Assembly (NCBI RefSeq): GCF_963921235.1
Contig: NC_086107.1
Location: forward strand, 109,990,001-110,054,000
Origin: Mobula hypostoma
Taxonomy: Eukaryota
Direction: 5' to 3'
Length of the DNA: 64,000 nt
Shown: positions 1 through 64,000 of the stretch, one piece after another
How the letters are laid out: each line of letters opens with the position of its first letter
How positions within the stretch are numbered: position 1 is the stretch's first letter
Notes under the pieces: generated by a model
Told to the model about the DNA's origin: nothing
The model's input: only the letters and a program-made list of their open reading frames with translations
Database searches by the model: none
Position numbers and translations under genes: made by a program

Positions 1-2601
1 TCTCCGAGGTCATTCTGTCAACACTCCCTAGGGTCCTATCATTTACTATAATCAACAGTTCTTTGACCTTCCAAAATGCATCACTTCTCACTTGTCAAGA
101 TTAAATTCCATCTGCCATTACTCTGGCCAACTTTCAGCTGATCAATATCAAGCAACAGCCTAACAAAATCCTCATTATCTACATCACAAGTGTTCAACTG
201 AATGACAACATTCCTTATTCAGGAAAAATTAAGTTACCAATATTGTGAAGGCATCTGGGCAAATCTGCAAATGAGCCATGCCATCCACAACAAGCAATTA
301 ATTCAGCCACAACCAATGAAACTCTAATTACAAACCATCTGCAGAAACCACCTTCAATCAAATGACGTTCCCCATGTTAACAAGGTTAAACAAATCCATT
401 GCTTACATGAACTTAAGCAATGGACATACATCTCATCTGAATCAATGGACTCTTTGGCACTTCTGCTGCTCGCATGGTGTGGGGGGGGGTTAATGTTTTG
501 CTGCTGCTTCTGAGAAGGGAGGGGCTTCAATGTTTCTGTTGTTCTATGGGGTTACTTCATGGATGTCTGCAAAGAGGACGAATTTCAGGTTGTGTACTGG
601 GTACATACTCCTAGTATTAAATGCATATTTAATACCTTTGAACTTATGTTCTCGTTATTTATCACTATTTATTTATATTTGCATTTGCAGTTTGCTGTCT
701 TCTGCACTCCAGCTGATCTTTAATTGATCCTGTTATAGCTACTGTTCTATAGATTTGCTGAGTATGCCCACAAGAAAATGAATCTCAAGGTTGTATATGG
801 TGACATATATGTACTTTGATAATAAATTTATTTTGAACCTTGATTTTTATCTACAATTCATAACCAGCACATTCAGGAAAAACCTTTAAAAAGTTATGTT
901 TACTATCAACAAGTCTTAAAAAGAAAAAAAGAAATAAAATTGATGAGTTACAGATAACCACATGGTCTGAGAATTTCCACAGAAGCTTGAATTTTTAAAA
1001 ATTGACATGTTTCTCTAATTACCATCAGCTTTGTCCAAATCATGGAAATTATCATGAGCAGCAGCTAACAAGAATACTGGTCAAGATTACACCATTTAAT
1101 TAGTAGAATATCCAGAATTAGTCCTAATAGTCTTTTCAATCATGGCATGCATCTTAGTCTCAAGGACACCAAACCAAGTATAAGAGATATTAACTGCTGG
1201 AAACATTAGTCATTCTGTTTATTATCGTTTGCTGCAAAATAATAAGACACAAGCAGAAGGATCTAGCCATTTGGCCATTCAAGTCTGCCCATCATTCCAT
1301 GGCCGACCTATTATCCCTCAACTCCATTCTTCCTTTCAACCTCTGGTTTAACTATACCCAATGACTTGGCCTCCACAGCCATCCATGACAATGAACTCCA
1401 CAGACCCGCCACCCTTCAGCCAAAGAATCTCCAGTTACTGGAACAGAATGACCTCTGGTTGTAGGACAAGTGAGGATACCTTCATAACAAAATTAGCCTG
1501 GGGTTCTCCAAGGTGCAAATTTAAGGATTTCTTTTTCTTAAAACCTCCAAGAAACAGTATCAATATTCAGCTGATTTTGTGATCCTACTTCCAAGTCTCT
1601 ACTAGCATTACACCATGTACAAAACTTTAGTAGTCTTATACATCCCAAGATCAACTTTCATCCTCATTCAATGTATTGTCAAAGGCATTTTTTCCTCGTC
1701 TCATGCATCTCTAATTCTTAGCCTTGTATCACTCCCATTATTGTCAAATCCTGGGTCTCAACTTCAATATTCTTCCAGTTGGTTGCACTTCCAAACGCTA
1801 CAACCAATTCAGAGTGTCGCTACCCTCGTTATTTCTGCACATCCATCCTCCATAGTTTTACTGGTGTTCGTTGAGGCTCCCAAGACTCCGTAAGAATCAG
1901 GTTCTCAGTCTCCTGGGTAAATGTTATTTACCCTACCCACTCTCTGCAATTTCATCGGGTACCCATTCTCTATACACCTTCATACAGGAAAGATTACTCC
2001 CATATTCTTCAATGCTGACAGTTCTTTTGGTTAATATGCCCCAAAATCCACCCTCATCTTCTGCAATATCACCTATGGTCACTCTAAAAACTATCTTTGT
2101 AGTGGTTCTAATCTATGAAAATGTAGCTGGCAAGAACAATCGGAGATGATTTATATTCTTGAAATATAAATTTGAAAGTTACAGCCAACTCCAGTTAACA
2201 TTTTTCATGACATACAAGGGCTAGCACAACTGTAGCTGCAACCTCTTATTAGAAAGCAACATTTCATGCAAGGTTGGTAGAAATCAAAGTCTCAACGCCT
2301 GAGTTACTGCCACTTGGCGCCAGGTTATCACCAAGTCTTTTTGACAGTATGCCTAAACATGTTGATTTATGAACTGAGAGAACAGAGTGTTCCTGTCTCA
2401 AGAAACATTGCCAGCTGAGAAACACACTCAAATTAACTCCAAGCAATTACATTTTAAAAATTGACAAAGAAAGATATTCAACTCCTAAAAAACAGTGCTG
2501 AAGGACTGACTGATTTGTAATCATTTTAAGGTGGGATGTGACTTTTTACTTTTCAATGAATAGCCTTTATCACAAGATGGAAAGATCTAGTAGGTGTTCT
2601 T

Positions 2602-2755
2602 ACAGTATGTTGGAGGAACTCTCCAGGTCAGGCAGCAGCCATGGAAAGAAATAAACAGTTGACATTTTGGGCCGAGACTGTTTATGCTTCTGCCTGACCT
2701 TCTGAGCTCCTCTGACTTTCTCTGGATTTCTAGTATCTACAGAATCTCTTGTATT
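2602..2755. mobile_element. Degenerate miniature fold-back PLE derivative
   Basis: GGAGGAACT..CAGGTCAGGCAGC followed by the inverse CTGCCTGACC..CTGAG and the same GGATTTC.AG.ATCT.CAGA tail. Confidence 0.6.
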
Positions 2756-3711
2756 TATGGGGGCTCCTACATGCAGGATATTATCAATTACCAAACAACA
2801 TGCAATTCTTTCCATGTGTAAATAAAACTATAACCAACTGTGTGGGGAATCTTGGAAATCTACAACATAGGAGGCCCTTCAGCCCAATATATCTAACAAA
2901 ATTCAAATGACCCCCAAGAACCCCCAGCTTCTAGTCCAACCCTTTTTTATGCCATCAACCTCTACCATTAACCGAGGGGTCAGTAGATCCCAGGTTGGGA
3001 ACGCCTGCTCTAGCCACATGTGCCTCTTTCACAGTTGCACCAAGACTTCCAGAACCCTCTGGGTGAAATTTATTCTCCCGAGCAACTCCATCTTCATAAA
3101 AATCCTAGTAATTAACCCAAGAGTAGAGGTTGTTCGTATTGACCCCAAAGCTCTCAATTTTACTTTAAATCTTCCCTCGGCCATAAAGAAAAGCACTTCA
3201 ATTTAATTGCTCATTAATTCTGTAATCACAGCAACATCCTCACAGATCTTTTCTAAACACAATATAGAAAGCCATTTCATCCATTCTGTATCGCAAGATT
3301 TCCCACTTACACCAAGGCCACAATTAAGCATGACACATATTGGGCAAAAATAAGACACAAAATCTTCAATTATTATATTCTTCTAACCCGTTTGAAATGA
3401 TAATTTCTAGTGTTTACAAAGAAAATAGTATTAAACAGGTGAAACTACTACAGTACGTGTCTCTCAAGTTTTTTTTGGAAAAAACCTTGAAGTTGATTTC
3501 AGATAGCTGTTGAAATAGCTAAAAGCTCTGAATAGAAGGTCAGATATTTGTATTGTGTTGAGCTGGGGAGTTGGATATCCAAAATGCAATTGGCAGTCTA
3601 GACAGCATTTTAGTTACAAGTGGTCTAGAGTAAGTATAGGATGTTAATAAGACCTTTATGCAGAGTATGATGTTCCACGTTTAGATGTTTCAGTGACTCA
3701 ATTAAGTTAAG

Positions 3712-4770
3712 CATAGAACAGTACAGGCCCTTCACCCACAATGTCTTGCCAACCTTTTAACTTACTCCCAGATCAATCGAACCTGTCCTCTCACATAGCC
3801 CTCCATTTTCCTTTCATTCATGTCTACTTAAAGAGTCTCTTAAATGTTCCTAATGCATCTGCCTCTACCACCAACATGCCAAGTGCATTCCTTACACTTA
3901 CTGCTCTCTGTGTAAAAGAAACCTACCAGGCATTCCTTTATGCTTTCCTTCAAAGTATGTCCTTTCATATTAGCCATTCTTACACTGGAGGAAAAGTCTC
4001 TGGTTGTCCTCTCCACCTATGCCTCTTATCAACTTATACACCTCTTATCCTTAGCTCCAAAGAAAAATGGCCTTGTTCACTCAACCTTTCCTCACAAGAC
4101 ACGTTCTCTAATCCAGACTGCATCCTGGTAAATCCCCTCTGCACCCTCTCTAAACTTTCCACATCCTTTCTATTATGAGGCAAACAGAAATGAACATAAT
4201 ACTTCAAGTGTGGTCTTAACCAGAGTTTTATAAAGCTGCACACAGGACAGTACAGTAGCATAGTGGTTAGCACAACGCTTACAGTACCAGCAAACCAGGT
4301 TCAATTCCCGCAGTTGTCTGTAAGGAGTTAGTACATTCTCCCCGTGACCACGTGGCTTTCCTCTGAGTGCTCTGGTTTCCTCCCATAATCCAGAAGATGT
4401 ATCAATTGGTAGGTTAATTGGTCATTATAAATTATCCCATGATTAGGTTAGGGTTAATTTGGGGGTTGCTGGGCAGCGTGGCTCGAGGGGCCAGAAGGCC
4501 CTACTCTGTGCTGCATCTCAATAAACAAACAAAAATAAATAACATTACCTCATGGCTCTTCAACTCAATCCCTTAAATGATGAAGGCCAACACAACATAT
4601 GCCTTCTTAACCACACCGTCAACTTGCGCAACTCTGAGGGATCTATGGACATGGACTCTGTTCTTCCACACTGATTAGAATCCTGCCATTAACCTTATAC
4701 TGTGTCATCAAATTCCACCAGCCAAAATGCATCACTTCATGCTTTTCTGGATTGAACTCCATCTGCCAGT
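3712..4770 (-). mobile_element. CR1 fragment interrupted by a SINE (about 4245-4540)
   Basis: (-) LRPHLKYYVHF..PHNRKDVESLERVQRGFTRM. Confidence 0.75.
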
Positions 4771-5459
4771 TAGTCAAAATAGTTAGGGATTCAACAGGTT
4801 AAAGACAGAGAAACCAGATCCTTTAGCAAGGAATTACAAACCAGTAGTAATCTGAGCATTAAAGTATTACAGAAAGAAATCAAGCATTAAAAAAACATGA
4901 AATCTAGAACTTCTAACACCTCCCAAAAGGCTCAGGATACTGGATATGTTGAAATTTTAAGTCATCAGATTGATGGAGGTGGATAACCAGGAATCCACAA
5001 GGGCAGGCAAATAGAGCTGCCATATAGTTCAGCCATCTACAAACTAAATAATTGTTACAATGGCCTCAAGGGGCTGATTGCTTTACTTGTATTACTGAAA
5101 GCAACAGCTAGTAGTACTCAAAATCATGTATAGGATCCAATAGCACAAAAATGTAAAATACCTTAAGTGCAATACTGATTCATGATGCACTCAAAGGTGC
5201 CCTCCATTCAATAAAATGTTAAAATAAGCCCCTAGCCTGCCATCCCACTGCATTACTCTGAACAACATGAGAGTAAATCCTATTTCTCTGAGCAGAATCT
5301 TTCAACCAACAACTGAAACAGATGATCTATTTTCTTCATGATTATACTTCAAAAATATTAGCTGAAAATTAACTTTGGAACAATGGATTTACAAAAAGCA
5401 CTATAATATACACCAAGTTTAGCCACCAATGTCTTTACTTTCAAAAGCACGTCCAATAA

Positions 5460-5712
5460 CAATGGACAAGGATTTTGCTTCCTGAATATTTTTGAGTCTA
5501 GATCATGAAGATCACTATGAAATTTCCCTATTACACACCTTTTTTTTTTGAAGTTGCCTATTTTTGTTATTTCAATTCTCAATTCAAGTCAATTAAGATG
5601 TTGTCCACAATATAGGCTGAAGTTTTCTACGTTATCCAGACATGCCTGGGCATGCTTAGGGAGGGCGGATGCTGTATGGCAGGACAGGACAGGTTTTAGA
5701 AAGGCTATAAAA

Positions 5713-5764
<52 letters not shown>

Positions 5765-6346
5765 ACGCATTATACTTACATGATTTGTGATCACACTGAT
5801 GCACATGCTCTACCTGCATAAAATACTGTGTGTACGCTTTATAATCAAGTAACAGTATTTTCAGGAGTACTTGTATTTACAAAATGTCTCACCAACATTG
5901 AAATAGCCAGGATATATGTTACAGTTGTGGTGAGTATATGCTTAAATCTCAGACACAGCATGACTCCTCTTATTAAGAAAGCCTATGAACTCCACTTTGG
6001 GTGTAAAACTGGCGACCAAGACAAAGCCTAGGCTCCTCACATTTGATGCATTCCCATTTAGCCATCTTCCCTACAAATCTTGGCGCTGTCAGTGACGAGC
6101 ACAGTGAAAGGTTTCATCAGGACATTGCAGTCACGGAGAAACAGTATCAGGGCAACTAGAGTCCATCAATGCTGGCTGATTATTGTAAAAACACTGTATT
6201 CAATATAAGTTATGTTGTGTTTCTCCAAATTCCTACGTAATACAAGTAGTCTGAAATTATATTTGTGTTCAGCTTCAAGCAGTCTACCATAAACAAAAAA
6301 AGTTTCTGAGGAAGCAACACTTCCAAAAAATATTTGTTGTCCAGTG
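5460..6346 (+). mobile_element. Internally deleted DNA transposon, probably Chapaev3 (CMC) type
   Basis: Ends CAATGGACAA and TTGTCCAGTG, with TAA on both sides. Transposase remnants AYELHFGCKTGDQDKA and LGAVSDEHSERFHQDI. The family name comes from recollection of motifs and needs a library search. Confidence 0.6.
5714..5759. repeat. (CA)n microsatellite
   Basis: Directly visible. Confidence 0.95.
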
Positions 6347-6526
6347 TAATGAGTTTTCAGAAGCTCACAAAAAAAAGCTAAAGGTAAAATAGCAATGATG
6401 AAAACACATTAAGTCAATCAGGTTAAAAACTTTGGTGAGGAACTACGATCAAAATGATAGCTCATCAGCACAAACATATGCAATAATTAACTACTTGACA
6501 GAAAAAAAAGTTATCAAATTCTGTAC

Positions 6527-6582
6527 CTTCAAGTTGGTCGTGGGCACTTTCAATGTTGTCTTGTCACCAGAATCTCTCAGTC
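6527..6582 (-). other. Candidate 56-nt internal exon of the divergent gene
   Basis: Minus strand: ttatttttgatttgcatgcatAG|GACTGAGAG...AACTTGAAG|GTACAG in sequence with no recognisable repeat. Splice signals only. Confidence 0.35.
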
Positions 6583-7646
6583 CTATGCATGCAAATCAAA
6601 AATAAGTGAAAAACGGCATTGTGAAGATCTGACTCTGGTTATTAGCCTAAATGCAACTTCACTGTCCACTGATGCCTAAGCAGGCAGTAAACCTAGCAAC
6701 CTCACCCTCAAACTCCAGAAATTCAATTTTAAAGTTAATACATTGGCTGAATATGTGAACAAGCGGCAGATCATGTTTTGGCGGGAAAAAAATAAAGGAA
6801 GTGTAGACTAAATGAGTACAAATCTGAAGAATTTACGAATGGGACCTGGATGTATACATATACTTAAAGCTTTGTGTTAGAAGGAATTGAGAGAACAATT
6901 GGTAAAACAATGGAATTTGGGACTTAATAAATCAAATAATCACAGAAATACAAAATAAGGGAGATTATGGAAGCGAAGAATACAAAAGCAGGCAGATTAT
7001 GTAGGTGTATCTGCATATGTGGTTCAATGAAGGTGCTAAAATAGGTTGGGAAAGTGGCTAAGGAATCTTGGGCACATAGTACAATAACAAGGAAAACATG
7101 GTGAACATTATAAAACAATGGTTCAGTCATGACAACAGTAGTATCCAATTTTGGACAAGGCATATCAGGGAAGATGTAAAGCTTCTGAGAGAGTGCAAAA
7201 GAGATTTTCCATAACAATTTCATGAACTAGAGGAATATGAATAGACAGAAGCTGGAACTGTTCTCCATACACAGAAGGGTAGAAGAGGTCTAAGAGAGGT
7301 ATTTTAAATCATTATAGACCGCGGAGAAAAAGACAAACTGTTCTCATTGACTGAGGGGATTAAGGGCTAGGAACATACAATGAAGCTGATTGACAAAAGA
7401 ACCAAAATTGACTTAATTTGTTTATTTATTGGAATGCGTTGTGGAGAAGGCTCTTCCAGCCCTTTAAGCTATGACACCCTGAGTTAACCCAAGCCTAATC
7501 ACAAGATAACTTACAATGACCAATTCACCTACTAACCCGTACATACATACTTGGATGGTTGGGGGAAGCTGGAGAGCCTGGAAAAACCCACACATTCAAC
7601 TGGGAGAACATACAGACTCCTTACAGATGATGTCAAAACTGAACTA

Positions 7647-8310
7647 CAGGCAGTCCCCAGGTTACGAACGAGTTCCGTTCCTGAGTCCATCTTTAAGTCG
7701 GATTTGTACACAAGTCGTAACAGGCACATCCAGTATTATTTAGCGTCAGTTAGTCAAACGCTTGTCTTAGTATGCAGTACATATTTTACCTTTCTATGCA
7801 TACAAAACACTTAAGAAACGTATGTATTTCAATAATTAAATCAGTGCGTTGCTTAGTAATAATTGTAGCTTTCATCAGGGCAGGGCCTTTCACATGCTCT
7901 ATTATTCTCACTTTATCCTTTAAAATTGTTCAGATCGTTGACCGACTGTAGCTTAAAGCTTTTCCAATGACCTCTTCCCAATCACTTTATTATTTCCACT
8001 TTATTTTCAATCGTGACCGTTTTCTGTCAACGGAACAGAAACATTACAGATTCAGCAGCAGCAGCCGCGGGCGGCGAGTCCTGACTTGAGCTCCCCTGGG
8101 TCCTAAAGTTCACCTGTACTAAGACAGGTTAAGTGGTACAAGTGGGGGGTGGTGCTAACTGGAAGGTCGGGGGGGGGGCGGTGCCCAAGGTGGATCTTGT
8201 TAAGAAAAATTTAAGCCAAATACAAAGTTACACACTCACAGTGCTAACGGCAACGACTTAAAATGGCGGATGGCGTTCTCCTTCCTCCATTCGTAAGTTC
8301 GAGTTGCCTG
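7647..8310. mobile_element. Tc1/mariner (Tigger-like) MITE nested in a SINE
   Basis: TA|CAGGCAGTCCCC...GAGTTGCCTG|TA; the host SINE (about 7415-8375, -) continues on both sides. Confidence 0.7.
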
Positions 8311-11300
8311 TATGAACTTCTACTTCCTTACTTGTAATAGCATCATGCTAACAGCTACGCTACTGTGGCACCCAATATATAAACAGTAAATGGTTAGTGT
8401 CTGGAAAACATTGCTACTGAGGCAAATTTAAACTCGTGAATTTGTAAGGATATGGGGAGAGACCCAGCCATCGGAACTCCTAGAATGCTTTAGCTTAAAG
8501 CTGACAGACTCAACAGGCCAAATCACCTCCATGTTAGAACCACTTTAATTCTTCCTTTGAATACAATCAAGCCTATGCCAAAGAATTGATTAGGTAAACT
8601 CAATGCTTCAGTACTCCGCAGAGAGAAGCAAAGCATCAAAGATGCTGTACTTGAGACATTAAAAGAAGCCCCACCTGTCGTCTTCAAAGATTTTAAAAGA
8701 TCCCTTTGTCTAATTCAAACAGTCTTCCTAGTGTGCTCAGCTGACATCAAATTAATGGCAAGTGAACCCCAGTGTGATGGTGCCTTCTGCCATGGAACTT
8801 GCTCTTTACTGAACCAGTTTGTCAGTTCAATTAATTATGGCTGATCTGCAGCTCAATTCCACTCACACACAACTTGATTAATATACCTTTACACAACAAA
8901 TATTCAAATCATAGCCTTTTCACAGAGACAATGAAACTAGGCTTTTTAAAAAAAACTCAACTCCAGCTTTCTTGAGCACTGTTGAGATGGGTGTAACTAA
9001 AATATTTAAATCACTGAGGGACATGTTTGGAAACCCAAGCAACTTATTTTTCCCTGTCAGGCATATTTATAAAAGACAAAAGTTTATTTTTTAAAAAATA
9101 CAGTTGGGACCTAACTTGTTTGGGAGGACAAGGCCTGAGAGAAAACTTACTTTTATGTACTTTTAAAAGAAATATAACGACTTAAAAGAATTTGATCACT
9201 AAATGCTTTACCCCCTTAAGAGAATTCTGGCCAGTTTACAGCTGACCTAGAATGCATCACAAATTAACTGTCGCAACAGTTAACAGAAGCCTGGGGAAAA
9301 TAAAATTCTTGAATAGTTTCGATACCCCAAGAGTTAGAATTGGAATTTCAAACACCTATTTTTCTTTACTTTTGAGCTACAATTTTCCTCCCCCAGAAGA
9401 TGACAGAGCAATGATGTGAAATACATTTTCATGCAATTTCTCAGTCCTTTGATTTCGCATTTTTAAATCAATACATTAATACTGAAAAGGGGATGACAAA
9501 ATTTTACTGAGGAATTAACAAATATAAAATGATCTTTGACCGAATATTTATGACTCTTCAGGCTCTGAAGTATTACTGAGCAGAACTTAGCACAGTGCTA
9601 TGCAACAATTTTTTTTAAGTTTGTAAAGCGAGGGTAGCACAACTCGCATGGCCTCACCAAAAAGGAATTACATTTTCTACACAGTGCCACTGAATCCCAA
9701 TCAAATGAAAGGAGGTACAAGACAGACTGATAACCTTGAACTTCCAGTGATTGCTACACATTCAACCCACCAATATCTCAACTTGCATTTTCATCCAATC
9801 CTTTCAATTGTCTTTTACTTTATAGAATGGCCTAAGGATGTACTAATCAAATCATCTCTGAACCTATAGCCAACAAGGATTTCACTCACTGGCTGTGTCA
9901 TTACTAGACAGCCAGCAAACTGTGCAGATCACTATGCTTCATAGATTTCAAAATGATATCAAATGAATTCGAATTACACCTCAAAATAGTAATGCTGCTT
10001 GGCATGAAAGGAACAGCAGATTTGGACATTTGGTATATGTGCTTGACTGAGGAGCCATTGCTACAGCTGTCACTAATGCCTCCAAGTCAAATCCCACCTG
10101 ATGTGTGAAAAAGGTCAAAAGGATGGGGACAAGGTGGGCAACGTGAGTGGGGAGAAAAACAGTAACAGTTTCAAGTGCTGGTCTTTCATCAGAATGCCAG
10201 TGAAAGACCTTCAACCTGAGAAAGTTAACTGACATTTCACTTGCAAACCCAAGACTCTGTTGGACAATAAGTTGCTGCAGGCCTGTTACCATTGTATGGT
10301 TTGCGGGGGAACTGACAAAATAGGAGCTGTGTAGCCTAGATTGCAGCAAGGTCTAGGCCTCAAGCCTCAGGCTTGCCTGCTGCTGCAGACCAGGTGAGAA
10401 GATGAGGAAGCATTACAGCGTGGCGTCTGCACTCAGCTGGGGCCTGGCCTCTCCTGGTGCTGCCCAACCACGTTTGAGTAGTGGAATGACAGACTGGATT
10501 GTGTGCGTCTGTTGACTGCCGGGAGACTGTACCATCGATTGCTGGACGTTGTTGCACAGGGTCTTGGACCATAGATGATTTTTTTTTCCAAGTGAAGGTG
10601 GTTCTTGGCTTGCTATTTTGAATTATGTTACTTGCTACTTTTGAATGTTTTGCATCTTGGCCCCAGAGGAACATTTTGTTCAGCTGCATCCATGCATGGC
10701 TTGAATGATAATTAAACTTGATTTGATGCGTAGTCTGACAAGTATTTAAAGGGCTTCTTGAGGCTAATTCAAATTTCCAGCATCCACAGTACTTTAGTTT
10801 CACCCTGCTTTTCTATTCATCTGAATCTGCATGGCAGCACATTAGGCTCATGCCAGCATCATCAATACCTAGCTAAAGTTACTGCACACGGGATCAGTTT
10901 CTATCCTTCTCAAAACTAGTACAATGTCACTGAAACATCTGTGAAGAATAAACGGAAGTTTCAAAAGGTCGGGATTATTTTCAATAAATGGAAATCTCAG
11001 TCCTGTATTTTGTTGTGCAATACCAAAAAGAAGTCCTGCTGGTTTCCTAGCTGTCACTGATAGAAATAATTTGAAAAAATGACTTGATTCACATGCATAT
11101 AAAGTACCTTTGCTGAAAGTGAATTGTCTCTCAGTTTTTGTCAAAGAAAAACATACTGCACCAGACATTTAATCAAAACAAGATGCAACAATTTAAAATC
11201 ACTTGTAATTACATGTAATATCAATTGAAAAGTTTATCCATCAAGGTGTAATTTTAAAACTCAAGCTTGCATCCCTTATTACTGAGAACAATTCCACCCA

Positions 11301-11367
11301 GCACCCATACTAAAGTTACTCAAGTTCACAGGAAGTAGCAATTACTAACATACAACTATAAACTGCA

Positions 11368-11579
11368 GAGAAACACACACAAAATGCTGGAGGAACTCAG
11401 CAGGTCAGGCAGCATCTATGCAAAAGAGTAAACCGACATTCCCCAAAGAAGGGTCTCAACCCAAAACGTCGATCATTCATTCTCTTCCATAGACGCTGCC
11501 TGACCTGCTGAGTTCCTCCAGCATTTTGTATGTGTTGCTTTGGATTTCCAGCATCTGCAGATTTTCTCATTTGTGACTT
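11368..11579. mobile_element. Miniature fold-back PLE derivative
   Basis: AAAATGCTGGAGGAACTCAGCAGGTCAGGCAGC and its inverse flank a degenerate hammerhead. 13-bp TSD ACTATAAACTGCA at 11355-11367 and 11580-11592. Confidence 0.8.
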
Positions 11580-13708
11580 ACTATAAACTGCATGTATACG
11601 ATTCCTTTAATATTACAAGGTTATTCATGTCAAGTAGGAAATTTTGGTTAAAGCAGAACTTTAAATACCATTAAAGAATGTATAACGGCATGTGTGCTTA
11701 AGTAGGGAATTCTAAAGTCTGGTGTCTGGGTAGCTGAAGCAACTGCCAATGCTCACGTTTAACACCACGGTTAACAGTGCTGATTTCAAAAAAGATAGTT
11801 AAGTTCAGAGAAAGTAGACCATAGGCTAAGAATTTTAAATGAGGTATCAGGCATACAACCGACAGGGAACAAGATACATGTAAAATGTTTTAACAAGATT
11901 AAATTAATGGGCAATAATCCCAGTGTTTACACCACTGCAAAATACTTTCATGGAATGACAGCAGAGCAATGAAGTGAATACAAAGGGGGGGGGGGGGGGA
12001 CTGCATTTTGCCACCGTCAGGATGTCCCTAAGTTCTTTACATGTTTCACATGAAGTGCAGCCCCATTAGATGAATTTGTACACAAACATTAAATGATCAA
12101 ATCTTCTACTTCTAGTAATACAAGGGAACTGTCTGAATGGCTGCACAATAAAAACATATACGTATGGCCTTTTATTTCAAGGTTGTGTGAACATCAAGAC
12201 CCTATGGACTCCATTTAGAAGCTGCATTCACTTTCTGACACTGACTAAGGATATATCGACCTCACTCAGCAGGAGGTTCAGTATGGATTCAGAGACATGC
12301 TGAGACTCAGTCATGCCATTGCAAATGAAGTCCAATAAAAATGTTTAATACATTCTAACAACCTGATAACAGAGGAGACAGTGAATAAGGAGGACCACCA
12401 ATCTTAAATCTACAGCCTGGGCTCACTGAATTGAAGTCAGGAAGCATATTTATTTATAGCAGAGAGAAAAGTAGAAATTTCACAGTCTGTGCATTCTAGC
12501 CTAAACACAACTTTCAAAGCCAAGATCAACAAAACTCTGAATATGGGTAATGGGAGTGGGGAGGGGGTGGATCAGAGGTAGAAAAATTGAGTTATGACAA
12601 TCAGCCATGATTTAATAAACCTGGCCTAAGAGAATGAACAGGACTTTTCTTGTTCATAAAGTGGGAAACACTTTGCAAGTCAAATCTGGTTGAGGGATAG
12701 CAAGGATCTTAGCAGCATCTGGGTTAAAATGAATAATGTGCAGAAACCCTTGCAAAGGAAATCACATCATACTAGAAACTCACATTACTGTTAAATAAAC
12801 GACTGATATTGCTGGTCCCTTTTCAGCCTGAAAAGACTGAAAAAGCTTATCAATGAGCTATGAGCTATTCTTGCCACTAATTCTAAGGCTAGCCAGATGA
12901 CAAGCAATCTGACACAGGCGAAGCAGGTATGGGAGACTGAACAACTTTTATCAGTACATGCTAAAGCTGTAGGCAATGTCATGAAGATGCGATACAGAAA
13001 TAAAAACAAGGAAGACCTGCTCATCCTATTTGATAGCAACTAAAATTTTGCAGCTGAAAAGTGTGCAAGGCACAATTATGCAGATCAGAGTCACTGTTTT
13101 CTTTAAAATAAGGAAACAACCATTCAGATACAGCGTGGAACAGGCCCTTCCCTGTCCTTTGAGCAATGCCACCCAGCATCCCCCGATTTCATTCTAGCCT
13201 AATCACGGGTCAAAGTACCAATTAACCTACCAACCAGTACATCTTTGGATTGTGGGAGGAAACCAGAGCATCCAGAGGAAACCTATGCAGCCATGGGAGA
13301 ACATACAAACTCCTTACAGGCAGTGGCAGGAACTGAACCCAGGTCGCTGGTACTACAAAGCATTGTGCTCACCACTACATTAACTTGCTGCCCTAAAATG
13401 TTAGTCATGTATCTTGAAAATTACCTTGATGGCACAAGGAATATCGAACAACCTTGCAATTCACAATGACATGGAACCAAAACACACAGAGCACCTAAAG
13501 TCCAGGGTTTTTTTTTGGAGAACTCTGTGCCCACAAGGAGAGACAATGCCCCTCCTGGGTGAGTGATTCTGGAGATATAACAAAAGGAAACCTCTGGAAA
13601 GGGCAAGTCTGCCTAGGAACAGGTAAGGAAAAGTAATTCATTCTGCTGAAGTGCTCAAAAAAACCTCATCATAATCATTATTTTGTCAAACAGACAACAA
13701 CATGACCT

Positions 13709-15777
13709 CTTTCTCTTTTTTTTGTAATTTATTTTTTATTGAATTTCATCAAACATTTCTATAAGATGTATTTCAGATACTGTACATATCTATATCATAT
13801 TTGTCACAAATCTCCACATAATATTTATCTGAAGTATTTTCTTTTAGAAAGAAGACAAAAGAAAGAACAATCAAAAGAAGAAAACTATGTAGAGTAGGGA
13901 GTGATTTTGATTGCGAGAATAAAATCAGGCCTATAAGATGTTATGTACTTAAACCATTTTTCCCCAGTATGAATAAAATTGTTCCAACTTATGATTAACA
14001 GATGTTGTTATCTTCTCCATTTTGTGAATGTCCATTGTAATTTCCATCCATACATTTAAAGTTGGGCTCTCCTGAGATAACCGTTTCCTGGTAAGGGTCT
14101 TTTTACCAGTCACCAGCAGTACATTCATTAAATATTTATATTTATTTCTTTTCAACCATTCTTGAGGTATATACCCAAAATATATGGTCTTACTCTCTAA
14201 GTTAGTATATCATTGAAATTTGCGGAATATAACTTAATCGATCTACTCCCTGAATAAGAACCAAGAAAAGTGAATAATAAAAAGAAAGAAAGGTAAGGAA
14301 GGTGTGGTTCCAAGGCTGGGGCCTCTAGATGACCCTGGGTTGGGCTAGAAGAAAAGTCTAGCTGTGGGGGATAGTCCCTCCTACCTGTGGGTTAAGCACC
14401 CCCGTTGCAGTACCTATAAAAGTAAGTTAAAAAAAACTATGTCTATTACACAGAAATGCTTTCCCTGTGTATTCCTCCCATGTATATATTCTCATTTAGG
14501 TAGGGAAAAAGGAATGAATAAATGAATTTTTTAAAAATTGAGTAATATAAAAACCACATTATAACATGTATTTCTCGAGATAGGTATATCACCGTCTATT
14601 TTTGCTTCCGTTTAGTTTCTCAGCACTTTTAAAGTTAGCCCAACCTTATGGCTCTTCTGGAGGAGGTGAGGGCTGTATTCGGAGAACTCACAGTCTCTTC
14701 CTAATATCCTTCTCTCGTCCTGTTCCTGTCCCTTGCTTTCTCGGTTCTCTTACTATTTCCCAAGCAGTTTGGGATAACTGCTCAGCCAGACTTTCCCTTG
14801 GTTTGACCACGCTAATGGACAGTCCTTGGTTGTTCATGTCTATAGTCGCCTCTTCCACCGTCTGGTACAGTCGTATCCCTTCTTGGTATAATACTCTCAG
14901 TTTAGCAGGGTACAGGGTTTGAAATTTAATCTTTTCTTCCTTTAATATTTGTTTTGCTTTGGAATACTCCTTCCGTTTCCGTAGGACCGCCGGGGGGTAA
15001 TTATGATCGAAGTATATTAACTTCCTGTTTCAAAAAACCCTCTTCTTACCCCAGGCCCTTCGTAGAATCTCCACCTTGCTCTTGAATCGGAGAAATTTAA
15101 GTACAATGGATCGCGGTTTACTTCTGTCTGTCTCCGGCAGGCCGCTGGGCGAGAGAACAGTGTGCCCTTTCGATTTCCATCTCCATATTCGGGGGAAAAC
15201 TCCAGCGTGTCCTGCAGCAGCTTGCCTACAAAGTTTATCATCGACACTCCCTCCACTCCTTCAGGAACATCATAAATCCTGATATTATTTCGTTGTGATC
15301 TTCCCTCCTGATCGAGCAATCTCCTGTTGATTTAATATTTTTATCGTCGTACTTAGTATCTGTTCCATGTTTTGCACGCGGTCTTCCACCTTCTCAATTC
15401 AAGTCTCTGCCATCGCTATTTCCTGACTGACGCTGGCGAGCTCTGACTTTATATCATTGAGTTGTTTTATTTATCTTTTTGGACTTCCCTAATCTCTTCC
15501 AGAATCTTCATATTTGCCACTTCGCCTGCAAGAGGCCCCGCATCAACTTCGCCGCCACGCGCACGTGTAGGAGAGCTGCATCCTGCACCTCTCTCTTCCA
15601 TAGGCTTCGCAGTGATGCTTTTTTTTAATCTCCATTCTTTCTCCCCATTCTTGCCCCCCTTATCAATTCAGATATGTTCGAAAGATCTTAGATTTGATGC
15701 ATTAACGGGGCAAAATATCCGTTTTTCCAGAGGAGCTGTTGATTTAAGCTGCCATTCTGAATGATGACATGAACCGT
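13709..15777 (-). mobile_element. Internally deleted L1-type element (ORF1 plus ORF2 tip; HAL1-like)
   Basis: (-) ORF1 motif LDQEGRSQRNNIRIYDVPEGVEG, ORF2 C-terminal remnant at 13949-14155, A-rich tail at 13709-13740, and direct repeat CATGACCT at 13701-13708 and 15778-15785. Confidence 0.7.
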
Positions 15778-16806
15778 CATGACCTTGTTCTCTGTCCGGG
15801 CACAGTTACTAGATTCACTGTGAGAGCAACAACAGTCAGAAGGTACAAAGATGCAACCACTGATGTCCGTACTAACTCAGGCCCAGACACTCATGGGCCC
15901 ACCCAGGTGATAGGCAAGAATAAAGGGAAAAATAACAGAGAGCAGAGAAGAAGCACCTGCTGGAGGAGGCACTGAGGAACTCAACTGAGACCCAAGTGTC
16001 TTTGACTCCATCCTGCATCACATACAACCAAGCTCAGAAAGCCAAACATCAACTGAAACATATAGAAGACCCTGGAACACCATCTATCCCTGCTCAAGTT
16101 TTAAAACTTGGGGTAGAATCTCAAACAGAAGTTCACAGATTCACCTCCCACAACTGGGAAGAAAACAAGCCGGAGGTACCTCAGCAGGGTCAACTTCGAG
16201 TAAGAAGGTACAAAGTAACTTCACTAAATTCTGATGGTTCTCCCTGCTATCTGACATAAGAAATAAATCACTGGGCAGTTAATATACGCTATGCGTGTTC
16301 TTGGTTATATTGGACCGATAAAAATGAACGACCACCATGGGTTGATTTGGAATTGAAAGCTGTGAAACAATTTTACTTAAGTTCATTATTAGGAGCTTCT
16401 TTACCTGGACAACTAGCCAAAATTTCTATTTTAAATATAAATCCTATGATTAAGCAGTCATTACGAATTTGGTACCAGTTTCATAAGTTTTTTAAATCTT
16501 AAAAAATTTAACCTTCTTAATTTAATTTATCAAAACTATTTATTTAAACCTTCACTTAGTGATCCTACCTTTTTCTCTTTGGAGAAATAAAGGAATTTAT
16601 TCCTTTATGGATTTGTTTCAAGAAGGTTGATTGCTGTCCTTTGAGAAATTAGTAACTAAATACTCTCTTTCATACTCACACTTTCTGCAATATCTTCAGG
16701 TCCGACATTTTTATTTAAGTAATTTTCCATATATACAAGATTCTGAGGAACACTCACAATGTGCTGGAGGAACTCAGCAGGTCAATCAGCATCAGTTGAA
16801 AAGATT

Positions 16807-16842
16807 AGTCGACGTTTCGGGCCGAAACCCTTCGTCAGGACT
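16807..16842 (-). ncRNA. Minimal hammerhead ribozyme motif, core intact
   Basis: Reverse complement AGTC-CTGACGA-A-GGGT-TTCG-GCCC-GAAACGTC^GACT; stem II is capped by UUCG. Confidence 0.8.
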
Positions 16843-17985
16843 GAAGGAAGAACTTTGGGGAGGGTTTGAAGAATGCTGGTAGTTGAAAAAAACAGTAATT
16901 TTTAAGACAAAGGGGTGAGGGAGGAGAAGCAGGGAGGTGATTGGCAAGAGAACAATAGTAGGAAGAGGCGGAACTATGAGGGAGGTGATGCGAAATAGGG
17001 ATAGAGGAAGGGAGGGGGAGGGAATTACCGGAAGTTGGAGAATTCTATGTTCATACCAAGGGGCTGGAGACTACCTAGACGGTATATGAGGTGTTGCTCC
17101 TCCAACCTGAGTTTAGCCTCATCATGGCAGTAGAGGAGGCCATGTATGGACATATCTGAATGGGAATGGGAAGCAGAGTTGAAGTGGGTAGCTACTGGGA
17201 GATCCTGTCTGTTGTGGCGGACGGAGTGGAGGAGGCCACACCGGGAGCACCGGATGCAACAGATGACCCCAACAGATTCGCAAGTGAAGTGTTGCCTCAC
17301 CTGGAAGGACTGTTTGGGGCCCTGAATGGTGGCAAGAGAGGAGGTGTAGGGACAAGTGTAGCACTTATGCTTACAGGGATAAGTGTGGGTGGGAGATCCG
17401 TGGGGATGGACGTGCGGATAAGTGAGTCGCGGAGGGATCGATCCCTGCGGAAAGCGGAGAGGGGTGGAGAGAGAAAGATGTGCTTAGTGAGGCAACACTT
17501 CACTTGCGAATCTGTTGGGGTCATCTATTGCATCTGGTGCGGCCTCCTCTACATCGGTGAAACCCAACACAGATTGGGGGACCGCTTCGTCGAGCACCTC
17601 CACTCTGTCCGCCACAACAGACAGGATCTCCCGGTAGCCACCCACTTCAACTCTGCTTCCCATTCCCATTCAGATATGTCCATACATGGCCTCCTCTACT
17701 GCCATGATGAGGCTAAACTCAGGTTGGAATAGCTCACCTCATATACCGTCTAGGTAGTCTCCAGCTCCTTGGTATGAACACAGAATTCTCCAACTTCCGG
17801 TAATTCCCTCTCCCTCCCTTCCTCTATCCCTATTTCACATCACCTCCCTCATAGTTCCGCCTCCTTCTACTATTGTTCTCCTGCCAATCACCTCCCTGCT
17901 TCCCCTCCCCCACCCCTTTGTCTTAAAAATTACTGTTTTTTTCAACTACCAGCATTCTTCAAACCCTCCCCAAAGTTCTTCCTTC

Positions 17986-18021
17986 AGTCCTGATGAAGGG
18001 TTTCGGCCAGAAACGTCAACT
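17986..18021 (+). ncRNA. Minimal hammerhead ribozyme motif with stem mismatches
   Basis: AGTC-CTGATGA-AGGGTTTCGGCCA-GAAACGTC^AACT; core intact, one mismatch each in stems I and II. Confidence 0.6.
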
Positions 18022-19713
18022 AATCTTTTCAACTGATGCTGACTGACCTGCTGAGTTCCTCCAGCACATTGTGAGTGTTCCTTTGACAACAGCATCTGCA
18101 GATTATTTTGTGTATACAAGATTCTGACCTGTTAGACACTATTTTAAAAATGAACCCTTTAGTGAAAGGTTTCATTGGGAAAATTTATAATTTACTATTA
18201 CAACAGGATAATTATCCTCTATTTAAGATTAAGCAAGATTGGGAAAGAGAGCTTAACATGACCTTGATAACAGAAGATTGGTTGCAAATTTTGAAGTTGG
18301 TTAACTCTTCTTTGATTTGCACCAGTCATTCTTTCATTCAATTTAAAATTGTACATCGTTATTATCTGACAAAGGAGAGACTGTCCAAAATATTTCCTAA
18401 TGTTAATAGTCAGTGTGATAGATGTAAAACTGAGATAGCTACATTGACACATATGTTTTGGTTGTGTTCTGTATTGAAACAGTTTTGGAAATCTATTTTT
18501 TCTACTATTTCTAAAGCTTTAAAAATTAATTTACAACCTAATAAATTGACAGCTTTCTTTGGTATAATTCCTCAATATATTCATGGTATTTCTATATCAG
18601 ACCAACATGTAATTGCATTTGTTATATTATTGGCTAGAAGGGCTACTTTATTGAAATGGAAAGATGCTTCTGCTCCCACTTTGATACAATGGTTCTCTCA
18701 GGTGATGCTATGTCTTAGTTTGGAAAAAATCATGTCGAACTTTTGATCCCCGATTTGACTTTGAGAAAAGGTGGGGCTCTTTTGCCTGCTACTATCATTT
18801 GATTTGAGTTAATTAAGATGGTCCCCTTCTGATTCTTGGGTAAATGGATTTGGTTGGCAGATTGATGTCTTTTTTTTATATAGAAGCTTGTATGGCATAT
18901 AGCGCCAGGTTTGTGCTCCAAATGGGTTTTTTTTTCTGGGTTTTTTTTGTTTTAGTTAGTAGGGGTTCTTTTTTCCTTTTATTTTTTTCCAAAAAAAGAT
19001 AGCTTTAACATTTTAAAAAAATTATTGATATACTGTTTAGCTTTACTACTTCGACTCTTATTATACATATTGATATATTGACTTGATTATTTTAATTTTT
19101 TTTTGTTGTCGATTTTCAATAATAATTAATAAGGAGAATTAAAAATGAAAATGAAATAAATCGCTCAAGAATCTTCCTTAAAAGAGGATGTTTCCTATGG
19201 TGGGGGAGTCCAACTCCAGAGGACACAACCTCAGAATAGAGGGACGTCCTTTTAGAACAGAGACGAGTAGCTTCTTCAGCCAGAATGTGGTGAATCTATG
19301 GAATTTGTTGCCTCAGGTAGCCATGGAGGCCAAGTCTTGGGTATATTTAAAGCAGAGGTTGATAGATTCTTGATTAGTCAGGGCATGAAGGGATATGGGA
19401 AGAAGCCTCAATGGACCAAATGACCTCATTCTGCTGCTATATCTTATGGTCTAAATATCTCAGGAAAGCTGCTCCTTAAACATAGTGTGGATTCCACCCT
19501 CGTTAAGGCGCAACAGATATGATCAACAGATCAATCAGAAACCCAGTGCCAGTGACCCAGCATATTACAGATCCAGTGCAAGCAAGAGTCAGGTCAGGCT
19601 GCATTACAATTACGTATGTCTCATTTTCCTTGCTGTAATATTGCACCTGACCTCCAAAAAGCTTTCAGCTGAAGTGGAGTTTACCCACTGGACCAATGAA
19701 CAATGAAACAACC

Positions 19714-19983
19714 GGGGCGCCACAGTAGCGTAGCGGTTAGTGCAACGCTATTACAGCTCTGGCTGGAGTTCAAAGTTCAATTCTGGTGTCCTCTGTGACG
19801 AGTTTGTACGCCTTCCTCATGACTGAATGGGTTTTCTCCAAGGGCTCCATTTCCTCCCACAGTCCGTTAATCAGTTAATTGGTCATTATAAATTGCCCTG
19901 TGATCAGGCTAGGGTTAAATCGAGGGTTGCTGGGCGGTGCGGCAAGGCCCTTCTGGCCTATGCTGTATCCCCGAAATAAAAAT
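19714..19983 (+). mobile_element. tRNA-derived V-SINE-type SINE (representative copy; others at about 4245, 7415-, 13115-, 23317-, 36940, 39920, 55390, 58890-, 61515, 63965)
   Basis: A-box-like TAGCGTAGCGG, B-box-like GTTCAATTC, central TGGGTTT.CTCC..G.GCTCC..TTTCCTCCCA domain and an (AAAT)n tail; repeated across the window. Confidence 0.75.
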
Positions 19984-20572
19984 AGAATTATTAAATCCAC
20001 ACCAGGTTATGCTGGTGCACTGGAGGCACTGGTGAATTTTCCCAACCCTGACAGTTTGCCTACAATGAAATCCACAGACTTAATTTTCATTGCCTCAACA
20101 CCCACCTTTCAGTGAAGGCAGACGCCAGGTCAAAATTCACTAGCACATCCTCCATGATTAAAAGCGTGTCCAAAGATCACAACCTATAAAAACCAGTGCA
20201 AAACTCATTAGGTAAGTGACCCCTATCTTCCTTGACCTTTGAACATCCTTTTCCTTAAATCACAAACCGTGTCAATGCACTACAGGTGATGGCAAGCTAG
20301 GACACTGATGGTTTTCAAAGGCACGGATGCCCTGCAACAGACATCACAAAGAACTGGAAAGGTACTTTCCAGAATCCTCAAATCCACTGGGCAGATGAGT
20401 GAACCAACATTAATGTCCTCTCCCAGCTACATCCGCAACATCCGGGCCTCAGTTATACTCAGTGATGTTAGATGAGTAGAACACATCTTCCACATGCCCA
20501 ATAAGCACTCAGGCAGTACTCTAAGCTACACCAGAAAGTAAGTGTTTATCACAATATTGACTATAATATCTA

Positions 20573-20645
20573 GTGTGAGTGTGAGTGTAAGTGTAAGTGT
20601 AAGTGTGAGTGTGAGTGTGAGAGAGAGGGGGAGAGAGAGAGAGCG
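20573..20645. repeat. (GTGTRA)n followed by a (GA)n microsatellite
   Basis: Directly visible. Confidence 0.9.
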
Positions 20646-21039
20646 TGAGCGAGCTCTGGAAAGTTAAATTTTCCGGTCTTACTGAGGATTTTTATTGTCT
20701 GATGGAGGGAAGGAGGCAAGCTGCCCCACCTGTGCTAGTCTTCATGTGCTGAACTGGCCTGTAAGTTAATAGAGCAGAAGAAAATCACCCTCAATCGCAA
20801 GAAGCTAAGAAAACATATTTTAAGGATCATTAAATTAAAAAGTTATTTCCACCCTTAGAGAAAATGATATTATTCCTTTACACATCTTGTTCCCATTATC
20901 TCAAACTCCCAAGATGCCCAGGCAGCACTGTATCAACGTTCCTGATGTCATTTATAGATTTACACAGCACAGAAAGAGACCCTTCAGACCAACTCAGCCA
21001 TGCCGATCAAACTGTCTACCTGAACTGGTTCCATTTGTC

Positions 21040-21600
21040 TATGTCACCAAAGACACTTGCAAATTTCTACGGATGTACCGTGGAGAGCATTCTAACTGGT
21101 TGCATCACCACCTGATAAGGAGGGGCCACTGCACAGGATCGGAAAGAGCTGCAGAAAGTTGTAAACTCAGCCAGCTCCATCATGGGCATTAACCTCTTCA
21201 GCATCGAGGACATCTTCAAAAGATTATGCCACAAAAACGTGGCATCAATCATGAAGAACCCCCACCACCCAGGACATATCCTCTCCTCATTGCAACCATC
21301 AGGGAGGAGGTACAGGAGCCTTAAGACACACACTTAAAAAGTTTCAAGAACAGTTTCTTCCCATCCGCCATCAGATTTTTGAATGGACAATGAACTCATG
21401 AATACTACCTCACTTTATCCCCTCTTTTGCAATATATACACACACACACACATGCATATTAAATAATATTCATATGTAATATTACATTATATATACTTAC
21501 TATAACTTAGTTTTTATTATGCATTGCAATGTACTGCTGCCACAAAACAACAAATTTCATGACATATGCCAGCGATCCTAAACCTGATTCTGATATCTAC
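21040..21600 (+). mobile_element. Rex/Babar (L2-like) LINE 3' fragment
   Basis: MSPKTLANFYGCTVESILTGCIT...HHPGH...PSGRRYRSL; inserted inside a CR1 fragment. Confidence 0.75.
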
Positions 21601-24600
21601 CTGAACTGTTCCTATCATTGCAACTCTAAACAAAACAAAGTTTTGTTTAAATATTGTAATTATACCCATCCATAGCATTTCTCCTGACAGCTCGTTCCAT
21701 ATACCCACCACCCTCTATGTAGAAAACCTACCCCTCAAGTCCCCTTTAAATATTTCTCCTCACTTTAATCTATCCCCTTTAGCCTGAAATTCATGTACCC
21801 TGGGAATAAACTACAATCACTTTATCCTTGTGGGTAAAGCACGCGATCAATGTGTACTGGTTCCCTCTAGTGGACTGACTGATGAATCACAGATGGAAAA
21901 TAAATCAAGGGCAGCATTCCTCAAGGGAGTAATTCTTGAGCCAGAATAAAAATCTGAAGAAGCCTTTGATGATCCACTTTAAAACACTCAAAAAATATTG
22001 TTGCCTATCTAGATCTGGAACGTTTTTCAAATCCAAAGCACATTTCTAACATGGCTGTAACATTCCATTTGGCCAGCTCTGGCCAGGAAGAATCAAAAGC
22101 ACTCTGCTGGTGACCTCTCTCAATCAGACACCATTCTCATGCACAACTGCATCTCAAAGCTCTCATCTTAAATGAGCCAAAGTATCACCTTTTTCACCTC
22201 CGGTTTTGAGTTCAGTGTCGACGAGGGCAGGCCGAGAACAACAGACAGGAGCTTCCCTATTATGAGCAGATTTCTGACCTCTGTCAAAGCTAACGTGACA
22301 AAGGGAATAAAGTATGACTGTCAGTTACCCAAGTTGGACCAACAACTGTTTAACTGCCAGCATAAAGAAATACTCTACACCAGATATTAATGGTACAGGT
22401 GATAGAAGAACCATAAGACACAAGAGCAGAATTAGTCAATTCAGCCAAAGTTTGCTCTGTCATTCCATCATGGCTGATTTATTATCCCTCTCAACCCCAT
22501 TCTCCTGCCTTCTCCTTGTAATCTTCAACACCATTGCTAAATCAGGAACCTATCAACCTCCAGTTTAAATATACCCAATGAGTTAGCCTCCACAGCCGTC
22601 TATAGCAGTAAATTCCACAGATTCACCACCCTCTGGCTAAGATATTCTTCCTCAAAGGAACAGTGTTTTATATAAATACACAACATTTCATATGTCTTAT
22701 CTTGATCTGAATGCCAGAATTCCCGCTTCTTCCATTTTAACATAACAAATTGTTTCAATGAACAAAGTTGATTTAAAAAAAAAGAGAAACCTGGGAACTT
22801 CAGATTGGTTAGCCTAACAATAGCAGAGATGGAAAAGCCCTTTATAAAGGATGAGATTACACAAACACCTGGAAAATACCAACAAGATTAAATAGTCAAC
22901 AGTGATTTATTAATGAGAACATTTTTTAGGGATATAACCTGTAGAAGGATGAGTACCAGAGGGTATCATGTATTTGGATTTTTGAAAGTCTTTGATTAAA
23001 TCCTACATGAGGTAGCGTAGAACAGCACACATAAGGGATCTGTATCACACTGAAAAAAAGGAAGTGATTTGGGTGAACTTGTAGAATGTCACAAAAGTTT
23101 TAAGTAGCTGCTTGTGCTGTCAGCTGAAGCTGTAATTTAAAGAAAGGACTGTATGCTACATACAAACTTCATAGCATAAAGTTCACACATTCCAAAGATA
23201 GAGGTGTTAATAGGTCACATGGGTGTAACTGGGCAGCATGGGCTTGTTACCGCACTGTATCTCCAAATAAAGATTAAATAAATACAATTTAAAGTTTATG
23301 AAATAGTAATTTTAAATTTTATTTAGTGATACAGCGCAGAATAGGCTCTTCCGGCCCTTTCACCAGCACAGCCACAGCCATCCCCGACAACCCAAATTTA
23401 ACCCTAACCTTATCAAAGGAAAATTTACAATGATCAATTAACCCACCTGGTACACCTTTGGACTGTGGCAGGAAAACTGGAGCACCCGGGGGAAATCCAT
23501 GCATTCCATGGGGAAGCCACACAGATACCTCAGAGGTTGCTGGGATTGAAATCCTGACGCCACGAGCTAACCACTACGCTACTGTAGCGCCTACAGGAAT
23601 AGGTATAAATGAGTTTTTAGGTAGTGACTGATAGGCTTCTTGAGGCAATGGTGCTTAGGCCTAATATGTGTACATTTTTTCTATTCATTCAAGGAATGTG
23701 GGCTTTGTAGGTAGTCAGCATTTAATTGGCCAACCTTGACAAGGCGATGGTAAGCTACCTTCTTGAACTGTCACAGTTCTGGAGGTAACAGCATACCCAT
23801 AATTCTATTAGAGAGAGCTCCTGTGCTTTGACTGAGCAGGAAAGGGATGGGGAGAAATCTCCACTTTAGATGGAGTCACTTTGGAGAGGATGTTTCCTAT
23901 AGTGGGTGAGTCCAGGGCCAGAGGGCACAGCCTCACAATAGACAGAAGTCCATTTAGTACAGAGGTGAGGAGAAATTTCTTTAGCCAAAGGAACTTGTCA
24001 CAGAAGGCTATGGAGGCCAAGTCATTGGGTATACTTAAAGTGAAGTTTGAAAGGTTCTTGATTAGTGATGGTGTCACTAAGGCAGGAGAATGGAGTTGAG
24101 AGGGGTAATAAACTTAGCCATGATGGAAGAGCAAAGCAGACTCAATGGGCCAAATGGCCTAATTCTGCTCCGCTCTCTTATGATCTTCCTGATGGACAAC
24201 TTCCTGGTAGCAATCCCACATTTTTGCTGTACTGATAGAGGCTGTGGTTTTGGAAGGTACGATCAAAAGAGTCTTGGTAGATGGTGAAAGAGTGAATAAA
24301 TCTTTATGGACAAGCAATGTGCTATGTCCTGGATGGTGTCAAGCTCTAAGTGCTGTTGAAGATGTACCCATCCAAGCATGTGGACAATATGCCATTACAC
24401 TCCTGACCTGAGACTTGCAGACATTGGACAATTTGAGAGTTAGGAGGCAAGTTACTCGCTGTAGCGTTTCTAGACCATGACCTGCTCTTGGTGCCACATT
24501 GTGTATGTGGCTACTCTTTCATACATATTAGATGAGGGAACTTAGTTTTGGTCTCAAACAGTAAAAGGACATACTTGCCAGAAGTGTATAAAAGTTCACC

Positions 24601-25946
24601 AGTTAAATTCCTAAAATGTTAGGTCTGTCATATAACAAGAAATTGAGTCAACTAGGTATGTCTGCAATGGCATTTAGAACAATAGGAAATTTATTTGAAA
24701 ATGAACAAAATTCTGACAGAACCTGACAGATTGGATGCAAGGTGCTGTGATTGTGGAAATGAGGGTCCTGTTTCAAGCAGAAAACTGGATTGTCACAAGA
24801 AATGTCTTCACTCAGGAGATGAATCTGTGGAATTTTCTACCACAGAAAGCTCTGGAGGCTAATTCACTAAATAGTTAAAAAGGAGAGAGATAGATTTCTA
24901 GATTTTGAAAAGGCATCAAGGAGGGGAGAGGGTACGAGAAAAAAGAAAAATGGTATTCAGATAAGGAATCATTAATCTGCAAAGCAAGCTTGAAGGTTTG
25001 AATGACTTACTCCTCCGCACAGCTCCCTTGCGTGTGCCCACTTAAATGAACCTTCCCACACTGTAAATGCTGGGGTACCAATCTGTAGATATCAGTCGAC
25101 TCTGCATGCAAGGATCAATGAACATCTTTTGACTGCCAAACTTTAATATCCTCTCTCGACAAGGATCACTGAAGACCAAAATAAAACGCAACTGTAATGG
25201 GGAAATCCATGGCAGACTATGACATTCTAAGCAAAAAGCAGTGACTGACCCTAGGAATCTTAGTTCAGTGTCAAAGAACATAAACAGACTTATGCAAGTC
25301 CTCTCTCCTCCCTCAAATGTTCCAATCCTTTTGTTAACCTGTTGCTAGTCCTAGGCAGTTTAGTCCCACAGCCTAACTTCAATCACAAGTTTTAGAAGTT
25401 GAATATGAAAGCTTTGTGCAGGAGAAAAAATATCACACCTCAAGGAAATCAAAGGTTTTCTTCACACATCTACTAATCCCGGAAATCAGAAATCTGCTCA
25501 AATGGGATTCAGCTAAAACTATAGTTGGGGAACCAAAGAAAAATAAGTTGATAGGACTAATAATCTACAGCAATAAAACTTTTATACAGAGAAAAATGTT
25601 GGTTGAGACTGAAGAAATAAGTTTCCATCGATTTGCACAGGAATCCAGACATGGAAGTACTTGGGCCATAATTAAATGATACAAATTGCACATTAAGTTA
25701 CCAAGATATGCGCCTAGTACACCATTCAACTTCACATGTAACCAAGCCCCAACAATGGTGTACTAGGCTCTCACCTCACTTCCTAAGTCCAGCATTGCTT
25801 TTGTCTTTTTAAGCATTATAACAAACCAATAAAATCCAAAGCAACACGCACAGAATGCTAGAGGAACTCAGCAGGTCAGGCAGCATCTAAGAACAGGAAC
25901 AAAGAGCTTACATTTCAGGCTCAGACCTTCAACAAACCAGAATGTT

Positions 25947-26650
25947 TTAGACAATAGGTGCAGGAGTAGGCCATTTGGCCCTTAGAGCCAGCACCGCCAT
26001 TCACTGTGATCATGGCTGATCATCCACAATCAGTATCCAGTATCCCCATAACCTTTGATTCCGCTATCTTTAAGAGCTCTATCCATCTCCTTTTTGAAAG
26101 CATCCAGAGACTTGGCCTCCACAGCCTTCTGGGGCAGAGCATTCCATACATCCACCACTCTCTGGGTGAAAAAGTGTTTCCTCAACTCCGTTCTAAATGG
26201 CCTACCCTTAATTCTTAAACTGTGGCCTCTGGTTCTGGACTCACCCATCAGCGGGAACATGCTTCCTGCCTGCAGTGTGTCCAATCCCTTAATAATCTTA
26301 TATGTTTCAATAAGATCCCCTCTCAGCCTTCTAAATTCCAGAGAATACAAGCCCAGTCGCTCCAATCTTTCGACATATGACAGTCCCGCCATCCTGGGAA
26401 TTAATCTTGTGAACCTACGCTGCACTCCCTCAATAGCAAGAATGTCCTTCCTCAAATTTGGAGACCAAAACTGCACACAGTACTCCAGGTGTGGTCTCAC
26501 CAGGGCCCTGTACAGCTGCAGAAGGACCTCTTTGCTCTTATACTCAATTCCCCTTGTTATGAAGGCCAGCATGCCATTAACTTTCTTCACTGCCTGCTGT
26601 ACTTGCTTGCTTTCAGTGACTGATGTACAAGAACACCTAGATCTCGTTGT
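25947..26650 (-). mobile_element. Young CR1 LINE 3' end
   Basis: Open 186-aa frame LQLYRALVRPHLEYCVQFWSP...RRLRGDLIETYKI...TRGHSLR...FFTQRVVDVWNALP, followed by a CR1-type 3' UTR. Confidence 0.9.
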
Positions 26651-28693
26651 TTTCTGTCATTTGATCTAAGATAGTTGGAGAGTTTGGTGGGGTTTTTAAA
26701 AAAAGGGCCGAGAAGACATAAAATTTAGCAGAATTAGGCCATTCAACCTCGTTCTCCTGCCTTCTCGCCATAAATCTTTGCAATTCTCTATTCTGAGGTT
26801 CTGTCTTCTGGTCCTAGACTCCCCCACTACAGGAAACATCCTCTCCATACCGACATTATCTAGGCCTTTCAATATTCAATAGCTTTCAATGGGAATCAGA
26901 TTTAATATCACCAGCGTATGTCATGGAATTTGTTAACTTTGCGGCAACAATACAATGCGATACATAATAATAGAGAAAATGAATGAATAGTTAAATTAGG
27001 TAAGTAGTACAAAACAATAGAAATAAAAAGTAGTGAAGTAGATCCCCCATGACTGAAGACACTAGCAGCTGTGATGCCCCCCCAGCAGAGCAGCCATTTA
27101 TTTGATGTTAGGACTCACAAAAGCAACATTTAGGCAAAATATTATTGATTGACAGCATCACCGTGCCAACACCGTGGTGAGGGAAGTTGGATTAACCGGA
27201 ACATTTTGCTTAGAACACTTATGTTTGTGATTGTTGAGCATAATTAATAAAGGACCTTAAATGATGAAAATTAGGGTGGGCAATCACAAAGGGATATCCT
27301 GAAATCTGTGCTGCGAGAGGGCACCTCTCACCTACTTCCAAAATAAGACTTCTCTGAGGTTACTGCATATGGGTCAACGTAAAAAATACATGAATGTAAT
27401 GAAGTGATCATGTCACAGACTAGAGAGCTCACGAACTGTTCAATCTGGCCAATGTTCCTTAGTTCTTAGAAGGCAATGACTAAGTTGGTGCTGTTAAGTG
27501 TGCCTTTTTAAAAAATTTATATTCAAACAGGAATTTTGAAGCTGCCCAAATAGCTATTAGAGAAAAAAAGCGCCGTAAGTTAGTCCCAGACTCAATTCCC
27601 CATATGCTTTGAATTAGTTGAAGTTACTTGGAGCAGTAGATGCATAACGAAGCAAAGCGTTCACAGTAACAGGCTCACACCAAGCTGCTATTTGCTCCAC
27701 AATCCAAAGACCCGCAAAGTGCACAGACCAGAATGACTTGGAAAGCTACTGCAAAGGAGAGGGAGCAGAAAGAGCGAAAACTGATGTTACCTCCCAAAAC
27801 ATTTATCCAGATAGATGACCTTACAAAATTCTCGGTTCAACAACGTGACCACAGCATAACCAAGACAGGTAAATATAACTGATTTCAGCTAAGTCATCAC
27901 TGTAAACAAGACATGACCATGCCATAACTTATATGGGAAAAGGGGAAAAATTCCGAACTCTAATGTACTGCCAGTTTGAATACTGGTGAAGGGTCTCGAA
28001 CTTTTTATTCTCATTCATAGATGCTGCCTGACCTGCTGAGTTCCTCCAACACTGTGTGTACTGGAAAGGTTTACATCAGCCTAACAGTGATGGAGTATTA
28101 TCAGCATTCTCACAGATGCCTTTGTGAGGGAGATAGGATGAAACACGAGGTGAACTAAGAAAGAAGAAGCATTATGTACAAAATTCTCTCAGGCTAGACA
28201 GAATAGTCTAGATTAGAGGAAGCTGTCCTGGAAAGAGGGCCACAATCTCAGGATATAGGTTAATACGTTTACATGCCAGATGAGGAGAATTTCAAAAGGT
28301 GGAAATGTCTACCACAGAAAGTGGTGGGTGGCAAGTTTGAGGTAGGTAGATTAGTAGACAAAAGGTACCACTGATATTGGAGCAGGAATGTAACAGACAT
28401 AGAACAGCAATCATACTAAACACTGTAGCAAACTCAAAGAGCTGAATGACCTATTTCTCCTGCTCACACATAACAAATGTCAAAGAGCAGATGGGTGGTC
28501 TGGAGTAAAACTAAAAAAACTTCTAAAGGATGAATGTTGGTTCTTCTACACCCACAAGTTTCTCCAAACTTAACTACGACAGCACTCAGTGTTCCCTTCT
28601 AGAAGTACACTAAAATTAATAATTCAGTCCCCAATTATTCAGAAATCCCTATGGTTTGCTATTTGCCTCACTGGTTTCTTGTGCTCCTTTCAA

Positions 28694-29265
28694 CTCACCA
28701 GGGGCCTCACTCCCCACTCCCTCTTCACACTCACCAAGGGTCCCCACTCCCCCTTCACACTCACCAGGGCCCCCAATCCCCCTTCACACTCACCAGGGTC
28801 CCCACTCCCCCTTCACACTCACCAGGGTCCCCACTCCCCCTTCACACTCACCAGGGCCCTCGCTCCCCACTCCCCCTTCACACTCACCAAGGGCCCCCAA
28901 TCCCCCTTCACACTCACCAGGGGCCCCACTCCCCCTTCACACTCACCAGGGGCCCCACTCCCCCTTCACACTCACCAGGGCCCTCGCTCCCCACTCCCCC
29001 TTCACACTCACCAAGGGCCCCCAATCCCCCTTCACACTCACCAGGGGCCCCACTCCCCCTTCACACTCACCAGGGCCCTCGCTCCCCCTTCACACAAACC
29101 AGGGAGCCCACTCCCCACTCCCCCTTCACACTCACCAGGGGCCCCACTCCCCCTTCACACTCACCAGGGCCCTCGCTCCCCCTTCACACACACCAGGGCC
29201 CTCGCTCCCCCTTCACACACACCAGGGCCCTCGCTCCCCACTCCCCCTTCACACTCACCAGGGGC
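28694..29265. repeat. C-rich minisatellite with units of about 27-35 bp
   Basis: About 19 variants of CCCACTCCCCCTTCACACTCACCAGGG, with higher-order repetition of unit variants. Confidence 0.95.
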
Positions 29266-29327
29266 AGATTCTCAAGTGAAAACTCTATAGCATTCATGTA
29301 TTTGACACATCAAAGTCAACCCAAGGC

Positions 29328-29760
29328 AGGTTCAGTACCCCTTATCCGAAATTCCAAAATCCAGAAACCTCCGAAATTTTTTGAGTGCTGACGTGATGTC
29401 ACAAATGGAAAATTCCACAAGTTGCTGGGAAGATTCCCAGGCGACGTACAGGTCCCTGTGCACCACAGACAGTTCTGAAAAGTGACCTCACATATGTAAT
29501 GAACATAAGTTAATGAAAAATAGAAAAGCACTGCATAAAGTGAGAAATGAAGATGTCAATCGTGTCTTGAAAGAATGAATTCATAGACCTGAGTGAACAG
29601 ATGCTGATCATGAAACAACCAAAGATCACAATGAACTGAAAATTGAAGATAGTGAAAATTCAGCAGACTGGCAGCAGAAATTCAAGAAAAAGCATATTAT
29701 ATGATAGAGGGGAAAGAATATTCCAGAATAAAAATTTCCTATCATTTCAGACACAAGCAC
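29328..29760 (+). mobile_element. Tigger/pogo-like remnant
   Basis: CAGGTTCAGTACCCCTTATCCGAAA terminus and a decayed CENP-B-like HTH fragment (..SADWQQKFKKKH..). Confidence 0.5.
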
Positions 29761-30707
29761 TTTAAAAAATGAGGGTTAAAAAATTTTATTTGTAAATATT
29801 ACAACTAGTGAAATAGTTCACCAGGGTCACCTTCAATTTTCCCGAACTAGAAATACCATACATTACAAAATAGGTATTTTAAAAATTATATACTTTTTGT
29901 TGAACAAAAATTATATACTTTTTGTTGATCAGAACTTAAATTCACTCTTAAAGCCAACTGTTACAAAAAAAATCCACTATTTTAATACCCAGTCCCCGCA
30001 CAAAAAAAGGCCAAATCAATTCACATTTAAAAGCAAATTATGAGAAACAAAATATTTAATTAGATTTCCCTAATTTTTAGTCTCATGCAAAAGTTGCATA
30101 CGGTAACAGAGGTGAGATAATTACGACGAATGAAGAACGTGTGCACATGCATAGGGAACAAATAAAAAGCATGCGTTATTTTAAAAAACACACACACACA
30201 CACTTCCTCGGCTTAATCTTGCAAGAGGAATTACATTATTTTAAAAAAAACTCCTCTCGCAAGTGCAAACAAAGTCAGAAGACTGTGTAAAAGTGAAAAT
30301 AAACTGCAATACTGTTTATTAATTCTGACTGTTTCTTGGAGGTGCATCCCAGTTGCGTGCGGGGTCGGGGGAGGGGAGGGAGGAAAGCAGTTTTTTTTCA
30401 AAAACAGGCTTCCCTCTCCAGCGCGAAAGGATCATTCTGCCAGTGAGCAGAGCCTCCCTCCTGCACCCAGATGACCAGGAGCAGATCAGCCCAAACCCTA
30501 TCCCGGCTGCTGGGCAGATCTTCCCCCCATCCCATCCCGCCGCTCCCGGGGCCTGCGGCTGCGCCTCCCCACAGGACACAATGATGATGGGGGGGGTTAA
30601 TCTACCCACACACACCGTCCCTACAGCCACGCCCCAGACTGGCGGAGGAGGAGGGGGGGTGAGAGGAAGGCCGGATGGCTGTCGCTTCGCCGGCGCCCGT
30701 GCTTTAC

Positions 30708-30960
30708 CTGGTGCGGTGTCGGCGGGTGTCGGAGCGGCGGCCCGGGCCTGTCCTGGTATCTCCCCTCCCGCTCCCGGCTCCTCATTCACATCCACAGAAC
30801 AACAAGGGACTGCTGCAACATGGCGCCGCCAGGACCCCGCCACCCCGTCAGGACCCCGAGCTGGACACCCACCGCCTGTCGCCAACCCGCACACTCAAAA
30901 AAACCCTCCTCCTCCCGGAACTGCCGCCGCTCCCTTCCCTCTCTGCGCGGCGAACGTCGT
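30708..30960 (-). other. Probable first (5' UTR) exon of an unidentified divergent gene; 5' boundary approximate
   Basis: The minus strand reads ...GCACCAG|GTAAAG at 30708/30707 inside the CpG island, followed by G-rich intron-like sequence. No recognisable protein. Confidence 0.55.
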
Positions 30961-31384
30961 CCCTGCACAATTTTGCAAAGCGCCACGTATTATCGCGATT
31001 ATCTTCTGGTAATAAAACTGTGGGAAAAAAAAGATAGGTTTTCATTTTTTTTGGCGGGGGGAGACAGAAAGAGAAAATTCAGGCGCGTGTTTCGCTACCT
31101 AAAAGAGGGAATCTCAAACCGGTTGGAGCCGGTTTTGTCCGGACCCGGTTTGAAAAAAAACTGTTACGGGCCGCTTCCTGCTGGCGCTTTCTGTAGGTTT
31201 TACCTTATATATTATATATATTTACATATATGTTGGTTTTGTAAACTAAGGAAATAAAATCCCTCCCCCCCCCACCTGAATAAAACGACGGGAGAAAGGG
31301 CAGGGAATATTCTAGAAGTCGCCACATGGCGTCACTGGGGTGCAACGGTGACGTCATTGGTTTAAACATGCAAACCTCTTTAAA

Positions 31385-31410
31385 ATGGAAGCGGGAATAA
31401 TTGGGTCCTC
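31385..31410 (+). CDS. MPST: Candidate short first coding exon of a long MPST isoform
   Basis: ATG at 31385 (AAAATGG) in the CpG island and a GTGAGT donor at 31411. Joining to the CAG acceptor at 50359-50361 gives 26+19=45 nt in frame with the ATG at 50381: MEAGIIGSSEGGEGA-MALVRS. Inferred; no transcript evidence. Confidence 0.55.
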
Positions 31411-31756
31411 GTGAGTGAGGGTGGGGCTGTAGGAGGGGAGAGGTAGCGCCCAAGGGTGGCATTGGTGGTGAGATGGAATTTCCATCAGTGGCATTGGGTG
31501 GTGTTTCCATTCAAATGCCTAGCATTGGGTAGGAATGGCATACATTTGGGTGATACCAGGTGGGTGGGATTTAAATTGGTACCACTATGTGTGGCGGGGG
31601 GGGGAGGGTGGAGTGCCCATAGATGGCATTAAAGTGAGATGGATTCCAATGAGTTGGCATTGGGCAGGGATGGAGATCTCTGGGTGGTATCAGTTGTGTG
31701 GATGGGTGACAGGTGGGGATGGTGTTCTGTGGGTGGTATTGTGTGGAAGGGTGTCA

Positions 31757-32252
31757 CAGACATCCCAACCTGCAAAGAATCATTCCAGGGAGGTAGCACC
31801 ATCAATTTGCGGGAGACTCCTGGAACTTCCGGGAGAGGTGGGATGTCTGCAATAGAGTAGCTCCTTAGCAGCTAGCCAGCTAGTTTAAATAATGTTAGCT
31901 ATGCTAATGAACGAATGACACCTATTAAACTCACCTCAACAAGTCTTTTACATTTTAACCCACCATGGGCAACAGAAAAGTCACTGTTGAACAACACTGT
32001 CATTATTTTTGACCCCTATTAGGCAGGGGTCTTTAGTGTAGTCTGGGGTGATGTACGTTTTATATTTTCTTTTTTTGAAACACTTTGCCATGGCACTCTC
32101 TCTCTCTTGCTTGCCCTCGTGCTTTCTTTTGCTCTCATGCTCGCTCTAAACAAAAATCAATTTCTGGGATATCGTATATAATTTGTGGGCATCAGGGAAC
32201 CACTATCAATATGCGGGAGACTCCCAGAACTTCCGGAGAGGTGGGATGTCTG
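31757..32252. mobile_element. MITE with a duplicated right end
   Basis: Terminal inverted repeat CAGACATCCCA / TGGGATGTCTG. The ~55 bp right end occurs twice (about 31795-31850 and 32197-32252). Confidence 0.6.
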
Positions 32253-32297
32253 GTGACATTAAGTGAGGATGGTGTTCTATGGGTGGTATTGTGTGGA

Positions 32298-35200
32298 CAG
32301 TAATAGTGACCATAACCCAGTAGTATGTCATGTAAAAGTAAAACTTAAAAATCTAAAGAAGCAAAAACCTGAACAATTCCTTGACTGCTTGCAATTAATT
32401 CAAGAAGAAAACTTAAGACAAAAATTTACAATTGAAGTAAGGAATAGATTTCAAAGTCTAGAAATAGAATCTGTTGAAGATGATAACAATCATGTAGAAA
32501 TGAAATTTAACTCTCTAAAGGATGCCTTGGTAGAATCAGCAAAGTCAGTGATTCCTAAAAAAGAAAAAAGCACAAAGAATAAATGGATGACAGATGAAAT
32601 CAAAAATCTAATGGAAGAAAGGAGACGGAAGAAAGGAAATCCTATAGAATTTGTCCTTAGATAAAAAAGTTAAAAGCTTATGTCAAAAAGCCAAAGAAGA
32701 GTGGTTAAACCAGGAATGTGAGCAAATAGAAAGAATCCCTATAACTGATCCAAAAAGGTTACATCAACAAATCCAAGAATATCACTGGTAAAAAGCTCCT
32801 CTGTTCTTTAGGTGGATGTATGAAAGCAAAGGACGGTACCATTATCATGGAAAAAGATGAGGTTATGAACAGATGGAATGAGTATATTTAGCAATTGTTT
32901 GAAGACGATCGAGGCGAAAAACCAGAAATTAAGAAAAACATTGAAGGTCCAAGTATTTTAAAATCTGAAGTTCGTAATGCAATAAATAAGAAGAAGAATG
33001 AAAGGCGGCAGGTCCTGATGAATTAGTAATAGAACAAATTATTGCCCGTAAAGATTATGGAATTGAAAAACTTACTGATTTAATCAATGACATTTATGAG
33101 ACTGGAATAATACCAGAAGTGTCATGGTCCAGTCTGTGAAATCCACATTCCGGTTCACGGTCTGGTCCAAGCTCCTTATTCCAGGTTTTCCAGTTTTCCC
33201 CAGTTTCCGTTGAGGCAGCTGATTCTCATTTTGGCTGGCTTCATAAATACCTTCAGGATTCAGCCTCTGGCTGCTGGATTGTTCCTGTCCAAACCCCCTG
33301 TCTGAGTCCCTTCCCCTTCCTTCTGTTGCCTCACCTGAAGATTTGCCTCGCCTCACCTTGCTTTGCCTTGTCTGAAGCCTCACCTTGCCTGCACTGCTGA
33401 CAAGTTCCATCACTAGAGCAAGATAAGGAACTGTCGATCATTGTTTTGAACTGTCTCTGTGTCCACGCCTTTGCTAGGTACGTCTGGCCATTTGCCGCCA
33501 CCTAGTGTTGGGATTTGTCTTTGTGTCCTCGCCTTCGTTAGGTAGGTCCGGCTGTTTGCCACTACCTAGTGTTGGGAACCGTATGTATCCACACTTTTGC
33601 TAGGTGGGTCTGGCCGTCTGCCGCTGCCTTGTGTTGGGAGCCATCTCGTTGTATTCTGCATTCTGTGTATGAGTCCCGGACCTACATCCTGTTTCCAAGG
33701 AGGGGGTCCCAGCGCTGTGTTTCATGTTCCTCTCTCTCCCTCAACCAAGGCTCTGCGTTCCTGTCTCTCCCTCGACCAAGGCTCTGCGTTCTTGTCTCTC
33801 CCTCAACCAAGTCAAGGCTTCGGGGTCTCGTCCAGTCCTAGCCACGATCCAAGAACCTTGTCCTGTCCTAGCTACGGCTTTGTGTTCTTGTCTTGTCCAT
33901 GTGTCTGGCCCAGCCCAGGAGTACCTTGCCCAGCCCGGTGCTGGGGTTCCCTTGTCCTGTCCAGGAGTCTCATGTCCAGTCCTGTTGCCACGCCTCATCT
34001 TGGAGCCATGTCTTGTCCTCACCTAGTTCTGGAGACCGAGCCCGAGTTAAGTCTCAGGTCCTGGGTCCTTGCCCAGTCTCTGGCTCGGAGTCCATACCCA
34101 AGCCATGTCCAGTCCTGTAGCTACGTCATGTCCTCACCTAGTTCCGGGGTCCGAGCTCGAGTCAAGACCTAGGTTCTGGTCCTTGTCCAGTCTCTGGCTC
34201 GGAGTCCAAGCCCAGGCTCCTAGTTCCCAGTTCCATGTCCTGGTTCTGCTATCCTAGTCAAGTCCTAGCCCTGGCCCTGTATCTTTGTCTCGTCCAGGGC
34301 CTGTTCATGTCCAGCATCCTTTCTTCCCCACTTCCCTTGCTTGCTTAACTCTAGTCCTAGTCCTGTTCCTGGTACTTCAGTGTCTGTGTCTTGCATTTGG
34401 GTCCACTCCTAGCACCCCCCCCTTATGACAAGAAGAGATGAAAAAAACAGAATTTATCACGTTTTCCTAAGAAAGCTGGAGCAATAGAATGTGAATGACA
34501 TAGGACCGTAAGTTTAATGAGTCATATTACCAAGATACTTTTAAGAATTTTGATGACAAGAGCTAAAAGTAAGATACAAGCTGAAATAGGCGAAGAACAA
34601 TGTGGTTTTGTGAAAGACAAAGGTACAAGAAACACAATATTGATGTTAAGGATACTATCAGAACGAGCTATTCAAGTGCAAAAACGTTTGTTTGTTTTGT
34701 TGACTACACAAAAGCATTTGATAAAGTGAAGCACAGTAAGTTATTTGAAATATTACAGAAAACTCTAGATCTAGATTTGAAAGACCTCCGCCTAATCAGA
34801 AATCTGTACTGGGAACAAACTGCCACTGTAAGAATAGTCAGTTTACGAACATCAAGAGAGGCGTTGGACAAGGGAGTGTTTTCTCCCCTGATATATTTAA
34901 TGTGTACAGTGAAACAATATTACAAAAAATAAGAAACATCTTGGGAATCAAAGTTGGCGGTGAAAACATCAATAATTTTAGATATGCAGATGACACTGTG
35001 TTAATTGCAAGTACGGAAGAAGAACTACAAAACTTAATTGATATAATTGTTGAAGAAAGTGCAAAAATGGGTCTAACTATCAATTGCAAAAAGTCAGAAT
35101 GTATGGTGATATCCAAAAAGAAGGAGAATCCTATCTGCAGGCTGAAAATAAATGGGGAAGACATAAAACAAGTAAAGAACGTTTGCTACTTAGGAAGCTG

Positions 35201-35771
35201 GGTGACATCAGATGGTAAGTGCGACTTGGACATCAAAGGAAGAATAGGGATGGCAAAAGACACCTTTACAAGAATGAAGAGTGTACTGACCAATACTAAA
35301 CTAGGCTTGATAACCTGCCTCAGAGTACTGAAATGTTATGTTTATCCATTTATGTTATATGGCTCAGAATATTGGACAATATCTAGTAACATGAGGAAAT
35401 GAATTGTTGCAGCAGAGATGTGGTTTTTGAGGAGGATGCAAAGAATATTATGGACGAAACGAATATCTAACGAGGATGTCATGAACAGAGCAAACACAAA
35501 AAGAGAAATAATGTATGAGATCATGAAAAGGCAAAGTAACTTCATTGGACATGTGATTAGGAAAGAGGAGTTAGAATGCACGGTAATTATGGGAAAGATT
35601 GAAGGGAAGAAAGCAAGAGGAAGCCAAAGACAAATGATGATGGAGACAGCAGCCAGAGAATTGGAAATGAATACCAATGAATTGATCCACTTGACCCAAA
35701 ACAGGAATGTGTGGGCCATGGCAGTCAAAGCTTGAACTGGGCATGGCACCTGATGATGATGATGATGATGT
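32298..35771 (+). mobile_element. 5'-truncated RTE-clade LINE, disrupted
   Basis: Endonuclease end SDHNPVV; RT motifs FVDYTKAFD and FRYADDTVL; C-terminal IMGKIEGKKARG; (TGA)n tail at 35751-35770. 9-bp TSD TTGTGTGGA at 32289-32297 and 35772-35780. Stops and frameshifts present. Confidence 0.9.
33120..34430 (+). mobile_element. Solo LTR (Gypsy-like) nested in the RTE
   Basis: TGTCAT...ATGACA ends, 5-bp TSD AGAAG at 33115-33119 and 34431-34435, and internal duplications. The RTE frame resumes across it. Confidence 0.85.
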
Positions 35772-38589
35772 TTGTGTGGAAGGGTGACAGGTGGGGATGG
35801 TGTTCTGTGGGTGGCATTGGGTGGGAATGGAGATCTATGGGTGGTATGTGTGTGTGGATGGGTGACAGGTAGGAATGATCTTCCAATGGGTGACATCAGG
35901 TGAGGGTGGCATTACTTCAGTGCACAGTAGCAAAGCCAGCTAGCTGCTCCACCACAGCTCCAGTGATCTGTCAACGTATGTCATCACCTGCAACCCTGAG
36001 ATTCAATTTCTTGCAGGTATATACACAGTAAATCCGAGAAACACAATAGGATCAATGAAAGACTGCACCCAACAGGACTGACAAATGATCAATGTATAAA
36101 AGACAACAAACTGCAAATACAAAAAATAATAATAAAGGTAAATAAGTAAGCAATAAATATAGAGAACTTACCGAATGGTGAAAGGACTAGATAAGGTGGA
36201 TGTGGAGAGGATTTTTCCTATGGTGGAGGTATCTAGACCAGAGGGCATAGCCTCAAAATTGAGGGGTAACCTTTTAGAACAGAGGTAAGGAGGATTTTTT
36301 TTAGTCAGAATGTAGTGAATCTGTAGAATGCTCTGCCACAGACTGTGGTGGAGGCATATCCGTGAGTATATTTAAAGTGGAAGTTGATAGTTTCCTGATT
36401 GGTCAGAGCATCCAAGGATATGGTGAGAAGGCAGGTGTATGGGATTGAGTGGGATCTGGGCTCAGTCATGATGGATTAATGGAGCAGAATCGATGGACTG
36501 AATGGCCTAAATCTGCTCCTATGTCTTCTAGAGATGAAGAGTCCTTGAAAGTGAGTCCATATGTTGTGGGAACATTTCAGTTATGGGGTTAGTGAAGTTA
36601 TCCCTTTGGTTCAGGGTAATAAGTGTTCCTGAACATGGTGACATGGGTCCTTAGGCTCTTGTACCTTCTTCCTGATGCCAGCAGCAAACAGAGAGCATGT
36701 CCTGGATGGTCGGGGTCTTTGATGCCACTTTACTGTGACAGCACTCTGTGTAAATGTGATCAATATTGGGGACTGTTGTCTCTGTTGAGTTGTATGTTCT
36801 CCCTGTAACTGCAGGGATTCTCTCATAATCCTGGTTCTTGCAACATCCCAAAGACATGCAGATTGGTGGGTGTATTGACCACAATATATTGTCTGTAGTG
36901 TGTAAGTGGGTGGTAGAAATTCGGGGGAAGAATAGCTGCACGATCGGTGTTCAATTCCCACCACTGTCTGTAAGGAGCTTGTACGTTCTCCCTATGAGTG
37001 CATGGGTTTCCTCTGGGTGTTCTGGTTTTCTCCCACATTGTGAAGATGTACGAATTAGGGTTAGTAAATTATGAGCCTGCTATGGAGGCGCCAGAAGCAT
37101 GGAGGCACTTTGTGGCCTGCCCCAAGAACATCTCAGACTGTGTTGGTTGTTGACACAATCCATTTTCATGTATGTTTCAATGTACATGTGACAAATGAAG
37201 CTAATCTTTAAATCTAGAGTAAAACAACAACTCACATTTCTAACGATCTGGGTAGCGATGCTGGTATTCGTGAACAATAATATTCCTATTCCAGGCAGTG
37301 CTCATCTCAAACCTGCTTGAATCAAGTTAATTTAAAGGACTAATAGTGAAAGAAAATGCAGATTGGATGACTGCTTGGCAGAGCTCCTTCATTCAATCCT
37401 TAGGGGCAGTTCTGAGTTTCCAGTTGCCTGTCATTTTAATTTGCCTCCCTTTATGATTACGACTCCAATGAAGCTTGAGCAACAGGCTCCTTCTGTTGGG
37501 ACTTCTTGCAGCCCTCTCATCACTCTCTCCCCAGATACTGCCTGATCTACTGGATAGTTCCATCTTTCTCTTTTTCATTTGACCTGCTTTTGACAGCTTT
37601 TGCATTTAAGTTTCTCTTTAACAGCCCTCATTAATCTCACTTCATAAGAGCATTAAGGTTGCTTAAGGTAGTTATAGCCGGAGGTGGTAGTGGGGACAAG
37701 CTCCCACTCCGTATTAAATGCTCCCAATGGCATGCATCTCAAATAGCCCCTGACATCCAAGTCCAATTCCTGGTCTTCATGTGTGGCTTAGCCGTTTCTA
37801 CTGACAGGAGGAAGGGCAAAGGTGGGTTATTGGTGCCTTAAAACCAGTCGCTTCGAGCAGATGGGGCTCGTCAGCCATGGTTGGCAGCTCTGCTAGGAGA
37901 AGAAAAATTTTGATCTCGTACCTCTGCTGCCTTGTGGCTACATCCACTTATGGGAAAGACTTCGGGAGTGAACCCCGAGATACAGGGCTGGAGTCCCCAA
38001 GGCAGTCCTATGTTGAGTTCAATGCTGACTGACAACTCCTGCGACACTGCTGGTACCAAACTGTTTCGGTTTATGCCATTCTTTTAGGCTCATCAGATGT
38101 GTGGAAAGGTGAGCTTGCTACATGGGCAACAGCTTGCTCTCCATATTGTACTGCCCAGGCTTGTGTATCTAGACAGCTAGGATGCAACATCCATGATCAG
38201 CCCTGTCCAGAGGCCTCAGCTTTCAAGAGCATGACCTCGCTTGCTGCAGAGCATTACCATGGGCGCATACGATTAGATTTATTCCTTTTGTCCCATCCAT
38301 TCTGCCCAAATTTTCTGCAACTTGAAACTAATTCTTGTTTTGTTCTGATAACGAGACCTTGAAGTAAAATGTCAACACCTTCTCTCTTTCCACAAGATGC
38401 TGCCTGAGCTGTTAACCAGGTCCAACTTTTTTATTTTCACTCAGTTGGAGGTGATGCAAAGTCAGGCAGCGACTATGGAGAGAGAAACGGGTGATGTTTT
38501 AGATGTCAACCTGGAATTCAAAATCCAGTTTTTACAGGCAAAGCAGTGATTCACTTGCAATTCTTCCATTCTAGTCTACTTACTGCATT

Positions 38590-39900
38590 CAAAATGCTGA
38601 AGGAACTCAGCAAGTTAGGCAGCATTTATCGTTGTTCCTTTCCATGTCTTGTGGCGCATCGGGTGGCAACCTTCCCGAATCTTTAGCATTTGTCTGTTTT
38701 TTATGAGGCTGAGTTGCTAGCTTGATGCTCAACCCAGCACAGATGGAAAGCGTGCAAGGAGCTGGCCGGATTCAAACCTGAGACCAGCAACTATACCAGT
38801 GGCTGGCGAAGGCAGCATCTATGAAGGGAAATAAACAGTCGATGTTTTAGGCCCAGACACTTCATCAAGATTGAAGTCCAGATGCAGGGTCTCAGCCCAA
38901 AATGTCAACTGATCATTTATCTCCATAGATGCTGCTTGACTTGTTGAGTTCCTCCAGAATTTTGTGTATGTAGCTCAAGGTTTTCCGCCTCTACGGATTC
39001 TCATGTGTCCCCTGCTTATTCAGTGTTCACAATATGGTTTCTGTATTGTAGAAACCAAATGCAGAATAGGTGAACATATTGCTGAGTATCTATGCTTGGC
39101 CTGCAGGAGTGACCCACAGCTTTCCATGCCTGTCCCACTCCCACTCTGTCCTATTGGTCTGTAGCCTCCTGTCATGTTACAATGAGGCCACACGTCTCGT
39201 CTTCAATACCTAATTTTCCAACTTCAGATAAGAGCATAAGACCATAAGATATAGGAGCAGAAATTAGACCATTTGGCCCATCAAGTCTCGACCATTTCAT
39301 CATGACTGATCCATTTTCACTCTAAACCCCAATCTCCTGCCTTCTCCCCGAATCCCTTCATGCCCTGACCAATCAAGAACCTATCAACCTCTGCCTTAAA
39401 TATCCGTAAAGATTTGGCCTCCATAGCCGCCTGTGGCAATGAATTCCATAGATTCACCACTCTCTGGTTAAAGAAATTCCTCCTCACCTCTTCATATGAC
39501 AAGCCTGGAATCACTAGCTTGATTTCTCTGTCTGTACCAGTCATCCGTCTATGATTCTAGCATGGCTTCTTTTCGTCCCTCTACCCCACATTTTTTGTTT
39601 TGTTTTCTTGATTCCCTCTGGGAGTGGAGGACATACTTAGCCTGACCTATGGATCATGTCTTCCTGCTCTGCAGTTTGTAACTTCTGCATTCTTTTGTCT
39701 ATTTCTCACTCTCTGTCTGCTCACAATCATTCACTGAGCCGATAACCTTGTTTACAGCATATCTCCATGGTCACTTGGTTTTACCTGATTTATGACATGC
39801 TCCCTCCCGCATTCTTCCTGCAGCCTAACAACTTTGTTTTGTTTCCTTCTTAGTTCTGACAAAGGATCTTTGATCTGAAACATTAACTCTGTTTCTCTTT
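38590..39900. mobile_element. Cluster of old PLE fragments, including a short fold-back (about 38590-39005), interrupted by SINE and CR1 pieces
   Basis: Inverted terminal motifs at about 38591 and 38965, two opposed decayed hammerheads at 38836-38911, a GIY-YIG remnant at about 39015-39230 and a CR1 3' end (-) at about 39235-39490. Confidence 0.6.
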
Positions 39901-42900
39901 CCTCATAAGTGGCCTCTCGGTTGTGCAGCGCTAGCGTTTCAGTTGCGCAGTGCTAGTACAGTTCGGGGGTCAGATTCCGGAGTTCAGTTCCAACGTCCTC
40001 CGTGAACAAGTTTGTATATTCCTTCCCTTATGCGCGTGGGTTTCCTCCAGTTGCTCTGATTTCCTCCCATAGTCCAAAGACATACTGGTTAATACAGGAT
40101 TCCCAATCATTTTTATGCCATGGACCATTAACCGAGGGATCCGTAGACCCCATGTTGGAAGATTAGAAGGTTAATTGGTCATGGTAAATTGTCCTATGAT
40201 TAGCCAGGGGTTAAATAGGTGGGCTGCTGGGGGGTGGGGGGTGCAGCTCGAAGGGCCGGATGGGCATGTTCAGCACTGTATCTCTAAACAAATTTCATTA
40301 CAACAGTGCACTGACACAGTACAAGGGAAAGCAATAACGGTATGCACTATAAAGTGTAACAGAGAAAGTGCAGTGTAGGCAGACAATAAGGCGTGAGGCT
40401 ATAACAGTGCAGATTGTGAGTTATAGAGTCCATGTCACCGTACTAGGGCACTGTTCAATAGACCTATAACAGCAGGACAGAAACTATCCTTGACCCTGGT
40501 GGTATGTGTTCTCAGGGTTCTGTATCTACTGCCCAATGGGAGGTGTGAAAAGAGAGAATGTCCATGGTAGGTGGGATCTTTGATTATTTTGGCTGTTCTG
40601 CAGTGGCAGCGAGAAGAGGGGCATCCAGAGAGGTAAATGTGGTTTCCATGAAGTACTGAGCTGTGTCCACAACCGTGCAGTTTCTTGCAGCCACGGACAG
40701 AACAGTTGCTATACCGAGCTGTGATGCACCCAGACAAGATATTTTCAGCTAAGTATCTTCTTACCATTTTCTGGTTTTGTATAAAATATATTACTCCTTA
40801 AAATTATTGAGGATTTACAACACTTTCAATTTTTTATTCATAGAAGATAAATTAAGCAACTTTTAATTCATTGTAAAAAGAACATTGCATTAGAAATTCA
40901 AATGAGCACATATCCAATTTCAGCAAACTTGGAGTCAATAAACTTGCTGATGTAGATAAACAGGTTAAAAGTACCATTCAAAGTGAAATAATTACAAATC
41001 ATGGAAGAAGTTCAGAATCAGAAGTCCATGATGATTTGGAGCAAAGGAAGTTGATCTGGGTTGGGGGATGGTAGAAGAAGCAGCAGCAGATTTGTGTTCT
41101 AGCGAAAGCATAGATGCATTGAGTGGCATTGTGAAGAACACACATCTAACAATAAGCTATCGCCTTGCCCATTGCACAAGGACTCTCCCACCTTTTAAGA
41201 TATTTTTATTAAACTATTCATCAGCTACTAACCCTGAGTAACTAACTGCAGGGCCAAAGAAAAAGTTGATTATAAATTTTGGACGAAAGATATTTGAGGA
41301 ATCTTTTAAACATTACTGTTTTTTTTTAATTTACGGTTTGTCTTTTTTTGCATGCTGGTGTTTGTCATTGTGTACTTTTTCATTGATTCTATTGTACTTT
41401 GTTGTACTGTGGATGCCCACAAGAAAATGAATCTCAGGGTTGTATGTGGTGACATATACGTCTTGTTCTTCTCCTTAAGCCCTACACACCTACTGGGGCT
41501 GCCGACAATAGCTCAACCGAGTCCTCTGACCTGGGCCAGTCTTTCTAGTCATCCCCAGATGAAGTGCATCTTCAATGATCCTTCCTCTTCCAGGGATGAG
41601 GTCTCTGGATCTTCTTTTGGTGTTTTTGTAGCACTGAGTTTTTAACAGAATGGGATTGCTAGCCCCATGCCCAGCCCTCCTCCTCTCACAGCCAGGCTTG
41701 GGCCATCCATGGCAGTTTACTTTTGAACTGTTAAAATGCGTACGTAATATATACATAATTTAAACGCTGGCCCAGATCAGAGGCGAGAGCCGATTTTGCT
41801 TGCTCTCTGCAATCTTCACTCTTCTCTGCAGGGTGCTGGAGCCATTCGCTAAACCATTGTTTGGTCAGATTAAACAACGGCCCAGATAAACTGAAAAAAA
41901 AGTGTTGTGATCTGGGACAAGAGCTGATTTTGCTCACTTTCCCACGATTTCACTTCCCTCTCCATGGGGCTGAAGCTGTGAAGACTGCCCTGTCTGCTGT
42001 GCTCCTTGCCCACTAATATGATGAACTGATAAGTGAGGTTTTGGTCCTACTCCGGGCTGCTCTGGGGTTCAGATCTGAGTATAATTTATACATTCTTTGA
42101 TAACAAATGTATTTGAATATTGAATCTAATATAGAAACATAATATAGAAACATAGAAAATAGGTGCAGGAGTAGGCCATTCGGCCCTTTGAGCCTGCACT
42201 GCCATTCAGTATGATCATGGCTGATCATCCAACTAAGAACCCTTAATATATAATATATAATATTAATATTTAATATATAATATTTGTAAAGGGAACCTGC
42301 TCTCAAACTGGAATAGCTCTGAGCTGCTCTTTGCTTCAGTCCATGGGAACAAAGGAGATAACAGATAACCTTGGAAGCAAAGCAGGTAACAGAGCTGGGA
42401 ATCCACATTTGAAAATTGGTCTGAAGCAAAGACCCCAACTGCCTCACATTCCCTTCTTTAGCCTTTCACCTTCAAGCCAATTCTCTTTGAAGAGCAATGA
42501 ATTGGGCATAACTAAAAATAGCTCTTCAGTACCAGTTAGCTGTAGAAACAACTGTCATCTAAGGAAAGAACTGTGTGTAAGGCAGGACCCTCACTATTTC
42601 CCTGATGCATTGGCATCTCAGGAGCTGCTCCAAATTAACTCTCTCTTCCATCAAATGCTGATCCATTAGTGTGCATCATACTGACTTTGCTCTAATGCCA
42701 GAGTATTATGTTTTAACATTGTCAGTGTCTTCCACAGAATTATATATAGCAAAGACAATTAAAAAATTGTGAATCTTGGGATCTGTCCCTTCATGATAAT
42801 GGATCATTTATACTTTGACAGAGCGTGGTCATTCCTTATGTGATTAAAGTGCAACCTGCTTGTGTTTTTGACATATCTCTGTTTTTATGAGCACTACTTC

Positions 42901-43234
42901 CATTTTTAACAATCCACAATAAGGAGAGTTCAGTTAGAAGTTCAATGAGAAACATGCATTTGTGTCTTTTAATCTGCACTATGTAATTAATATTCTCCGT
43001 AGTTATTTCATGCTTCATTAAATCTCTGCAATCTTAAAAATTAACAAACAAATGTCTAGATTCAATCCTTAAACTATTATTGTTAAATTTATGCAAGAAA
43101 TGAGGCTAATTATGATTGTTAATGAGTCACATTGAGCTGCCATTCAGGAACCATAAGGAAAGTTATTCAAGTTGTTAGTACCTAGAATTAGTGATTATTA
43201 TAGATCAAGATTACGGGTAAAGGTTGGAAATTCT

Positions 43235-43895
43235 AATGGCCTCTACTTCGTTTGGAGTTTATGGAAATTCAGCATCACATCTAAAACTTTGACACACTTC
43301 TTTAGATGTGTAGTGGAGAGTGTATTGACCAGCTGCATCATGGCCTGGTATGGAAACACCAAAGCCCCTGAGCAGAAAGTCAAAGCTTCTGAATGTTACA
43401 TCACGGGTAAAGCCCTTCCAACCACTGACCACATCTACAAACGTTTGTACATGAAATGTTGTCATAAGAAAGCAGCATCCATCATCAGAGATCCTCACCA
43501 CCCAGACCATGCTCTTTTAACGCTGCTACCATCAGGTAGCAGGTACGAGAGCCTCAGGACTTGCACCACCAGGTCCAAAAACAGTTACCATCAAGTTACC
43601 TCAACCATCAAGCTCTTGAACAAAAGGGGATAACAACTCTCACTTGCCCATCCATTGAGATGTTCCCACGACCAATTATCTGACTGTAAGGGCTCTTTAT
43701 CTTGTTACCTCATGTTCTCGTTATTTATTGCTATTTATTTACATTTGCATTTGCACAGTTAGTTGTCTTCTGCACTCTGGTTGATCCTGTTATAGTTACT
43801 GTTCTGTAGATTGCTGAGTATGCCCACAGGAAAACGAATCTCAGGGTTGTATATAATGACGTATACACTTGGTAATAAGTTTACTTTGAACTTTG
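43235..43895 (+). mobile_element. Rex/Babar LINE 3' fragment
   Basis: FFRCVVESVLTSCIMAWYGN...HHPDHALLTLLPSGSRY and tail ACTTTGAACTTTGA. Confidence 0.75.
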
Positions 43896-44509
43896 AGTAC
43901 TTCCACAACATGATGATGAAACTTTCGAGAAGTGTTGCTAATAAGATACAATTGCCATATTTTAAACTAGTGGTAACAGATTTAGGAGGTGCTTGATCAT
44001 TTTATGTATGGTACACCCTGGGGTCAAAGTGTACCAGCAGTAGAAGAGATGTGAATCTCTCCATTTCTGACTTTGTGAATATGAGAAGGTCATCAATAAA
44101 TGTTCTAAACATTGTTGGATCTAGAATACCACCCGAAGAAAATCCTGCAGCTTTACCCTGATATTAGGTGATCAGCTCATCTGAAGACAAAAGAATAATT
44201 TATAGATGCATCTACATGTGCTTTATTTGTCTTCAGTATGACAATAGTGAGTGGGAGTCCCCTCACCCAACTGCCTCCAACTCTGATTCTGCTCTCAATT
44301 CAGTTTCAGTTCACTAATCGTGGTACTGATCTCAATTAAACTAGTTAACCTCTGGCCTTGTAGAGACTCAGCATTACATCCTTGCTTTTGTTTCCTGGTC
44401 CTCTCGAGGTGATTGCATTTGCCTTTCTTACCACCAACTCAACTTGTGAGTTTGAGAGAATTAGAAAATCTTGAGGGCTGATTGCACAGGGTGCTGGGTA
44501 AGACCACTT

Positions 44510-45160
44510 TTAGATTAGATTATGAGGACACGCAGTCCTCTTTTATTGTCATTTAGTAATGCATGCATTAAGAAATGATACAATGTTCCTGCAGAATGAT
44601 ATCACAGAAACACAAAACAAACCAAGACTAAAAAAACTGACAAAAACCATGTAATTATAACATATAGTTACAACGGTGCAAAGCAATACCATAATTTGAT
44701 AAAGAACAGACCATGGGCACAGTAAAAAAAATCTCAAAGTCTCTTGAAAGCCCCATCACCTCACGCAGACAGTTGAAGGGCGAAACTCTCCCTGCCATGA
44801 GCTTCCAGCGCCGCCAACTTGCCGATGCAGCATCCTGGAAGCATCCGACCACAGTCCGACTCTGAGTCCATCCGAAAACTTTGAGCCTCCAACCAGCCCT
44901 CCGACACCAAGCACCATCTCTGCCGAGCGCTTTGACCCTGGCCCCGGCAATAGGCAAGGCCGAGGATTTGGGGCCTTCCCCTCTGGAGATTCTCGATTGC
45001 ACAGTGGCAGCGAAGCAGGCATTTCAGAAGTTTCTCCAGATGTTCCTCCGTGCTTCTCACGTCTGTCTCCATCAAATCAGGATTGCGTACTTAACAAATA
45101 CGATATCATTTCAGAGCGGTTGTGCATGCTGTGTCGCGCCGCCATCTTCTCCTCTCCTCC
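44510..45160 (-). mobile_element. Non-autonomous retroelement with an AAGATGGCGGC head and (ATCTA)n tail
   Basis: The minus strand starts GGAGAGGAGAAGATGGCGGCGCG, has a CpG-rich body, and ends AATAAA...CATAATCTAATCTAA. Confidence 0.55.
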
Positions 45161-46432
45161 CCTAGAGTGAACAGTGTCAGTCTCCTTGTTGAAGGAGGAA
45201 TTTCTTTAGCCAGAGGATGGTGAATCTGTGGAATTCATTGTGACAGACAGCCAAGTCATTGTGTATGTTTAAAATGGAGGTTGGTAGGATCTTGTTTAGT
45301 AAGAGTCTCAAAGGTTATGGCAAGAAGGCAGGGAAAATAAATCAGCTATGATAAATGATGGAGAAGACTTGATGGGCTGAATGGCCAAGTTCTGCTCCTA
45401 TGTCTTATGGTCATATTGTTAAGAAGAATTGAAATTAAACATAACAAAATATTTGAAGATCTTTCAGTAAGATGGTGGCATGCTCAGATGCAGCGGCCTC
45501 TTACAGCCCAACCAAAATTGTTTTTGTCTTTTTTACAATTGCAGGACAATGCTGGGCATTAATAACTTCAGGTACTGCAGGGTCTACCCCATCAGTGAGC
45601 TGCTCAATGGCAGAGGAGCTGGACTTGGTGCTGACCATGTTACTGCTTGCTACAGGAAGATATCTGAGTCGGTGGGCAGCCTAACAGCAAGTGATTGTCT
45701 TGGATGTTTCTCACAAGACCCTGTTGGACGTTGATAATGTAAAATGTTGCAAGTCTGTTTCCCTTGTTCATTAATGAGGCAGATGATGAGGAAGCTGTGT
45801 AACCTCGGTTCTAGCGAGGTCTAGGCCTTAAGCTGCGGGCTTGCCTGTTGCAGCAGTCCGGGAGACGCCTGCGGTGGTGTCAATGTTGGGTCAGAGCCTG
45901 GCACCTCCTGTTAGTGCTGCCCTCCAGTGTTTGATCAGTGGAATGTCAAGCTGGATTGCATGCATGGTGTCTACGTTCAGCTGTGGACTGCTAAGAACTG
46001 CTTGTCCTTGCCAACGACAACCATGCACCCACAATTTACAGTACGTCACTCAGCGACTTGGGTTACATATATAATTTTTTTAAATGTGACTATGTTTACC
46101 TTCTATTTGTCTATGCCTTGTGCTACGTATGACTGTTGGTACTGTACTTTGCACTTTGGCCCAGGAGTAACACTGTTCTGTTTGGTTGGTATTCATGGAC
46201 ACTTACGTATGGTTGATTGATAAATAAACTTAAACTTGAACTTTTGTATCTCCCTACCAAAGTTAATGCTTTCAAACTGTATGGTGATTTGCAATTTCTG
46301 GAGATCTTGAAATTCCATCTAGTGGCAGATGTGTGTAAAAGGAAAAGCAATTAGCATTTCTATTGTATATTTCATGACACCAGAATGTCTCAAAGTACCC
46401 TGAGAAAGAGGTAATTTATAGTGTAATCAGTG

Positions 46433-46735
46433 CTGGCTCGTGGCCAAGTGGTTAAGGCATTCATCTAGTGATTTGAAGGATGCTAGTTCAAGCCTTGGCT
46501 GAGGCAGCGCATGTGTCCTTGAGCAAGGCACTTAACCACACATTGCTCTGCGACGACACTGGTGCCAAGCTGTATGGGTCCTACTGCCCTTTCCTTGAAT
46601 AACATCGGTGGTGTGGAGAGGGGAGACTTGCAGCATGGGCAACTGCTGGTCTTCCATACAACCTTGCCCGCGCCTGCGCCCTGGAAACCTTCCAAGGTGC
46701 AAATCCATAGTCTCACGAGACTAAAAGATGCTTAT
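46433..46735 (+). mobile_element. Second tRNA-derived SINE family
   Basis: A box TGGCCAAGTGG, B box GTTCAAGCC, then the GTGTCCTTGAGCAAGGCACTT core. Confidence 0.65.
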
Positions 46736-47174
46736 ATATTAAAAAAATCGGTAATAGTAAACCTGCACACATGTACACAGCAAGTTCACATAAGTGTCAA
46801 TGTAATATTGATTCTGGTAACTGGTTTATAAGCTTGATTCAGGAAAAAGTGTTGCTCTGGACACCAGGAAGAATGTTTCTGCTCGTTTGTCAAGGTGGCA
46901 CGTGCTTGCTTATTTATCCAAGGGATTGGGCGGTATTTGGGTAAATGTTTCACCAAAGATACAACCAACTGGTCCTCAGTACTGCATTGAAGTGGGGAGC
47001 CAAGATTTTTGTGTTCAGACCACTAGAATGGAATATGAATACATAACCTCTCATGTAGAGTGGATTGCATTGGCAACCAGGCCACAACAGGTAACATGAA
47101 GAAAAAATTTGTCACAGAATAACGATACTCAAATAGTGACGTGAATTGTCCTTCTTGTTGTAGAATACACCTTC

Positions 47175-47720
47175 AGGTGCTACTTGGACACGTCTTCAGT
47201 GATGAACCCGGGGTCATTGGGTGTTTCGGGTCTTTAATCATCAGACAACCTCGACCGGGCGACCCAGCCGGGGGTGATCAGCCCCGGACTTGTGTCCAAG
47301 TGGCGCACTAATCCACGGATCCCCCCCCTCTGGATCCACAGCCACCGCGAGGCCTTTTCAGCAGCCTCCAGAATGTTCTTGGTGGCTGTTCTGCACTGCA
47401 GTCCTTTAACTCCAAGGAGTTTTAGAGTCTGCTGTAATAAATGACCGGCAAAGCCCCGGCACCCAAACTGGACTGGCTGACAGCGAGCTCTCCAGCCATT
47501 GCTCCAGCATTCTGCAACAAGATCTGTCTGTCTAGCCCTCTTGCGCTCGTTGGCCTCTTCAATCCGGTCTTCCCAGGGACAGTAAGTTCCAGCAGGACCA
47601 CTTGCTTTGTAGACTCCGATATTAACACCACGTCCGGGTGGAGTGGAATGGCTGCGATGTTCTCTGGGAACTTGAGTTGCCTCCCTAGGTTTGTAAAAAC
47701 TCCACAGAATTCTAGCAGAT
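47175..47720 (-). mobile_element. 3' end of a restriction-like-endonuclease non-LTR element (HERO/R2 group)
   Basis: (-) LGRQLKFPENIAAIPLHPDVVLISESTKQVVLLELTVP matches the RPD...ELTVPW endonuclease motif, with PVEFGCRGF in another frame. Confidence 0.7.
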
Positions 47721-48057
47721 GGTCATTCTGTGGCATCTGAGTAGATGTACTTCTCCATCTGACTCCTAATGCATAATTACTGTAGATCATACGTTTGTTT
47801 CATGATAAGGCATAATTAATTGATTAAAATATTATACTTGCTTCATCTGAAGCTTTGCATTGATTTTATTCAGTTATGGAAATTGGGCATCATTATTATA
47901 CATCAGGTAAATATCAATAAACAATAGTTAACAGATCAGTTGCTTCACAAGTATGGACACTAAGCAAGTGTTTTAGTTCAGAGGAAAGCGGGTTAATCAG
48001 GGCACCAATAGAAATACTGTCCTCTGTTTAATGTGTTGATATAGAGTCTTATAGTAG

Positions 48058-48644
48058 TGTAATGGCCTCTCTGTAATATTTCACTGCTAAGGTAATGGTT
48101 TCTCTGTAGCAGCAATATTTAGGTTATGACTTAACGGGGGCGTTGGAATGTGTGCTATCCAATGAGAGGCATGTTGTTCTTTCTTGTGGGTCTGGGAGCA
48201 GGGATTTTGCGGGCTTTTGTCGGCGAGAGATGAAGAGAGAAGACGCGAGTGGAGAGAGTTGGTAGACTGGCGGACAGAGTGGACTCGGAGCGAGGGTCCG
48301 ACAGTCAGTGACACTCGGAGGTGGTCAATGGGGAACAAATGGACGAATCCGCGAGCTCCAACGTGCACGTTAGACTGTTTCATTAAAACGGGCCCTTTTC
48401 CTTTTTATTTTCTTTGTAGTCAGATTAAGACTAGTCAGACTATAGATTATTTTCGATGGTCAGATTAAGATTTATAAAATTCAATCGTTTAATTGCATAT
48501 GGTGTACTGTGTGATATTTTGCAGTGTGGATTTGGAACCGGGCAACACCACGCAGCATCCACACAAATGAGATTGCTCAGTTTGGCTGGGCCAGAGGCTG
48601 TCCCACCCTAGACAAACACATGCTGGCCAAACCGGAGGGTTACA
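48058..48644. mobile_element. Probable solo LTR
   Basis: TGTAA...TTACA ends, flanks GTAG/TTAG, CpG-richer interior. Left boundary uncertain. Confidence 0.5.
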
Positions 48645-49599
48645 TTAGAAACACGGGCCTTTGGCTCATGTCTGTACTTTGATACAGAGCATATTAATAA
48701 ACCTCACTTGAGACCAAAATCATTTGAAATGGTCAACTGACAAGTCTGAATTCTGACGTCCTCATTGCACAAAGCGTGAGTTTTCTCCGGTTTCCTCCCA
48801 CAATCTAAAGACATACCAAGTAATTTAATGAGTCATTGTCAATTATTCTGTGATTAGGTTAGGGGTACATTGAGGCCTATCCCGCACCATCTCTGAATTA
48901 ATTAATTCATTCATTCATTGATTTTGTTGCATAGGAGACAGACAAGAGAGCAGACTCTTAAAAAAAATAAAAAATACAGTATGAACATGCCCTAGTGGAG
49001 GAGGATGACCATGTAGTCCTGTAATATACAGACCACCCTCTCCTTCCTCACTGCTGAAACATTAATCTTTCCCCCCTCCTGCTGCTTTCTCCCTATGTCA
49101 GAGACTGAGGGAACAATGCCCTGCTGTTCCCACACTTACTGTTTCTCCATAAGGCACTGCTACAAGAAAGTAGCATCTATCAGAGTGTAATTCCCCGACC
49201 ATCCAGGTCATGCCCTCTTCTCACTGCTATTTTCTGTGCATTAAGTACGAAAGACTCAAATCCCATAGCACCATGTTCTGGAACAACTATTTTCCTATAA
49301 CCATCAGGTTCTTGAACTGACCTGCAAAACCTACCCCTACCTCAGTAACGGAACACTCCAGACCACTCTTGCACTACTGTGGACTTTCTCTGATTGTTTT
49401 TTTTCTCATTTGCACTAATGTCTTATTTGTACTTTTTTCATCAATGTATAATTTATGTATAGCTACTGTGCGTTCTGACTGAAGTTCTCTGCTTGATGCT
49501 GCTGCATGCAAGTCTTTCATTGCAATGATACAGAATTTCACCATACTTGTTCCTATGACAATAATCTTGATGTTGAGAGGGAGAAAGCATGAATAGGTA

Positions 49600-50200
49600 T
49601 ATGGCGCTCCCGTTGTGGTCTCATCTACAGTGGTGAGACCCAACATAGACTGGAGGAACCACTATGTCAATCACCTCAGCTCCATCCGCCAAAAGCAAAA
49701 TTTCCCAGTGGCCAACCATTCTGAAACCTATCCCCATTCCTGTTTGGACATGTTGAGCCATGGTCTCCTCTTTTGCAACAATGAGACCATTCTCACTGTG
49801 GAGGAGCAACAGGTCATATTCTGTCTAGGTTGCCCTCAAGCTGATGGCATAAACATCAATTTCTCCCTTTTGCTCTTCCTTCCTCTTACCTCTTCTCCTC
49901 ACCTGCCTATCACCTCCCCCTGGTGTCCCCCCTTCTTCGTCTCTCTCTCTCCTATTAGATTCCTTCCTCTCCTCTCCATCCCTTTACCTTTCCCACCCGC
50001 CTGGCTTCACCTATCACCTTCTAGCTATTCTCCTTCCCTTCCCCTCACTTTTTCATTCTGGGGTCTTCCCCATTCCTTTCCAGTCCTGAACAAGGGTCTT
50101 GGCCTGAAACGGCGACTGCTTATTCATTTCCAGAGGTGCGAGTTCCTCCAGCATTTTGTATGTGTTGCTCTGGATCTTCTGTAGAATCTCCTTATTTAAG
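49600..50200 (+). mobile_element. Degenerate Penelope-like 3' fragment
   Basis: HLSSIRQKQNFPVANH...EEQQVIFCLG..ADGININF, a pyrimidine-rich tract and a decayed hammerhead at about 50082-50117. Confidence 0.7.
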
Positions 50201-50229
50201 ATTTTTTTGTTTTATAAATTTTTACAGTC

Positions 50230-50900
50230 CAGTCCCAAGGGACAGCGCGGCGCAAGATCTGTTTAGCTGAACGAAGAAGCAAAGTGCGCTTAAATGGGAA
50301 CTCGGTAGGGGGTGGAAGGTCAGTTTCCTGCCGGGTGAAGTGCGGTTCCGCTCCAACGCAGGGAGGGAGGAGAGGGAGCCATGGCGTTGGTGCGCAGTGT
50401 CGTGTCTTCAGCCTGGCTGGCTGAGGCTATCCGCACGGCCAAGGCAGGCACGCTGCGGGTGCTGGATTGCTCCTGGTACCTGCCCACGGTGCCGCGCAAC
50501 GGCAGGAAGGAGTTCGAGGAACGGCATATCTCGGGGGCCGCTTTCTTCGACCTTGACGAGTGCAGCGACACCTCGTCGCCCCACGACCACATGATGCCGC
50601 CGGCCGAGCATTTCGGCCGGTACGTGGGTGCCCTGGGCATCGGCAACGCCACGCACGTCGTGGTCTACGACGCCAGCGACTGGGGGATGTTCTGCTCGCC
50701 GCGCGTCTGGTGGATGTTCCGGGCTTTCGGGCACAGCCGGGTGTCGGTGCTGGACGGGGGGTTGGAGCTTTGGTGCCGCCAGGGTCTGCCGGTCACCGCC
50801 GAGATTCAGCAGCTGCCTCCCACCCAGTTCCAGCCGCAGCCCCGAGCCTGTGTCAAGAGTTTCGAGCAGGTCCTGGACAACATTGACAGCAAGGAGTTCC
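50230..50900 (+). promoter_or_regulatory. Second CpG-rich island over the MPST main exon; possible internal promoter
   Basis: Dense CpG starting about 150 bp upstream of the ATG and continuing through the exon, unlike the flanks. Confidence 0.5.
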
Positions 50901-50960
50901 AGTTGGTGGATGCCAGACCCTCGGGCAGGTTCCAAGGCACCCAACCTGAGCCCAGACCAG
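50381..50960 (+). CDS. MPST: 3-mercaptopyruvate sulfurtransferase, main coding exon (N-terminal rhodanese domain plus linker)
   Basis: Translation MALVRSVVSSAWLAEAI...RVLDCSWYLP...HISGAAFFDLD...HMMP...VVVYD...SPRVWWMFRAFGH..VSVLDGG...LVDARPSGRFQGTQPEPRP is the TST/MPST family. Kozak context GAGCCATGG. Similarity ends at CAG|GTTTTT (50960/50961), a phase-1 intron at the position known from mammalian TST/MPST. Confidence 0.95.
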
Positions 50961-51014
50961 GTTTTTCTTCCAAATCATTCTCTCTCTGCTATGTTTCGCC
51001 TTGCACCGTTTATA

Positions 51015-52085
51015 TAAAACATAGAACAGTACAGACTCTTCGGCCCACAATGTTGTGACGACCCTTTGATTTATTCTAAAATCAATCTTAATCCTTCTTG
51101 AAAAAAAGTCTCTGGCTGTCCGCTCTATATGCCTCTTATCATGTTGTACACGTCTATCAAGTCACCTCTCATCCTCCTTCCCTCCAAAGATAAAAGCCCT
51201 AGCTCACTCAACCTGTCCTCATAAGATTTACTTCCTAATCCAGGCAGCATCCTGGTAAATCTCCTCTGCACTCTCTCTGGCTTCCACATCTTCAGTGACC
51301 AGAGTGGAATGCAATACTCCCAAGTATAGTCTAACCAGAGTTTTTTAGGGGGGCAACATTACCTTGTGGCTCTTGAGGTCAGTCCACCGACTAGCAAAGG
51401 GCCAAACACATAGAAACATAGAAAACCTACAGCACAATATAGGCCCTTCAGCCCATAAAGTTGTGCCGAACATGTCCCTACCTTAGAAATTACTAGACTT
51501 CCCCATAGCCCTCTATTTTTCTAAATTCCACGCACCTATCCAAAAGTCTCTTAAAATACCCTATCGTCTCCGTTTCCACCACTGTTGCCAGCAGCCCATT
51601 CCACACACTGAGTAAAAAACTTAATGACATCTCCTCTGTATCTACGCCCCAGCACCTTAAACCTGTGTCCTCTTGTGGAAACACATCATAAGCTTTCTTA
51701 ACCACCCTATCAGCTTGTGCTGTAACTTTGAGGAATGTGCACCTCAAGATTCCTCTGAGGGATACAAAATTATAAGGGGTTTAGATAGGGTTTTTCCACT
51801 GAGGTAGGGTGGGACTGCAGGCTGAGGTCATGGGTTCAGGGTGAAAGCTGAGAAGTTTAAGGGTAGTATGAGGGGAAACTTCTTCACTCAGAGGGACGTA
51901 AGAGTGTGGAATGAGCTGCCAGCACAAATGATGCATGCAAGGTCAATTTCAACAGATAGGTACATGGATGGTAGGGGTATGGAGGGATATGGTCCTGGTG
52001 CAGGCAGACGGGAGCAGGCGGTTTAAATGTTTTCAGCATGGATTAGATGGGCCGAAGAGCCTGTTTTTCTCTATGACTCTATATC
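51015..52085. mobile_element. Cluster of CR1 3' fragments in both orientations
   Basis: ACATAGAA tail motifs and FFTQR.VRVWNELP translations. Confidence 0.7.
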
Positions 52086-52339
52086 TTTGATAGACAGGAG
52101 CAGGGTTGCTGTTGTGAAAGCATCTGTTTAATAAGTTAATGAAGCAGTTAGAGAGAGAGCAAATGAAGGGCATGTTAAAACTGCAAAATGCTGGTCAAAG
52201 CTGTATGAAATACCCAGCAGCTGAGACGCTGGAGAGAGAAAAACTGCACCAATATCACAGTCGGACTTGTAGCAAGACTGGGGGATTCTGATACGATCAA
52301 GGGAGTGAATTAGCTGAAGCTGTAGAATTCAGTAGGGAA

Positions 52340-53680
52340 TAACATGCACAGAATGCTGGAGGAACTCAGCGGGTCAAGCAGCATCTATGGGATGGGAAAT
52401 AAACAGTTGACGTTTTGGACCAAGACACTTTATCAGGACTGGAAAGGAAGAATTGAATTGACTTTATTACTTACATCCTTCACATACATGAGGAATAAAC
52501 ATCTTAACGTTACGTCTCTGTCTAAATGTGCAATGTGCAATTTATAGTAATTTGTAATAAATAGTATGTACAACAGGAATTAATCAGTCTGATGGCCTGG
52601 TGGAAGGAGCTGTCCTGGAGCCTGTTGGTCCTGGCTTTTATGCTGCGGTACCGTTTCCCGGATGGTAGCAGCTGGAACAGTTTGTGGTTGGGGTGACTCA
52701 GGTCCCCGATGATCCTTTGGGCCCGTTTTACACACCTGTCTTTGTAAATGTCGTGAATAGTGGGAAGTTCACAACTACAGATGCACTGGGCTGTCCACAC
52801 CACTCTCTGCAGTGTCCTGCGATTGAGGGAAGTACAGTTCCCATACCAGGCAGTGATGCAGCCAGTCAGGATGCTCTCAATTGTGCCCCTGTAGAAGGTC
52901 CAGAACGAGGGGTCACAGTTCGAGGATAAAGGAGAAGCCTTTTAGGACTGAGATTAGGAAAAACTTCTTCACACAGAGAGTGGTGAATCTGTGGAATTCT
53001 CTGCCACAGGAAACAGTTGAGGCCAGTTCATTGGCTATATTTAAGAGGGAGTTAGATATGGCCCTTGTGGCTAAAGGGATCAGGGGGTATGGAGGGAAGG
53101 CTGGTGCAGGGTTCTGAGTTGGATGATCAGCCATGATCATAATAAATGGTGGTGCAGGCTCAAAGGGCCGAATGGCCTACTCCTGCACCTATTTTCTATG
53201 TTTCTATGTCCTTAGGATTTGGGGGTCCATAAACTTTTTCAACCGTCTGAGGTGAAAGCAGTGTTGTTGTGCCTTTTGCACCACACAGCCAGTATGTACA
53301 GACCACATGAGATCCTCAGTGATGTTTATGCAGCGGAACTTAAAGCTGTTCACCCTCTCAACCCCAGATCCATTGATGTCAATAGGGGCTAGCCTGTCTC
53401 CATTCCTCCTGTAGTCCACAACCAGCTCCTTTGTTTTTGCGACAAAGTGAGAGGTTGTTTTTCTTGACACCACTGTCTCAGGCTGATGAAGCCAGAATAA
53501 AAAGGGGGAGGGGGAAGAGGAAAGAGTACAAACTGGCAGGTGAGGGAGGGGACCGGTGGAACAGGGAAAGGGCTGAAGAAGAAACCTAATAGGAGAGGAC
53601 AGTGGTCCATGGAAGAAAGGGAAGGAGAAGGGGAACCCAAAGAAGGCAGCTGAGGACACGAGAAGGGAAGAATTAGTATT
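52340..53680. mobile_element. Triple nest: PLE fragment containing a Rex/Babar LINE (-, about 52452-53480) containing a CR1 3' end (+, about 52902-53207)
   Basis: The PLE terminal motif resumes at about 53485. The Rex frame (KTKELVVDYRR...AQQ..FHLRRLKKF / HPNHKLFQLLPSGKRYRS) lies on both sides of a CR1 ending in CTATGTTTCTAT, with GTCC repeated at the junctions. Confidence 0.75.
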
Positions 53681-53721
53681 GAGTCCAGTAGACTAATTTG
53701 CCCAAACAATTGATGAAGTTA

Positions 53722-54680
53722 CACACACAAAATGCTGGAGGAACTTGGTGGGTCAGGCAGCGTCTATGAAAATTAATACACAGTGGATGTTTTGGGCCGA
53801 GACCCTTCGTCAGGACTGAAAAGGAAGAGGGAAGACGCCAGAATAAAAAGTTGGAAGGAGGACGGGCTACAAGGAGAAAGGTGAAGCCAGGTGGGTGGGA
53901 AAGGTAAAGGGCTGGAGGAAAAGATACCTGATAGGAGGGGAGAGTGGACCACAGGAGACTGGGAAAGTGGAGGGGACCAGGGGGAAGTGATAAGTTGGTG
54001 ATAAGAGCTGAAAGACCAGCGTGGGGAATAGAGGCAGAGGTGGGGGTCGGGTGCGAGGGAACGGAAAAACATTTACTGGAAGGAGAAATCAATATTCATG
54101 CCACCAGGTTGGAGGCTACTCAGACAGAATATGAGGTGTCGCTCCTCCACTCTGAGAGTGGCCTCATCTTGACACAGGAGGAGGCCATTGACTGACATGT
54201 CGGAACAGGAATTAAAACACTTGGCCACTGGGACGTTCCGCTTTCAGCAGATTAAGCGGAGGTGCTCGACGGTGTGGTACCCCAATTTACGACAGGCCTC
54301 ACCAGTGTAGAAGAGGCCGCATCGGGAGCACCGGACACAATAGACGACCCCGGCAGGTTCACGGGTGAAGTGTTGCCTCACCTGGAAGGAGAGTTTGGGG
54401 GCCCATAAGTGGAGGTGAGGGAGGAGTTGAGTGGGCAGATGTAACACTTGTAGGGGTAAGTGCCGTGAAGGAGATTAGTGGGGAGGGACGAATGGACAAA
54501 GAAATCGCGGAGGGAGCAATCCCTGTGGAAAGTGGAGGGAGGGATGGTAAGTAAAGATGTGTAGGATCCTTTTGGAGATGGCGGGAGTTGCAGAGGATGA
54601 TGTGTTGGACATGGAGATCATGGGGTGGTAGGTAAGGGCAAGAGGAACTCTATCGCTATGAAGGCGGCGGGAAGGTGGGC
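53722..54680 (-). mobile_element. Penelope-like element 3' fragment
   Basis: (-) FQVRQHFTREPAGVVYCVRCSRCGLFYTGE; terminal motif and degenerate hammerhead at about 53783-53818. Confidence 0.8.
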
Positions 54681-54954
54681 TGAGTTGATGAAGTTATATC
54701 CCTCAAGTTTACATTTGTAACAACGTAGAAGATCAGAGATTGGATTGGGACTGGAAGGAGAATTAAAGTGACGAGGATCTGGACATTCAGGGTCACTCCA
54801 GTGGACTGATTACAGCTACTCTGCAAAGGGGTCCCTCCATCTGAGTTTGGTTTCTCCAGTGTCAAGGAAACGACGTTGTGAGTACTGAATGTAATACAAT
54901 TGATTTGTTCTTTCACCCGGAAGGGATATTTAAGTCACTGGATGGCGGGAAGAA

Positions 54955-55385
54955 GTTGCAATCAACATCGGTAAGACCAAAGAACTGACTGTGGACTTCA
55001 GAAAGGGTAAGATGAGGGAGCACACAGAGAGGGTTCAGAACTGGAAAGAGTGAGCAACTTCAGGTTCCTGGGTGTCAGCATCTCTGAGGGTCTAACCTGG
55101 TCCCAACATTTCGATGCAGCTATGGAGAAGGCAAGACAGCGGCTATATTTCATTAGGAGCTTGAGGAGATTTGGTTTGTCACCTAAGACATGCAAATATA
55201 CCGTGGAGAACATTCTGACGGGCTGTATCACATTCTGGTATGGGCCGGGGGTGGGGTACTGCACAGAATGGAAAGAAGCTATAGGAAGTTTTAAAATCAG
55301 TCAGTTCCATCTTGGGTACTAGTCTCCGTAGTATCCAAGACATCTTCAAGGAACTGTGCCTCAGAAGGGCGACGGCCATTATTAA
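54955..55385 (+). mobile_element. Rex/Babar LINE fragment
   Basis: NFRFLGVSISEGLTWSQH...ARQRLYFIRSLRRFG. Confidence 0.7.
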
Positions 55386-56000
55386 GGACAGTGCTCACTG
55401 ATCAGGGTTTGATTCCCGCCATTGCCTGTAAGGAGTTTGTACATTCTGCCCATGCTCTGCTTTCCTCCAAAGACGTATGGGTTAGGATTAGTGAGTTGTG
55501 GGCATGCTATGTTGGCGCGGGTGGTGTGGCTGCCCAGCACAATCCTCGCTGATTTAATTGGACACAAACAATACATTAACTGTATATCTCTACGTACATG
55601 TGACAAATAAAGCTTCTCCCCTCTCCCCCACTCCTTCCGGCCCCCCCCCCCAAACCTTCTGCAAAATCCCCCCCGGCATCAATAAAGTATGACTATGACT
55701 ATCTGAGGTGGCTTGCTCCCAAGTTATCATGTTCACAGGAGCAGAGCAAGGTCGGTGAATTGATTTGTGATAAAATCCTGACATGATTAACATCCATGTT
55801 TATTTAGTGCAAGAAGCATCTTTGCAAAAGATTAAAGGTCGACCATCTGAATAACTTAGAATGTTGTGAACTCTCTTCTGTATTATTTATCTCCAACCAG
55901 TGACGAATGGTCATTGAAGATTCCACTGGAGTATGTTTGCCCTGAAGGATTTTACTGCTTCTTATGTCTAATGTGTTACCCTGGAATGTATAAGCCAGGG

Positions 56001-56845
56001 CACAAGAGATCCTGCAGACGCTGGAAATCCAGAGCAACACACACAAAATGCTGGAGGAACTCAGCAGGTCAGGCAGCATCTATGGATATGAATAAACAGT
56101 CCACATTTCGGGCTGGTTCCTGGAGAAGGCTCTGGGCTCAAAATGTCAAAGTTCAAAGTACATTTATCATCAAAGTACGTATACAAACTTGAGATTTGCC
56201 TCCTTACAGGCAGCCACAAAACAAAGAAACCGAAAGGACCCATTTTAAAAAAAAGACTGTGCAGAAAAAAAAACGAACCGTGCAAACAAGAAAGGCAAGC
56301 AAATCACATTCAGAACTGAAGTTCACGATAGAAAGTCTGTCGACAGACACAGAGCCACAGCCTCAGCTCAGTGCAGAGCAGAGTAAACGTCATGGAGCAG
56401 CGAGCTGAACTGGCCCATCCCTCACTCCAGCCCCGTCACCCTGACCTTCTCAATCTGGCCTGCTTAAATCATCGTCCGAACGTCCAGTTCTACTGCTTTG
56501 ATAACCTTTGGGGCCGGGATCCTGCTGACTCGATTTGTCCTGGCACTTAAATCATTCAATCCTGAGGTCGTTTCTCACTCTTGTCGACAGGCCTGTACCC
56601 TCTCCTCTGTCGCCTCACCTGGGTTCTGCCGCATTGAATCACCACCAAGTCCAAAGGGAAGTTACAGGCTATTGTTTGTGGTGATTGCTTACCAAAAAGA
56701 GTGTTATAGATAAACTATTTAGTAGTTCCCTTTGTTTTGTTTGCTGCTGATAAGTGGTCGCTGAGCTTCATCTTAAACCGGACTGTTTATTCATTTCTAT
56801 AGATGCTATCTGATCTGCTGAGTTCCGCCAGCACTTTGTGGGTAT
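56001..56845. mobile_element. Short fold-back PLE derivative split by a ~630 bp insertion
   Basis: Terminal motif at 56040-56110 and its inverse at 56781-56840. The insert (about 56148-56780) has an L2/Rex-type TTTGAACTTT tail on the minus strand. Confidence 0.6.
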
Positions 56846-59049
56846 TACCAGGAACTGGGATTCTCCTGTACTGACGACAGCCAGTAGATATTTATCAGGA
56901 GCACTGCATTGTCAGTGATGCCTCCCATCCATCTGACAATTTCTCTGACCCTCTACCATCAGGCAGGAGGTATCGTAGCATTAGGGCAAGAACTGTTAGG
57001 ATAGGAAATAGCTTTTTCCCCCAGGCCACACAATTACTGAACTCCCTGCCACCACTCAGGTCTCATTACGTATGAAGCGCCAGTAGTGTTATACTGTTTA
57101 CTTTTAAATTTGTATTGTGTATGCACCTTATTATTGGTTAATTTATTTGTGGTAACATTACTTTATGCACGTGAGTTATATGTACTGTGTTGTGCACCTT
57201 GGTCTGGAGGAGCATCTCGCTTGGTGGAATACATGTGTATGGTTGAATGATGAACTTGAACTTGGGAGGGTCAGAATAACTGGGCTTTATTTGTTTGCTT
57301 TCTTTCTTCTGAAAAAGTATCACAATTTGGGTCTCTGGAACAGAAACTCAGCAATATGGAGATCCCATTGAGCTGTGCATGGCCTCTAATCAATGTAAAT
57401 ACTCTCTCTCCACTATGCATGGATTATCAAGTGAAAAGGGTTGGGGAACTACAAGTCTGCACGAGGAAACAGAACCAGGGTCCCATTTCCTGACTGTCGT
57501 TCAGTGACCACGACCTGACATTTTGTACTCGCAGGTGTGAAGTGAATGGGATTGAGCCCAGTGTAAAAGTGAAGTAACTTTATTATCAAGGTACGTTTAT
57601 GTCACTATCTGCTACCCTGAGATTCATTTTCTTGCAAGTGCTTACTGTAGATACAAAGAAACACAGTAGAGTCGATGGAAAAACTACACACAAAGGTGGA
57701 CAAACAAGCAGTGTGCAAAAGATAATAAATTGCACAAATACAAAAAGCAGGACTATCTGTTTATTCCCATCTATTCATTCAGTGACGGCGGAGGGGGGGG
57801 GGGGTGCGTCCTGTGATGGACTGGGCTGTATCCACTACTTTTTCAGCGTCTCTAAGTCTCTTTCTTCTGTTGACCTTTGTTAATTACTGCGGCCCATTTG
57901 CTCTTTGGTACCCTTCTTCCGTTTGATTTCCTCACCATTGCCCAGAGAGAATTATGTTACCTGTTTAGAGGAATATTTAAAGTCATAGAATTATAGAGCA
58001 CTACAGCACAGAAAGGGGACCTTCGGCCCATTTAGATTCTGCCAAGTCCCATTGACTTGCACCTGGATCGTAGCCATGTAGTTGTCCAACCTTCTCTTAA
58101 ATGTTGCATTCAAGCTGACATCAACCACTTCTACTGGCAGCTCGTTCCACACTCTTGAGTTTCCCCCTTAAGTACAATACCTCACATTTCACCCTTAGTG
58201 TATCACCTCTGGTTCTACTCTCAGCCAACTTCAGTAGGAAAAAAGCCTGCTTGCATTTATCCCGTCCATACCCCTCATCATTTTATTTCCCTCCCCTCAT
58301 TCTTCTGCACTAGTTCTAACCTATTCCAAGCTTTCCCCATAACTCAAGTCCTAGCAACGTCCTAGTAAAACTTCTCTGTACTCTTTCAATCATATTGATA
58401 CCTTCCCTGCAGGTACATGTCAAGAACTGCGCACAACACTCCAGTTAGTTCAAGAATAATACAGCCCGGGGGGCAGTTGTATCCTCGTTCTCAGCCGACT
58501 GGATTGTTAGTTAGGTAAACGTTGTGAGTCAGCATGTATGGCAAGTAATTTGGCTCAGAAGAGGCTGATACCTTATTATTAGACTGGGGTAACTAGCTGA
58601 AGCCCAGGTCGTGGGACTCTCTGCCTGCCGCTCAAACATTGGAAGAGGTATCAGAAGGGAAATTGTGCTCAGAATATGTGAGAGTTGCAGATGTGCTGGT
58701 TACTGCTTTACAGGAACCACGTCCTAACACTCTGCGTCTAACTTCATCCACACACCACTGGCTTATTAATGTTCTCCATAATTGGTTCCATGTGATTCAT
58801 CTCTGTCACTCCCTCTGGCAATCAGTTCCACATTGCTGGCGCTCCCTAAGCAGAAAGAGTTCCTCCCGAATTTATTTACTGTATGTATTATTTATTTAGC
58901 GGTCAGCGCGAAGGAGGTCCTTCCAGCCATTCGAGCCACACTGCCACAGCGACCCCAACAGGCCCGATGCACCCTAACCTAATCACAGGACAATTTACAA
59001 TGACCAGTTAACCGACTGGACCTCTCATATAAGTATAATTGCAAAGTAA

Positions 59050-59650
59050 GCACGACAGCGCCTCTACTTCCTCGGGAGTCTTCGGATGTTCGGCATGTCA
59101 CCAAAAACCTTTGCAAACTTCTACAGATGTGTGGTGGAGAGTGTGCTGACTGGCTGCATTACCGCTGGTATGGGGAACACCAGTGCCTTTGAGCAGAAAA
59201 TCTTACAAAAGGTAGTGGATTCGGCCCAGTACATCACGGGTAAAACCCTCCCAACCACTGAGTACATCTAAATGAAATGTTGCCGTAGGAAAGCAGCATC
59301 CATTATCCCCACCACCCAGGCCATGCTGCTTTCTTGCTCCCGCCATCAGGTAGAAGGTACAGGTGCCTCAGGACTCACACCACCAGGTTCAAGAACAGTA
59401 ACTACCCCTCAACCATCAGGCTCGTGAACAAAACAACTACACTCATTTAAGGACTCTTTTATCTTGTTATTTCATGCTCATTATTTATTGCTATTTATTT
59501 ATATCTGTATTTGCACAGTTTTTCATCCATTGATCCTGTTTACAGTTACTGTTCTACAGATTTGCTAAATATGCCTGCAGAAAAAGAATCTCAGGGCTAC
59601 ATGTGGTGACATGTATGTACTCTTGATAATTTTTTTTTTACTTTGACTTT
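59050..59650 (+). mobile_element. Rex/Babar LINE 3' fragment nested in a SINE (about 58890-59830, -)
   Basis: MSPKTFANFYRCVVESVLTGCIT; SINE halves on both sides. Confidence 0.75.
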
Positions 59651-60989
59651 ACTTACTAACTGTTACGTCTTTTGGACTCTGTGAGGAAACTGGAGGACTA
59701 GAGAAAACCCACACATTCCATGGGGAGGATATATAGAGAATCCTTACAGAACAGTGCTGGAGTTGAACTCTGAACCCTGGAACACCCTGATCTATAATAG
59801 TGTTGTGCTAATCACTACCCTACTGTGACCCTCAATTCTTTGTACTTTATACTTCTCCAATTAAATATGAGGTAGTCATTACTAAAAGCAGAATTCCCTG
59901 TTCATGATAATGACTATCTTATACTTAAGGACCATAGTTCTCCTCTCAACTGGAACTGCAAAATATTCTTTATAATTACAAGCAAACAATGTTTTTCTCC
60001 CCACTATAGAATAGCTCGGACCTGGGCTGAATGAGTTTAATCACCCTTTTCGCCCCATTTTATCAACGGGTAATGGTCACTTTCAACTGTTTGCCCTGCA
60101 CATTGTCTAGGCCAGAAAGGATTGGAAAGTGTTTGAAATGAAACAGAAGAACTCAGCGGGTCAGGCAGCATCTGTGGACACAGTATAACAGTTAACATTT
60201 TAGGAAAATAACTTCCAGCAGAACCTGAAATATTAACTGTGTTCTTTCCTAAGACAGAATGCCACTCGGCCATTGAGTCTACTCCGCCAGTCCATCATGG
60301 CTGATTTATTATCCCTCTGAAACCCATTTTCTTTCTCCCCATAATCTATGATGCCCCGACTAATCAAGAACCTATCAGCCTCCGTTTTAAATATACCCAA
60401 TGACTTGGCCTCCACAAATATTTCTTCAGATGCCAGCTGATCTGCCGAGTATTCACAACAGTTCAGAATCAGGTTTATTATCACCAGCATGTGACGTGAA
60501 ATTTGTTAACTTAGCAGCAGCAGTTCAATGCAATACATAATCTAGCACAGAGAGACAAAAAAAATAAAAATGAATAAAATAAAAATAATAATAAATAAAC
60601 AAGTGAATCAATTACAGTATACGTATATTGAATAGTTTTTTTTTAAAGTGCGAAAACAGATATACTATATATTAAAAAAGGTAAGGTAGTGCTCATAGAT
60701 TCAATGTCCATTTAGGAATCAGATGGCAGAGGGGAAGAAGCTGTTCCTGAATCGCTGAGTGTGTGCCTTCAGGCTTCTGTATCTCTTTCCTGATGGTAAC
60801 AGTGAGAAAAGGGCATGTCCTGAGTTTCAGTTTTTATTTCAGAATTCCAGCATCTGCAGCACTTTCAAAGGTACTCCCTGAAGAAATGTAAATTGAGCTC
60901 ACAGAATCTTTATTTAAAACTGTGACATTGAGATTTGGAAGACTATAATATGTGCTGAGGGGTAAAATTTTCACAGATCATACAGATCA

Positions 60990-61425
60990 CAGATCACACA
61001 AACCAATCTTCCGTCCTTGGACTCACTTTACACCGCACGCTGTCGGAGCAGTGCTGCCAAGATAATCAAGAACACGACCCACCCAGCCAACACACTTTTC
61101 GTCCCTCTTCCCTCTGGGAGAAGGCTCAGGAGCTTGAAGACTCGTACGACCAGATTTGGGAACAGCTTCTTTCCAACTGTGATAAGACTGCTGAACGGAT
61201 CCTGACCTGGATCTGGGCCGTACCCTCCAAATATCTGGACCTGCCTCTTGGTTTTTTTGCACTACCTTACTTTCCATTTTTCTATTTTCTATTTATGATT
61301 TATAATTTAAATTTTTAATATTTACTATCTATTTGTAATCCAGGGAGCGGGAAGTGCAGAATCAAATATCGCTGTGATGATTGTACGTTCTAGTATCAAT
61401 TGTTTGGCGACAATAAAGTACAAAG
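60990..61425 (+). mobile_element. Rex/Babar LINE 3' end
   Basis: THPANTLFVPLPSGRRLRSLKTRTTRFGNSFFPTVIRLLN and an AATAAAGTA tail. Confidence 0.7.
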
Positions 61426-61740
61426 TATTTATCCTGAGGTTAAAGTCATGTAGAATTGGAATGGTGAACTTGTTACATTCTTTCTGCTACCCAGTCTGCC
61501 AGGCCTTCCAGTACTTAGGGTGGCATAGTAGTTGTGCATTGCTAAAGCGCCACTGACCCTGGGGTCAATTCCTGCCACTGTCTGTAAGGAGCTGGTATGT
61601 TCTCACTGTGACTGCGTGGTTTTCCTCCAGGTGCTCTGGTTTCCTCCCATATTTCAAAGATGTAAGTTTTAGCAGGTGAATTGATCACATGGGTGGCGTG
61701 AGCTCGTTGGGCTGGAAGGGCCTGTGCTATATCTCTAAAT

Positions 61741-61806
61741 CAGGGGCTCCCAACTTGCTTAATGGTTTGGTCCATGGCATTTAAAAAAAAAAGGTGGGAG
61801 CCCCTG
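61741..61806. mobile_element. Tiny hAT-like MITE (related copies at about 2930-3010 and 40095-40160)
   Basis: CAGGGGCTCCCA...TGGGAGCCCCTG with imperfect 8-bp flanks CTCTAAAT/CCGTAAAT. Confidence 0.6.
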
Positions 61807-61897
61807 CCGTAAATAAATAAATAAAATTTCCAGCATGAAAAGATTTTTGGTTTGCTTTGGGAAAGTTTTAATCTTTCTCTCTGCCCTATTTCTCAAG

Positions 61898-62199
61898 GTT
61901 TCGACCCTGGTCACATCCCAGGCAGTGTCAATATCCCTTTCAGTGAATTCTTGGACCCAGAGACTCTAAGGATCAAGAGTGAGAAAGAGCTGCGGAACCT
62001 CTTTGAAGAGCGTGGTGTTGACCTGTCCAAACCGCTGGTGGGCACCTGTGGCTCAGGGGTCTCTGCCTGCCACGTCGCTCTTGCTGCCAGCCTGTGCGGG
62101 CAAGACAACGTGATGATCTACGATGGCGCCTGGGTGGAGTGGTTCAGAAGAGCTAGTCCGAGTTACATCATCTCGGTGAAAAGTGAGAAAACTGGGTAA
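61898..62199 (+). CDS. MPST: MPST last coding exon (catalytic C-terminal rhodanese domain)
   Basis: Polypyrimidine tract and AG at 61896-61897. The phase-1 join gives PRP-G-FDPGHIPGSVNIPF...GTCGSGVSACH...YDGAWVEW...TAA (580+302 nt = 293 aa plus stop). The loop CGSGVS (62047-62064) is MPST-type (CGSGVT), not TST-type (CRKGVT). Confidence 0.95.
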
Positions 62200-62293
62200 T
62201 CACCACTGAAGTCAATGGCTTGGGGTTGAAGCCACACACATCAAAGTTGCTGGTGAGCGCAGCAGGCCAGGCAGCAACTCTAGGAAGAGGTAC

Positions 62294-62329
62294 AGTCAAC
62301 GTTTCAGGCCGAGACCCTTCATCAGGACT
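62294..62329 (-). ncRNA. Minimal hammerhead ribozyme motif (antisense arm)
   Basis: The reverse complement reads AGTC-CTGATGA-AGGGTCTCGGCCT-GAAACGTT^GACT (GUU triplet). Confidence 0.7.
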
Positions 62330-63042
62330 AAGTGAAGGAAGAGCTAGTAAGAGATTTGAAAGTGGGAGAGGGAGGGGGAGATCCGAAATGATAGGAGAAG
62401 ACAGGAGGGGGAGGGATGGAGCCAAGAGCTGGACAGGTGACTGGCAAAAGGGATACAAGAGGATCATGGGACAAGAGGTCCGGGAAGAAAGACCAGGGGA
62501 AGAACCCAGAGGATGGGCAAGGGGTATATTCAGGGACAGAGGGAGAAAAAGGAGAGTGAGAGAAAGAATGTGTGTATAAAAATAAATAACAGATGGGGTA
62601 CGAGGGGGAGGTGGGGCATTAGCAGAAGTTAGAGAAGTCAATGTTCATGCCATCAGGTTGGAGGCTACCCAGACGGAGTATAAGGTGTTGTTCCTCCAAC
62701 CTGAGTGTGGCTTCATCTTTACAGTAGAGGAGGCCGTGGATAGACATGTCAGAATGGGAATGGGATGTGGAATTAAAGTGTGTGGCCACTGGGAGATCCT
62801 GCTTCCTCTGGCGGACAGAGCATAGGTGTTCAGCAAAGCGGTCTCCCAGTCTGCGTCGGGTCTCGCCAATATATAAAAGGCCACATCGGGAGCACCGGAC
62901 GCAGTATATCACCCCAGCCGACTCATAGGTGAAATCACCTGTCCAGCTCTTGGCTCCATCCCTCCCCCTCCTGTCTTCTATCATTTTGGATCTCCCCCTC
63001 CCCCTCCAACTTTCAAATGTCTTACTCACTCTTCCTTCAGTT

Positions 63043-63078
63043 AGTCCTGACGAAGGGTCTCGGCCTGAAACGTCGACT
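63043..63078 (+). ncRNA. Minimal type I hammerhead ribozyme motif, core intact
   Basis: AGTC-CTGACGA-AGGGTCTCGGCCT-GAA-ACGT-C^GACT: stem I AGTC/GACT, CUGANGA and GAAA cores, loopless palindromic stem III, GUC cleavage triplet. Confidence 0.8.
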
Positions 63079-63485
63079 GTACCTCTTCCTAGAGATGCTG
63101 CCTGGCCTGCTGCATTCACCAGCAACTTTGATGTGTGTTGCTTGAATTTCCAGCATCTGCAGAATTCCTGTTGTTTGCGGCTTGGGGTTGACTTCTGAGA
63201 TCTGTGAAAAATTAGTGAGTCCCTTTTTTAAACCAGCGTCAGGGCACTCTATCTAATATTTAACCAGGAGGAAATATTAAAACGAAGTGTGTTTTAAATG
63301 TTCTGTGGAATATGTCTGGCACTCTTTATGGCAGTGTGTAGCAACAGTTACATCCTCTTCTTCCATGGTTTCCATGAGCTGGTGAGTTAACGGACTAAGT
63401 GTTGAACCTCTGTTTATCTTCTGATCCTTATGGTTCTTCCAGGAGTCAAAAAGTTGTGAGCAGTCTTTATTCTAACGATCGTACA

Positions 63486-63639
63486 AATAAACCTACAAAT
63501 ACTAAGCAAACTAAATAAAGAACTGAGGAAGGATGCTGAGAGGTGAATTCAAAGACAAAAGAATAAAGAAGCAAAGCAAAAGATGGTGCCTCTGAAAAAT
63601 CCATGACTTTTATAGATAAGAAACTTCTTAGATAATAAA
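63486..63639 (+). terminator. Cluster of candidate MPST polyadenylation signals
   Basis: AATAAA at 63486, 63514, 63562 and 63634 downstream of the PLE insertion. Another AATAAA lies inside the insertion at 62581. Confidence 0.45.
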
Positions 63640-64000
63640 CTAGTTAATAGGCTACATAATTAAAATAATTGCATCACGTGGGTGATGTGCTAATACTTAG
63701 CCAATGAAAAATGAGAAAAGGTGATAAACCATTAGTTCAGCTGTTATACCACTTTCTGCCAGAGAGTGGGGATGAAACACTATGTATGGTGAAAAATACA
63801 TGAGTTTATTTAAAAAGTACGAATCTTATAATAAGTACGGTATTATCAAAAAAAAACAGTGATCTTCAAAAGTGGGTTGACAAATGTCAAGGTGACTCCT
63901 CAAGGTGCTGTGGTGGAACTGTTAATGAGAGGGGAATGTGCAGGCAAACATCATGCAGAATGCTGGCATGCTAGTGTAGTGGTTAGCGTGACGCTATTAC

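What the first reader, a model, noticed from the sequence alone, without database searches (positions are those of the whole stretch)
62217..63191. Hammerhead-bearing fold-back Penelope element inserted about 30 nt after the MPST stop codon
Seen: a 949-bp insertion with a perfect 13-bp TSD (GGCTTGGGGTTGA) and ~205-bp inverted arms. It carries an intact sense-strand hammerhead motif (63043-63078, predicted cut after 63074), an antisense copy (62294-62329) and an AATAAA at 62581; the other AATAAA signals (63486 onward) lie beyond it. Removing the insertion leaves about 325 nt from the stop codon to 63486, a plausible ancestral 3' UTR. Known: PLEs carry minimal hammerheads, and 3' UTR inverted repeats form dsRNA that ADAR can edit. 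Inference: MPST mRNA may have three competing fates: early polyadenylation at 62581, a long hairpin that sequesters the ribozyme, or self-cleavage that removes the poly(A) tail. That would make a transposon-built RNA switch on a sulfur-transfer/H2S enzyme, but it may equally be a neutral insertion.
Basis: partly seen in the sequence, partly recalled or inferred. Interest (0 to 1): 0.85.

Follow-up and report, generated by a model that had tools for sequence, protein, structure and literature searches.

The report
Retroelement fold-back in MPST 3' UTR
A common jumping gene of the Penelope type landed just behind the stop codon of the sulfur-transfer enzyme gene MPST as its usual two-armed inverted insertion, and it is carried along in the messenger RNA, but its small self-cutting RNA motif is very unlikely to act there, so this is an ordinary insertion rather than an RNA switch.

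Summary
There is an exact 13-nt target-site duplication, probably 14 nt. The arms are about 210 nt long and 92% alike. A sense minimal hammerhead lies at 63043-63078 and an antisense copy at 62294-62329. AATAAA is at 62581.

The insert is one Penelope-like element (PLE) insertion unit. A 704-nt 5'-truncated copy lies on the minus strand and ends in a GIY-YIG endonuclease frame. It is joined head to head to a 245-nt plus-strand copy that carries the 36-nt PLE "tail". This layout is the family's norm: 14 of 29 sampled copies have such a partner, and 8 of 10 complete pairs have 11-15-nt duplications.

Spliced RNA contigs of two organisms cross both junctions and run on to the window end. A third organism's mRNA contig joins 62215 to 63178, which is the empty site.

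The hammerhead has no helix III. According to the papers read, such monomers do not cleave without a second copy or the element's protein. Here it is also locked in a duplex of about -400 kcal/mol.

The three-fate switch is not supported. Cleavage and editing could not be tested. The scan has met similar PLE hammerhead pairs in other genomes.

The parts
50381..50960 (+). MPST first coding exon (ATG 50381, donor GT at 50961)
   Evidence: Open frame, sequence. The loose end of a spliced RNA contig equals 50929-50958 exactly.
61898..62199 (+). MPST last coding exon with the rhodanese active-site loop CGSGVSAC; stop TAA at 62197-62199
   Evidence: Best PDB matches are 3-mercaptopyruvate sulfurtransferases, E 2e-36. 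Pfam Rhodanese E 4.7e-10. RNA contigs start at the acceptor, 61896.
62217..62229 (.). Left copy of the target-site duplication (14 nt if 62216 is counted)
   Evidence: Exact 13-nt repeat. 62216 is C in organism B.
62230..62933 (-). PLE copy 1: 704 nt, 5'-truncated, without tail; antisense to MPST
   Evidence: 94% identical to copies elsewhere in the genome. All 29 sampled copies extend further 5' by 74 to at least 1500 nt.
62622..62933 (-). End of the PLE reading frame: GIY-YIG endonuclease domain (stop at 62619-62621)
   Evidence: Pfam PF01541, 26.5 bits against a cut-off of 22.6, E 8.2e-6. Frame.
62294..62329 (-). Hammerhead motif of copy 1; it lies on the minus strand, so it is antisense in the MPST RNA
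   Evidence: N7 is U and the cleavage triplet is GUU.
62581..62586 (+). AATAAA inside the insert (antisense side of copy 1)
   Evidence: Sequence. Whether it is used was not shown.
62934..63178 (+). PLE copy 2: the 3'-terminal 245 nt, in the MPST sense, joined head to head to copy 1
   Evidence: 97% identical to the long copy L028. The junction falls at 62933|62934.
63043..63078 (+). Sense minimal type I hammerhead motif. Helix I is UAGUC/GACUG, helix II is GGGU/GCCU with loop CUCG, there is no helix III, and the predicted cut is after 63074
   Evidence: 63030-63095 is identical to the family's commonest sequence.
63143..63178 (+). 36-nt PLE tail, present on this arm only
   Evidence: 15 of 29 family copies end with it and 14 of 29 without. 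The tail is described in PMC11167929 and PMC8557442.
63179..63191 (.). Right copy of the target-site duplication
63192..64000 (+). Rest of the MPST 3' UTR, transcribed beyond the insert to at least the window end
   Evidence: RNA contigs cover 63150-63664/63710 and 63685-64000 in organisms A and B. Organism F's contig reaches 63815.

Best explanation
One retrotransposition event of an abundant Penelope-like element placed the family's usual insertion unit 30 nt after the MPST stop codon. The unit consists of two 5'-truncated copies joined head to head, with 3' ends facing outward, one end tailed and one not, flanked by a 13-14-nt target duplication. Priming of reverse transcription on both cut target strands would give this shape (inferred from PMC11167929). 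The insert is now part of the MPST 3' UTR in two organisms and is absent from a third (shown). In the mRNA the two arms most likely pair into a duplex of about 210 bp that buries the sense hammerhead (predicted). That hammerhead is the helix-III-less PLE type, which needs a second copy or the element's protein to cut. It is therefore most likely a silent passenger. The real consequences are a UTR about 950 nt longer and a long double-stranded stem. That stem may attract dsRNA-binding or editing proteins (inferred, untested).
For: PLE identity and family features:
- The window's own copy has a GIY-YIG frame above the Pfam cut-off.
- Longer copies carry an RT-like frame with YIDD upstream of the GIY-YIG.
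- There were 7987 first-look candidates in the 3.48-Gb genome.
- 5' truncation is variable in 29 of 29 copies.
- The tail is present in 15 of 29 copies.

The fold-back is the family norm:
- An abutting head-to-head partner was found in 14 of 29 loci.
- Exact 11-15-nt flanking repeats surround 8 of 10 complete pairs; 0 of 216 random placements gave 8 nt or more.
- Exactly one arm is tailed in 10 of 10 pairs and in 13 of 13 further pairs. This matches the Fig. 2 legend of PMC8557442.

Transcription:
- Contigs of X1 and X2 (organism A) and X5 (organism B) cover 61896-62260 and 63150 onward.
- One X2 contig carries exon 1 sequence spliced onto 61896, so these runs hold RNA.
- Word depths before and after the insert are 334/259, 262/190 and 83/79, against 11-42 in the intron. 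This is a weak hint only.

Empty site:
- The 1621-nt X19 contig joins 62215 to 63178.

Ribozyme:
- The hammerhead-competent monomer fold is -7.6 kcal/mol against a local minimum of -13.1 (z -0.32).
- The duplex of the hammerhead segment with its antisense partner is -121.9 kcal/mol and that of the whole arms is -399.9.
- The minimum-energy fold of the whole insert pairs the arms.
- Literature: single minimal hammerheads showed no detectable cleavage and dimers cleaved weakly (PMC4209133). The Anolis PLE hammerhead cleaved only with its protein, and no RNA-seq ends were found at its site (PMC11167929).
Against: - Nothing here measures cleavage, polyadenylation or editing. The runs were contigs, which cannot show RNA ends. 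The arms are swamped by thousands of other copies.
- Contig depth is 5-27% lower after the insert than before it, so some early termination or cutting is not excluded.
- The sense arm is closer to the family's commonest sequence than the antisense arm: of 14 differences, 12 are derived on the left and 2 on the right. This could be read as constraint on the sense hammerhead.
- Against that reading, the arms carry different linked family variants, ACA against CAG. The whole left copy is also more diverged, 93.8% against 97.1% to L028. Both facts point to two different templates.
- PLE-derived RNA is very abundant in these runs, so a partner for dimer formation in trans exists in principle.
Confidence: 0.85

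Rival explanations
1. One reading: the MPST mRNA is partitioned between early polyadenylation at 62581, a hairpin that hides the ribozyme, and hammerhead self-cleavage after 63074 that removes the poly(A) tail.
For: All sequence parts are present. The sense motif equals the family's commonest sequence over 66 nt. Transcripts do contain it, because contigs cross the right junction. Depth after the insert is somewhat lower (weak). A hammerhead in a 3' UTR can lower expression, as in Clec2d (PMC2950038, passages).
Against: The motif has no helix III. Monomers of this type did not cleave in vitro. The one PLE hammerhead tested needed its protein. The active fold costs about 5 kcal/mol over the local minimum and competes with a -122 kcal/mol duplex. 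The 10.1-11.1 pair is G.U or A-U, not G-C. No Rfam hammerhead model matches. The layout is the default product of the family and is found at about half of the sampled loci. The site is empty in organism F, so the element is not conserved.
Confidence: 0.04
2. The ribozyme is irrelevant, but the 210-bp double-stranded stem is a working regulatory element of MPST, acting through editing, nuclear retention, Staufen-type decay or small-RNA production, and is kept by selection.
For: A very stable stem is predicted. The insert is present and transcribed in two organisms. Long inverted repeats in 3' UTRs are known dsRNA substrates (recalled, no call).
Against: There is no evidence of selection. The arms were already about 7% different, probably from the start, because they are different source variants. 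No compensatory changes could be examined. Editing could not be read because other copies swamp the arms. Depth on both sides is similar.
Confidence: 0.1
3. The AATAAA at 62581 gives a shorter MPST mRNA isoform as a side effect of the insertion.
For: The signal is present. Depth after the insert is 73-95% of that before it (weak).
Against: Contigs cannot show poly(A) sites. The bulk of the signal continues past the insert to the window end.
Confidence: 0.15
4. The structure is an assembly artefact, or two independent nested insertions.
For: Complex PLE repeats are said to trouble assemblies (PMC8557442).
Against: Both junctions are seen in RNA contigs of three runs from two organisms. One duplication flanks the whole pair. 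The two copies abut at 62933|62934. The same architecture with 11-15-nt duplications recurs.
Confidence: 0.02

Closest known systems
Standard insertion unit of endonuclease-bearing Penelope-like elements (Craig et al. 2021, PMC8557442, passages read; Frangieh et al. 2024, PMC11167929, main text read)
   Same: 5' truncation, an inverted 5'-truncated copy abutting the main copy, a 30-40-nt tail at one end only, a GIY-YIG frame, a hammerhead in the terminal non-coding part, and a target duplication.
   Different: Nothing in kind. This family has not been compared here with named clades (Penelope/Poseidon, Neptune, Nematis). The main copy is short, at 704 nt.
Minimal hammerheads (min-HHR) of metazoan PLEs (Cervera and de la Pena 2014, PMC4209133, parts 1-2 read)
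   Same: [quoted passage not shown] Pairs on opposite strands 100-700 bp apart are noted in that paper.
   Different: Position 11.1 is U in this family, so the pair next to the core is G.U or A-U rather than the G-C called highly conserved. Helix II is 4 bp, not 6-8 bp.
Discontinuous hammerhead in the 3' UTRs of mammalian Clec2 genes (Martick et al. 2008, seen only through the review PMC2950038, passages)
   Same: A hammerhead motif in the 3' UTR of a protein-coding mRNA. That ribozyme cut reporter expression by 80%.
   Different: The Clec2 ribozyme is a complete three-helix hammerhead conserved among orthologues. This one lacks helix III, is a repeat copy, is absent from a related organism, and is paired with its antisense.
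Hammerhead-bearing non-LTR retrozymes of Xenopus overlapping exons (Li et al. 2026, bioRxiv 10.64898/2026.07.22.740005, abstract and one section read)
   Same: PLE-derived hammerhead repeats are rare in exons (0.24-0.32%), and those that overlap exons tend to sit in the last exon or 3' UTR.
   Different: Those are tandem non-autonomous repeats. This is a truncated autonomous-family copy pair.
Engineered ribozymes with upstream competing strands (PMC7192461, search listing only)
   Different: That is a designed system with fast ribozymes and short competing strands. Here the ribozyme is a weak type and the competing strand is a full 210-nt arm.
Inverted Alu pairs in human 3' UTRs (recalled, no call)
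   Same: A transposon-made long hairpin in a 3' UTR, a known substrate for editing and nuclear retention.
   Different: Different element and lineage. No editing was shown here.

Membership tests
Penelope-like element (endonuclease-bearing) | C-terminal GIY-YIG endonuclease domain | tested here: met
   Window 62622-62933 minus strand: PF01541, 26.5 bits against a cut-off of 22.6. The longer copy L028 scores 22.1 bits.
Penelope-like element (endonuclease-bearing) | Reverse transcriptase upstream in the same frame direction | tested here: inconclusive
   L028 152-1492: RVT_1 E 1.8e-5, but 25.0 bits is below the cut-off of 29.6. A YIDD motif is seen. The nearest Atlas clusters carry HTH_animal, GIY-YIG and RVT_1. 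The window's own copy is truncated before this part. No comparison with a named PLE RT was made.
Penelope-like element (endonuclease-bearing) | Variable 5' truncation, with an inverted 5'-truncated copy abutting | tested here: met
   29 of 29 copies are truncated at different points. 14 of 29 loci have an abutting inverted partner.
Penelope-like element (endonuclease-bearing) | Optional 30-40-nt tail, often at one end only | tested here: met
   A 36-nt tail is present on the right arm only. 15 of 29 copies are tailed. One tail per pair in 10 of 10 and 13 of 13 pairs.
Penelope-like element (endonuclease-bearing) | Hammerhead motif in the terminal repeat region | tested here: met
   The motif lies about 290 nt after the frame's stop and about 65-100 nt from the 3' end.
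PLE minimal hammerhead (min-HHR) | Core boxes CUGANGA and GAAA with a cleavable triplet | tested here: met
   CUGACGA, GAAAC and GUC at 63047-63074. 28 relaxed-core and 18 exact matches in 29 loci, where 41 copies cover the motif.
PLE minimal hammerhead (min-HHR) | [quoted passage not shown] | tested here: met
   An A follows CUGACGA when helix II is read as GGGU/GCCU.
PLE minimal hammerhead (min-HHR) | G10.1-C11.1 pair | tested here: not met
   Position 11.1 is U here and in nearly all family copies; C occurs in 3 rows. This gives G.U, or A-U in the other register. Older PLE motifs in the window, at 16811-16838, have G-C.
PLE minimal hammerhead (min-HHR) | Palindromic 15.2-16.2 and no stable helix III (dimer type) | tested here: met
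   ACGU lies within GUCGAC. The monomer cannot form helix III. The homodimer cofold is -32.7 kcal/mol.
PLE minimal hammerhead (min-HHR) | Self-cleavage | not testable with these tools
   The runs are contigs only, and no molecule ends were listed (table 6).
Rfam hammerhead families | Match to a curated covariance model | tested here: not met
   No hit at gathering score in the window, nor at E up to 1 in 61500-64000.
Regulatory 3' UTR hammerhead (Clec2 type) | Complete three-helix ribozyme conserved among orthologues | tested here: not met
   No helix III. The site is empty in organism F.

The most novel reading that the evidence does not exclude
The sense minimal hammerhead in the MPST mRNA is cut in vivo. 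This would happen when the hairpin is opened by editing or helicases and the motif pairs in trans with one of the very abundant PLE transcripts, or is helped by PLE protein. MPST output in this lineage would then depend on transposon activity. The species pair with and without the insert would be a natural test of whether PLE minimal hammerheads act inside host mRNAs.
Probability: 0.04. Interest if true: 0.65.

Novelty: new member of a known kind. Interest (0 to 1): 0.2.

Why it matters
As it stands this is one more copy of a very common retroelement, in its textbook inverted form, that happens to sit in a 3' UTR. Its modest value is as a clean natural case. The same gene is transcribed with the insert in two organisms and without it in a third. 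The effect of a 210-bp transposon hairpin and of a PLE minimal hammerhead on a host mRNA could therefore be measured directly. It also adds numbers to a described but rarely quantified rule: in this family, 23 of 23 other head-to-head pairs, and this one, carry the tail on exactly one arm.

Tried and rejected
- Rfam scans gave no hammerhead, only sub-threshold plant miRNA hits on an intron hairpin.
- No listed holder is on record as RNA. RNA origin was inferred from a spliced contig instead.
- Editing (A-to-G) in the arms could not be read. Depth there is 10^4-10^5 from other copies, and only contigs were available.
- No RNA ends were listed at 63074 or near 62600 (table 6). Contigs cannot show ends, so this says nothing.
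- Dating the insertion from arm divergence (K2P 0.07) was rejected. The arms carry different linked family variants, and within-pair identity (0.92-0.99) is no higher than between loci (0.955 mean).
- A fuzzy-regex scan timed out and was replaced by BLAST.
- Lunse et al. 2017 on dimer cleavage is not held. It is known here only through the review PMC6765202 (passages).
- Notes of this scan on this genome: none.
- Supplements of the papers were not opened. Supplementary figures S2-S6 of PMC4209133 may show vertebrate motifs closer to this one.
- The clade of the element (Neptune, Poseidon and so on) was not determined. The Atlas gave only unnamed clusters.

Full report
**What is in the sequence**

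The last coding exon of the gene runs from 61898 to the stop TAA at 62197-62199. Its 99 residues match solved 3-mercaptopyruvate sulfurtransferases best (E 2e-36), ahead of rhodaneses (E about 2e-30). They also match Pfam Rhodanese. The first coding exon is 50381-50960.

Thirty nucleotides after the stop the sequence GGCTTGGGGTTGA occurs at 62217-62229, and again exactly at 63179-63191. Between the two copies lie 949 nt whose ends are inverted repeats. A gapped alignment gives 195 matches, 13 mismatches and one 3-nt gap between 62935-63142 and the reverse complement of 62230-62440. The right arm continues 36 nt further out, 63143-63178, than the left.

The pattern CTGANGA..GAAACGTC occurs three times in the window against 0.01 expected. 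One occurrence is at 63047-63074 on the plus strand. The left arm holds the same motif on the minus strand with two changes. AATAAA is at 62581 and the next one at 63486.

**What the insert is**

The minus strand of 62622-62933 encodes the end of a reading frame with a GIY-YIG endonuclease domain, above the Pfam cut-off. The window's genome is 3.48 Gb. It gave 7987 first-look candidates for the insert, and the best 40 scored about 94% identity.

These copies match 62230-62933 as one colinear piece. The right arm, 62934-63178, matches the same DNA in reverse. The insert is therefore two copies of one element:
- a 704-nt copy on the minus strand;
- a 245-nt copy of its 3' end on the plus strand, joined head to head at 62933|62934.

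All 29 other sampled copies extend further 5', by 74 to at least 1500 nt. This is the variable 5' truncation expected of target-primed reverse transcription. Longer copies carry a frame with an RT-like region and a YIDD motif ahead of the GIY-YIG domain. The RVT_1 match is E 1.8e-5 but falls below Pfam's cut-off.

Copies end either with or without the last 36 nt: 15 of 29 with and 14 of 29 without. This corresponds to the PLE "tail", an optional 30-40-nt extension between two internal start sites of reverse transcription (PMC11167929, main text).

**The fold-back is the family's normal product**

In 14 of the 29 loci the main copy abuts an inverted 5'-truncated partner within 31 nt. Around 8 of the 10 pairs that lie wholly inside their locus there is an exact direct repeat of 11-15 nt. 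None of 216 random placements gave 8 nt or more.

In all 10 of those pairs one arm has the tail and the other does not. A second sample of 29 loci was chosen by a tailed arm. It broke down as follows:
- 13 partners with a visible 3' end, all 13 without tail;
- 2 partners 3'-incomplete;
- 3 partners running off the locus;
- 11 copies with no partner.

[quoted passage not shown] 2 legend and text passages). Cervera and de la Pena also noted pairs of minimal hammerheads 100-700 bp apart on opposite strands (PMC4209133). The purified Anolis PLE protein cleaves and extends both target strands (PMC11167929), which would produce two inward-growing copies. That this mechanism made the present insert is inference.

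The window itself holds two more head-to-head pairs of older PLE families, at 11369-11567 and 16746-18017.

**The two arms were probably never identical**

The arms differ at 14 positions. At 12 of them the left arm differs from the state most family copies share, and at only 2 does the right arm. Three of these positions form linked variants in the family: ACA in 20 copies, CAA in 11 and CAG in 5. The right arm is ACA and the left is CAG.

Arms of other pairs are no more alike (0.92-0.99) than copies from different loci (mean 0.955, sd 0.019, 767 pairs). I therefore do not use arm divergence as a clock. I also read the better state of the sense arm as a matter of template, not of selection.

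**Transcription, and an empty site**

No run is on record as RNA. However, a contig of X2 that covers 61896-62260 carries at its 5' side 30 letters that equal window 50929-50958, the end of exon 1. It is spliced across the 10.9-kb intron, so these runs hold RNA.

In X1 and X2 (organism A) and X5 (organism B), contigs run from the exon into the left arm up to 62260. Other contigs run from 63150, inside the right arm, out to 63664/63710 and on to 64000. The breaks about 30 nt inside the repeat are what a word-based assembler does at a repeat. Both junctions are thus transcribed.

The transcripts do not stop at 63486.

Word depths are 334, 262 and 83 before the insert and 259, 190 and 79 after it, against 11-42 in the intron. 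By the tool's own caution this is only a weak hint that most transcripts read through.

In X19 (organism F) a single 1621-nt contig covers 61896-62215 and continues without a break at 63178-63815. It also extends 606 letters upstream of 61896, about the length of exon 1. This is the empty site. It confirms the insertion boundaries and suggests a 14-nt duplication, because 62216 is C in organism B and 63178 is C in the window.

The insert is therefore younger than the split from F and is shared by A and B. Whether it is fixed was not tested.

**The hammerhead**

The sense motif reads UAGUC-CUGACGA-A-GGGU(CUCG)GCCU-GAAAC-GUC-GACUG. It has both core boxes, the extra nucleotide after position 9, a 5-bp helix I with one G.U pair, a 4-bp helix II, the palindromic ACGU, and no helix III. 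These are features of the minimal hammerheads of metazoan PLEs (PMC4209133).

Over 66 nt it is identical to the commonest sequence of its family. In the 29 loci the exact motif occurs 18 times and a relaxed core 28 times, where 41 copies cover the motif.

One feature called highly conserved in that paper is not met. The pair next to the core is G.U, or A-U in the other register, not G-C. No Rfam hammerhead model matches.

The papers read say the following:
- A single minimal motif showed no detectable cleavage, and dimers showed low cleavage (PMC4209133).
- Such ribozymes probably act as dimers (PMC6765202, passages).
- The Anolis PLE hammerhead did not cleave without its protein, and no RNA-seq reads ended at its site (PMC11167929).

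The MPST RNA contains only one sense motif.

Energetically, the hammerhead-competent fold of the 55-nt segment is -7.6 kcal/mol against a local minimum of -13.1, which is no better than shuffles (z -0.32). The same segment paired with its antisense partner gives -121.9 kcal/mol, and the whole arms give -399.9. The minimum-energy and centroid folds of 62200-63200 both pair the arms end to end. The antisense arm is transcribed first, so the motif would be captured as it emerges. That last step is inference.

**Verdict**

This is a real and well-bounded Penelope-like element insertion in the 3' UTR of MPST. It is transcribed as part of the mRNA and carries an intact-looking copy of its family's minimal hammerhead in the sense strand.

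Every structural feature that made it look designed is the default outcome of PLE integration in this genome: the fold-back, the two opposed hammerheads and the duplication. The proposed three-fate switch has no support from the data that could be obtained, and it runs against what is known of this ribozyme type. It is not formally excluded, because cleavage, poly(A) site use and editing could not be measured with contigs.

The closest functional precedent for the idea is the Clec2 3' UTR hammerhead (PMC2950038), which is a complete, conserved ribozyme. Hammerhead-bearing PLE derivatives have also already been noted in last exons and 3' UTRs in Xenopus (bioRxiv 10.64898/2026.07.22.740005). Earlier notes of this scan describe similar PLE hammerhead pairs in other genomes and also filed them as a known kind.

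I rate it a new member of a known kind, of low interest. It has a small residual value as a natural with-and-without comparison.

Noticed in passing
window 16746-18017: Another head-to-head pair of a more diverged PLE family, 70-77% identical to the long copy L028. The junction is near 17487-17489. Hammerhead motifs lie at 16811-16838 (minus strand, helix II closed by G-C) and 17990-18017 (plus strand, A at 11.1).
   Followed up: partly
window 11369-11567: A short head-to-head pair of PLE 3' ends, 11417-11369 on the minus strand and 11448-11567 on the plus strand, about 78-82% identical to L028.
   Followed up: no
window 49597-50181: A plus-strand PLE 3' fragment with a GIY-YIG-like frame. It ends about 200 nt before the MPST start codon at 50381. 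Its hammerhead at 50082-50118 is decayed: the core reads CTGAACA and the triplet GGC. Whether it contributes to the MPST promoter or 5' UTR was not examined.
   Followed up: no
window 53780-54684 and 56009-56113: Minus-strand PLE fragments inside the 10.9-kb MPST intron. At least six PLE-derived pieces lie in the 64-kb window.
   Followed up: no
window 61729-61821: A hairpin of about 90 nt in the intron just before the last exon. It gives only sub-threshold matches to plant miRNA models (E 0.07-0.33). The neighbouring 61600-61680 has a depth of about 20,000 in the RNA contigs. It is probably a small repeat, not a miRNA.
   Followed up: no
loci L002-L060 (family copies in G000): In every head-to-head pair whose two ends could be seen (10 of 10, 13 of 13, plus the window's own), exactly one arm carries the 36-nt tail. 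Single copies are tailed about half the time. This quantifies a rule stated only as 'often' in PMC8557442. It may say that the two priming events use the two start sites one each.
   Followed up: partly
window 62230-62440 versus 62935-63142: The two arms carry different linked variants of the family, CAG against ACA at 63008/63027/63028. The two copies of one insertion event seem to come from different template sequences.
   Followed up: partly
window 63950-64000 and L001 3230-3400: The 3' UTR contigs of organism A run on past the window end into sequence that looks like another dispersed repeat. The true mRNA end lies outside the window and was not found.
   Followed up: no
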